Positions 1-10,762 of a DNA stretch of 10,762 bases are shown here, piece after piece. The stretch spans positions 1-10,762 of IMG/VR virus record IMGVR_UViG_3300005977_000052, one strand, 5' to 3'. Numbering within the stretch: position 1 is the first letter of the stretch; the number at the start of each line of letters is the position of its first letter. The notes beneath the pieces are model-generated. The model ran no database searches, was not told the DNA's origin, and worked only from the letters and a program-made list of their open reading frames with translations. The translations under genes and the position numbers were made by a program.

Positions 1-510
1 CATACCTGGGACTATTCCGTGGATTTCCTCGAAGCCAAGAAAGTCCTCATTAACGCATACAAACAGCTGTTTGATCTAAACTTGATGCCCTACGAGGCGT
101 ACGTTGCCATCCTCCTCATACAACTAACCAACGGATCCAGAATCAAAGAAGCGATAAGGGCGTTTAAGACGTTCGTAGAGTCAGGGCAAAGAGAGTTCCA
201 GTTAGAGGCTGAGAAGCACGGTAACACAAGGGTCTTCATTATTCATGAGGTTATCAGGAACAGGCTAGCGTATAAATCGATACTGACAATCTCTGACGAC
301 AAACTAGAAGCCAGAATAAGGATGTTTGCACTGAAGTACCTGAAATGTAACACACATTCTCTTCGTTATGCACTAATCTCCTTCCTTGCAAAAAACGGCA
401 CAGACCCTGCAATCATCGCGAAGATAACGGGACACAGAGATTACAGATATATTGTAGGGTACACACAGACAAAAGACGCCATCGATATTTTGCGTAAGCT
501 TTCTTCCTAG
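1..510 (+). CDS. Tyrosine recombinase/integrase, catalytic domain; possibly 5'-truncated by the window edge
   Basis: Complete R-K-HxxR-H-Y catalytic set in the 163-aa ORF: GSR(41)IKEA, K66, H113SLR116, TGH139, Y148. Frame 1 is open from base 1 (HTWDYS-VDFLE), so the GTG at 19 may not be the real start. Confidence 0.92.
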   Translation, partial: HTWDYSVDFLEAKKVLINAYKQLFDLNLMPYEAYVAILLIQLTNGSRIKEAIRAFKTFVESGQREFQLEAEKHGNTRVFIIHEVIRNRLAYKSILTISDDKLEARIRMFALKYLKCNTHSLRYALISFLAKNGTDPAIIAKITGHRDYRYIVGYTQTKDAIDILRKLSS

Positions 511-565
511 CTATCTTGACTACTTTTTTAAGCATATAATTCATATTATATAATCAGGTGAAAAG

Positions 566-778
566 ATGGTGGAACTAAAGTTACGCTGGAGGATTAAGAC
601 AACTAAGAAAAACGGTAAAATATATCCAATATACTATATAAGCGTCCCAGGACGTTCAGCTATATTTCTGTTGGATTATGAGCCATACCTAGACCCAGTA
701 AACAAGGTAATCGTTTTTAAACCTAAACAGACTAGCACCCAACAGAACAGTACCCAAGACCAACCCCAAAGTCAATAA
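566..778 (+). CDS. Small putative DNA-binding protein, AbrB/SpoVT-like swapped-hairpin regulator
   Basis: Pattern RIKTTKKNGKIYPIYYISVP...KVIVFKP resembles the AbrB beta-hairpin (basic turn, YxIxIP, C-terminal IVxKP strand). Low-complexity Q/S/T tail. TATA-like TTTTTAAG near 525-532 and RBS AGGTG at 556-560. Confidence 0.55.
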   Translation: MVELKLRWRIKTTKKNGKIYPIYYISVPGRSAIFLLDYEPYLDPVNKVIVFKPKQTSTQQNSTQDQPQSQ

Positions 779-806
779 TTCTTTTCTTTTTCCCTTCTCT
801 CTTTTT

Positions 807-822
807 AACAGCTGTTTTAAGA
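807..822. repeat. Palindromic motif copy AACAGCTGTT-TTAAGA
   Basis: Seen directly; follows the T-rich terminator of the 566-778 gene. Confidence 0.9.
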
Positions 823-836
823 TGCTCTGCTCGTAG

Positions 837-871
837 TTCCCGTCTAACTTGTTGTGCAGAAATTTTAAATA
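837..871 (+). promoter_or_regulatory. Operator-like palindrome plus BRE/TATA promoter, copy 1
   Basis: TTCCCGTCTAAC-TT-GTTGTGCAGAAA (837-862), then TTTAAATA (864-871), 24 nt before ATG 895 (leaderless geometry). Confidence 0.85.
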
Positions 872-894
872 CCAGTCCTAACAATAGTTAAACA

Positions 895-1086
895 ATGACG
901 CCCCAGGAAGAAATAATAAAGGAAATCATAAATATGTTAGAAAAGGACTTCAGCCAGTTGCAGAAAATCGTCTATGAGATTATTAATACGAAAAATAATT
1001 TGGACAGGAAGAAGCTAGGAGAAGCATATTTTATCACACAGAAAATCGATATGGAACTATATAGATTAATTCTCTCTGTTACCTAA
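895..1086 (+). CDS. Hypothetical 63-aa helical protein; paralogue of the C-terminal domain of ORF 1611-2048
   Basis: Has its own promoter and terminator. Shares LE..L..VYEI...DR.K..EAYF..Q.I...L with the 145-aa protein. Confidence 0.85.
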   Translation: MTPQEEIIKEIINMLEKDFSQLQKIVYEIINTKNNLDRKKLGEAYFITQKIDMELYRLILSVT

Positions 1087-1103
1087 AAGCCAACCCGTTT
1101 TTT
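1087..1103 (+). terminator. Conserved oligo-T terminator AAGCCAACCCGTTTTTT
   Basis: Directly after the stop codon. Identical copy at 2047-2063 and a variant at 1423-1442. Archaeal terminators are oligo-T tracts. Confidence 0.75.
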
Positions 1104-1118
1104 ATTCACTTATTCTGC

Positions 1119-1132
1119 AAAACAGCTGTTTT
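1119..1132. repeat. Perfect 14-bp palindrome AAAACAGCTGTTTT
   Basis: Seen directly. Confidence 0.95.
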
Positions 1133-1161
1133 AGAGTTTCATTGGATGCCAAGCCCGTTAG

Positions 1162-1196
1162 TTTCAGCCTAACAAGTTGGACAGAAAACTTAAATA
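1162..1196 (+). promoter_or_regulatory. Operator-like palindrome plus BRE/TATA promoter, copy 2
   Basis: TTTCAGCCTAAC-AA-GTTGGACAGAAA (1162-1187), then CTTAAATA (1189-1196). The downstream TAAATACCAGTC is shared with copy 1. Confidence 0.88.
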
Positions 1197-1229
1197 CCAG
1201 TCTTAACACAATAGTAATGAGGAGGAAAA

Positions 1230-1418
1230 ATGATAGTAGAAGTTAAGAAAAAAGAAGATATAGTACAATTTTTAATTAATTCAAACGACACAGTAGAAAT
1301 TCCTATGAAAGAATTTTTGCAATGTATTAAGATTAAAAAAGAACTAGGTTATGGCTCTTCTGCAGAAAGAGAAGCGATTTTCAATTATATTTTATATAAA
1401 AAGTGTACCTTAACATAG
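1230..1418 (+). CDS. Hypothetical 62-aa protein
   Basis: Strong RBS GAGGAGG just upstream, own promoter, and terminator at 1423-1442. Confidence 0.8.
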   Translation: MIVEVKKKEDIVQFLINSNDTVEIPMKEFLQCIKIKKELGYGSSAEREAIFNYILYKKCTLT

Positions 1419-1422
1419 ACAC

Positions 1423-1442
1423 AAACCAATCCGTTTTTTTTT
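1423..1442 (+). terminator. Terminator variant AAACCAATCCGTTTTTTTTT
   Basis: Variant of the 1087/2047 terminator, 4 nt after the stop codon. Confidence 0.7.
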
Positions 1443-1457
1443 ATCCTTTCTCCTAAC

Positions 1458-1469
1458 AAACAGCTGTTT
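1458..1469. repeat. Palindrome AAACAGCTGTTT
   Basis: Seen directly; followed by TAAAGA. Confidence 0.95.
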
Positions 1470-1544
1470 TAAAGATGTGTTCGTCGTACCCAGCCCTCGA
1501 CCTGCTCCTTGTTTTGTGAGGCAAGGTCTGTCGTTCGTTCGCCA

Positions 1545-1579
1545 TTTCAGCCTAACTAGTTAGACAGAAACTTTATATA
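1545..1579 (+). promoter_or_regulatory. Operator-like palindrome plus BRE/TATA promoter, copy 3 (most symmetric)
   Basis: TTTCAGCCTAAC-TA-GTTAGACAGAAA (1545-1570) with perfect core CTAACTAGTTAG, then TTTATATA (1572-1579). Confidence 0.9.
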
Positions 1580-1610
1580 TCATGAAAGCAAAATGTATAC
1601 TGGGTAAAAT

Positions 1611-2048
1611 ATGGCAAAGTTAAGTAGGAGGGAATTCCAGAAAATGAAAAAGAGAGCAATAGTACAACTCAGGCATCTTGTGCTAGGGTATTATATTGGA
1701 ACGTTTACTGACGAGAACTGTATTAGGATGAACATGGGTTACGATCAAATCGAAGTTATAAATGTTCCTCAGGTACCGTTTCGTACTAAAAATGGGAATC
1801 TTGTTGTAATCGAAGCTAGAATAGTAGTTACCGGAAACGGAAGTGATAGCATCAACATTTGTGCTGGTGATGTGGAGTTTTTAGAAAATTACATAAACGT
1901 CTTAAAGGAACTTGTTTATGAGATCCAAAGATCGATGCGTGTTCCTAGTTCATTTGATAGAGAGAAAATAAAAGAAGCATATTTCGCTGTGCAAAATATT
2001 CAGAGGTATCTGGAAAAGTTATACCCGTTCGCCGAGGCTGATTCATAA
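1611..2048 (+). CDS. Hypothetical 145-aa two-domain protein (basic N-terminal/beta region plus helical C-terminal domain shared with ORF 895-1086)
   Basis: Own promoter and terminator; internal paralogy with the 63-aa ORF. Confidence 0.88.
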   Translation: MAKLSRREFQKMKKRAIVQLRHLVLGYYIGTFTDENCIRMNMGYDQIEVINVPQVPFRTKNGNLVVIEARIVVTGNGSDSINICAGDVEFLENYINVLKELVYEIQRSMRVPSSFDREKIKEAYFAVQNIQRYLEKLYPFAEADS

Positions 2049-2065
2049 GCCAACCCGTTTTTTTT
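2047..2065 (+). terminator. Conserved oligo-T terminator AAGCCAACCCGTTTTTTTT
   Basis: 17 nt identical to 1087-1103; overlaps the stop codon. Confidence 0.75.
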
Positions 2066-2134
2066 GTTTCCTATTTCTCTCAAGCAGTTGTTAAGACCCC
2101 TTTCTTCTCTCCTTCCACACCTACCTCCCAACAA

Positions 2135-2169
2135 ACTTCTCCTAACTCGTTATGTAGAAAACTTATATA
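2135..2169 (+). promoter_or_regulatory. Operator-like palindrome plus BRE/TATA promoter, copy 4
   Basis: ACTTCTCCTAAC-TC-GTTATGTAGAAA (2135-2160), then CTTATATA (2162-2169). A degenerate AGCAGTTGTTAAGA motif lies upstream at 2083-2096. Confidence 0.82.
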
Positions 2170-2201
2170 GCTGAGTTAGCACACATATATAATGACCAAA
2201 T

Positions 2202-2762
2202 ATGTCCTCTCCACATCCACAGGTTAAATCAAATCCTAAGTCAGATCAAACTACTAATTCTACTCTAACGTGGGAGGAGATCTTACGGGCTACAAGAATA
2301 GATAAACAGCATATAGATTTTGCAATAGCTCATATCGATACTGCACCAGATATGCCGTATGAATTCATTTACAGCAAATATATCCCTTCGGATTTCAAAG
2401 TCTTCCATCCCACTAGTGTTGCGGTTAGCGGGGCAGGAGGAGTGATAGGGTCTATTTTAGCTTTAAGACATGCCAGAGCAGTTAAGTACTTTGTAACAAC
2501 CCAAGAAGTACTGAATTCCAACGACAAATCTCCATTATTTCTAGCGAAGTATGCTTTAGAATTATTAGAGAAAAAATACAGAGATGTAGAAATAATTACA
2601 ATAGACCTTGGTGAGTTCGAGAAAATAAAGATACTGTTAAGTTATGGCGGGATATATATATCAGGGTTGCCTAATGAGATTATCGTTGAGATTGCCCAAT
2701 TAGCGGGTTTTGGAAGATTATGGCATTACTCGCCTATTCATCGAAAGTTCTACGTGTTCTAA
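2202..2762 (+). CDS. Hypothetical protein, possibly a degenerate DnaC/IstB-like P-loop fold
   Basis: Order of motifs VAVSGAGGVIGS (Walker A-like, no Lys), YFVTTQEVL and KYRDVEIITIDLG (Walker B-like) resembles DnaC/IstB by eye only. The CDS is solid; the fold call is weak. Confidence 0.5.
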   Translation: MSSPHPQVKSNPKSDQTTNSTLTWEEILRATRIDKQHIDFAIAHIDTAPDMPYEFIYSKYIPSDFKVFHPTSVAVSGAGGVIGSILALRHARAVKYFVTTQEVLNSNDKSPLFLAKYALELLEKKYRDVEIITIDLGEFEKIKILLSYGGIYISGLPNEIIVEIAQLAGFGRLWHYSPIHRKFYVF

Positions 2763-2779
2763 ATTTCGAGGTGACAACA

Positions 2780-3523
2780 GTGAACGAACAACAGTTTGAG
2801 CCAGAAATAAAAAAATTCAAATGGTTATTGAATAGGGGTTACATTACTCCTAAGGAGCTGGAGTTTTACAGCAACTTTTATCAAATCGAAACGACAACAA
2901 TAGTGAATTTTAAAGGGCATGATGTACTAACTCCGTTGTTTATACTAGCAAAACCCAGCCAATTTAATGACATAAAAAAAGAATTACCCCAAGCAGAAAT
3001 AGCAGACCCGATTTCAAGAAAGTTCCCTGTGGTTTCCTTACTAAGTCTAGAAAAGTTTATCAATTCCCTTGTAAATCTGAAAATACCCTACTTGTTCTTC
3101 TCATTATTCTTACATAATTCGTATAATCCTCCACAACAAGTTCACATACTTTTGTCCGCTTTAATTGAACTAGCAAACATTTCAAATAGACACATCATTA
3201 AACCTTACAACATAAAAATAAAACCTTTGCCGTTAGAAGAGCCTATTCCAGTAAGTAATCAACTGTACAAAATCATTTGCCATTACAAGAAAATGCTAGG
3301 TGAGAGAGTTGAGTGTGACGAGGGAGAATGGTGGAAATATAATCTCTGGGGAAAGGATACTATCAGTACCAGTACAGTTGACAGAAAAGTGATAGAGAAA
3401 TTAGCAGTACAATATAACATATCGCCCATATGTGTTCATTACATAATATATTATAACAAAAACATATGCGGACTTTCGACTGATATCATAAATAAAATAA
3501 AATCCCATCTCTCTTCTTCTTAA
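2780..3523 (+). CDS. Hypothetical protein, possible inactive HhH-GPD/AGOG-like C-terminal fold
   Basis: Preferred start is the in-frame GTG 2780 with RBS GAGGTGA at 2768-2774, which avoids overlap with the upstream gene. Contains PIPVSNQL and EKLAVQYNISPICVHYIIY segments. T-tract follows the stop. Confidence 0.5.
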   Translation: MNEQQFEPEIKKFKWLLNRGYITPKELEFYSNFYQIETTTIVNFKGHDVLTPLFILAKPSQFNDIKKELPQAEIADPISRKFPVVSLLSLEKFINSLVNLKIPYLFFSLFLHNSYNPPQQVHILLSALIELANISNRHIIKPYNIKIKPLPLEEPIPVSNQLYKIICHYKKMLGERVECDEGEWWKYNLWGKDTISTSTVDRKVIEKLAVQYNISPICVHYIIYYNKNICGLSTDIINKIKSHLSSS

Positions 3524-3533
3524 TTTTTTCCCT

Positions 3534-4055
3534 CTACATAGTATTCGTATTCTCCTTTCTCTCTCTTTTTGCTATCTTTTTTGCATCTATCACTTCTACT
3601 ACCCCTTCTTCTTCCAGATATTCTAGCACTGCGTCACTATCATCTATCACTATCGCCTTATCTTGGTCATATTTTTCCATTAGCTCCTTTACAACGATTC
3701 TCTTAAATTCATGATCTTTCCTGAAGTCCTTCTCGCCCCTTAGCACGACCTCGTTCGGCTCTATCCCTATCTCTGACAGTTGTTTGAGAGTAACTTCACG
3801 CTGTTTTTCTGAACGACCGCTGACTATGACGATAACTTCTGGCTTTTCCTCCTCAATTAATCGTTTGACAAACTTGATAACTTCCCACTTAGGTTCGTCC
3901 AAGTTCATGAACCTCGGTGATTGATAACATTCCCAAAACACACGGTCGGGTTTCCAAGATAATGTTTTCTTGTCTCCTCTGGATATCTTCTCGCATTCGT
4001 TCCACCTGGCAGAAGTGTCGAAAAGCGTGCCATCCATATCCAAGACCAGCATCAT
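3534..4055 (-). CDS. HAD-superfamily phosphatase, polynucleotide kinase 3'-phosphatase (PNKP C-terminal)-like
   Basis: Motif I LVLDMDGTL, motif II IVSGR, motif III RKDHEFK, motif IV VIDDS; the LRGEKDFRKD segment is typical of this subfamily. Confidence 0.9.
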   Translation of the reverse strand: MMLVLDMDGTLFDTSARWNECEKISRGDKKTLSWKPDRVFWECYQSPRFMNLDEPKWEVIKFVKRLIEEEKPEVIVIVSGRSEKQREVTLKQLSEIGIEPNEVVLRGEKDFRKDHEFKRIVVKELMEKYDQDKAIVIDDSDAVLEYLEEEGVVEVIDAKKIAKRERKENTNTM

Positions 4056-4630
4056 TTTGCTCCACTCCCTGGTTCCTTAAAACCTAGTATTGTTATTTTC
4101 CCGTTCTCTTCTTTGAACTCTAACTCCTTAGCTTCTCCCTCGACACTGTACACAAAGTAAAACGTTTTGAGACCCTTACCGTCTCTTTCCCACTCCAGTT
4201 TACTACATTTCCCATCAAATCTACTATGGAAGTAGTCTATCGCCTCTTGGTCGTTCTGTTCTTTTGCTATTTTTTCTAACGTTGCAGGGTCAAACGGTTG
4301 ATAGAATAAGTAGACCTTCTTATTGCCTTTTCCATCATCAAAAAAGAAGTATATTCCGTATTTGAACAGGTTAAGGTTTGACGTCGTTATTATTTCACGG
4401 TGTTTCATGATATATTCGTTGTCCGCAACGGCAGAAATATAAAGTGTATCATGTCCGTCACCTATGCCTATACATAGCAGGTTTGTGTGTACGATTTTGT
4501 CGTTTTTGATCCTGTCCATTCTCACATAGAAAGAGATATACGCTACACCTATGACAGGTTTAGCCTGGGGCATGAACCCTTCCACACGCACTATGAAGTA
4601 TTTGTCTATATCGACTTTCGAGTTTACCAT
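4052..4630 (-). CDS. Hypothetical beta-rich protein (about 192 aa), co-transcribed with the HAD gene
   Basis: Preferred start is ATG 4630, 23 nt after a minus-strand TATA TTTTTAAA (4653-4660). Its stop overlaps the HAD start (ATGA, 4052-4055). Confidence 0.8.
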   Translation of the reverse strand: MVNSKVDIDKYFIVRVEGFMPQAKPVIGVAYISFYVRMDRIKNDKIVHTNLLCIGIGDGHDTLYISAVADNEYIMKHREIITTSNLNLFKYGIYFFFDDGKGNKKVYLFYQPFDPATLEKIAKEQNDQEAIDYFHSRFDGKCSKLEWERDGKGLKTFYFVYSVEGEAKELEFKEENGKITILGFKEPGSGAK

Positions 4631-4672
4631 GTTAGATTCTTCGCATGATAGCTTTAAAAAGCAGACTGACAA

Positions 4673-4715
4673 AATGAACGGTAAGCCTCGACCTTTAGGG
4701 TGGGGAGGAGGTTAG
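4673..4715 (+). mobile_element. IS200/IS605-type right-end hairpin remnant
   Basis: AAGCCTCGACCTTTAGGGTGGGGAGGAGGTTAG resembles the Sulfolobales IS605/tnpB right end as I recall it (CCTCGCCCTTTAGGGCGGGGAGGAAGTCAG). Similar copy at 8882-8922. Confidence 0.7.
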
Positions 4716-4720
4716 TTTTC

Positions 4721-4736
4721 AAACATCTGTTTAAGA
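4721..4736. repeat. Palindrome variant AAACATCTGTTT-AAGA
   Basis: One mismatch to the consensus; lies between divergent promoters. Confidence 0.8.
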
Positions 4737-4786
4737 GCAAATCCCTTCTGGTTGGTTTTTAAACCTTTTCTGTGGAAAGTAAAGAT

Positions 4787-5074
4787 ATGAAACCCGAGTG
4801 TAAAGTTCTGTTAAAAGCGTTTGAGATTCTTTCTACAATCCAAAGCAAATACGATAATGATTTTCCGGAGATGTTATCGTACATGTACCTTGTGGTCAAA
4901 GGGTACTGGACTGTTAACAATAACGGAGAAACCGTAGAAGTGGAAAAACCACCGTTTTCGAGTATAGCCCTCTTTAACGCCATGAAGGAGATCACAGAAA
5001 GAGTCAGGAACGGTGCTACAATTGAAGAAATTGCAAACGAAAAGGAACTATGCGGTGATGTTGAGGAGATATGA
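4787..5074 (+). CDS. Hypothetical protein (about 95 aa), first gene of a five-gene operon
   Basis: Preferred start is ATG 4787, 24 nt after TATA TTTTTAAA (4756-4763). ATGA overlap with the next gene. Confidence 0.8.
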   Translation: MKPECKVLLKAFEILSTIQSKYDNDFPEMLSYMYLVVKGYWTVNNNGETVEVEKPPFSSIALFNAMKEITERVRNGATIEEIANEKELCGDVEEI

Positions 5075-5487
5075 CAGTAGCAAATTCAACCGTAATAAAT
5101 GCGTTACCACCCTTTTTCTACACCCAAGTCTTTCTTGTTGACGTTGCAGGTGGATTCGTTGTACTGACAATAATTGAGCTATTTCTGCTAAGAAACAGCA
5201 GTTTGACACATCTGCGACTTGCCTTGCCGTTCCTAACGTTTTCCATCGGCTTTACTCTTATTTCCATATACCTTTCCCCATACGTAACATATAACCCTGT
5301 GTACACCTCGCCGTACAATGTCACATATAGAATTACACCTTACAGTACCGACGGTGCCGTACTCCTATACATCAGTATCGCAGTCCTTGCCATGGCTATA
5401 GCATACTTTGTTTATGCGTTTGCTGTTGATGTATTACACATTTCCTTTGGCAGTAGTAGTGATAATGACGGTTATTTCATACCTTAG
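5071..5487 (+). CDS. Membrane protein with about 3 TM helices
   Basis: Three long hydrophobic segments; N-x-S/T sequons (NST, NSS, NVT); RBS GAGGAG. Confidence 0.8.
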   Translation: MTVANSTVINALPPFFYTQVFLVDVAGGFVVLTIIELFLLRNSSLTHLRLALPFLTFSIGFTLISIYLSPYVTYNPVYTSPYNVTYRITPYSTDGAVLLYISIAVLAMAIAYFVYAFAVDVLHISFGSSSDNDGYFIP

Positions 5488-5490
5488 GGG

Positions 5491-6078
5491 GTGATACCAG
5501 TGTTACTGTTTAAGAAGAAGAAAAAAACATCACCAATCGTCTATAAGGACTATGACGCCTTATTACTTTTGCCTCCAGCGTTAGTCAGCATTGATAAAAA
5601 AACGAAGGTAATAGAAAACAACGGTGTACATGTCGCGATAATGTATTCTGAAACTAGCGGTATTTCCGTGATGATGGACTTACCCACAGATTTCCTGAAA
5701 TTATACTATAAGATGACCACACAGATAAACCAGGGAAACCCGAGTGATAGGATAGTCTATTTTGCAATGGTTTACATTTCTCCGGAAGAGTATGCAAGAA
5801 AGAGAGAGAAAATACTAAAAATTGGTGCGAACGCTAAAAGGAAGTTTTTCGTCTACCCAAGGTGGATCTGGCTCATCCTGGAACGTTATAACGACGCACT
5901 GAATTATTTCGTCATAAACAAATTTGAAGACGACGACCCTGGAAACTTCTCGAAGGAATTTGACACGTTCGGTGCCGTTGGGCTTACCTATAATAATTAC
6001 TTCATTTTCGCCAGCGTTGCGAGGAAGGACTACATAGATTCCGTAAATAAACGGAGATCCCTCGGTCTCTGGTGGTGA
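5491..6078 (+). CDS. Hypothetical protein, 195 aa
   Basis: Long ORF tightly packed in the operon; GTG start; poly-Lys near the N-terminus. Confidence 0.75.
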   Translation: MIPVLLFKKKKKTSPIVYKDYDALLLLPPALVSIDKKTKVIENNGVHVAIMYSETSGISVMMDLPTDFLKLYYKMTTQINQGNPSDRIVYFAMVYISPEEYARKREKILKIGANAKRKFFVYPRWIWLILERYNDALNYFVINKFEDDDPGNFSKEFDTFGAVGLTYNNYFIFASVARKDYIDSVNKRRSLGLWW

Positions 6079-6605
6079 TAATGTCTCTCTCGCATTTGCA
6101 ATCACTCGTTGGGAAAAACGTAATACTGTTCAACTACCTACGTAATGTATTCAAGAATAAGATATACAAAATAGCCGAAAGTGAGGGTGAATACACTCTT
6201 CATGTCGATATGGGGATACCTAGCAGGTTACAGCACAGGATCGCACATCCCGGCATTTACTTTGTCACAGATGTCATGATACAAGGTACTAACTATGCGA
6301 TTTATCTGAAAAAACAAGTAGACCTAAAGAAGTTTGCACTAGTAAGCTCGATAGCAACGTCTGAGTATTACATTTCCTCGTATCGTAAAGTACAGTATAA
6401 AACAAATGGAGGGTACACATTTGACGCTTTAGAATTCGATATAGGTGGGTTTCACCACCTTGTGTTTAATTACAACAAATGTATTATAGCGAAAGTGAAA
6501 AAGTCAGGTCAGAGACGCATCGCCGTATGTCTAGGTGATAGTGTAGTTATAGATGATATAAACAATGTTACGTGTAGTGACTGTGAGTGGTTTAGTGTAG
6601 AGTGA
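6072..6605 (+). CDS. Hypothetical protein with Cys-containing C-terminus (CSDC); real start may be ATG 6081
   Basis: Long ORF in the operon; GGTGGTGA RBS-like sequence before 6081. Confidence 0.75.
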   Translation: MVIMSLSHLQSLVGKNVILFNYLRNVFKNKIYKIAESEGEYTLHVDMGIPSRLQHRIAHPGIYFVTDVMIQGTNYAIYLKKQVDLKKFALVSSIATSEYYISSYRKVQYKTNGGYTFDALEFDIGGFHHLVFNYNKCIIAKVKKSGQRRIAVCLGDSVVIDDINNVTCSDCEWFSVE

Positions 6606-6616
6606 GGTGGTAGACA

Positions 6617-7273
6617 ATGGCATATAATAAAAAACAAAACGAAGTCCCTACTCCTGAACAATTCCAGTTCATTGTCTATAAAGAGGTATGCATGGGGGAC
6701 AAAAGCCTTGTACATCCTACTTTGGCTATAGAGAGGCTGAACACTGTAATGCTTACCTATTACACCGACGAGATAGAAGAGTTATGGAGGGAATTAGTCC
6801 TAAAAAGATATGAGAATGCGACATCTGAGGACGAACTAAGGCAGATACTAAAGATCGGTTGCGATATAATGTTTATCGTAATGAACGCGTCTGGCGAGGA
6901 CGTTAAGTCGTTAGTAACGAAAATACTGAACAGCACAAGGAAAAAACATCTGTTTTATGTTAACGAAGAAGGACTAGTTGCTGAAAGCTCGTATCTTATA
7001 GACGTGCTGACAAGGTTTGTGAACCCCAACGGGTTCGACGTGTTGACTGTCCTAAGCATACTAAAGGACGTGCAAATTAGGACGGCTACTATGATTAGCA
7101 GTATTAAGGGGACGTCGCTGTATCAGTCGCTTGTAAGTGAACTAGGAATAGATGAAAATGTCATTGAGAAAAAATGCACGGCGAAGTACTATAGGGAATG
7201 CGTAACTGAGAAGAAAACACAATTGCTGAAAGCGTTGCAGTTTATCAGGATGAATATAAATATTCCGCGTTAA
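6617..7273 (+). CDS. Hypothetical helical protein, 218 aa
   Basis: RBS GAGGTGG upstream; last gene of the operon. Confidence 0.8.
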   Translation: MAYNKKQNEVPTPEQFQFIVYKEVCMGDKSLVHPTLAIERLNTVMLTYYTDEIEELWRELVLKRYENATSEDELRQILKIGCDIMFIVMNASGEDVKSLVTKILNSTRKKHLFYVNEEGLVAESSYLIDVLTRFVNPNGFDVLTVLSILKDVQIRTATMISSIKGTSLYQSLVSELGIDENVIEKKCTAKYYRECVTEKKTQLLKALQFIRMNINIPR

Positions 7274-7336
7274 AGCTACAAGGATTTTCCAGTTCTAAAA
7301 GAGATCTGTACTCTTGGGCGAAAGATAAAATAATTT

Positions 7337-7353
7337 AAACAGCTGTTTTAAGA
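7337..7353. repeat. Palindrome AAACAGCTGTTT-TAAGA
   Basis: Seen directly. Confidence 0.95.
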
Positions 7354-7393
7354 CCTTATCCTTCGCTCCGTCGCCGTCCACCAATCACCTTGT

Positions 7394-7430
7394 TTACTGC
7401 CTAATTGGTTGAGGAAGAGAGTTTTAAATA
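7394..7430 (+). promoter_or_regulatory. Degenerate operator-like palindrome plus TATA, copy 5
   Basis: TTACTGCCTAAT-TG-GTTGAGGAAGAG (7394-7419), then TTTAAATA (7423-7430). Spacing is 1-2 nt longer than in copies 1-4. Confidence 0.6.
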
Positions 7431-7461
7431 TCGGTTTGGCATAAAAATATACTGACCTAAA

Positions 7462-8850
7462 ATGAGGATAGATATTCCAAAAAGTGACGGTACTACAATT
7501 TCGCTGTATCCATTAGATGAATATCTCTCTCATGTCCTTTTTGATCACTTCGTTTTAACTGGAGACTTTGTACGTCACGAAGAATTGTCAGACGAATATA
7601 ACGGATCATTGAAATTAGTTGACTATAAGCCTATGGCAACATTTAGTCCCGAGAATTCGCAAGGATATATGCCATTTATAATTAAAATGAGTACTTCACC
7701 CGAGGAATACTACAGTCTCGGATACCCAAAGGGAATAGTGCATTGTGGAGAAAAAACCATATACCTCAAATTAGGTGAGCTTAGCAGGAAAATCAAAAAA
7801 GTATACGATTACACAATTAGTAAGAGGATTGTCCATGTTAAAATAATACGAGGTAGTACAACTAAAGATTTTGATTTTGATGTGGTCATATTAAAGGACG
7901 GGTACTCTGCTGATCCGCGTTTCAAAGATGAGCGTATATCAGCTAAGAAAAAAATAAAAGAATTAATTCAAATGTTAGAATCTGAGATTCCTACAATCCG
8001 AGAAGATTTCAGGATCGAATATAATTTTTACACTTATCCAGATAATCCACTCCTATACCCACACATTTTACTCATCCCTAAATTGGTTATAAAGGAAATT
8101 TCCGATTTCTTATTATCTGAGTACGAACAAACTTATGGCATTGTTACAAAACTACCAGCAGAATTTGTACCTAATGAAAATGTTCATAGTCCTGAGTTGC
8201 TGAAATTCCTTAATAAGATACCATTTGAACTTTTTACCAAAGCGGTTATAGGCTTGTATGCCTCTCATCCTGCTGTACTATTACCCGAAGGTGACTATTC
8301 ACAATATCTCACGGGCAATGAGCGTGTGGTCAATATCAACCTAGCGAAAAACGTTGTCGTTGTAATAGTTTTTGGTAATTCTCAGGAACAACAAAACGTA
8401 GAGCAGAATAAGGAGGAAGAAAATAGAAATACTGAGGAAAATAAAGTAGAAAAAGTACCTAATAATGTTGTCGAAGGATTAGGTAAGGAAATCCAGTCTA
8501 TTTATGAATCAATAATTCAAGACGATTCAATAAACGTTGAGAAAAAGAAACATCGACTTAAGACACTGAACGAAGCCTTAGACGAACTAGGCAAAGCAAT
8601 ATTGGATGCATTAAAAAGTCAAACCCCGCTGAACGCTAATGAGCTAAGAAAATATACAGAAGATATAGTTAAAAGTGCTGGACTGTTATATACTAATAAT
8701 TTTAAGTATTACCTCAGTTATTATGAACGTTCTTTAAACGAAACTGCAGAGCTTGAAGTACTAGCTACACTTTTGGATTCTATTGGGAAAACAATGTATG
8801 ATATAGATAAAAAAATAAAAGAATATAATTCGCTACAATTAACATATTAA
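7462..8850 (+). CDS. Hypothetical 462-aa protein: globular N-terminus, E/N/K-rich linker, helical or coiled-coil C-terminus
   Basis: Longest ORF, with its own promoter. Linker QEQQNVEQNKEEENRNTEENKVEK. No family recognised. Confidence 0.85.
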   Translation: MRIDIPKSDGTTISLYPLDEYLSHVLFDHFVLTGDFVRHEELSDEYNGSLKLVDYKPMATFSPENSQGYMPFIIKMSTSPEEYYSLGYPKGIVHCGEKTIYLKLGELSRKIKKVYDYTISKRIVHVKIIRGSTTKDFDFDVVILKDGYSADPRFKDERISAKKKIKELIQMLESEIPTIREDFRIEYNFYTYPDNPLLYPHILLIPKLVIKEISDFLLSEYEQTYGIVTKLPAEFVPNENVHSPELLKFLNKIPFELFTKAVIGLYASHPAVLLPEGDYSQYLTGNERVVNINLAKNVVVVIVFGNSQEQQNVEQNKEEENRNTEENKVEKVPNNVVEGLGKEIQSIYESIIQDDSINVEKKKHRLKTLNEALDELGKAILDALKSQTPLNANELRKYTEDIVKSAGLLYTNNFKYYLSYYERSLNETAELEVLATLLDSIGKTMYDIDKKIKEYNSLQLTY

Positions 8851-8881
8851 ATTCAAAACTTTTTACAAAACAGGTAGTTAA

Positions 8882-8922
8882 GGGAGTGGAAAGCCTCGCC
8901 TTCAAGGTGGGGAGGAAGTCAG
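8882..8922 (+). mobile_element. Minimal IS200/IS605-type hairpin element
   Basis: GTTAA|GGGAGTGGAAAGCCTCGCCTTCAAGGTGGGGAGGAAGTCAG: stem CCTCGCC/GGTGGGG ending in GGAAGTCAG; lies between convergent genes. Confidence 0.75.
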
Positions 8923-8935
8923 CTTAAAAAAGAAT

Positions 8936-9184
8936 TTATCTTATATTGTATTTGTTTAGTTTTTTGGATAGTTCGTCCAAAAGACGTTTATCCATCAGTA
9001 AAATGTCTGTAATGTCATCAATATATTCGTTCACTATGTCTTCTAGATCAGTACGATCAAACTCCACATCATCAACGTCAACGTCAACATAATCTTTGAA
9101 GTCGTTGCATATGATCCCTTCTTGCTTATCGCAATCACAATTGTCCTCTAATCTACTATATTTTATGAACACTGGTACTTTCAT
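8936..9184 (-). CDS. Small highly acidic hypothetical protein, 82 aa
   Basis: 23 D/E in 82 aa by hand count. Own promoter TTTATATA (9217-9224, minus strand) and GTGAG RBS-like sequence. Confidence 0.85.
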   Translation of the reverse strand: MKVPVFIKYSRLEDNCDCDKQEGIICNDFKDYVDVDVDDVEFDRTDLEDIVNEYIDDITDILLMDKRLLDELSKKLNKYNIR

Positions 9185-9211
9185 TTAGCTCACACTATAA
9201 TACTATCAAAA

Positions 9212-9241
9212 ACTGGTATATAAACCTCAAACAGCTGTTTG
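9212..9241 (-). promoter_or_regulatory. Promoter with palindrome CAAACAGCTGTTTG next to the BRE/TATA
   Basis: Minus strand reads CAAACAGCTGTTTG-AGG-TTTATATA-CCAGT. The TATA-CCAGT context matches promoter copies 1 and 2. Confidence 0.8.
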
Positions 9242-9259
9242 TGAGAGCGGAATACGGGT

Positions 9260-9295
9260 CTGATCCCCCTGGGAGGGTGAGGTTTCCCGCTCATT
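9260..9295 (-). mobile_element. Possible third, decayed IS605-type end remnant
   Basis: Minus strand AATGAGCGGGAAACCTCACCCTCCCAGGGGGATCAG aligns loosely with AATGAACGGTAAGCCTCGACC...GTTAG at 4673-4715. Confidence 0.4.
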
Positions 9296-9959
9296 AACTT
9301 CCATTTAAAACTACGGAAAATATCGTAGTGTTTTGTGCATATATAACTAGAGTATTATCACATATGTACGATTTTACTTCTCCACCATCATGTGCCACTA
9401 TTATGCTTCCATTTATTGGGTAGTATAATGTCTGTTCTATCAGTGCTGTTCCATTTATTGTGATTTTTCCTTTTTGCACTGTTATATGCCCGTTATATAG
9501 TATCTGCCAGCCGTATTCCGATACACCATACGATGAGTTGTATATTACAGTAAAACTAGGATTTACGATAGGATATACCGTACCTGCAGGAGCGAATCCG
9601 CTTATAGATAAGACAGCAGTTTGAGTACTGTACAGGTAGAATGTAATTACATAGGGAGAGTTTTGTGAAATGGCAATAGTAGGATCTGGTGCCGTAACGT
9701 TTACTATAACATATTCGTGCGGTTTTAGGATTATTATGTTTTGGTACCAACGATGACTGTTAATTACCGGCACCAATACATATGTTTTATTGGTAGGGTT
9801 TTGTATGCATATCGTTAGCACGTTGTACTTATTTATTTCTCCTACGTCGTAGAAATCCAGTACCTTTGCATGCAATTGTGGTTGATAGAAAAAAATAGAA
9901 AACGTGAAAAGGGATGGTATTATAACTACTAACATTAGTATGATTTCAAACTTTTGCAT
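9294..9959 (-). CDS. Membrane-anchored extracellular beta-rich protein
   Basis: N-terminal TM/signal segment; many N-glycosylation sequons (NKT, NVT, NSS, NGT, NGS, NTT); 14-nt overlap with the upstream GT-C-like gene. Confidence 0.8.
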   Translation of the reverse strand: MQKFEIILMLVVIIPSLFTFSIFFYQPQLHAKVLDFYDVGEINKYNVLTICIQNPTNKTYVLVPVINSHRWYQNIIILKPHEYVIVNVTAPDPTIAISQNSPYVITFYLYSTQTAVLSISGFAPAGTVYPIVNPSFTVIYNSSYGVSEYGWQILYNGHITVQKGKITINGTALIEQTLYYPINGSIIVAHDGGEVKSYICDNTLVIYAQNTTIFSVVLNGS

Positions 9960-10762
9960 CTTTCATCATCCATACTGCATATTGTAATGCAAAATAAAAT
10001 GTAAAATATCCCAAATCTCTAAAAGAGAATATCCATATTAACGCCGGAAGACCCCAAGCTAATTCTTTCTTATTATTATATAGTAGGATTAATGCAAAAA
10101 GAGACACCTCAAGTACGGTATACACGAATGAGGGGATAGGTAAGCCGAACGCAGTAAGGAGTGAAAACGAAACGCCCTGCTGTGCAACAGGTTGTGTAAT
10201 AGTTATAACGGACGCAAGGTATTGCTTTGAAATGAAGGGTATTGATGAGAGCAGTAGCGGTAACGCGAATTCTATTATCTTTCTAAGTTTCTGTCTTTCA
10301 AATTTAATTAGAAGAATAGCTATCAGTATCGCAAACTGTTTTACGTCTGCAGAGATTCCTAGGAGCAGGTATCTGAATCTCTCATTAAGTAGGGCAAGAA
10401 ACGCAATAGAATATGCAAAAAGGTTCAGTTCTTGCCCTGTCGCAAAATCATATGAAAGTGCGGGAAATAGGAAAAAAGATGCGATGAAAGCGTTTTCGTG
10501 TCTTTTGAGGAAGGAATACGTGAAAGCTAAAACAGCTGTTATTACGTTTACTGTTTCAAGGTTATGCAAAACCGCAACGCTGATGAACGATAATGGGGGG
10601 TAAATATAGACGGTCGGCAGAAATGAGTTTGACGTAGTGCCGGTAACAACGTTATACGGAACGTGATATATGAAAAATGCTTTAGTCATTGAGTAAAGGT
10701 ACGGGTTTTTTCCGTCGAGGAATAAGTGTGACGCGTATAATATTGTTGCTTCTTCATCCGTG
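9946..10762 (-). CDS. Multi-pass membrane protein, GT-C fold glycosyltransferase-like (GT87/DUF2029-type); 5'-truncated
   Basis: Frame stays open beyond ATG 10689 to the window end and reads TDEEATILYASHLFLDGKNPYLYS-MTK. The TDE, G.NPY and Y.YPPL motifs, a later VKQF and multiple TM helices are typical of GT-C enzymes. Confidence 0.65.
   Translation of the reverse strand, partial: TDEEATILYASHLFLDGKNPYLYSMTKAFFIYHVPYNVVTGTTSNSFLPTVYIYPPLSFISVAVLHNLETVNVITAVLAFTYSFLKRHENAFIASFFLFPALSYDFATGQELNLFAYSIAFLALLNERFRYLLLGISADVKQFAILIAILLIKFERQKLRKIIEFALPLLLSSIPFISKQYLASVITITQPVAQQGVSFSLLTAFGLPIPSFVYTVLEVSLFALILLYNNKKELAWGLPALIWIFSFRDLGYFTFYFALQYAVWMMKDAKV

What the first reader, a model, noticed from the sequence alone, without database searches (positions are those of the whole stretch)
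1..2201. Cassette-like gene array with a conserved three-part spacer immediately downstream of a tyrosine recombinase
Seen: four consecutive intergenic regions (779-894, 1087-1229, 1419-1610, 2049-2201) have the same order: T-tract terminator, AAACAGCTGTTT(T)AAGA (degenerate in the fourth), a variable pyrimidine/GC-rich spacer, a 26-bp palindrome, TATA, then a gene. All are on the recombinase strand, and the cargo is mostly unrelated small orphan ORFs. Established: conserved intergenic units around variable single genes mark gene-capture or shuffling platforms (integrons, recombination motifs in pNOB8-type Sulfolobus plasmids). Shared promoters also mark early anti-defence genes in Sulfolobales viruses. 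Inference: a modular platform in which self-contained promoter-gene-terminator units are gained or swapped, by the adjacent recombinase or by homologous recombination between spacers.
Basis: partly seen in the sequence, partly recalled or inferred. Interest (0 to 1): 0.85.

Follow-up and report, generated by a model that had tools for sequence, protein, structure and literature searches.

The report
Swappable gene units in archaeal virus
A Sulfolobus tailed-spindle virus carries a row of small genes, each with its own standard promoter and terminator, and related viruses have lost, duplicated or swapped whole units at these shared sequences, most likely by ordinary recombination and not through the neighbouring integrase.

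Summary
The window is a whole metagenomic contig of an SMV3/SMV4-like Sulfolobus monocaudavirus. Four intergenic units (779-894, 1087-1229, 1419-1610, 2049-2201) each hold a T-tract, motif A (AACAGCTGTT, core of a roughly 20-bp palindrome), a spacer, motif B (CTAAC-N2-GTT next to BRE/TATA) and a gene.

The layout is not tied to the integrase. A fifth unit lies at 7274-7461. Motif A is genome-wide (20 exact copies in SMV3, 16 of them intergenic; 17 in SMV1). Motif B promoters also occur 10-15 kb from the SMV3 integrase.

Motif B appears to be the published SMV3/SMV4 'early/anti-defence gene' regulatory sequence (PMC11065993). That paper lists the homologues of these genes.

About 40 relatives carry different sets of units before the same structural gene. 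Sequence left of motif A follows the upstream gene and sequence right of it follows the downstream gene. Two contigs 99.85% identical on both sides differ by exactly one unit, with the crossover inside a 22-nt identical block that contains motif A. Other junctions lie at motif B/TATA, and one lies left of the palindrome centre.

Best reading: shared regulatory sequences serve as short-homology crossover points. An integron-like, integrase-driven mechanism is not supported, but it is not excluded.

The parts
1..510 (+). C-terminal part of a tyrosine-recombinase (integrase) gene, cut by the contig end
   Evidence: Pfam Phage_integrase E=1.5e-6, 28.6 bits against a cut-off of 27.1. Homologous to SMV3 gp50 and SMV4 gp44/45, both annotated integrase.
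59..74 (.). Motif A copy inside the integrase ORF (16-bp perfect palindrome ACAAACAGCTGTTTGA with its partner at 9227-9242)
   Evidence: (I7). The 10-mer AAACAGCTGT, which overlaps motif A by nine bases, is invariant in 11 relatives; the full motif A 10-mer is intact in 10 of the 11 and has one change in L004. This cannot be separated from coding constraint.
566..778 (+). Conserved 70-aa ORF (phrog_18276, function unknown). It precedes the array and has no three-part spacer upstream.
   Evidence: AF2 model has pLDDT 72 with a beta-beta-beta-alpha-beta-beta order and no significant PDB fold match.
779..894 (+). Unit 1 intergenic: T-rich terminator 779-806, motif A 807-816, spacer, motif B 844-862, TATA 863-871
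895..1086 (+). Cargo 1: 63-aa SSV1 D-63-like protein ('D63s'), homologue of SMV3 gp48
   Evidence: Pfam PF20940 E=5.5e-18. SMV3 gp48 is listed as 'ADa' in PMC11065993 Suppl. Data 1.
1087..1229 (+). Unit 2 intergenic: T-tract, motif A 1121-1130, motif B 1169-1187, TATA 1189-1196
1230..1418 (+). Cargo 2: 62-aa ORF ('C4'), weak phrog_15325 match. Found in only some relatives.
1419..1610 (+). Unit 3 intergenic: T-tract, motif A 1459-1468, long spacer, motif B 1552-1570 (best palindrome), TATA 1572-1579
1611..2048 (+). Cargo 3: 145-aa ORF with a C-terminal D-63 domain ('D63L'), homologue of SMV4 gp40
   Evidence: Pfam PF20940 E=1.2e-6 at residues 90-138.. SMV4 gp40 is ADG.72 in PMC11065993.
2049..2201 (+). 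Unit 4 intergenic: T-tract, degenerate motif A 2083-2092, pyrimidine-rich spacer, motif B 2142-2160, TATA 2162-2169
2202..2762 (+). 186-aa homologue of SMV3 gp46 ('virion structural protein'). It is the conserved right-hand anchor of the array.
   Evidence: phrog_17386 E=1.2e-80..
4719..4735 (.). Motif A-like site (one mismatch) in the divergent intergenic region 4673-4771. It marks the right junction of the 3.9-kb block that SMV1 lacks.
7274..7461 (+). Fifth three-part unit: motif A 7338-7347, spacer, motif B-like 7401-7419, TATA 7422-7430
7462..8850 (+). 462-aa variable ORF behind unit 5. Absent at this site from L004, SMV3 and SMV4.
9185..9293 (-). Intergenic region with motif A 9230-9239, 5 nt from the TATA box of the minus-strand gene 8936-9184. 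A mosaic boundary against L013, L054 and SMV4.
10531..10540 (.). Motif A copy inside the minus-strand membrane-protein ORF 9946-10689
   Evidence: Conserved in SMV3 and SMV4.

Best explanation
The region is a locus of self-contained, single-gene transcription units in an SMV3/SMV4-like monocaudavirus.

Each unit has four parts. (i) A strong archaeal promoter (BRE + TATA) with a dyad site, CTAAC-N2-GTTAG, that abuts and overlaps the BRE (motif B). It appears to be the virus-specific 'early / anti-defence gene' regulatory sequence already published for SMV3 and SMV4, and is presumably an operator for a dimeric regulator. (ii) A small gene starting 23-34 nt after the TATA box. (iii) A T-tract terminator. 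(iv) About 30-40 nt after the stop codon, motif A. This is the core of a palindrome of about 20 bp (TCTCAAACAGCTGTTTGAGA-like) that is scattered through the intergenic regions of the whole genome. At other promoters it lies 4-9 nt from a TATA box or between divergent TATA boxes, so it is most likely a second protein-binding (operator or insulator) site.

These sequences are the only homology shared by otherwise unrelated units. General short-homology recombination can therefore act on them, within one genome and between co-infecting relatives. It deletes, duplicates and exchanges whole units, which gives a hypervariable locus anchored by conserved flanking genes. The integrase is not needed.

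Shown: the anatomy, the genome-wide distribution, the variable content and the junction positions. Inferred: that proteins bind A and B, early timing, any anti-defence role of the cargo, and the recombination pathway.
For: Anatomy and excess over chance.

Motif A is genome-wide and intergenic. SMV3 has 20 exact copies, 16 of them intergenic in a genome that is 86% coding, and motif A (up to 1 mismatch) is present in 23 of 59 intergenic regions longer than 40 nt. SMV1 has 17 exact copies. At divergent promoters it lies between the two TATA boxes.

Motif B promoters in SMV3 precede gp03, gp16, gp46-48, gp62, gp63, gp68, gp69 and gp71. Of these, gp46, gp47, gp48, gp62, gp69, gp71 and SMV4 gp40 are listed as ADG/ADa from a shared regulatory sequence in PMC11065993.

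Variable content: seven cargo families occur in at least 10 different architectures before the same anchor gene, across SMV3, SMV4 and 37 metagenome loci. The order also changes: D63s-C6-C2 in L034 against C6'-D63s-C2 in L042.

Junction mapping:
- The left flank follows the upstream gene and the right flank follows the downstream gene, with the switch between -1 and +15 of motif A.
- 27 of 35 homology ends inside array intergenic units fall in the -30..+40 block, which is 43% of their length (binomial p=4e-5; the ends are not independent).
- L031 and L033 are 99.85% identical on both sides of a one-unit indel, with the crossover inside a 22-nt identical block.
- The window differs from SMV4 at 808/1459, from SMV1 at 805/4711, and from L004 at 1463/2047.

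Evidence for homology-driven and not site-specific exchange:
- L029 and L031 are 100% identical for 688 nt and then about 70% identical from motif B/TATA onward.
- L042:434 and L046:32 join an SP-type spacer to another unit's motif B.
- Both mutated positions of the degenerate motif A travel with the right flank behind three different left flanks, and the L004 crossover maps 5-10 nt left of the motif.

Independent samples repeat the same architectures with diverged sequence, which argues against assembly chimeras. Recombination between short repeats in Sulfolobus, and between dispersed motifs in Sulfolobales plasmids and virus HAV1, is established (PMC4390879).
Against: No binding protein for either motif was identified. 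The conserved 70-aa neighbour gave no informative fold.

Four of the 20 SMV3 motif A copies, and window copies 62 and 10531, lie inside ORFs. That is more than chance predicts and a promoter-operator role does not explain it.

The insertion of the reversed 321-aa gene in SMV4/L039-type genomes abuts motif A on one side only, with no flanking homology on the left. Simple repeat-to-repeat recombination does not account for this.

No transcript data exist for this virus group, so early timing, monocistronic transcripts and termination are all inferred. One gene under a motif B promoter is annotated as a virion structural protein, which fits poorly with an early or anti-defence class.
Confidence: 0.6

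Rival explanations
1. Integron-like platform. The adjacent tyrosine recombinase (or another viral recombinase) recognises the motif A palindrome as a core site (7-bp arms around CAGCTG) and excises or inserts units site-specifically.
For: Junctions are concentrated at motif A. Several junctions lie exactly at its left edge with unrelated left flanks (L048 against L040; the 70-aa, reversed-gene and generic left flanks before the same D63 unit). Motif A has a recombinase-core-like dyad shape. A copy lies inside the integrase ORF and is conserved in 10 of 11 relatives, which recalls SSV-type integrases that carry attP inside the gene (own knowledge).
Against: Units carry their own promoters. The same units occur 10-15 kb from the integrase, and motif A occurs at 23 of 59 SMV3 intergenic regions. 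Junctions are also found at motif B/TATA and left of the palindrome centre, and both halves of the degenerate motif travel with one flank. No cargo homologue was found at an ectopic site in SMV1 or SMV3. The spacers show no attC-like folding. A perfectly symmetrical centre gives no directionality.
Confidence: 0.08
2. Motif A is mainly a recombination hot spot. For example, the palindrome stalls forks or extrudes a cruciform, or is cut by a nuclease, so that breaks there stimulate homologous exchange. Any regulatory role is secondary.
For: A-block junctions outnumber B-block junctions even though both blocks are similarly conserved. There are copies inside ORFs. Mosaic boundaries at motif A lie outside the array, at 4711-4722 and 9193-9273. 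The one-sided insertion of the reversed gene lies exactly at the motif edge.
Against: The placement 4-9 nt from TATA boxes and between divergent promoters is typical of an operator. A 10-20-bp palindrome is short for cruciform extrusion. The conserved block around A (about 40-60 nt including the terminator) is longer than the B block, which alone could explain the bias. The mapped L004 crossover is beside the motif and not in it.
Confidence: 0.15
3. The region is only a co-regulated gene cluster. Differences among relatives come from ordinary indels and divergence, and the motifs play no part in rearrangement.
For: Motif B is a published regulatory consensus. Most observed architectures could in principle come from differential loss out of one longer ancestral array.
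Against: Whole-unit indels lie in 99.85%-identical backgrounds with the crossover inside the shared block. The flank-linkage switch at motif A is sharp. Homology ends are enriched in the A block even against an intergenic-only null. The unit order changes between L034 and L042. Paralogous units (D63s/D63L, C2a/C2b) indicate unequal exchange.
Confidence: 0.1
4. The apparent shuffling is an artefact of metagenome assembly switching between strains at the repeated intergenic blocks.
For: Most relatives are short metagenomic contigs, and repeats of 22-38 nt are present.
Against: The same architectures recur in independent samples with diverged sequences: window and L057; L004 and L058; L032 and L037; SMV3, L039 and L042. 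The cultured isolate SMV1 also differs at motif A junctions. The identical blocks are shorter than the largest k-mers usually used in assembly (own knowledge).
Confidence: 0.03

Closest known systems
Virus-specific early / anti-defence gene (ADG) regulatory sequences of Sulfolobales viruses (Bhoobalan-Chitty et al. 2024, PMC11065993)
   Same: Several small, mostly orphan genes in one genome are each preceded by the same strong BRE/TATA promoter plus a conserved flanking sequence. For SMV2 the authors describe inverted repeats overlapping the BRE as a likely repressor site. SMV3 gp46, gp47, gp48 (ADa), gp62, gp69, gp71 and SMV4 gp40 are in their list, and they coincide with the motif B promoters found here independently.
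   Different: The paper does not mention terminators, the motif A palindrome, recombination or unit shuffling. It describes the ADGs of SMV2-4 as located randomly in the genome. The consensus logos are figures and could not be compared base by base. Early expression and anti-defence function are untested for these genes.
Recombination motifs of pNOB8-family Sulfolobus conjugative plasmids and of virus HAV1 (reviewed in PMC4390879)
   Same: A short conserved motif is dispersed round a Sulfolobales mobile element, and genome variants differ by recombination between copies.
   Different: The motif sequence is different. Here the motif sits in a fixed position after terminators and next to promoters and looks regulatory. 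Variants are inferred from comparison of natural relatives and were not seen arising in culture. No enzyme is implicated in either case.
Boundary or linker sequences in mosaic bacteriophage genomes (Susskind-Botstein modular evolution; own knowledge)
   Same: Modules are exchanged between relatives at short conserved sequences located at gene boundaries, with sharp transitions from near-identity to unrelated sequence.
   Different: Here the linkers are repeated in tandem within one locus, so they also allow intragenomic deletion and duplication of single-gene units. The host is an archaeon, and the linkers are archaeal promoter and terminator elements.
Integrons
   Same: An ordered array of single-gene units lies on one strand near a tyrosine recombinase gene, with a conserved palindromic element at the 3' end of each unit and variable cargo.
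   Different: Units have their own promoters. The element is a short perfect palindrome and not a folded attC. The integrase shows only a weak generic Phage_integrase match. The same units occur elsewhere in the genome. Junctions are not confined to one site.
Bacteriophage acr-aca loci (own knowledge)
   Same: Variable small orphan genes accompany one conserved small gene, here the D-63-like protein flagged 'ADa' in PMC11065993. Promoters carry an inverted repeat.
   Different: There is no homology to known Acr or Aca proteins. Each gene has its own promoter and terminator, not one shared operon. D-63 is a four-helix-bundle family whose DNA binding is unproven.

Membership tests
Integron | Cassettes are promoterless and expressed from a common Pc promoter next to attI | tested here: not met
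   Each unit has its own BRE/TATA promoter 23-34 nt before the ATG.
Integron | attC sites: imperfect inverted repeats of about 60-140 nt that fold as single strands at the 3' end of each cassette | tested here: not met
   Spacer folding has z-scores around 0 on both strands. RNAalifold predicts no pairs. Motif A is a short, perfect duplex palindrome of 10-20 bp.
Integron | IntI-type integrase adjacent to the array that catalyses cassette excision and insertion | tested here: inconclusive
   Only a generic Phage_integrase match at threshold and no PDB sequence relative. A 70-aa gene, and in many relatives a reversed 321-aa gene, intervene. Catalysis is not testable here.
Integron | Free circular cassettes | not testable with these tools
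   Needs the reads of the source metagenomes.
ADG / early-gene regulatory-sequence loci of archaeal viruses (PMC11065993) | A predicted strong promoter (BRE+TATA) with a surrounding sequence shared by several genes of the same viral genome | tested here: met
   Motif B + BRE + TATA precedes 4 genes, plus a fifth degenerate copy, in the window. It precedes 10 or more genes in SMV3.
ADG / early-gene regulatory-sequence loci of archaeal viruses (PMC11065993) | Genes or homologues are listed as ADG in the authors' data | tested here: met
   SMV3 gp46/47/48 and SMV4 gp40, the homologues of window 2202-2762, the C2 family, 895-1086 and 1611-2048, are in Suppl. Data 1.
ADG / early-gene regulatory-sequence loci of archaeal viruses (PMC11065993) | Immediate-early transcription and inhibition of a host defence | not testable with these tools
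   No transcriptome or assay exists for this virus. Pfam and PHROG give no functional hint beyond D-63, a sub-threshold C2H2 finger and DUF3258.
Dispersed recombination motifs of Sulfolobales mobile elements (pNOB8 family, HAV1) | A short conserved motif present in many copies round the genome | tested here: met
   20 exact copies in SMV3, 17 in SMV1 and 7 in the 10.8-kb window, against 0.42 expected for up to 1 mismatch.
Dispersed recombination motifs of Sulfolobales mobile elements (pNOB8 family, HAV1) | Genome variants differ by recombination between motif copies | tested here: met
   Junctions map to the motif A block, although some map to motif B/TATA.
Dispersed recombination motifs of Sulfolobales mobile elements (pNOB8 family, HAV1) | Same motif sequence as in the plasmids | not tested
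   The plasmid motif was not retrieved. No searchable paper that mentions Sulfolobus contains AACAGCTGTT.

The most novel reading that the evidence does not exclude
The terminator-linked motif A palindrome is a dedicated recombination site. It would be an archaeal-virus counterpart of attC or dif that is recognised by the SMV integrase (which carries a copy inside its own gene) or by another viral enzyme. In that case these viruses would run an active gene-cassette exchange system whose cassettes bring their own promoters.
Probability: 0.08. Interest if true: 0.85.

Novelty: new variant of a known kind. Interest (0 to 1): 0.55.

Why it matters
If the reading is right, this virus group shows unusually clearly how regulatory sequences double as the joints of modular evolution. 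Whole single-gene units, several of them already predicted to be early or anti-defence genes, are lost, duplicated and traded between co-circulating viruses at two short conserved elements.

This gives three practical gains. First, it gives a rule for finding variable accessory genes in uncultured Sulfolobales viruses: look between motif A and the next terminator. Second, it gives two candidate operator sequences to use as bait for the unknown regulators. Third, it gives a natural system for measuring short-homology recombination in hyperthermophilic archaea.

Motif A and the unit-level junction map were not found in the searchable literature. Motif B and the ADG prediction are already published.

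Tried and rejected
(1) attC-like or RNA structure in the spacers. RNAalifold on 15 long spacers predicted no pairs. Single-sequence folding gave z-scores around 0 on both strands. Rfam gave no hit in the window.

(2) The 70-aa ORF as an AbrB/MazE-like regulator. There was no PDB sequence hit. The AF2 model has pLDDT 72, and the best Foldseek E-value was 0.5, with MazE only at rank 22. The idea is not supported.

(3) attP/tRNA at the integrase. There is no tRNA in the window and the integrase has no PDB relative. Conservation of motif A inside the ORF cannot be separated from coding constraint.

(4) Proviruses or host copies. No relative of the anchor protein and no copy of the 20-mer palindrome were found in 185,579 species genomes.

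(5) Exact-pattern scans of viral contigs with 17-mer and 14-mer versions of motif A gave mostly chance singletons in unrelated contigs and only a few further relatives.

(6) Ectopic copies of the cargo genes in SMV1 and SMV3: none found.

(7) The position-only null for breakpoints (41% observed against 7% expected) overstates the effect, because breakpoints favour intergenic DNA. It was replaced by an intergenic-only null and a flank-linkage profile.

(8) Literature searches for the motif or for promoter or recombination motifs in Bicaudaviridae found nothing specific except PMC11065993.

Full report
**Identity of the window.** The window is the complete contig IMGVR_UViG_3300005977_000052 (= Ga0081474_124958). 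Megablast places it in the Sulfolobus monocaudaviruses. It matches SMV3 at 82% identity over 57% of its length and SMV4 at 84% over 54%. SMV1 matches only from 4711 onward. The gene order is:
- integrase C-terminus (1-510; Pfam Phage_integrase just above threshold)
- a conserved 70-aa ORF (566-778)
- four small ORFs and a 186-aa 'virion structural protein' homologue, all on the + strand
- a second structural-protein homologue
- a HAD/PNK phosphatase and further genes.

**Check of the observation.**
- a T-rich tract
- motif A (AACAGCTGTT; AGCAGTTGTT in the fourth)
- a spacer of 27-83 nt
- motif B (CTAAC-N2-GTT-N3-YAGAAA)
- a TATA box
- an ATG 23-34 nt later.

Both motifs are far above chance. 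Motif A with up to one mismatch gives 10 matches against 0.42 expected. Motif B gives 6 matches against 0.33 expected.

Four details need correction. The 26-bp palindrome is good only in units 2 and 3. Two cargo genes share the SSV1 D-63 domain. A 70-aa gene lies between the integrase and the array. The layout is not confined to 1-2201: a fifth full unit precedes the 462-aa ORF at 7462, and motif A also lies at 62, 9230 and 10531, and with one mismatch at 4722.

**What the two motifs are.** Across about 60 units in relatives, motif A is the centre of a longer dyad, typically tctcaAACAGCTGTTtgaga.

In the complete SMV3 genome there are 20 exact copies. Sixteen are intergenic although 86% of the genome is coding. 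Motif A (up to one mismatch) is present in 23 of 59 intergenic regions longer than 40 nt. SMV1 has 17 exact copies. The 20-mer was found in none of 185,579 bacterial and archaeal species genomes.

Between co-directional genes it follows the upstream stop codon by about 30-40 nt, just after the T-tract. At divergent promoters it lies between the two TATA boxes. At several promoters, including window 9230, it lies 4-9 nt from the TATA box. That placement is typical of an operator. I infer, but have not shown, that a dimeric DNA-binding protein binds it.

Motif B abuts the BRE. In its best copies the dyad extends over the BRE. In SMV3 it precedes gp03, gp16, gp46-48, gp62, gp63 (the aCcr1 homologue of PMC9976878), gp68, gp69 and gp71. 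These genes form further three-part arrays at 49-55 kb, 10-15 kb from the integrase.

Bhoobalan-Chitty et al. 2024 (PMC11065993) derived virus-specific early / anti-defence regulatory sequences for SMV2, SMV3 and SMV4. For SMV2 they describe inverted repeats overlapping the BRE. Their Supplementary Data 1 lists SMV3 gp46, gp47, gp48 ('ADa'), gp62, gp69, gp71 and SMV4 gp40. This set closely matches my motif B set. The promoter part of the finding is therefore already known for the close relatives. That paper does not mention terminators, motif A or recombination, and no searchable paper that mentions Sulfolobus contains the motif.

**Comparison with relatives.** I used the 186-aa anchor protein to collect SMV3, SMV4, one further IMG/VR contig and 37 metagenome loci. 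Every locus with enough upstream sequence shows one to four A+B units before the anchor gene.

The cargo falls into families: short D-63 (D63s), long D-63 (D63L), C2 (SMV3 gp47-like, with a weak C2H2 signal), C4, and the singletons C5, C6 (DUF3258) and C7.

Observed architectures, with SP as the anchor gene:
- D63s-C4-D63L-SP (window, L057)
- D63s-C4-SP (L004, L058)
- D63s-C2-SP (SMV3, L039, L042)
- D63s-C6-C2-SP (L034)
- D63s-C7-SP (L036)
- D63s-D63L-SP (L032, L037)
- D63s-SP (L028, L050-52)
- C2b-D63L-C2a-SP (L031)
- C5-C2b-D63L-SP (L033)
- D63L-SP behind a reversed gene (SMV4).

The order differs between L034 (D63s-C6-C2) and L042 (C6'-D63s-C2). SMV1 lacks everything from 806 to 4710. In SMV4, L039 and others, a reversed gene of about 321 aa lies between the 70-aa gene and the first unit. 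The same architectures recur in independent samples with diverged sequence, so they are not assembly accidents.

**Where the junctions are.** In the table of all units, the sequence left of motif A goes with the upstream gene and the sequence right of it goes with the downstream gene.

A profile over unit pairs makes this quantitative. Pairs with the same upstream but a different downstream context are similar up to about +14 of motif A and at background beyond +15 to +20. Pairs with a different upstream but the same downstream context show the reverse.

Of 35 ends of high-identity alignments that fall inside array intergenic units, 27 lie between -30 and +40 of motif A. That block is 43% of the intergenic-unit length (p=4e-5, with the caveat that the ends are not independent).

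Individual cases are sharper:
- L031 and L033 are 99.85% identical over 663 nt on one side and 1413 nt on the other. They differ by exactly one C2 unit (519 nt, motif A to motif A). The crossover is confined to a 22-nt identical block, ttcttctctcaAACAGCTGTTt.
- L048 and L040 share a 98.9%-identical C2 unit that begins exactly at motif A behind unrelated left flanks.
- Window against SMV4 breaks at 808 and 1459. Window against SMV1 breaks at 805 and 4711. Window against L004 breaks at 1463/2047.

Mosaic boundaries at motif A also occur outside the array, at 9193-9273.

**Homologous or site-specific recombination.** Several observations favour recombination through shared sequence over strand exchange at one site.
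- L029 and L031 are 100% identical for 688 nt, through motif A and the whole spacer. They drop to about 70% from motif B/TATA onward.
- L042:434 and L046:32 join an SP-type spacer to another unit's motif B. The C5 and C7 genes sit behind D63-type promoters.
- In the clade with the degenerate motif A (AGCAGTTGTT), both mutated positions, one in each half of the dyad, travel with the right flank behind three different left flanks. The L004 crossover maps 5-10 nt left of the motif. Exchange in the CAGCTG centre would have separated the two halves.
- The conserved block around motif A, running from the terminator T-tract to about +14, is the longest homology shared by all units. That alone can explain why most junctions lie there.
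- No cargo homologue was found at an ectopic position in SMV1 or SMV3.
- The spacers show no significant folding.

Recombination between short repeats in Sulfolobus, and between dispersed motifs in pNOB8-family plasmids and virus HAV1, is documented (PMC4390879).

Three points remain awkward for a purely passive model. Motif A copies inside ORFs exceed chance. One of them lies in the integrase gene and is conserved in 10 of 11 relatives. The reversed gene is inserted exactly at the motif edge with no homology on its left.

The integron analogy and the role of the adjacent recombinase are not supported. The units are one instance of a genome-wide way of punctuating transcription units. Motif B appears to be a published early / anti-defence regulatory sequence. 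The junction pattern fits short-homology recombination at conserved regulatory blocks.

What appears new is motif A as a terminator-linked, genome-wide palindrome, together with the base-level map showing that it marks the joints of single-gene modules. I rate this a new variant of a known kind and of moderate interest. There is a small residual chance (about 0.08) that motif A is a true recombinase site, which would be much more interesting.

Noticed in passing
window 4684-4716 and 8893-8925; L004 about 6905-6945: A GC-rich element (AAGCCTCG.CCTT.A.GGTGGGGAGGA.G) recurs in two intergenic regions of the window and in a relative. It was reported as direct repeat D13. Its function is unknown; it may be a hairpin at gene ends.
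   Followed up: no
L057:3581-3973 and L058:201-596: The conserved 70-aa ORF family (window 566-778) is tandemly duplicated in two relatives.
   Followed up: partly
window 806-4710 against SMV1 (L176): The cultured virus SMV1 lacks the whole block that holds the array, both 'virion structural protein' homologues, the HAD/PNK phosphatase and a 206-aa ORF. These 'structural' genes are therefore accessory in this virus group.
   Followed up: partly
window 3510-4086: The HAD/PNK phosphatase gene alone is 85.9% nucleotide-identical to Acidianus tailed spindle virus, with no other similarity to that virus. This looks like a gene-sized transfer between virus groups (Pfam).
   Followed up: no
window 7462-8850: The 462-aa ORF combines an N-terminal part of phrog_20664 (similar to the N-terminus of SMV1 gp05, which lies elsewhere in that genome) with a C-terminal part of phrog_16992. 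It is absent at this site from L004, SMV3 and SMV4.
   Followed up: partly
window 807-816 against 844-853, and the other units: Motif A reads AAC-N4-GTT and the motif B core reads AAC-N2-GTT. These are the same half-sites at different spacing, which could mean related binding proteins.
   Followed up: no
L002 (SMV4) 2778-3507: The SMV4 integrase is annotated as two ORFs, and the gap between them (3020-3082) holds the internal motif A copy at 3059. The record has N runs nearby, so this may be a sequencing problem.
   Followed up: no
SMV3 record 49565-49837 (L060): The SMV3 aCcr1 homologue gp63, shown by others to block host cell division (PMC9976878), lies behind a motif B promoter with motif A upstream. 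It therefore belongs to the same promoter class as the array genes.
   Followed up: partly

What the first reader, a model, noticed from the sequence alone, without database searches (positions are those of the whole stretch)
60..10541. Dispersed, highly over-represented palindrome AAACAGCTGTTT
Seen: perfect 12-mers at 61-72, 1120-1131, 1458-1469, 7337-7348 and 9229-9240. One-mismatch copies at 806-817, 4721-4732, 5193-5204, 6944-6955 and 10530-10541. A degenerate copy at 2082-2093. A rough estimate for AT-rich DNA gives far fewer than one perfect copy per window. Most intergenic copies carry a directional T(A)AGA-like tail. Four copies lie inside CDSs, including the integrase itself, and distance to TATA varies, so this is not a simple promoter element. 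Inference: a replicon-wide binding site (partition/parS-like, packaging or genome organisation, insulator/roadblock after terminators) or a module-boundary recombination mark.
Basis: partly seen in the sequence, partly recalled or inferred. Interest (0 to 1): 0.72.

Follow-up and report, generated by a model that had tools for sequence, protein, structure and literature searches.

The report
Genome-wide palindromic operator of monocaudaviruses
A 12-20 bp palindrome (core AAACAGCTGTTT) recurs about once per kilobase in a group of spindle-shaped viruses of hot-spring archaea, sits at fixed places in their promoters and is kept even inside genes, so it is most likely the docking site of a still unidentified DNA-binding protein that acts on the whole viral genome.

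Summary
The window has 5 perfect and 5 one-mismatch copies, where shuffles give none. The window is a complete 10.8-kb IMG/VR contig of a relative of Sulfolobus monocaudaviruses SMV1/3/4.

The true element is a dyad, cTC-AAACA[G/T][C/A]TGTTT-GAg, with a strict 2-bp centre. SMV1, SMV3 and SMV4 each carry about 45 copies, roughly one per kb. ATV (ACAGCTGT, 44 copies) and ATSV carry variants. The extended 18-mer is absent from every Sulfolobales reference genome. The motif is nearly absent from two S. islandicus plasmids and absent from unrelated viruses that share the same integrase.

In the complete genomes, intergenic copies sit in fixed promoter positions: overlapping or just after the TATA box, or abutting it upstream. 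In the window they mostly lie after T-tract terminators, 50-140 bp upstream of early-type promoters.

Copies inside genes are kept by selection on the DNA itself. Motif-rich viruses encode KQL in the integrase as AAA-CAG-CTG. Motif-poor relatives keep the peptide but break the motif with synonymous codons.

Best reading: the operator of an unidentified dimeric global regulator, probably viral. It also serves as an occasional crossover point for module exchange. I found no published description.

The parts
61..72 (.). Perfect copy inside the integrase CDS, encoding K-Q-L-F as AAA CAG CTG TTT
   Evidence: It is conserved in SMV1/3/4, ATSV, L059 and L066. It is broken only by synonymous changes in motif-poor relatives.
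806..817 (.). One-mismatch copy (TAACAGCTGTTT) after ORF70. It lies 77 nt upstream of ORF63 and marks the left edge of the variable cassette region.
   Evidence: Homology blocks to SMV1, SMV4, L007 and L014 end or start at 805-808.
1120..1131 (.). Perfect copy, about 17 nt after a T-tract terminator and 98 nt upstream of ORF62
1458..1469 (.). Perfect copy after a T-tract terminator, 141 nt upstream of ORF145
   Evidence: Homology to SMV4 begins exactly here.
2082..2093 (.). Decayed copy (3 mismatches) in the same slot of the repeated intergenic module, upstream of ORF186
   Evidence: D4. The orthologous sites in SMV3 and SMV4 are 1-mismatch and perfect.
4721..4732 (.). Hybrid-centre copy AAACATCTGTTT between divergent genes ORF206(-) and ORF95(+). 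It marks the right edge of the variable region.
   Evidence: Homology to SMV1 and SMV2 resumes at 4711-4721.
6944..6955 (.). Hybrid-centre copy inside ORF218 (K-H-L-F), conserved
   Evidence: Identical in SMV1/3/4 and L014 while the flanks vary. Broken in SMV2, including CTG to TTG.
7337..7348 (.). Perfect copy upstream of ORF462. It is the left repeat flanking a 1.9-kb insertion relative to SMV1.
9229..9240 (.). Perfect copy 4 nt upstream of the TATA box of ORF82 (minus strand). It is the right repeat of the insertion relative to SMV1.
   Evidence: The orthologous site in SMV3 lies between divergent TATA boxes.
10530..10541 (.). One-mismatch copy (AAACAGCTGTTA) inside ORF247(-), conserved
   Evidence: Identical in SMV1/3/4 and L014, broken in SMV2
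5193..5204 (.). One-mismatch match inside ORF138. Probably not a functional copy.
   Evidence: Not conserved in SMV1, SMV4, L007 or L014
9611..9622 (.). Two-mismatch match inside ORF221(-). Probably chance.
   Evidence: Variable among relatives
837..874 (+). Early-type promoter module: inverted repeat CTAAC-NN-GTTrG, then purine-rich BRE, then TATA. It is the partner element downstream of the palindrome. Further copies lie at 1162-1199, 1545-1582, 2135-2172 and about 7398-7435.
   Evidence: D1, D2. It matches the kind of early-gene regulatory sequence described in PMC11065993.
1087..1103 (+). Conserved terminator AAGCCAACCCG + T-tract that precedes the palindrome. Also at 1423-1439 and 2047-2063.
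   Evidence: (D7)

Best explanation
The element is the operator of a sequence-specific homodimeric DNA-binding protein that acts on essentially the whole genome of SMV-type large spindle viruses. Each half-site is (c)TCAAACA followed by G or T. The two halves are separated by exactly 0 bp, giving centres GC, TA, or GA/TC.

Where the site overlaps the TATA box, or fills the 5-25 bp between TATA and the start of transcription, a bound dimer should block TBP/TFB or RNA polymerase recruitment. This would switch the gene off until the protein is titrated or inactivated. These sites sit at the virion and structural genes and many others, and are mostly AT-centred at the structural genes.

Where the site abuts the BRE/TATA upstream, it could repress or activate. 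Where it lies 50-140 bp upstream of early-type promoters, just behind the previous gene's terminator (the situation in this window), it could do either, or insulate.

Extra copies kept inside long genes probably serve as auxiliary sites for cooperative binding, looping or spreading. Because it is the only sequence shared by most intergenic regions, it is also an occasional crossover point for gain and loss of gene modules.

Shown: the dyad architecture, family-wide and virus-specific enrichment, fixed promoter positions, and selection on in-CDS copies.
Inferred: protein binding, repression, and a viral origin of the binder.
For: 1. Dyad logic. Only a 2-bp centre occurs, with no 1-, 3- or 4-bp spacings. 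Only G/T and C/A are allowed there, in all combinations. Symmetric flanks are T at -2 in 80% and C at -3 in 60% of intergenic sites.

2. Enrichment in whole relatives. There are 12-14 perfect GC-centre and 8-11 AT-centre copies per SMV1/3/4 genome, against about 0.02 expected. ATV has 44 ACAGCTGT.

3. Virus specificity. The 18-mer is found in 9 IMG/VR contigs, 8 of them SMV-like. None of its 34 hits among 185,579 reference genomes is in Sulfolobales. pKEF9 and pHVE14 have 1 and 0 copies.

4. Promoter geometry. 16 of 28 AT-centre and 13 of 43 GC-centre intergenic sites lie 0-20 nt upstream of a start codon, where 16% is expected. The aligned promoters show either TATA, 5-10 nt, site, 10-14 nt, ATG, or TTTTT fused to the site so that TTTTTAAA is the TATA box. 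Other copies lie 4-6 nt upstream of TATA, including between divergent TATA boxes.

5. The same layout occurs in ATSV and ATV with diverged flanks.

6. In-CDS selection. 8 of 9 KQLF peptides use the exact motif, where 1.4% each is expected. Synonymous-codon shuffles give 1.2 perfect sites against 12 observed in SMV1, and 5.4 against 25 at up to 1 mismatch. The integrase codon CTG is kept in all 7 motif-rich viruses and replaced synonymously in 7 motif-poor ones.

7. As RNA the palindrome folds no better than shuffles (-4.2 kcal/mol, z = -0.07), which points to a DNA-level function.
Against: - No binder was identified. The obvious candidates fail or are untestable here. The aCcr1-like RHH binds a different box. 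The ORF97/ATV-ORF98a family is also present in plasmids lacking the motif. ORF70 gave no interpretable fold.
- No transcription start sites or expression data were available, so positions relative to the start of transcription are predicted from TATA spacing only.
- A plain transcription factor does not obviously need selected copies inside genes or the more-even-than-random spacing.
- In the window itself most copies are not at core-promoter positions.
- A host factor cannot be excluded. Host genomes could only be tested for the 18-mer, not for the 12-mer.
Confidence: 0.6

Rival explanations
1. Genome-organisation or self-recognition tag. The copies are nucleation sites for a virus-specific protein that coats, bridges, partitions, packages or protects the viral DNA, in the manner of parS/ParB, Noc-NBS, SlmA-SBS or the dispersed centromeres of phage N15. 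Promoter effects would be secondary.
For: - About one site per kb. Spacing is more even than random: CV 0.58-0.75 against 0.97.
- In-CDS copies fill gaps left by intergenic ones: SMV1 P=0.016, SMV4 P<0.001.
- In-CDS copies are under nucleotide-level selection.
- The extended motif is absent from host genomes.
- ATV encodes a ParB-like protein.
Against: - The exact, repeated placement relative to TATA and start codons is not expected for a pure tag.
- The spacing test is not significant in SMV3.
- The ATV ParB-like protein has no SMV homologue.
- Intergenic density is about 6 times coding density.
Confidence: 0.2
2. Recombination site. The copies are crossover sites at which gene cassettes are gained, lost or swapped. 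This would happen through the adjacent tyrosine integrase (integron-like) or by homologous or microhomology recombination.
For: - The window segment 7349-9228 is an insertion relative to SMV1 that is flanked exactly by two copies. SMV1 has one copy at the empty site.
- The variable region after int-ORF70 (806-4720) is bounded by copies. It ranges from about 0.1 to 4.2 kb among relatives.
- Homology to SMV4 starts exactly at 1458.
- Intergenic HSP ends are 2-3 times enriched within 3 bp of a copy.
Against: - The enrichment at breakpoints is modest and the endpoints are not independent. Other junctions in the same hot spots are not at copies, for example L014 at 7278/8925.
- The integrase is 77-90% identical in ATV, ATSV and six viruses that lack the motif, so it does not co-vary with it.
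- About 45 active palindromic sites per genome, many inside genes, would scramble the genome, yet SMV1/3/4 are largely collinear.
- Fixed promoter positions are unexplained.
Confidence: 0.1
3. Host transcription factor site co-opted by the virus. The binder would be a Sulfolobales protein, for instance one recognising AACA/TGTT half-sites as in the Ara-box AACATGTT.
For: - The core ACA-KM-TGT is shared by viruses of Sulfolobus and Acidianus.
- The half-sites resemble the host Ara-box (PMC7264815).
- No viral binder was found.
Against: - The Ara-box itself is not enriched in these viruses (0-2 copies), and the spacing differs by a strict 2 bp.
- The 18-mer is absent from all Sulfolobales reference genomes.
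- Co-resident plasmids and other viruses from the same springs do not use it.
- The flanks differ by virus lineage, which suggests co-evolution with a viral protein.
Confidence: 0.2
4. RNA-level element (terminator or 5' UTR hairpin), or a restriction/methylation target (CAGCTG, CATATG).
For: In the window the copies follow T-tracts. CAGCTG and CATATG are classical type II restriction sites. SMV3 and ATSV encode methyltransferases.
Against: - The hairpin is weak and no better than shuffles. It lies after the T-tract, not before it. At core promoters it lies upstream of the predicted start of transcription.
- Restriction targets are normally avoided, not enriched 500-fold. Hybrid centres (CAGATG) are not palindromic restriction sites.
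- There is no Rfam or tRNA match.
Confidence: 0.03

Closest known systems
Operators of archaeal virus regulators (SSV1 F55, SIRV1 SvtR, AFV6 AvtR); from general knowledge, not tested here
   Same: Short repeats or palindromes at viral promoters, bound by small dimeric RHH or wHTH proteins. When placed at or downstream of TATA they repress transcription.
   Different: Those regulons cover a handful of promoters. This element has about 45 copies per genome, includes selected intragenic copies, and is conserved with variants across SMV, ATV and ATSV. Its binder is unknown.
aCcr1-box and viral aCcr1 homologues (ATV gp29, SMV3 gp63; PMC9976878)
   Same: A palindromic box between TATA and the start codon, bound by an RHH protein that these same viruses encode.
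   Different: The sequence is different (9-bp A(T/G)G(A)TA(G)A(T/G)TACN). The targets are host cell-division genes. It is not reported as a dispersed viral motif.
Early-gene 'regulatory sequence' of archaeal viruses (Bhoobalan-Chitty et al. 2024, PMC11065993)
   Same: It is described for SMV2-4 and marks small early or anti-defence genes. Those genes are homologues of the window's cassettes (SMV3 gp46-48).
   Different: That element is the BRE/TATA core with adjacent repeats. Here it corresponds to the CTAAC-NN-GTTAG + TATA module. The palindrome studied lies 20-80 bp further upstream and also occurs at late promoters and in CDSs. The string CAGCTG does not occur in the paper's supplements.
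Ara-box AACATGTT of Sulfolobales (PMC7264815)
   Same: A palindromic host cis-element with the same AACA/TGTT half-sites, lying upstream of BRE/TATA.
   Different: It has no 2-bp centre, is not enriched in these viruses, and is an activator site for sugar genes.
Dispersed palindromic organiser sites: parS, Noc NBS, SlmA SBS, N15 dispersed centromeres (general knowledge)
   Same: 12-16 bp palindromes that are replicon-specific, scattered through genes and intergenic DNA, and bound by a dimer. In N15 they also lie in promoters and affect expression.
   Different: No ParB, Noc or SlmA-type protein was found in SMVs. The density is far higher and the coupling to TATA boxes much tighter.
Recombination motifs at module borders (integron attC; the motif reported in Sulfolobus conjugative plasmids by Greve et al. 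2004, recalled from memory)
   Same: Imperfect palindromes at cassette or module boundaries next to an integrase.
   Different: The integrase does not co-vary with the motif. The copies lie in core promoters and CDSs. Only some junctions are exact.

Membership tests
Transcription-factor operator (archaeal, promoter-proximal) | Dyad symmetry with fixed half-site spacing | tested here: met
   Only a 2-bp centre occurs. Half-sites are AAACAG or AAACAT in all combinations, with symmetric flanks.
Transcription-factor operator (archaeal, promoter-proximal) | Non-random position relative to BRE/TATA/start of transcription in many promoters | tested here: met
   57% of AT-centre and 30% of GC-centre intergenic sites lie 0-20 nt upstream of the start codon, against 16% expected. 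The aligned architectures are. The TSS is predicted, not measured.
Transcription-factor operator (archaeal, promoter-proximal) | A cognate DNA-binding protein and an effect on transcription | not testable with these tools
   The candidates examined (aCcr1-like RHH, ORF97 family, ORF70, wHTH HTH_45, zipper-like protein) gave no decisive link.
parS / nucleoid-organiser type dispersed sites | Replicon-specific over-representation including coding DNA | tested here: met
parS / nucleoid-organiser type dispersed sites | A ParB/Noc/SlmA-like binder encoded by the replicon | tested here: not met
   ATV ORF326b (ParB-like) has no homologue in SMV1-4 or the window. No such domain was found in the Pfam scans.
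Tyrosine-recombinase core site / integron attC-like cassette border | Co-occurrence of the site with its recombinase | tested here: not met
   The same integrase (77-90% identity) is present in six viral contigs with 0-2 copies per 11-20 kb.
Tyrosine-recombinase core site / integron attC-like cassette border | Rearrangement junctions fall inside the site | tested here: inconclusive
   One exact insertion or deletion lies between two copies, and several block ends fall at copies. The overall enrichment is only 2-3 fold and other junctions lie elsewhere.
MITE / REP-like mobile repeat | A longer repeat unit with terminal repeats and target duplications, similar beyond the core | tested here: not met
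   Only 12-20 bp are shared genome-wide. Longer similarity is limited to the duplicated terminator-palindrome-promoter modules of the cassette region.
Restriction/modification target | A single palindromic recognition sequence, usually avoided in phage genomes | tested here: not met
   It is enriched rather than avoided. The centres vary, including the non-palindromic CAGATG. Methylation itself is not testable here.
Structured RNA / intrinsic terminator | A stable hairpin preceding a U-tract, or a match to a known RNA family | tested here: not met
   The fold is -4.2 kcal/mol with z = -0.07. The palindrome follows the T-tract. The only Rfam hit is far below the gathering score and lies beside the element rather than on it.

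The most novel reading that the evidence does not exclude
The palindrome is a 'self' mark of the viral chromosome. Evenly spaced copies, maintained even inside genes, would nucleate a virus-encoded protein that spreads or bridges over the whole genome. This would make a virus-specific chromatin or silencing system that times gene expression and could also shield the DNA. That would be worth testing against SMV1's reported resistance to host CRISPR interference. The same sites would double as hot spots for swapping anti-defence gene cassettes next to the integrase.
Probability: 0.15. Interest if true: 0.85.

Novelty: new variant of a known kind. Interest (0 to 1): 0.64.

Why it matters
Regulation of the large tailed spindle viruses (SMV, ATV, ATSV) is essentially unknown, and most of their genes have no assigned function. 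A single cis-element is present at most promoters, with AT- and GC-centred versions that sort by promoter type. It gives a direct handle on three things: fishing out the master regulator, predicting early and late regulons, and engineering SMV1-based tools.

The covariation between genome-wide motif use and synonymous codon choice in a shared gene is an unusually clean natural experiment. It shows that a viral DNA motif constrains coding sequence. The exact motif-to-motif junctions suggest how cassettes of candidate anti-defence genes are exchanged.

Tried and rejected
- **Literature.** The exact 12-mer and its variants, and CAGCTG together with Sulfolobus, gave no paper on archaeal viruses. 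SMV/ATV motif papers gave only the aCcr1-box and the early regulatory sequence, which are different elements.
- **Binder by domain search.** I ran Pfam and PHROGs on all window ORFs, on small conserved SMV1 proteins and on the motif-dense contig L010. This found RHH, wHTH (HTH_45) and zipper-like proteins, but none whose presence tracks the motif.
- **ORF97 / ATV ORF98a family.** It is attractive because the best 20-22 bp palindrome lies just downstream of the gene in SMV1/3/4, L010 and L012. But homologues are in pKEF9 and pHVE14, which lack the motif.
- **ORF70 (566-778).** It was guessed to be AbrB-like. The AF2 model had pLDDT 73 and no significant PDB fold or sequence match. The naturally fused tandem version modelled at pLDDT 50. 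Inconclusive.
- **The 298-aa SMV protein.** It was guessed to be TFB-like, but there is no Pfam support.
- **Integrase as binder.** Rejected by its phyletic pattern.
- **ParB-like protein of ATV.** No SMV homologue.
- **RNA hairpin, Rfam and tRNA.** All negative.
- **Ara-box identity.** Rejected on spacing and counts.
- **Not possible.** I could not obtain the rest of this virus's replicon, because the contig is complete as deposited.

Full report
**1. What the window is**

The window is identical to a complete 10,762-bp IMG/VR contig, IMGVR_UViG_3300005977_000052. It is 82-87% identical over about 40-57% of its length to Sulfolobus monocaudaviruses SMV3, SMV4 and SMV1, which are large tailed spindle viruses filed under Bicaudaviridae. 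It has no plasmid match.

Its genes, are:
- The C-terminal 163 aa of a tyrosine integrase (19-510).
- A small basic all-beta ORF70 (566-778).
- Single-gene cassettes: ORF63, a homologue of SSV1 D-63; ORF62; and ORF145, which has a D-63-like C-terminus.
- Homologues of ATV virion proteins ORF187 and ORF326a (2202-3523).
- A HAD/PNKP-type phosphatase (3534-4055, minus strand).
- A conserved block of unknown genes (4787-7273).
- ORF462, ORF82 and two membrane-protein genes on the minus strand.

**2.

All listed coordinates are right. No dinucleotide shuffle produced a single perfect copy. For up to 2 mismatches, 11 are observed against 0.78 expected.

The 3-mismatch 'degenerate' copy at 2082 sits in the homologous slot of a repeated intergenic module. 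Its orthologues in SMV3 and SMV4 are near-perfect or perfect. Two of the near-matches, 5193 and 9611, are not conserved in relatives and are probably chance.

**3. The real element is larger and comes in variants**

In the complete relatives the same 12-mer is the most frequent 12-mer of the genome. SMV3 has 12 copies, SMV4 has 14 and SMV1 has 12, against about 0.02 expected. A sister palindrome, AAACATATGTTT, has 8-11 copies, and the hybrids AAACAGATGTTT and AAACATCTGTTT also occur.

Only a 2-bp centre is found, and only G/T followed by C/A. There are no 1-, 3- or 4-bp spacings.

The flanks are symmetric, cTC on the left and GAg on the right. T at -2 occurs in 80% of intergenic sites. The full site is therefore an 18-20 bp dyad. 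This is the signature of a homodimer reading two half-sites.

Counting up to 1 mismatch, SMV1, SMV3 and SMV4 each have 45-48 sites, about one per kb.

**4. Distribution**

- ATV has 44 ACAGCTGT cores with A/T-rich flanks.
- ATSV has GAAA-ACACA[G/T][C/A]TGTGT-TTTC between TATA and start codons.
- SMV2 keeps only about 10 copies, mostly at conserved structural-gene promoters.
- The 18-mer with CTC/GAG flanks occurs in only 9 of 2.9 million IMG/VR contigs, 8 of them SMV-like and of low GC.
- It occurs in no Sulfolobales genome among 185,579 species representatives. The 34 hits are single copies in unrelated organisms, mostly bacteria.
- Two conjugative plasmids of S. islandicus with the same GC content have 1 and 0 copies.
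- Six viral contigs that carry the same integrase but are otherwise unrelated have 0-2 copies per 11-20 kb.

The first is clearly not met. The second is not met for the 18-mer; the bare 12-mer could not be counted in a host chromosome.

**5. Position relative to genes**

Intergenic DNA holds about 6 times the site density of coding DNA. Four layouts recur:

- **(I)** TATA, 5-10 nt, site (mostly AT-centred), 10-14 nt with a GAGG-like Shine-Dalgarno, then ATG. This occurs at major capsid and other virion-module genes.
- **(II)** TTTTT fused to the site, so that TTTTTAAA is the TATA box, with the ATG 11-24 nt after the site. These are leaderless-type genes.
- **(III)** The site 4-6 nt upstream of TATA, including one site between two divergent TATA boxes. 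The window's copy at 9229 is of this type, serving ORF82.
- **(IV)** The site 15-25 nt after a conserved T-tract terminator and 50-140 nt upstream of an 'early-type' promoter. The window's copies at 806, 1120, 1458, 2082 and 7337 are of this type.

57% of AT-centred and 30% of GC-centred intergenic sites lie within 20 nt upstream of a start codon, against 16% of random intergenic positions.

With the usual Sulfolobus distance from TATA to the start of transcription (general knowledge), layouts I and II put the site between TATA and the start. Archaeal repressors act there by blocking polymerase recruitment. This step is inferred, because no TSS data were available.

**6. The partner element in the window**

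The layout-IV copies precede a second repeated module. It consists of the inverted repeat CTAAC-NN-GTTrG, a purine-rich BRE, then TTAAATA.

This fits the early-gene 'regulatory sequence' used by Bhoobalan-Chitty et al. 2024 to predict anti-defence genes. They list SMV3 gp46, gp47 and gp48, which are homologues of the window's ORF186, probably ORF145, and ORF63. That paper does not mention the CAGCTG palindrome.

**7. Copies inside genes are selected at the DNA level**

- CTG is only 12.5% of Leu codons, yet 8 of 9 KQLF peptides in SMV1/3/4 and the window are encoded by the exact motif. The expectation is 1.4% each, across about 4 independent loci.
- Shuffling synonymous codons within each gene gives 1.2 perfect sites against 12 observed in SMV1. 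At up to 1 mismatch it gives 5.4 against 25. SMV3, SMV4 and the window behave similarly, and no shuffle reaches the observed value.
- The integrase copy is the clearest case. Five of the seven motif-rich viruses have AAA-CAG-CTG-TTT (window, SMV1, SMV3, SMV4, L059, L066 and L057; L057 has TAT as the last codon). ATV has AAACAGCTGTAC, which matches its own shorter motif. SMV2 and six motif-poor viruses keep K-Q/E-L-F/Y but use CTA, CTT, TTA, TTG or CAA.
- The window's copies at 6944 and 10530 are likewise invariant in SMV1/3/4 and L014, and broken in SMV2.
- Sites are spaced more evenly than random, with CV 0.58-0.75 against 0.97. With intergenic sites held fixed, the in-CDS sites fill the gaps in SMV1 (P=0.016) and SMV4 (P<0.001), but not significantly in SMV3.

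**8. Module boundaries**

Relative to SMV1, window 7349-9228 (ORF462 and ORF82) is an insertion flanked exactly by the copies at 7337 and 9229. SMV1 has the left flank, one copy, then the right flank.

The segment between the copy after ORF70 (806) and the hybrid copy at 4721 is absent from SMV1. It varies from about 0.1 to 4.2 kb among relatives. Homology to SMV4 begins exactly at 1458.

Over all pairwise comparisons, intergenic HSP ends are 2-3 times enriched within 3 bp of a copy. This is a modest effect with non-independent data. Other junctions in the same hot spots are not at copies, for example L014 at 7278/8925.

I read this as recombination using the only sequence that intergenic regions share, not as the primary function.

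**9. The integrase is not the partner**

It is strikingly conserved. SMV1 is 77% identical to ATV and 85% to ATSV, while capsid, ATPase and initiator-like proteins are only 20-40% identical. Yet it is equally present in viruses without the motif.

About 45 active palindromic recombination sites per genome would also be incompatible with the observed collinearity.

**10. Search for the binder (unsuccessful)**

- The conserved CopG-like RHH (SMV3 gp63, ATV gp29) is the viral aCcr1 homologue and binds a different box.
- The ORF97 / ATV ORF98a family always has the best 20-22 bp palindrome just downstream of its gene. But it also occurs in plasmids that lack the motif.
- ORF70 is next to the integrase in every motif-rich genome and occurs as a natural tandem fusion, which hints at a dimer. 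Its models are uninformative.
- The ATV ParB-like protein has no SMV homologue.

**11. Other rivals**

As RNA the palindrome is no more stable than shuffles. It follows T-tracts rather than preceding them. There are no Rfam or tRNA matches. A restriction or methylation target would not be enriched or tolerate hybrid centres. The host Ara-box AACATGTT shares the half-sites but not the spacing, and is not enriched.

**12. Verdict**

This is a real cis-element, specific to this virus family and, as far as the held literature shows, undescribed. Its anatomy and placement fit best the operator of a global, dimeric regulator (confidence about 0.6), most likely acting as a repressor at core promoters.

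Selection on intragenic copies and their regular spacing leave room for a broader role in genome organisation or protection (about 0.15-0.2). Use of the copies as crossover points for cassette exchange is a documented side effect.

Noticed in passing
window 837-874, 1162-1199, 1545-1582, 2135-2172, about 7398-7435: A second repeated element: the inverted repeat CTAAC-NN-GTTrG directly upstream of a purine-rich BRE and a TTAAATA-type TATA box. It precedes ORF63, ORF62, ORF145, ORF186 and ORF462. It fits the 'early gene regulatory sequence' of PMC11065993, so these ORFs are candidate early or anti-defence genes.
   Followed up: partly
window 19-510; SMV1-4, ATV, ATSV, L057-L068: The roughly 242-aa tyrosine integrase is 73-90% identical across SMVs, ATV, ATSV and otherwise unrelated viral contigs. 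Other shared proteins are 20-40% identical. This suggests either a very strongly constrained gene or one exchanged horizontally between virus lineages.
   Followed up: partly
window 4692-4723 and 8899-8930; also SMV1 near 27118 and 48365, SMV3 near 22055: A GC-rich element of about 32 nt (CCTTYARGGTGGGGAGGARG) recurs next to palindrome copies and at gene ends. It folds only weakly (z about -1.6 to -2.0) and gives a sub-threshold Rfam HgcC hit (E=0.09). Its function is unknown.
   Followed up: partly
window 1087-1103, 1423-1439, 2047-2063: A nearly identical terminator sequence, AAGCCAACCCG followed by a T-tract, lies after three consecutive small genes. It is also found after small genes in SMV3/4, L007, L009 and L014.
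   Followed up: no
window 566-778 (ORF70) and proteins P0049, P0051, P0052; SMV2 36942-37355: ORF70 is a small Lys/Arg-rich all-beta protein with a Gln-rich tail. It is always next to the integrase in motif-rich viruses, and occurs as a head-to-tail fused duplicate in SMV2 and some metagenomic relatives. No fold or family could be assigned.
   Followed up: partly
window 7462-8850 (ORF462): A mosaic gene. Its N-terminal two thirds are about 50% identical to the 752-aa SMV1 protein at 2403-4661, a gene of the structural module. Its C-terminus matches SMV3 gp35. It has acquired an early-type promoter and sits in a rearrangement hot spot.
   Followed up: no
window 895-1086 and 1611-2048: There are two paralogous SSV1 D-63-like domains: ORF63 and the C-terminus of ORF145. 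Residual nucleotide similarity remains (repeat D10, 1000-1031 / 1953-1984).
   Followed up: no
L065 (IMGVR_UViG_3300027933_000009): A motif-poor virus with the same integrase carries its own repeated palindrome, GGGGGTACCCCC, in 4 copies within 16 kb. Other lineages may therefore use different dispersed palindromes.
   Followed up: no
L010 3712-4608; SMV1 40775-41653 and homologues in SMV2-4, L012: A conserved protein of about 295 aa and unknown function always has a palindrome fused to its TATA box. My guess of a TFB-like fold got no Pfam support.
   Followed up: partly
SMV4 38091-38820 (L003): The SMV4 integrase is annotated as two CDSs, and its translation is frameshifted from about residue 66 onward. 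The break lies just upstream of the palindrome copy, so this copy was counted as intergenic in my tables.
   Followed up: no

What the first reader, a model, noticed from the sequence alone, without database searches (positions are those of the whole stretch)
837..7430. 26-bp palindromic operator phased to the TATA box defines a five-promoter regulon, with attC-core-like arms
Seen: copies at 837-862, 1162-1187, 1545-1570, 2135-2160 and, degenerate, 7394-7419. Consensus is about TTTCAGCCTAAC-NN-GTTRGACAGAAA, with a different central dinucleotide in each copy (TT, AA, TA, TC, TG). In copies 1-4 the GTT begins exactly 13 nt before the TATA 8-mer and the right arm supplies the BRE. Copies 2 and 3 match the integron core consensus RYYYAAC/GTTRRRY exactly (GCCTAAC..GTTGGAC, GCCTAAC..GTTAGAC), and the site can also be parsed as a dif-like 11-6-11. 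Inference: fixed phasing and a variable centre favour a dimeric transcription-factor site competing or cooperating with TFB. Recombinase binding, that is an integrase acting as regulator, is a less likely alternative.
Basis: partly seen in the sequence, partly recalled or inferred. Interest (0 to 1): 0.75.

Follow-up and report, generated by a model that had tools for sequence, protein, structure and literature searches.

The report
Palindromic operator on archaeal-virus promoters
A 26-bp near-palindrome pressed against the TATA box of four genes (plus one decayed copy) in this hot-spring archaeal virus fragment is a real, conserved regulatory site shared by the Sulfolobus monocaudavirus group; it matches the published "regulatory sequence" of their predicted early/anti-defence genes and is not an integron- or dif-like recombination site.

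Summary
The window is a complete 10.7-kb IMG/VR contig from a relative of Sulfolobus monocaudaviruses SMV3 and SMV4 (Bicaudaviridae). There are four strong copies of TTTCNNNCTAAC-NN-GTTRNNYAGAAA, each 13 nt ahead of a TATA 8-mer, and a fifth copy that is a decayed orthologue of intact sites in relatives.

I found 43 distinct copies of the same palindrome+TATA module in relatives. In SMV3, SMV4, SMV2 and YNP1 they precede the genes that Bhoobalan-Chitty et al. 2024 list as predicted anti-defence genes. That paper already describes BRE-overlapping inverted repeats in SMV2 as a likely repressor site.

The arms are conserved independently, with no compensatory changes, and do not fold as single strands. 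The palindrome also occurs without a TATA box about 98 nt upstream of capsid genes. Three lineage-specific variants exist. All this favours a dimeric protein-binding site.

The attC, dif and integrase readings are not supported. ATV and ATSV carry the same integrase family but no palindrome, and homology breakpoints fall outside the palindrome.

The best candidate binder, by inference only, is the 70-aa protein next to the integrase: it has the matching phyletic profile, and its tandem-domain form in SMV2 goes with an asymmetric operator.

Verdict: new member of a known kind, moderate interest.

The parts
837..871 (+). Operator copy 1 (837-862) plus BRE and TATA 8-mer (864-871). Promoter of ORF 895-1086.
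   Evidence: PWM score 47.3. Orthologous sites precede the D-63 genes of SMV3, L004, L017, L046 and L054.
895..1086 (+). 63-aa protein of the SSV1 D-63 family. This is the first gene under the operator.
   Evidence: Pfam PF20940, E = 5.5e-18, 65.1 bits against a cutoff of 27. The SMV3 orthologue gp48 is listed as 'ADa' in PMC11065993 Supplementary Data 1.
1162..1196 (+). Operator copy 2 (1162-1187) plus TATA (1189-1196). Promoter of ORF 1230-1418 (62 aa, unknown function).
   Evidence: score 45.5; phrog_15325 only.
1545..1579 (+). Operator copy 3 (1545-1570), the best palindrome in the window, plus TATA (1572-1579). Promoter of ORF 1611-2048 (145 aa, with a C-terminal D-63 domain).
   Evidence: score 45.6. 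Pfam PF20940, E = 1.2e-6, on residues 90-138. The SMV4 orthologue gp40 is ADG.72 in PMC11065993.
2135..2169 (+). Operator copy 4 (2135-2160) plus TATA (2162-2169). Promoter of ORFs 2202-2762 and 2780-3523, which are homologues of virion structural proteins.
   Evidence: score 35.8. phrog_17386 and phrog_16306 'virion structural protein', E = 1e-80 and 7e-84. The orthologous promoter is conserved in 10 contigs.
7394..7430 (+). Decayed operator copy 5 (7394-7419) plus TATA (7423-7430). Promoter of ORF 7462-8850 (462 aa).
   Evidence: PWM score 14.6; 8 mismatches and offset 15. Orthologous to intact sites at L024:55, L039:5905 and L046:9111. The N-terminus of the ORF resembles virion protein SMV1 gp05.
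566..778 (+). 70-aa basic, beta-rich protein. This is the best candidate for the operator-binding regulator (inferred).
   Evidence: phrog_18276. Homologues occur in SMV1-4, YNP1 and YNP2 only. Its phyletic profile is matched by only one other of 110 SMV1a ORFs, the 223-aa membrane protein gp27. Tandem-domain versions occur in SMV2 and YNP2. AF2 pLDDT is 72.8 with a hairpin-helix-hairpin topology. No fold assignment was obtained.
500..511 (+). Degenerate left half-site TTTCTTCCTAGC across the integrase stop codon, about 45 nt upstream of the TATA region of the 70-aa gene.
   Evidence: Relatives have a perfect TTTCT(A/G)CCTAAC at this position. In SMV2 a full palindrome overlaps the TATA box of the homologous gene gp40. 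Coding constraint from the integrase C-terminus is an alternative reason for the conservation.
806..822 (.). AACAGCTGTTTTAAGA, a second palindromic motif. It lies 14-70 nt upstream of each operator; other copies are at 1120, 1458, 2083 (degenerate) and 7337, and also at 4721 and 9229.
   Evidence: 11 matches against 0.78 expected. It coincides with homology breakpoints between relatives.
1087..1103 (+). AAGCCAACCCGTTTTTT, a T-rich terminator-like element that closes each gene unit. Also at 1423-1439 and 2047-2063.
   Evidence: family D11. The terminator function is inferred from the known oligo-T termination signals of archaea.
1..510 (+). C-terminal 169 residues of a tyrosine integrase. The contig starts inside the gene.
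   Evidence: phrog_9208, E = 2e-95; Pfam Phage_integrase, E = 1.5e-6. 74-87% identical in SMV1-4, YNP1/2, ATSV and ATV.

Best explanation
The 26-bp element is the operator half of a portable operator-promoter module of about 40-50 bp: left arm, 2 free bases, right arm that doubles as the BRE, TATA box and a short leader. Sulfolobus monocaudavirus-type viruses place this module in front of single accessory genes.

The most likely mechanism is that a virus-encoded protein binds the two half-sites as a dimer. Because the proximal half-site is the BRE and abuts the TATA box, binding excludes TFB/TBP and shuts these strong promoters off together. This would make them an early-expressed regulon that is then repressed.

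The same palindrome placed about 98 nt upstream of the start codons of two virion-protein genes in complete relatives (SMV1a gp03, called the major capsid protein in PMC12199143, and gp11, annotated as a major head protein, with their SMV3/SMV4 counterparts), about 45 nt upstream of their own BRE/TATA, suggests that the factor also acts there from a distance, possibly as an activator.

Shown here:
- The elements exist and recur beyond chance.
- Their phase to the TATA box is nearly fixed.
- They are conserved across at least 13 contigs and genomes.
- They coincide with published predicted early/anti-defence promoters.

Inferred:
- That a protein binds the site.
- That binding represses transcription.
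- That the binder is the 70-aa protein encoded at 566-778 (my confidence in that identity is about 0.4).
For: The window is a relative of SMV3/SMV4, at 82-84% identity over 54-57% of its length.

Recurrence:
- Four copies match, with none of 200 shuffles reaching the count.
- A PWM built from 9 sites finds the module in SMV3 before gp46, 47, 48, 62, 63, 69 and 71. In SMV4 it lies before gp39, 40, 58 and 61, and in SMV1 before an unannotated RHH ORF.
- It occurs in 11 further IMG/VR contigs, giving 43 distinct sites.

Match to the literature: these are the genes that PMC11065993 lists as ADG/ADa (SMV3 gp46, 47, 48, 62, 69, 71; SMV4 gp40, 61; SMV1 nORF). [quoted passage not shown]

Protein site rather than folded DNA:
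- Symmetric positions per site average 8.33 of 12, against 8.36 when arms are shuffled between sites (p = 0.72).
- Single-stranded folds give 0 to -1.1 kcal/mol, no better than shuffles.

Autonomy from the promoter:
- Near-perfect palindromes without an adjacent TATA box lie at about -98 to -110 of SMV1a gp03 and gp11, SMV3 gp03 and gp16, and SMV4 gp02 and gp14.
- SMV1a has exactly three palindromes. gp03 and gp11 are the two genes that PMC12199143 names as full-time/late exceptions inside the early region.

Lineage-specific operator classes in the same phase:
- SMV1/3/4 and the window: CTAAC..GTTAG.
- SMV2: CTTAC..GTCAG.
- YNP1: TTTTTGCC..GGCAAAAA, a symmetric C>T / G>A change.

Candidate binder:
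- The 70-aa family is present in every operator-bearing complete genome and absent from ATV and ATSV, which have no operator.
- Among 110 SMV1a ORFs, only its homologue gp33 and one 223-aa membrane protein have that profile.
- SMV2, whose operator is consistently asymmetric, encodes a fused two-domain version.
- 8 of the 16 family clusters in 1.84 billion representatives are tandem.
- The gene lies next to the operator cluster in the window, L004, L036 and SMV3, with two or more further genes between in SMV4, L017 and L054.
Against: - No binding, footprint, transcription start site or expression data exist for this contig.
- The 70-aa family has no Pfam, NCBIfam or PDB relative, and no significant structural neighbour. 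The tandem-protein model is unreliable (pLDDT 56.8). Its DNA binding is therefore pure inference.
- YNP2 has a family member but no recognisable operator.
- SMV1-4 are related, so the phyletic argument rests on few independent events.
- The outer left arm is poorly conserved at the TATA-adjacent sites (2.49 against 1.47 mismatches). Part of the right-arm conservation is simply the BRE.
- Orthologous promoters are conserved over about 110 nt, so footprinting among orthologues does not single out the palindrome.
- A host factor is not excluded, because the genome scan meant to test this was uninformative.
- The regulon includes homologues of virion proteins, so 'anti-defence' is not an adequate label. 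Repression rather than activation at the TATA-adjacent sites is assumed from geometry alone.
Confidence: 0.7

Rival explanations
1. The operator is real, but it is bound by a different factor. Candidates are the D-63-family protein encoded just downstream (labelled 'ADa' in the 2024 paper), the aCcr1-type RHH protein that itself carries the operator, a gp37-like coiled-coil protein (the paper's proposal for SMV2), or a host transcription factor.
For: - D-63 is the first gene of the cluster, and its orthologue is flagged ADa.
- RHH genes in SMV1, SMV3 and SMV4 carry the operator, which would fit autoregulation.
- The paper proposes SMV2 gp37.
- Nothing here excludes a host factor (one search was uninformative).
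Against: - D-63 homologues are absent from SMV1a, SMV2 and YNP1, which all have operators. On established knowledge the family forms a four-helix bundle, with no DNA binding shown.
- Viral aCcr1 homologues were shown to bind a different 9-bp box (PMC9976878). ATV has one but has no palindrome.
- The gp37 family is found only in SMV2 among the genomes tested.
- Lineage-specific operator variants argue for a virus-encoded factor rather than a host one.
Confidence: 0.2
2. There is no dedicated regulator. The module is just an unusually strong extended core promoter that spread by duplication and recombination between gene units. On this view the left arm is a passenger, or a mirrored BRE-like sequence.
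For: - The BRE and TATA box account for much of the right-hand conservation.
- Copies 1 and 2 share 50 nt at 80% identity, including the leader (D3), which points to module transfer.
- Promoter modules lie at homology breakpoints (for example 1196).
- PMC11065993 stresses the shared strong promoter core.
Against: - The nearly invariant CTAAC of the left arm lies 15-19 nt upstream of the BRE and has no known basal-factor contact.
- Full palindromes occur without any adjacent TATA box, at a conserved -98 position in three viruses.
- Symmetric class changes occur in YNP1, and a fixed asymmetric class occurs in SMV2.
- The flanks of paralogous copies are unrelated.
Confidence: 0.07
3. The palindrome is a recombination site (attC-like, dif-like or an att core) bound by the adjacent tyrosine integrase. 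It would serve either for cassette exchange or with the integrase moonlighting as a regulator.
For: - The operator cluster lies next to or near the integrase gene in the window, SMV2, SMV3, SMV4 and YNP1.
- The region is cassette-like and variable between relatives.
- Copies 2 and 3 match RYYYAAC/GTTRRRY.
- Inverted arms of this size resemble tyrosine-recombinase core sites (established knowledge).
Against: - ATV and ATSV encode the same integrase family (74-77% identity, the same as SMV2) but have no palindrome.
- Breakpoints cluster at the AACAGCTGTT motif and at terminators. The left arm and its upstream flank travel with the downstream gene.
- There are 3-8 copies per genome, nearly all TATA-phased in the direction of the downstream gene (one SMV2 copy is inverted and one sits between divergent genes), which would be deletion-prone.
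- There is no arm covariation and no single-strand hairpin.
- The site is 26 bp, against 57-141 bp for attC, and the RYYYAAC heptamer is not enriched.
- No Rfam or tRNA-like att signal was found.
Confidence: 0.03

Closest known systems
Virus-specific 'consensus regulatory sequences' of predicted anti-defence genes in Sulfolobales viruses (Bhoobalan-Chitty et al., Nat Commun 2024, PMC11065993), in particular the BRE-overlapping inverted repeat described for SMV2 and MAG JAKMAB010000038.1
   Same: - The virus group is the same.
- The promoters are the same: the window's units are syntenic with SMV3 gp48, gp47 and gp46 and with SMV4 gp40 and gp39. Apart from SMV4 gp39, these are listed there as ADG/ADa.
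- The architecture is the same: strong BRE+TATA plus a shared flanking sequence, with an inverted repeat over the BRE.
- The proposed logic is the same: an early regulon shut off by a repressor.
   Different: - The paper discusses the palindrome explicitly only for SMV2 and one MAG; its logos are images.
- It proposes a coiled-coil protein (gp37) as the binder, which I find only in SMV2.
- It does not mention the -98 sites at capsid genes, the three operator classes, or the 70-aa family.
- Nothing has been tested experimentally for SMV-type viruses.
Aca-operator circuits of bacteriophage anti-CRISPR operons (Aca1, Aca2 and others; established knowledge, reviewed in PMC13551039)
   Same: A small dimeric repressor binds inverted repeats that overlap a strong early promoter. 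The regulator is encoded next to the genes it controls.
   Different: - Those are bacterial sigma-70 promoters with HTH (or RHH) regulators.
- This is an archaeal BRE/TATA promoter, with single-gene units rather than one operon.
- The candidate protein has no recognisable DNA-binding fold.
Fusellovirus and rudivirus transcription regulators acting at BRE/TATA (SSV1 F55, SIRV1 SvtR, host Sta1; established knowledge, not tested here)
   Same: Small virus-encoded proteins bind repeats at or near the BRE/TATA of several viral promoters and time their expression.
   Different: - Those are RHH or wHTH proteins with different site sequences; the F55 sites are direct repeats.
- No sequence relationship to this palindrome or to the 70-aa family was found.
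Integron attC sites and Xer/dif or SSV-type att core sites
   Same: They are imperfect inverted repeats near a tyrosine-recombinase gene. The heptamers of copies 2 and 3 fit RYYYAAC/GTTRRRY.
   Different: - The length, structure, copy number and phyletic distribution do not fit.
- The position of breakpoints does not fit.
- The constant phase to a TATA box does not fit either (see the membership test).

Membership tests
SMV/SYV1-type ADG regulatory module (PMC11065993) | A strong archaeal core promoter (BRE plus TATA box) in front of a single gene rather than an operon-internal gene. | tested here: met
   TATA 8-mers at 864, 1189, 1572, 2162 and 7423 are each preceded by AGAAA(A/T/C). They lie 31-41 nt before the ATG (31 nt for copy 1, 39-41 nt for copies 2-5).
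SMV/SYV1-type ADG regulatory module (PMC11065993) | The same flanking sequence around the core promoter is shared by several promoters of one genome. | tested here: met
   A 38-nt family with four members (D1); none of 200 shuffles reached the count.
SMV/SYV1-type ADG regulatory module (PMC11065993) | Orthology to promoters that the paper itself lists (SMV3 gp46/47/48, SMV4 gp40). | tested here: met
   Syntenic sites at L001 3845, 4231 and 4738 and at L002 4845 and 5441; gene list from Supplementary Data 1.
SMV/SYV1-type ADG regulatory module (PMC11065993) | Immediate-early expression and anti-defence function of the downstream genes. | not testable with these tools
   There is no transcript data for this contig. 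The downstream genes are D-63-like proteins, unknowns and homologues of virion structural proteins, so an anti-defence role is unproven.
Integron attC | An imperfect palindrome of 57-141 bp with paired R''/L'' and L'/R' cores that folds as single-stranded DNA. | tested here: not met
   The site is 26 bp with cores only 2 nt apart. Single-strand folds give 0 to -1.1 kcal/mol, no better than shuffles.
Integron attC | Structure rather than sequence is conserved, shown by compensatory changes between the arms. | tested here: not met
   Sequence is conserved and there is no covariation: 8.33 against a null of 8.36.
Integron attC | The core heptamer match is informative. | tested here: not met
   RYYYAAC occurs 18 times against 26.6 expected by chance.
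Integron attC | An IntI-type integrase is adjacent and the cassettes are mostly promoterless. | tested here: not met
   The integrase is of the archaeal-virus type (phrog_9208). Every unit has its own TATA/BRE.
Tyrosine-recombinase core site (dif / att) | Presence of the site follows presence of the recombinase. | tested here: not met
   The integrase is 74-77% identical in ATV and ATSV. These have none or one chance-level palindrome.
Tyrosine-recombinase core site (dif / att) | Exchange points lie in the central spacer. | tested here: not met
   Breakpoints lie at 805-808, 1131-1138, 1459 and 2092-2099 (the AACAGCTGTT motif) and after the TATA box (1196), not at the palindrome centres.
Tyrosine-recombinase core site (dif / att) | Integrase binds the site. 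| not testable with these tools
   This needs EMSA or footprinting.
SpoVT/AbrB-type swapped-hairpin DNA binders (considered for the 70-aa protein) | Sequence or structural similarity to the family. | tested here: inconclusive
   The AF2 topology of hairpin-helix-hairpin is compatible. Foldseek lists VapB and Sso7c4 only at E of about 4.7. There was no Pfam, NCBIfam or PDB-sequence hit.
SSV1 D-63 family (ORF 895-1083 and the C-terminus of ORF 1611-2045) | Pfam PF20940 above the gathering score. | tested here: met
   65.1 and 28.8 bits against a cutoff of 27.

The most novel reading that the evidence does not exclude
A tiny orphan protein family, made of beta-rich domains of about 55 residues, is a new kind of sequence-specific archaeal-virus transcription factor. 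It comprises window ORF 566-775, SMV1 gp33 and SMV2 gp40, and makes only 16 clusters among 1.84 billion representatives, half of them tandem.

On this reading it binds the 12-2-12 palindrome as a dimer or fused pseudo-dimer. It represses the accessory or early genes whose BRE it covers. From a fixed -98 position it also sustains or activates the highly expressed virion-protein genes (SMV1a gp03, called the major capsid protein in PMC12199143, and gp11). One factor would thus set the temporal programme of monocaudaviruses. Its specificity would have co-evolved with three operator classes, including an asymmetric operator matched to a two-domain protein.
Probability: 0.3. Interest if true: 0.6.

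Novelty: new member of a known kind. Interest (0 to 1): 0.4.

Why it matters
The element gives a concrete, testable handle on how large spindle-shaped archaeal viruses time their genes, which is almost unknown. It also allows promoters, and therefore candidate early, host-takeover or anti-defence genes, to be picked out of uncultivated hot-spring viral contigs by a simple motif scan.

The comparative work adds three leads not in the literature I could read:
- a specific candidate regulator, different from the published guess;
- a second, distal class of the same site at the capsid genes, which coincides with the two 'exception' genes in the published SMV1a transcriptome;
- lineage-specific operator variants suitable for specificity-swap experiments.

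It also removes a tempting but wrong integron analogy.

Tried and rejected
- **Plasmid collection:** no match.
- **Host-factor test:** I scanned 185,579 genomes for the 14-base core GCCTAAC-NN-GTTAGGC.
- **Fold of the 70-aa protein:** the monomer model is moderate (pLDDT 72.8) but has no significant PDB neighbour. The natural tandem homologue gave an unreliable model (pLDDT 56.8). Profile searches against PDB sequences, Pfam and NCBIfam found nothing. The exhaustive HMM search found only 16 clusters and no bridge to a known family.
- **Phylogenetic footprinting of orthologous promoters:** the whole ~110 nt is conserved, so this does not discriminate.
- **Operator in YNP2:** none found.
- **Literature search for the literal motif strings:** only irrelevant hits. 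The motif logos of PMC11065993 are images and could not be read. No supplements are held for the SMV1a transcriptome paper.
- **Rfam:** only one sub-threshold hit, unrelated to the palindrome.
- **tRNA-like att site:** none.

Full report
**What the window is.** The 10,762-nt window is identical to a whole IMG/VR contig, UViG_3300005977_000052. It is 82-84% identical over 54-57% of its length to Sulfolobus monocaudaviruses SMV3 and SMV4, and partly matches SMV1 and SMV2 (Bicaudaviridae). It has no plasmid match.

Gene order on the + strand:
- 1-510: the 3' part of a tyrosine integrase (phrog_9208, E = 2e-95).
- 566-778: a 70-aa protein (phrog_18276).
- 895-1086: a 63-aa SSV1 D-63-family protein (PF20940, E = 5.5e-18).
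- 1230-1418: a 62-aa protein of unknown function.
- 1611-2048: a 145-aa protein with a C-terminal D-63 domain.
- 2202-2762 and 2780-3523: two homologues of virion structural proteins.

These are followed by a HAD/PNKP-type phosphatase on the minus strand, a conserved five-gene block (4772-7273), a 462-aa protein (7462-8850) and minus-strand genes that are annotated as membrane proteins in SMV1/SMV3.

**The observation.** Copies 1-4 are far beyond chance: none of 200 shuffles reached the count. They form one 38-nt repeat family that includes the TATA box. The GTT of the right arm starts 13 nt before the TATA 8-mer in all four. The last bases of the right arm, AGAAA(A/T/C), fit the BRE consensus.

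Copy 5 is weak, with 8 mismatches and an offset of 15. It aligns base for base with intact sites in three related contigs, and the window copy carries a 1-nt insertion and substitutions in its right arm. It is therefore a decayed true member.

**Conservation elsewhere.** A weight matrix built from nine sites finds the palindrome+TATA module at these places:
- SMV3: before gp46, 47, 48 (syntenic with the window), 62, 63, 69 and 71.
- SMV4: before gp39, 40, 58 and 61.
- SMV1: before an unannotated RHH ORF.

A pattern scan of IMG/VR adds eleven more hot-spring contigs. This gives 43 distinct sites in all:
- The GTT-to-TATA offset is 13 in 32 sites, 14 in 8, 11 in 2 and 15 in 1.
- The centre takes nine different dinucleotides.
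- The consensus is the perfect palindrome TTTCTGCCTAAC-NN-GTTAGGCAGAAA.
- The CTAAC/GTT core and the GGCAGAAA of the proximal arm are the best-conserved positions.

**It is already in the literature, in outline.** Bhoobalan-Chitty et al. 2024 (PMC11065993) searched archaeal virus genomes for shared sequences around strong BRE/TATA promoters and called the downstream genes putative anti-defence genes. Their lists for SMV3 (gp46, 47, 48, 62, 69, 71), SMV4 (gp40, 61, 02), SMV1 (a new RHH ORF) and YNP1 (gp38-40) coincide with the sites I find. They state that the SMV2 motif and that of one MAG contain inverted repeats overlapping the BRE, likely a repressor site, and they propose the coiled-coil protein gp37 as the binder.

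The window is thus a new member of a described kind of element. No experiment on SMV-type operators is reported in the papers I could search.

**Protein site or folded DNA?** Across the 43 sites the two arms of one site are no more symmetric to each other than arms taken from different sites (8.33 against 8.36 of 12; p = 0.72). Each arm drifts independently around a palindromic consensus, which is what half-sites for a dimer do. A hairpin maintained by compensatory change would behave differently. As single strands the five window copies do not fold (0 to -1.1 kcal/mol at 37 °C, no better than shuffles), and the hosts live near 80 °C.

**The palindrome is autonomous.** In SMV1a there are exactly three palindromes, against 0.12 expected. 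One is TATA-adjacent. The other two are near-perfect and have no adjacent TATA box. They are centred about 100-110 nt upstream of gp03 and gp11, about 45 nt upstream of those genes' own BRE/TATA. The same arrangement is conserved at about -98 in SMV3 (gp03, gp16) and SMV4 (gp02, gp14).

The published SMV1a transcriptome singles out gp03 (the most highly expressed gene, the major capsid protein) and gp11. It describes them as the full-time/late 'exceptions' located in the early region (PMC12199143). This two-for-two coincidence suggests that the same factor acts there in a different mode. It is a correlation, not a test.

**Operator variants.** SMV2 carries TTTCTACCTTAC-NN-GTCAGGCAGAAA in the same phase before gp37, gp39, gp41 and gp51/52. 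It also carries an inverted copy overlapping the TATA box of gp40. YNP1 carries TTTTTGCCTAAC-NN-GTTAGGCAAAAA, which is a mirrored C>T / G>A change in both arms. ATV, ATSV and YNP2 have none.

**Who binds?**
- **Integrase.** The family is 74-87% identical in all of these viruses, including ATV and ATSV, so it does not predict the palindrome.
- **D-63.** Homologues are missing from SMV1a, SMV2 and YNP1.
- **gp37.** The family is confined to SMV2.
- **Viral aCcr1-type RHH proteins.** They bind a different 9-bp box, and ATV has one (PMC9976878).
- **The 70-aa family.** It is present in SMV1-4, YNP1 and YNP2 and absent from ATV and ATSV.

I screened all 110 ORFs of SMV1a for the profile 'present in SMV3, SMV4, SMV2 and YNP1, absent from ATSV and ATV'. 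Only gp33 (this family) and a 223-aa membrane protein qualify.

Further points in favour of the 70-aa family:
- SMV2 gp40 and YNP2 gp43 are natural fusions of two diverged copies of the domain, and SMV2 is the virus whose operator is consistently asymmetric.
- Half of the 16 clusters found in 1.84 billion representatives are tandem.
- In relatives, a perfect left half-site overlaps the integrase stop codon upstream of the gene. Coding constraint could also explain this.

The AF2 model (pLDDT 72.8) shows a basic beta-hairpin, a helix and a second hairpin. No fold or family assignment succeeded. I therefore rate the identity of the binder at about 0.4.

**The recombination reading.** RYYYAAC is not enriched (18 against 26.6 expected). 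The site is far shorter than an attC, shows no structural conservation, and always faces a TATA box.

Homology between the window and ten relatives breaks at 805-808, 1131-1138, 1459 and 2092-2099. These positions are at a second palindrome, AACAGCTGTT, and at the T-rich terminators. It also breaks just after a TATA box (1196), but never at a palindrome centre. The left arm and its upstream flank stay with the downstream gene in every context. The attC, dif and integrase ideas are therefore not supported.

**Side finding: a second palindrome.** Each unit is built as follows: terminator, AACAGCTGTTT(TAAGA), a 14-70 nt spacer, operator, TATA box, gene. The 3.9 kb from 807 to 4735 is absent from SMV1, which has a single AAACATATGTTTAAGAA at the junction.

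AAACAGCTGTTT with up to 1 mismatch is massively over-represented genome-wide: 25 copies in SMV1a, 34 in SMV3, 30 in SMV4, 11 in SMV2 and 10 in ATV, against about 0.1-0.3 in shuffles. 14 of the 25 SMV1a copies lie inside coding sequence. I have no explanation for this.

**Verdict.** The transcription-factor-operator interpretation is supported by comparative evidence. The integron, dif and integrase parts are rejected. The element is a new member of a kind already described in silico, with some new and testable leads.

Noticed in passing
window 61-72, 806-817, 1120-1131, 1458-1469, 4721-4732, 5193-5204, 6944-6955, 7337-7348, 9229-9240, 10530-10541; L066 (SMV1a) genome-wide: A second palindrome, AAACAGCTGTTT (extended forms CTCAAACAGCTGTTTGAG and CTCTAAAACAGCTGTTTTAGAG), has 11 copies in the window against 0.78 expected. 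It has 25-34 copies in SMV1a/3/4, 11 in SMV2 and 10 variant copies in ATV, but almost none in ATSV or YNP1/2. It lies upstream of nearly every operator, sometimes right next to or just after a TATA box, and 14 of the 25 SMV1a copies are inside genes. Its function is unknown; possibilities include a second regulator site, an architectural or packaging signal, or a recombination hotspot.
   Followed up: partly
window 807-4735 versus L010 (SMV1) 36864-36938: The 3.9-kb block holding the operator-bearing genes, the virion-protein pair and the phosphatase is absent from SMV1. In the window it is bounded by direct copies of the AACAGCTGTTT(TAAGA) motif, and SMV1 has one copy at the empty junction. 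Other relatives gain or lose whole gene units at the same motif (breakpoints at 805-808, 1138, 1459 and 2092-2099). This gives a cassette-like accessory island beside the integrase. These data cannot tell homologous from site-specific exchange.
   Followed up: partly
L066 (SMV1a) 505-530 and 15663-15688; L006 (SMV3) 1170 and 16172; L008 (SMV4) 649 and 15713; L045 2443; L058 4314: Near-perfect copies of the same 26-bp palindrome without an adjacent TATA box sit at a conserved ~-98 to -110 from the start codons of the major capsid protein gene and a second virion or membrane protein gene. In SMV1a these are the two genes reported as full-time/late exceptions in the published transcriptome.
   Followed up: partly
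L063/L068 (SMV2) gp40; L065 (YNP2) gp43; P0001, P0031-P0038: The 70-aa family often occurs as a fused two-domain protein. SMV2, which has such a fusion, has a consistently asymmetric operator (CTTAC on one side, GTCAG on the other).
   Followed up: partly
window 4672-4723 and 8885-8930: Two copies of a G-rich hairpin-like element (AAGCCTCGMCYTT-N-AGGGTGGGGAGGARGT) lie at the ends of convergent or divergent gene blocks. The first gives a sub-threshold Rfam HgcC hit (22.5 bits against a gathering score of 50). It also matches SMV1 sequence next to the annotated IS200/605 element and about 370 nt from an annotated MITE. RNA-fold z-scores are only -1.2 to -1.8. These may be remnants of transposon ends.
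   Followed up: partly
window 895-1083 and 1611-2045: The D-63 domain is encoded twice under the same operator type: once alone and once as the C-terminal third of a 145-aa protein. A DNA repeat at 1000-1031 and 1953-1984 reflects this.
   Followed up: yes
window 7462-8850: The 462-aa ORF behind the decayed operator looks chimeric. Residues 8-330 resemble the abundant virion protein gp05 of SMV1 (49% identity). Residues 336-462 resemble SMV3 gp35 (69% identity).
   Followed up: partly
window 9238-9296: A GC-rich stem (GAGCGG...CCGCTC) enclosing about 40 nt lies between two minus-strand genes, directly beside an AAACAGCTGTTT copy. The fold z-score on the minus strand is -1.7.
   Followed up: partly
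L064 (YNP1) gp65-gp70; L065 (YNP2) gp50-gp43; L194: In YNP-type viruses the 70-aa-family gene lies in the same co-directional gene string as a virus-encoded TFB (TFIIB) homologue.
   Followed up: no
window, leaders between TATA box and ATG (e.g. 1590-1600); relatives: Many operator-bearing promoters share a GTATAAT / GTAATAC / TGTATAC-like element near the expected transcription start. It is followed by a GGGG/GGTGA Shine-Dalgarno-like motif. The first element is reminiscent of the published aCcr1 box but was not tested.
   Followed up: no
window 1: The contig begins inside the integrase gene, at about residue 74 of 242. Some archaeal integrases carry attP inside their own gene (established knowledge), so an assembly break there could reflect mixed integrated and free forms. 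This was not examined.
   Followed up: no

What the first reader, a model, noticed from the sequence alone, without database searches (positions are those of the whole stretch)
895..2065. 63-aa ORF is a stand-alone copy of the C-terminal domain of the 145-aa ORF and shares its terminator
Seen: MLEKDFSQLQKIVYEIINTK----NNLDRKKLGEAYFITQKIDMELYRL aligns with FLENYINVLKELVYEIQRSMRVPSSFDREKIKEAYFAVQNIQRYLEKL. Both genes end in the identical AAGCCAACCCGTTTTTT even though the proteins have diverged considerably. Inference: an old module duplication with domain gain or loss, and the terminator held by selection or conversion. The short form could be a dominant-negative or heterodimer partner, or a paralogous inhibitor with different specificity, as seen in expanded anti-CRISPR families.
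Basis: partly seen in the sequence, partly recalled or inferred. Interest (0 to 1): 0.6.

Follow-up and report, generated by a model that had tools for sequence, protein, structure and literature searches.

The report
Two D-63 paralogues in virus cassettes
A hot-spring archaeal virus carries a short copy and a longer fused copy of the known D-63 helical-hairpin protein, each in its own promoter-to-terminator cassette; the similarity is real and old, but the shared terminator is a general boundary element of these cassettes, not a trace of the duplication.

Summary
ORF63 (895-1086) and residues 88-137 of ORF145 (1611-2048) align at 36% identity (BLASTP E 6e-7; 0 of 5000 shuffles reach the score). 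The 17-mer AAGCCAACCCGTTTTTT follows both genes.

The window is a fragment of a Sulfolobus monocaudavirus-like virus. ORF63 is a member of the known SSV1 D-63 family (Pfam PF20940, PDB 1SKV). ORF145 joins an N-terminal alpha/beta domain, which has no detectable relatives, to a D-63 hairpin. That architecture is undescribed in the papers I could search.

The long forms make one clade (support 100/100). The two window genes are not sisters (AU p 2.6e-6), so the duplication is old. In 6 of 7 readable loci a short form lies just upstream of the long form, but the two do not co-diverge, and SMV4 has only the long form.

The terminator box is part of a terminator/palindrome/dyad-operator/BRE-TATA module. 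This module bounds every cassette here and in eight relatives, including cassettes with unrelated genes. In SMV4 the same promoter module precedes an AcrIII-1-family gene and a CopG repressor gene.

A 2024 paper predicted the SMV3 and SMV4 homologues as anti-defence genes ADG.67 and ADG.72. Function is untested, and heterodimer prediction gave only weak support.

The parts
837..862 (+). Operator-like element (TTCCCGTCTAACTTGTTGTGCAGAAA) overlapping the BRE of the ORF63 promoter. It is a degenerate copy of the 26-nt dyad TTTCAGCCTAAC-nn-GTTAGACAGAAA.
   Evidence: Repeat family D1/D2. Pattern search found 6 hits against 0.06 expected. The element is aligned in 19 intergenic regions.
864..871 (+). 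TATA box TTTAAATA of ORF63. It ends 23 nt before the ATG, so the mRNA is probably leaderless (inferred from the usual Sulfolobus TATA-to-start spacing).
   Evidence: It matches the TTTAWATA early-promoter consensus of PMC11065993.
895..1086 (+). ORF63: a stand-alone member of the SSV1 D-63 family, a helical hairpin expected to dimerise into a four-helix bundle.
   Evidence: Pfam PF20940 at 65.1 bits, E 5.5e-18. PDB 1SKV at E 1e-9 over residues 5-59. phrog_7928 at E 1.1e-15.
1087..1103 (+). Terminator box AAGCCAACCCG followed by T6 (an archaeal oligo-T terminator with a conserved upstream box).
1121..1130 (.). Palindrome AACAGCTGTT, the second element of the intergenic module.
   Evidence: 7 exact copies in the window. 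With up to 1 mismatch there are 10 matches against 0.42 expected.
1162..1196 (+). Dyad element (1162-1187) plus TATA box CTTAAATA (1189-1196) of the ORF62 promoter.
1230..1418 (+). ORF62: an unrelated small cassette gene lying between the two paralogues. Function unknown.
   Evidence: No Pfam hit. phrog_15325 at E 1.8e-5.
1423..1442 (+). Third copy of the terminator box (AAACCAATCCG followed by T9), behind ORF62.
   Evidence: 2 mismatches.
1459..1468 (.). Palindrome AACAGCTGTT.
1490..1502 (+). Conserved box CCAGCCCTCGACC upstream of the long-form promoter. In relatives it also lies upstream of the C2H2 cassettes. Invariant in the 6 intergenic regions aligned.
1545..1579 (+). Best dyad element TTTCAGCCTAACTAGTTAGACAGAAA (1545-1570) plus TATA box TTTATATA (1572-1579) of the ORF145 promoter.
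   Evidence: Palindrome I7. Hits on both strands.
1611..1862 (+). ORF145 N-terminal domain (aa 1-84): one helix followed by a long antiparallel beta-sheet, with a variable hairpin at about aa 52-68 that some homologues lack. No relatives or fold match found outside the family.
   Evidence: AF2 model with 12 sequences: mean pLDDT 87.6, H6-24, E27-34, E37-51, E69-84. Searches. The indel is visible.
1863..2048 (+). ORF145 C-terminal D-63 domain (aa 85-142, helices 85-108 and 118-142), a short tail and the stop codon.
   Evidence: Pfam PF20940 at 28.8 bits. Block pLDDT 92-97. Foldseek match to 1skv_A: probability 0.95, TM by target 0.62, rmsd 2.5 A over 54 columns, 31% identity.
2047..2065 (+). 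Terminator box AAGCCAACCCG followed by T8, behind ORF145.
2135..2169 (+). Degenerate dyad element plus TATA box CTTATATA of the next gene, ORF186 (a homologue of an annotated virion structural protein).

Best explanation
The window is a fragment of a Sulfolobus monocaudavirus-like tailed spindle virus, close to SMV3 and SMV4.

Between the integrase gene and the virion-protein genes lies a row of single-gene cassettes. Each cassette is bounded by one conserved intergenic module, in this order:
- stop codon, then box GCYAAYCCG and an oligo-T terminator;
- a pyrimidine-rich stretch;
- the palindrome AACAGCTGTT;
- a variable spacer;
- a 26-nt dyad, TTTCAGCCTAAC-nn-GTTAGACAGAAA, that overlaps a strong BRE;
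- a TATA box, and about 23-35 nt further the start codon.

ORF63 and ORF145 are two old paralogues of the D-63 family placed in such cassettes. ORF63 is the classical 60-aa helical hairpin that dimerises into an antiparallel four-helix bundle. ORF145 is a lineage-specific fusion in which the same hairpin follows a beta-rich domain that has no detectable relatives.

Shown here:
- the homology of the two genes;
- the predicted fold of the hairpin;
- that the long forms are one clade and the window pair are not sisters;
- recurrent placement of the short gene upstream of the long one;
- conservation of the module behind and before unrelated genes.

Inferred:
- Both proteins act by protein-protein contact, not on DNA.
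- The hairpin serves as a dimerisation scaffold. Polar residues kept in both families (D37, R/K38, K40, E43 and Q49 in ORF63 numbering) form a common binding surface.
- The long form therefore works as a two-armed adaptor, adding a second binding domain to a function it shares with the short form.
- Both genes are switched on early, together with the other cassettes, under a dimeric repressor that binds the dyad. The CopG-type ribbon-helix-helix protein is the obvious candidate.

The identical terminator reflects selection on a shared boundary and regulatory element. Recombination between modules may add to it. It is not common descent of the two genes' 3' ends.
For: Identity of the element:
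- 82-84% nucleotide identity to SMV3 and SMV4 over 54-57% of the window.
- The record is a virus fragment, about 20% complete.

Homology and fold.

Age of the duplication:
- Long forms form one split at 100/100.
- The window pair as sisters is rejected, AU p 2.6e-6 (repeated).
- ORF63 is closer to SSV1 D-63 (45% identity) than to ORF145 (36%).
- Coding DNA of the two domains is only 58.7% identical, so there has been no recent conversion.

Recurrent pairing:
- The short gene is directly upstream of the long one in L008, L018, L020/21/22 and L027.
- One gene lies between them in the window and in L005/06/07.

The module:
- 19 intergenic regions from 8 viruses align to it.
- Module identity is 70-92%, against 61-79% for the adjacent coding DNA.
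- The dyad occurs 6 times against 0.06 expected; the palindrome gives 10 matches against 0.42 expected.
- In the complete SMV4 genome the same palindrome, dyad, BRE and TATA stand before gp61 (STIV_B116-like, the AcrIII-1 family, Pfam E 6.4e-18) and gp58 (RHH/CopG, E 8e-8).

Literature:
- D-63 is a ROP-like dimeric bundle proposed as an adaptor or copy-number regulator (PMC9608457; PMC6080066).
- SMV3 gp48 is ADG.67, typed 'ADa' (the type given to Aca8-like putative regulators), and SMV4 gp40 is ADG.72, both predicted from conserved early promoters (PMC11065993, supplement file 3).

Population data:
- Metagenome contigs break at the modules and carry other alleles between the same flanks.
Against: - No functional data exist for any D-63 protein.
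- Dimerisation of either window protein was not measured.
- The N-domain model rests on 12 sequences and was not folded alone.
- The 'common binding surface' is inferred from conserved polar residues, which could equally be structural (loop capping, salt bridges).
- No transcript ends or starts are mapped. The only RNA-library signal is two contigs, at 584-758 and 1642-1793, in a library that may contain DNA.
- The regulator of the dyad is a guess.
- The promoter criterion is not specific for accessory genes, since the same module precedes the virion-protein gene ORF186 (its SMV3 homologue is ADG.71).
Confidence: 0.8

Rival explanations
1. The short form is a specific partner of the long form. 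ORF63 pairs with the hairpin of ORF145 in a mixed four-helix bundle and so titrates or tunes it (dominant-negative or regulatory subunit).
For: - A short gene lies upstream of the long gene in 6 of 7 distinct loci where the upstream gene can be read.
- Both carry the same dimerising fold.
- Complex prediction of ORF145(85-145) with ORF63 gave 'weak support': score 0.45, best control 0.01.
- Calibration counts for that mark: 51 of 78 solved complexes and 2 of 108 mismatched pairs reached it. At 0.60 or under, only 5 of those 78 solved complexes did, as did all 4 mismatches that passed (of 180).
- The runs agree in at least 89% of contacts, and the partner's pLDDT is at least 78.
Against: - SMV4 has a long form and no D-63 short form anywhere in its 51.7-kb genome.
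- About as many viruses carry the short form alone: SMV3, L010, L014-L017.
- Short and long forms do not co-diverge. Spearman rho is -0.16 (p 0.56) over 15 locus pairs. Three different short subtypes accompany closely related long forms in the window, L027 and L005.
- A solved D-63 homodimer exists, so the weak pass may be recalled likeness.
Confidence: 0.2
2. One or both proteins are anti-defence proteins (Acr-like or inhibitors of another host immune system) that diversify by duplication and cassette exchange.
For: - Homologues were predicted as ADG.67 (typed 'ADa') and ADG.72 from conserved early regulatory sequences (PMC11065993).
- The window promoters fit that BRE/TATA consensus.
- The same module precedes an AcrIII-1-family gene in SMV4.
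- The locus is hypervariable: between the integrase and virion genes the gene content differs in nearly every relative.
- Alleles are swapped within one sample.
Against: - No activity has been shown for any family member.
- There is no similarity to known Acr families in Pfam.
- D-63 is conserved across two virus families and lies in the fusellovirus T5 operon, which suits a core regulatory role better.
- The paper itself files the short form as 'ADa', the type it gives to Aca8-like putative regulators.
- The promoter module also drives a virion-protein gene, so the promoter criterion is loose.
Confidence: 0.25
3. The pair arose by a recent duplication inside this genome, and the identical 17-mer is what is left of the duplicated 3' end (or of recent gene conversion between the two copies).
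For: Exact identity of the 17-mer behind two genes whose proteins have diverged.
Against: - Sister placement of the two copies is rejected (AU p 2.6e-6).
- Orthologues of each copy in other viruses carry the same box. TAAAAGCCAAC... follows short forms and TAAGCCAAC... follows long forms.
- The box also follows unrelated genes.
- Beyond the T-run the two downstream regions differ.
Confidence: 0.03
4. The similarity is a chance or compositional match between two coiled-coil-like helical segments.
For: Helical hairpins are common and low in information. Structure searches return many generic hairpins at Z 5-6.
Against: - 0 of 5000 shuffles reach the alignment score (z about 10.5-11).
- Both proteins pass the curated Pfam cut-off.
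- They share the motif D-[RK]-x-K-[LI]-x-E-A-Y-F-x-x-Q-x-I.
- 1SKV is the only high-probability PDB match (probability 0.95).
Confidence: 0.01

Closest known systems
SSV1 D-63 (PDB 1SKV; Pfam PF20940 SSV1_D-63), Fuselloviridae
   Same: ORF63 has the same length, the same helix-loop-helix hairpin and the same signature in helix 2. It is 45% identical to SSV1 D-63 and matches 1SKV at E 1e-9. The ORF145 C-terminus matches the same Pfam model and the same structure.
   Different: In fuselloviruses the gene lies inside the polycistronic T5 early operon. Here each copy is a single-gene cassette with its own promoter and terminator, in a much larger virus of another family. ORF145 carries an extra 84-residue N-terminal domain.
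SMV4 gp40 (YP_009218504.1, 'ADG.72') and SMV3 gp48 (YP_009226271.1, 'ADG.67') of Bhoobalan-Chitty et al. 2024 (PMC11065993)
   Same: SMV4 gp40 is the orthologue of ORF145 (52% identity over 99% of its length; BFVD model TM 0.72). SMV3 gp48 is the counterpart of ORF63 (50% identity). They occupy the same genome position and have the same promoter module.
   Different: Each of those two genomes has only one of the two forms; the window has both. The paper files them as two unrelated families, and its table entries for them do not note that ADG.72 contains a D-63 domain.
ROP (repressor of primer) of ColE1 plasmids
   Same: A homodimer of helical hairpins forming an antiparallel four-helix bundle. 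The literature uses this likeness to propose an adaptor or copy-number role for D-63 (PMC9608457; PMC6080066).
   Different: There is no sequence similarity (no Pfam Rop hit at E up to 0.1). RNA binding has not been shown for D-63. The likeness is one of fold only.
Acr/Aca single-gene cassettes with conserved early regulatory sequences in archaeal viruses (SIRV2 termini; Aca8)
   Same: Small single genes, each behind a near-identical strong BRE/TATA promoter with a flanking conserved sequence. A small DNA-binding repressor gene sits in the same regulon. Gene content is highly variable.
   Different: The motif here is its own: a dyad with CTAAC-nn-GTTAG at its centre, the AACAGCTGTT palindrome and a conserved terminator box. 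The candidate regulator is a CopG-type RHH rather than the wHTH Aca8. No anti-defence activity is known for D-63 proteins.

Membership tests
SSV1 D-63 family (Pfam PF20940) | Sequence match to the family profile above the curated cut-off (27 bits) | tested here: met
   ORF63 scores 65.1 bits. ORF145 residues 90-138 score 28.8 bits, just above the cut-off. The six-frame search gave 63.9 and 29.9 bits. The more distant long forms (SMV4 gp40, P0012, P0036, P0037, P0039) fall below the model on their own and are linked through the long-form alignment.
SSV1 D-63 family (Pfam PF20940) | Fold: two long antiparallel helices joined by a short loop (about 55-60 residues) | tested here: met
   ORF145 model: H85-108 and H118-142, block pLDDT 92-97. 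Foldseek match to 1skv_A: probability 0.95, TM by target 0.62, rmsd 2.5 A over 54 columns. ORF63 was not folded; it aligns to 1SKV over residues 5-59 at E 1e-9.
SSV1 D-63 family (Pfam PF20940) | Dimerisation into an antiparallel four-helix bundle | tested here: inconclusive
   Only the mixed pair was predicted: weak support, score 0.45 against best control 0.01. The pass may reflect memory of 1SKV.
SSV1 D-63 family (Pfam PF20940) | Stand-alone protein of about 60 aa (the architecture of all described members) | tested here: met
   Met for ORF63 (63 aa). Not met for ORF145, which is a fusion of an N-terminal domain with a D-63 domain. ORF145 is therefore a new architecture within the family.
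Predicted anti-defence genes (ADG) of archaeal viruses, sensu PMC11065993 | A strong BRE/TATA promoter (TTTAWATA after a purine-rich BRE) inside a regulatory sequence shared by several genes of the same genome | tested here: met
   Four such promoters lie in 837-2169. The criteria are quoted.
Predicted anti-defence genes (ADG) of archaeal viruses, sensu PMC11065993 | Homologue listed in the paper's ADG table | tested here: met
   SMV3 gp48 is ADG.67 (type ADa) and SMV4 gp40 is ADG.72 (type ADG).
Anti-CRISPR / anti-defence proteins (functional class) | Demonstrated inhibition of a host defence system | not testable with these tools
   No experiment exists for any D-63 family member in the papers searched.
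Anti-CRISPR / anti-defence proteins (functional class) | Sequence similarity to a characterised Acr family (AcrID1, AcrIIIB1, AcrIII-1/DUF1874) | tested here: not met
   The Pfam scan of ORF63 and ORF145 returns only PF20940 plus sub-threshold noise. The exhaustive profile search returns only the long-form family.
ROP family | Sequence membership (Pfam Rop) | tested here: not met
   No Rop hit at E up to 0.1. The likeness is of fold only, and comes from the literature.

The most novel reading that the evidence does not exclude
The short and long D-63 proteins form a two-part early module. The long form is a bivalent adaptor whose N-domain, which has no relatives, seizes a host factor (for instance a defence or replication component). 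The short form shares the same bundle surface or co-assembles with the long form, and so sets the long form's activity. The cassettes are exchanged between co-infecting viruses by recombination at the conserved terminator-promoter modules. That would make the modules work like integron-style boundaries for accessory genes in archaeal viruses.
Probability: 0.12. Interest if true: 0.65.

Novelty: new variant of a known kind. Interest (0 to 1): 0.38.

Why it matters
D-63 was among the first archaeal virus proteins to have a solved structure, yet twenty years on it still has no function.

- **A handle on function.** A natural fusion of the D-63 hairpin to a second domain, usually placed next to a stand-alone copy, suggests what the hairpin is for: a dimerising scaffold or adaptor. 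It also gives two proteins to use as baits.
- **Two predicted families are one.** The finding shows that ADG.67 and ADG.72, both from the 2024 promoter-based screen, share a domain.
- **A way to find more cassettes.** The full cassette boundary (terminator box, palindrome, dyad operator, BRE/TATA) could be used to find further early or accessory genes, and the regulator, in monocaudavirus-like viruses. It may also explain how such genes are shuffled.

None of this is a surprise in kind. Small early genes with shared promoters and rapid turnover are already known in archaeal viruses.

Tried and rejected
N-domain identity. Nothing convincing came from any of these:
- Pfam and PHROGs.
- Word search with residues 1-88, which found only the family itself.
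- ESM Atlas by features.
- Exhaustive profile search of 1.84 billion representatives: 6 hits, all long-form family. I used this search because the word search and the family scans left the domain open.
- Foldseek against PDB and BFVD. Only 1SKV matched, for the hairpin, and only SMV4 gp40 in BFVD.
- VIA-align wide: best Z 6.3, all generic helical hairpins.
- Atlas by shape: TM 0.39 or less.

Other dead ends:
- hhalign of the long-form alignment against the C2H2 cassette proteins: E 0.009 but probability 4.5%. Inconclusive.
- BLASTP of ORF145 against the alternative cassette proteins (119 aa, 173 aa): nothing.
- RNA structure in the long spacer 1470-1550: consensus energy -2.4 kcal/mol and one covarying pair. 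No evidence for a structured RNA.
- Rfam on the whole window: no hit.
- Viral-contig scan with the long-form alignment: only SMV4.
- P0038, a 58-aa database protein equal to ORF145 residues 88-145 with GTG read as the start. No contig is on record. I treat it as a truncated gene call, not as evidence for an internal start.
- Kraft et al. 2004 (the D-63 structure paper) is not held. What I say about it comes from reviews that cite it.
- The first AF2 run with 9 sequences was poor in the N-domain (mean pLDDT 70). The 12-sequence run replaced it.

Procedure:
- No alternative genetic code was used.
- Read laying was given 2241 letters.
Full report
**What the window is.**
- The 10,762-base window is an IMG/VR virus fragment, estimated about 20% complete.
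- It is 82-84% identical in DNA to Sulfolobus monocaudaviruses SMV3 and SMV4 over 54-57% of its length. These are large tailed spindle viruses filed under Bicaudaviridae.
- Gene order matches those genomes. It runs: integrase C-terminus (1-510), a 70-aa gene, the region in question, two homologues of annotated virion structural proteins, a HAD-type phosphatase or polynucleotide-kinase-like gene, and so on.

**Check of the observation.**
- The Smith-Waterman score is 77. Shuffles give 27 +/- 4.7, and none of 5000 reach 77 (Gumbel p 4e-7).
- The 17-mer AAGCCAACCCGTTTTTT is exact at 1087-1103 and 2047-2063.
- It is incomplete in two ways. A third copy with two mismatches (1423-1439) follows ORF62, an unrelated gene lying between the two. 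And the 17-mer is only the first element of a longer repeated intergenic unit.

**What the proteins are.**
- ORF63 belongs to a known family, SSV1 D-63. It scores 65.1 bits on Pfam PF20940 (E 5.5e-18) and matches PDB 1SKV at E 1e-9 over residues 5-59.
- In the literature D-63 is a helical hairpin that dimerises into an antiparallel, ROP-like four-helix bundle. It has been proposed as an adaptor or copy-number regulator, but no function has been shown (PMC9608457; PMC6080066; PMC3367457).
- ORF145 residues 90-138 pass the same Pfam model just above its cut-off (28.8 against 27 bits).
- An AlphaFold2 model built on 12 family members has mean pLDDT 87.6. It shows helix 6-24, a long antiparallel sheet (27-34, 37-51, 69-84) with a small hairpin excursion, then two long helices, 85-108 and 118-142, with block pLDDT 92-97.
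- The two helices superpose on 1SKV: Foldseek probability 0.95, TM by target 0.62, rmsd 2.5 A over 54 columns, 31% identity.
- The N-terminal domain has no relative outside the long-form family. I searched Pfam, PHROGs, the word-indexed database, the exhaustive profile search of 1.84 billion representatives, and four structure libraries.
- I did not fold that domain alone, so I do not call its fold new.

**Age of the paralogy.**
- I aligned the D-63 domains of 12 long forms, 11 or 12 short forms from monocaudavirus-like contigs, and 4 fusellovirus D-63 proteins.
- The long forms make one split at 100/100 support.
- Forcing the window's two copies together costs 78 log-likelihood units (AU p 2.6e-6).
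- ORF63 is closer to SSV1 D-63 (45% identity) than to ORF145.
- The coding DNA of the two domains is 58.7% identical.
- The tree is unrooted, so direction is inference. Short forms occur in two virus families and the N-domain never occurs alone, which favours gain of the N-domain after a duplication in the monocaudavirus lineage.

**How the two genes travel.**
- The long-form family is small: about 13 clusters, all from acidic hot-spring metagenomes or SMV4.
- Where the upstream gene can be read, a short D-63 gene precedes the long one in 6 of 7 distinct loci.
- It is adjacent in L008, L018, L020/21/22 and L027. One gene lies between in the window and in L005/06/07.
- The exception is SMV4, whose whole genome has no short form detectable with the Pfam model.
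- About as many viruses have the short form alone: SMV3, L010, L014-L017.
- The two forms do not co-diverge. Across 15 locus pairs the identities are uncorrelated (Spearman rho -0.16, p 0.56). Closely related long forms (window, L027, L005; 70-77% identical in the domain) sit beside three different short subtypes (41-48% identical).
- This pattern looks like independent assortment of cassettes rather than a co-evolving pair.
- A structure prediction of ORF145(85-145) with ORF63 gave 'weak support': score 0.45, best control 0.01.
- Calibration for that mark: 51 of 78 solved complexes and 2 of 108 mismatched pairs reached it. At 0.60 or under, only 5 of those 78 solved complexes did, as did all 4 mismatches that passed (of 180).
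- The runs agree in at least 89% of contacts, and the partner's pLDDT is at least 78.
- Because a D-63 homodimer is solved, this pass may be recalled likeness.

**The 'shared terminator'.**
- Nineteen intergenic regions from eight viruses align to one module.
- The module runs: stop codon; (A)AGCYAACCCG and T6-9; a pyrimidine-rich stretch; AAACAGCTGTTTTAGAG; a variable spacer; CCTAAC-nn-GTT-nn-GCAGAAAA; TTTAAATA or TTTATATA; then the start codon about 23-35 nt further.
- In the window the promoter part occurs four times (837-871, 1162-1196, 1545-1579, 2135-2169).
- It contains a 26-nt dyad, TTTCAGCCTAAC-nn-GTTAGACAGAAA, that overlaps the BRE (6 hits against 0.06 expected).
- The palindrome AACAGCTGTT occurs seven times exactly in the window. 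With up to one mismatch there are 10 matches against 0.42 expected.
- The terminator box follows every short and long D-63 gene examined.
- It also follows unrelated cassettes: window ORF62, the 46-aa and 173-aa genes of L010, and SMV3 gp70. It does not follow the 70-aa family or the C2H2 cassette genes.
- The modules are at least as conserved as the genes they flank: 70-92% against 61-79% nucleotide identity.
- So the box is kept by selection as a general cassette boundary. Its identity behind ORF63 and ORF145 is not a trace of their common origin.
- It has no inverted repeat, which fits archaeal oligo-T termination. This last point rests on general knowledge of archaeal termination, not on a test here.

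**Regulatory company.**
- In the complete SMV3 and SMV4 genomes the dyad-BRE element occurs at roughly nine and six places. The reversed-pattern control gave none.
- In SMV4 the same palindrome, dyad, BRE and TATA stand before gp61, a STIV_B116-like (AcrIII-1 family) gene (Pfam E 6.4e-18).
- They also stand before gp58, a CopG-type ribbon-helix-helix gene (E 8e-8).
- Bhoobalan-Chitty et al. 2024 (PMC11065993) used exactly this kind of shared early promoter to predict anti-defence genes.
- Their table lists SMV3 gp48 (the short form) as ADG.67 of type 'ADa', the type given to Aca8-like putative regulators.
- It lists SMV4 gp40 (the long form) as ADG.72, SMV3 gp47 (the C2H2 cassette) as ADG.04, and the virion-protein homologue gp46 as ADG.71.
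- The two D-63 forms are filed there as separate families.
It is not evidence of activity, and the inclusion of a virion-protein gene shows that the criterion is loose.

**Population view.**
- I laid Logan contigs of three hot-spring DNA runs and one metatranscriptome on 560-2800.
- The assemblies break at the modules. For example, separate contigs cover 1160-1487 and 1458-2089.
- The modules carry several-fold higher summed depth than the cassette bodies.
- Contigs exist in which the ORF63 body is replaced between the same flanks (joints 891->1081 and 892->1077). Loose ends at 891 begin with other short-form N-termini.
- Other contigs skip or replace ORF62 plus ORF145 (joint 1196->2060).
- The RNA library holds only two small contigs, at 584-758 and 1642-1793. 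The tool warns that these do not prove transcription.

**Most likely mechanism.**
- Shown: two old D-63 paralogues, one of them fused to a domain with no relatives. They lie in separately promoted and terminated cassettes that share their regulatory module with other accessory genes.
- Inferred: both are early proteins that act through protein contacts.
- Inferred: the hairpin is a dimerising scaffold. The polar residues conserved in both families (D37, R/K38, K40, E43 and Q49 in ORF63 numbering) mark a common binding surface.
- Inferred: the long form adds a second binding domain and so works as a bivalent adaptor.
- Inferred: a dimeric repressor, most plausibly the CopG-type protein, shuts the cassettes off through the dyad.
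- I put 0.8 on the structural and evolutionary part, which is what the confidence figure refers to. I put much less on any specific function: about 0.25 for anti-defence and 0.2 for a specific short-long heterodimer.

**Novelty and verdict.**
- The family, its fold and the promoter-defined cassette idea are all known.
- New here are the recognition that the long form (ADG.72) is a D-63 fusion, its recurrent position next to a stand-alone copy, and the full description of the cassette boundary, including the terminator box and the dyad.
- That makes it a new variant of a known kind, of moderate interest to specialists in archaeal viruses.

Noticed in passing
window 566-778 (ORF70); L005 3760-4149; L020 3646-4044: ORF70, always the first gene after the integrase, is a single copy of a roughly 60-aa module. 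In relatives the module is tandemly doubled within one protein (129-132 aa). PHROG 18276 has 124 positions, and the window protein matches only positions 1-63. It ends in a Q/S/T-rich tail. This is a second case of a short-versus-long polymorphism at this locus. The protein may bind DNA, but there is no Pfam hit.
   Followed up: partly
window 837-862, 1162-1187, 1545-1570, 2135-2160; SMV4 (NC_029011.1) 46026-46044 and 47981-47999: A 26-nt dyad, TTTCAGCCTAAC-nn-GTTAGACAGAAA, overlaps the BRE of every cassette promoter. In SMV4 the same element precedes an AcrIII-1-family gene (gp61) and a CopG-type RHH gene (gp58). The RHH protein is a natural candidate for the regulator.
   Followed up: partly
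window 62, 807, 1121, 1459, 7338, 9230, 10531: The palindrome AACAGCTGTT occurs 7 times exactly (10 matches with up to one mismatch, against 0.42 expected). It usually lies 20-30 nt after an oligo-T terminator. Two copies lie inside reading frames (62 and 10531). Its role is unknown.
   Followed up: partly
window 1490-1502; L001 (SMV3), L002, L005, L008, L016 upstream regions: An invariant box, CCAGCCCTCGACC, lies in the long spacer upstream of the long-form promoter. The same box lies upstream of the C2H2 cassette promoters in relatives, so the spacer belongs to the position in the row rather than to the gene. No conserved RNA hairpin was found there.
   Followed up: partly
window 560-2800, Logan contigs of runs X1-X3: Metagenome contigs end at the intergenic modules, and the modules have several-fold higher summed depth than the cassette bodies. 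Variants exist with the ORF63 body replaced (joints 891->1081 and 892->1077) and with ORF62 plus ORF145 skipped or replaced (joint 1196->2060). This suggests cassette exchange within one hot-spring population.
   Followed up: partly
SMV3 gp47 (L001 2798-3157), L016 1296-1667, L027 1298-1660: An alternative or additional cassette encodes a C2H2 zinc-finger protein of about 120 aa (ADG.04 in PMC11065993). Its C-terminal half aligns weakly with the ORF145 N-domain (hhalign E 0.009, probability 4.5%). That is too weak to call homology.
   Followed up: partly
window 1872-2048: A public database holds a 58-aa protein equal to ORF145 residues 88-145, with GTG at 1872 read as the start. It is most likely a truncated gene call. 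An internal start there would yield a stand-alone D-63 domain from the long gene. No evidence was found either way.
   Followed up: partly
window 2202-2762 and 2720-3523: ORF186 and ORF267 (homologues of annotated virion structural proteins) overlap by 43 nt as listed. Relatives encode 240-249 aa, and the PHROG match starts at residue 23, so the true start of the second gene is probably further downstream.
   Followed up: no
window 3534-4055 (minus strand): A HAD-family phosphatase, similar to the phosphatase domain of polynucleotide kinase. It is 85.9% identical in DNA to Acidianus tailed spindle virus over 3510-4086, far more than the rest of the window, which has no match to that virus. This suggests recent exchange of the gene between virus lineages.
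   Followed up: no
L002 (SMV4) 1278-2007: The SMV4 integrase is annotated as two separate reading frames (gp45 and gp44), whereas SMV3 has one. The window holds only the C-terminal 169 residues, so its state cannot be judged.
   Followed up: no
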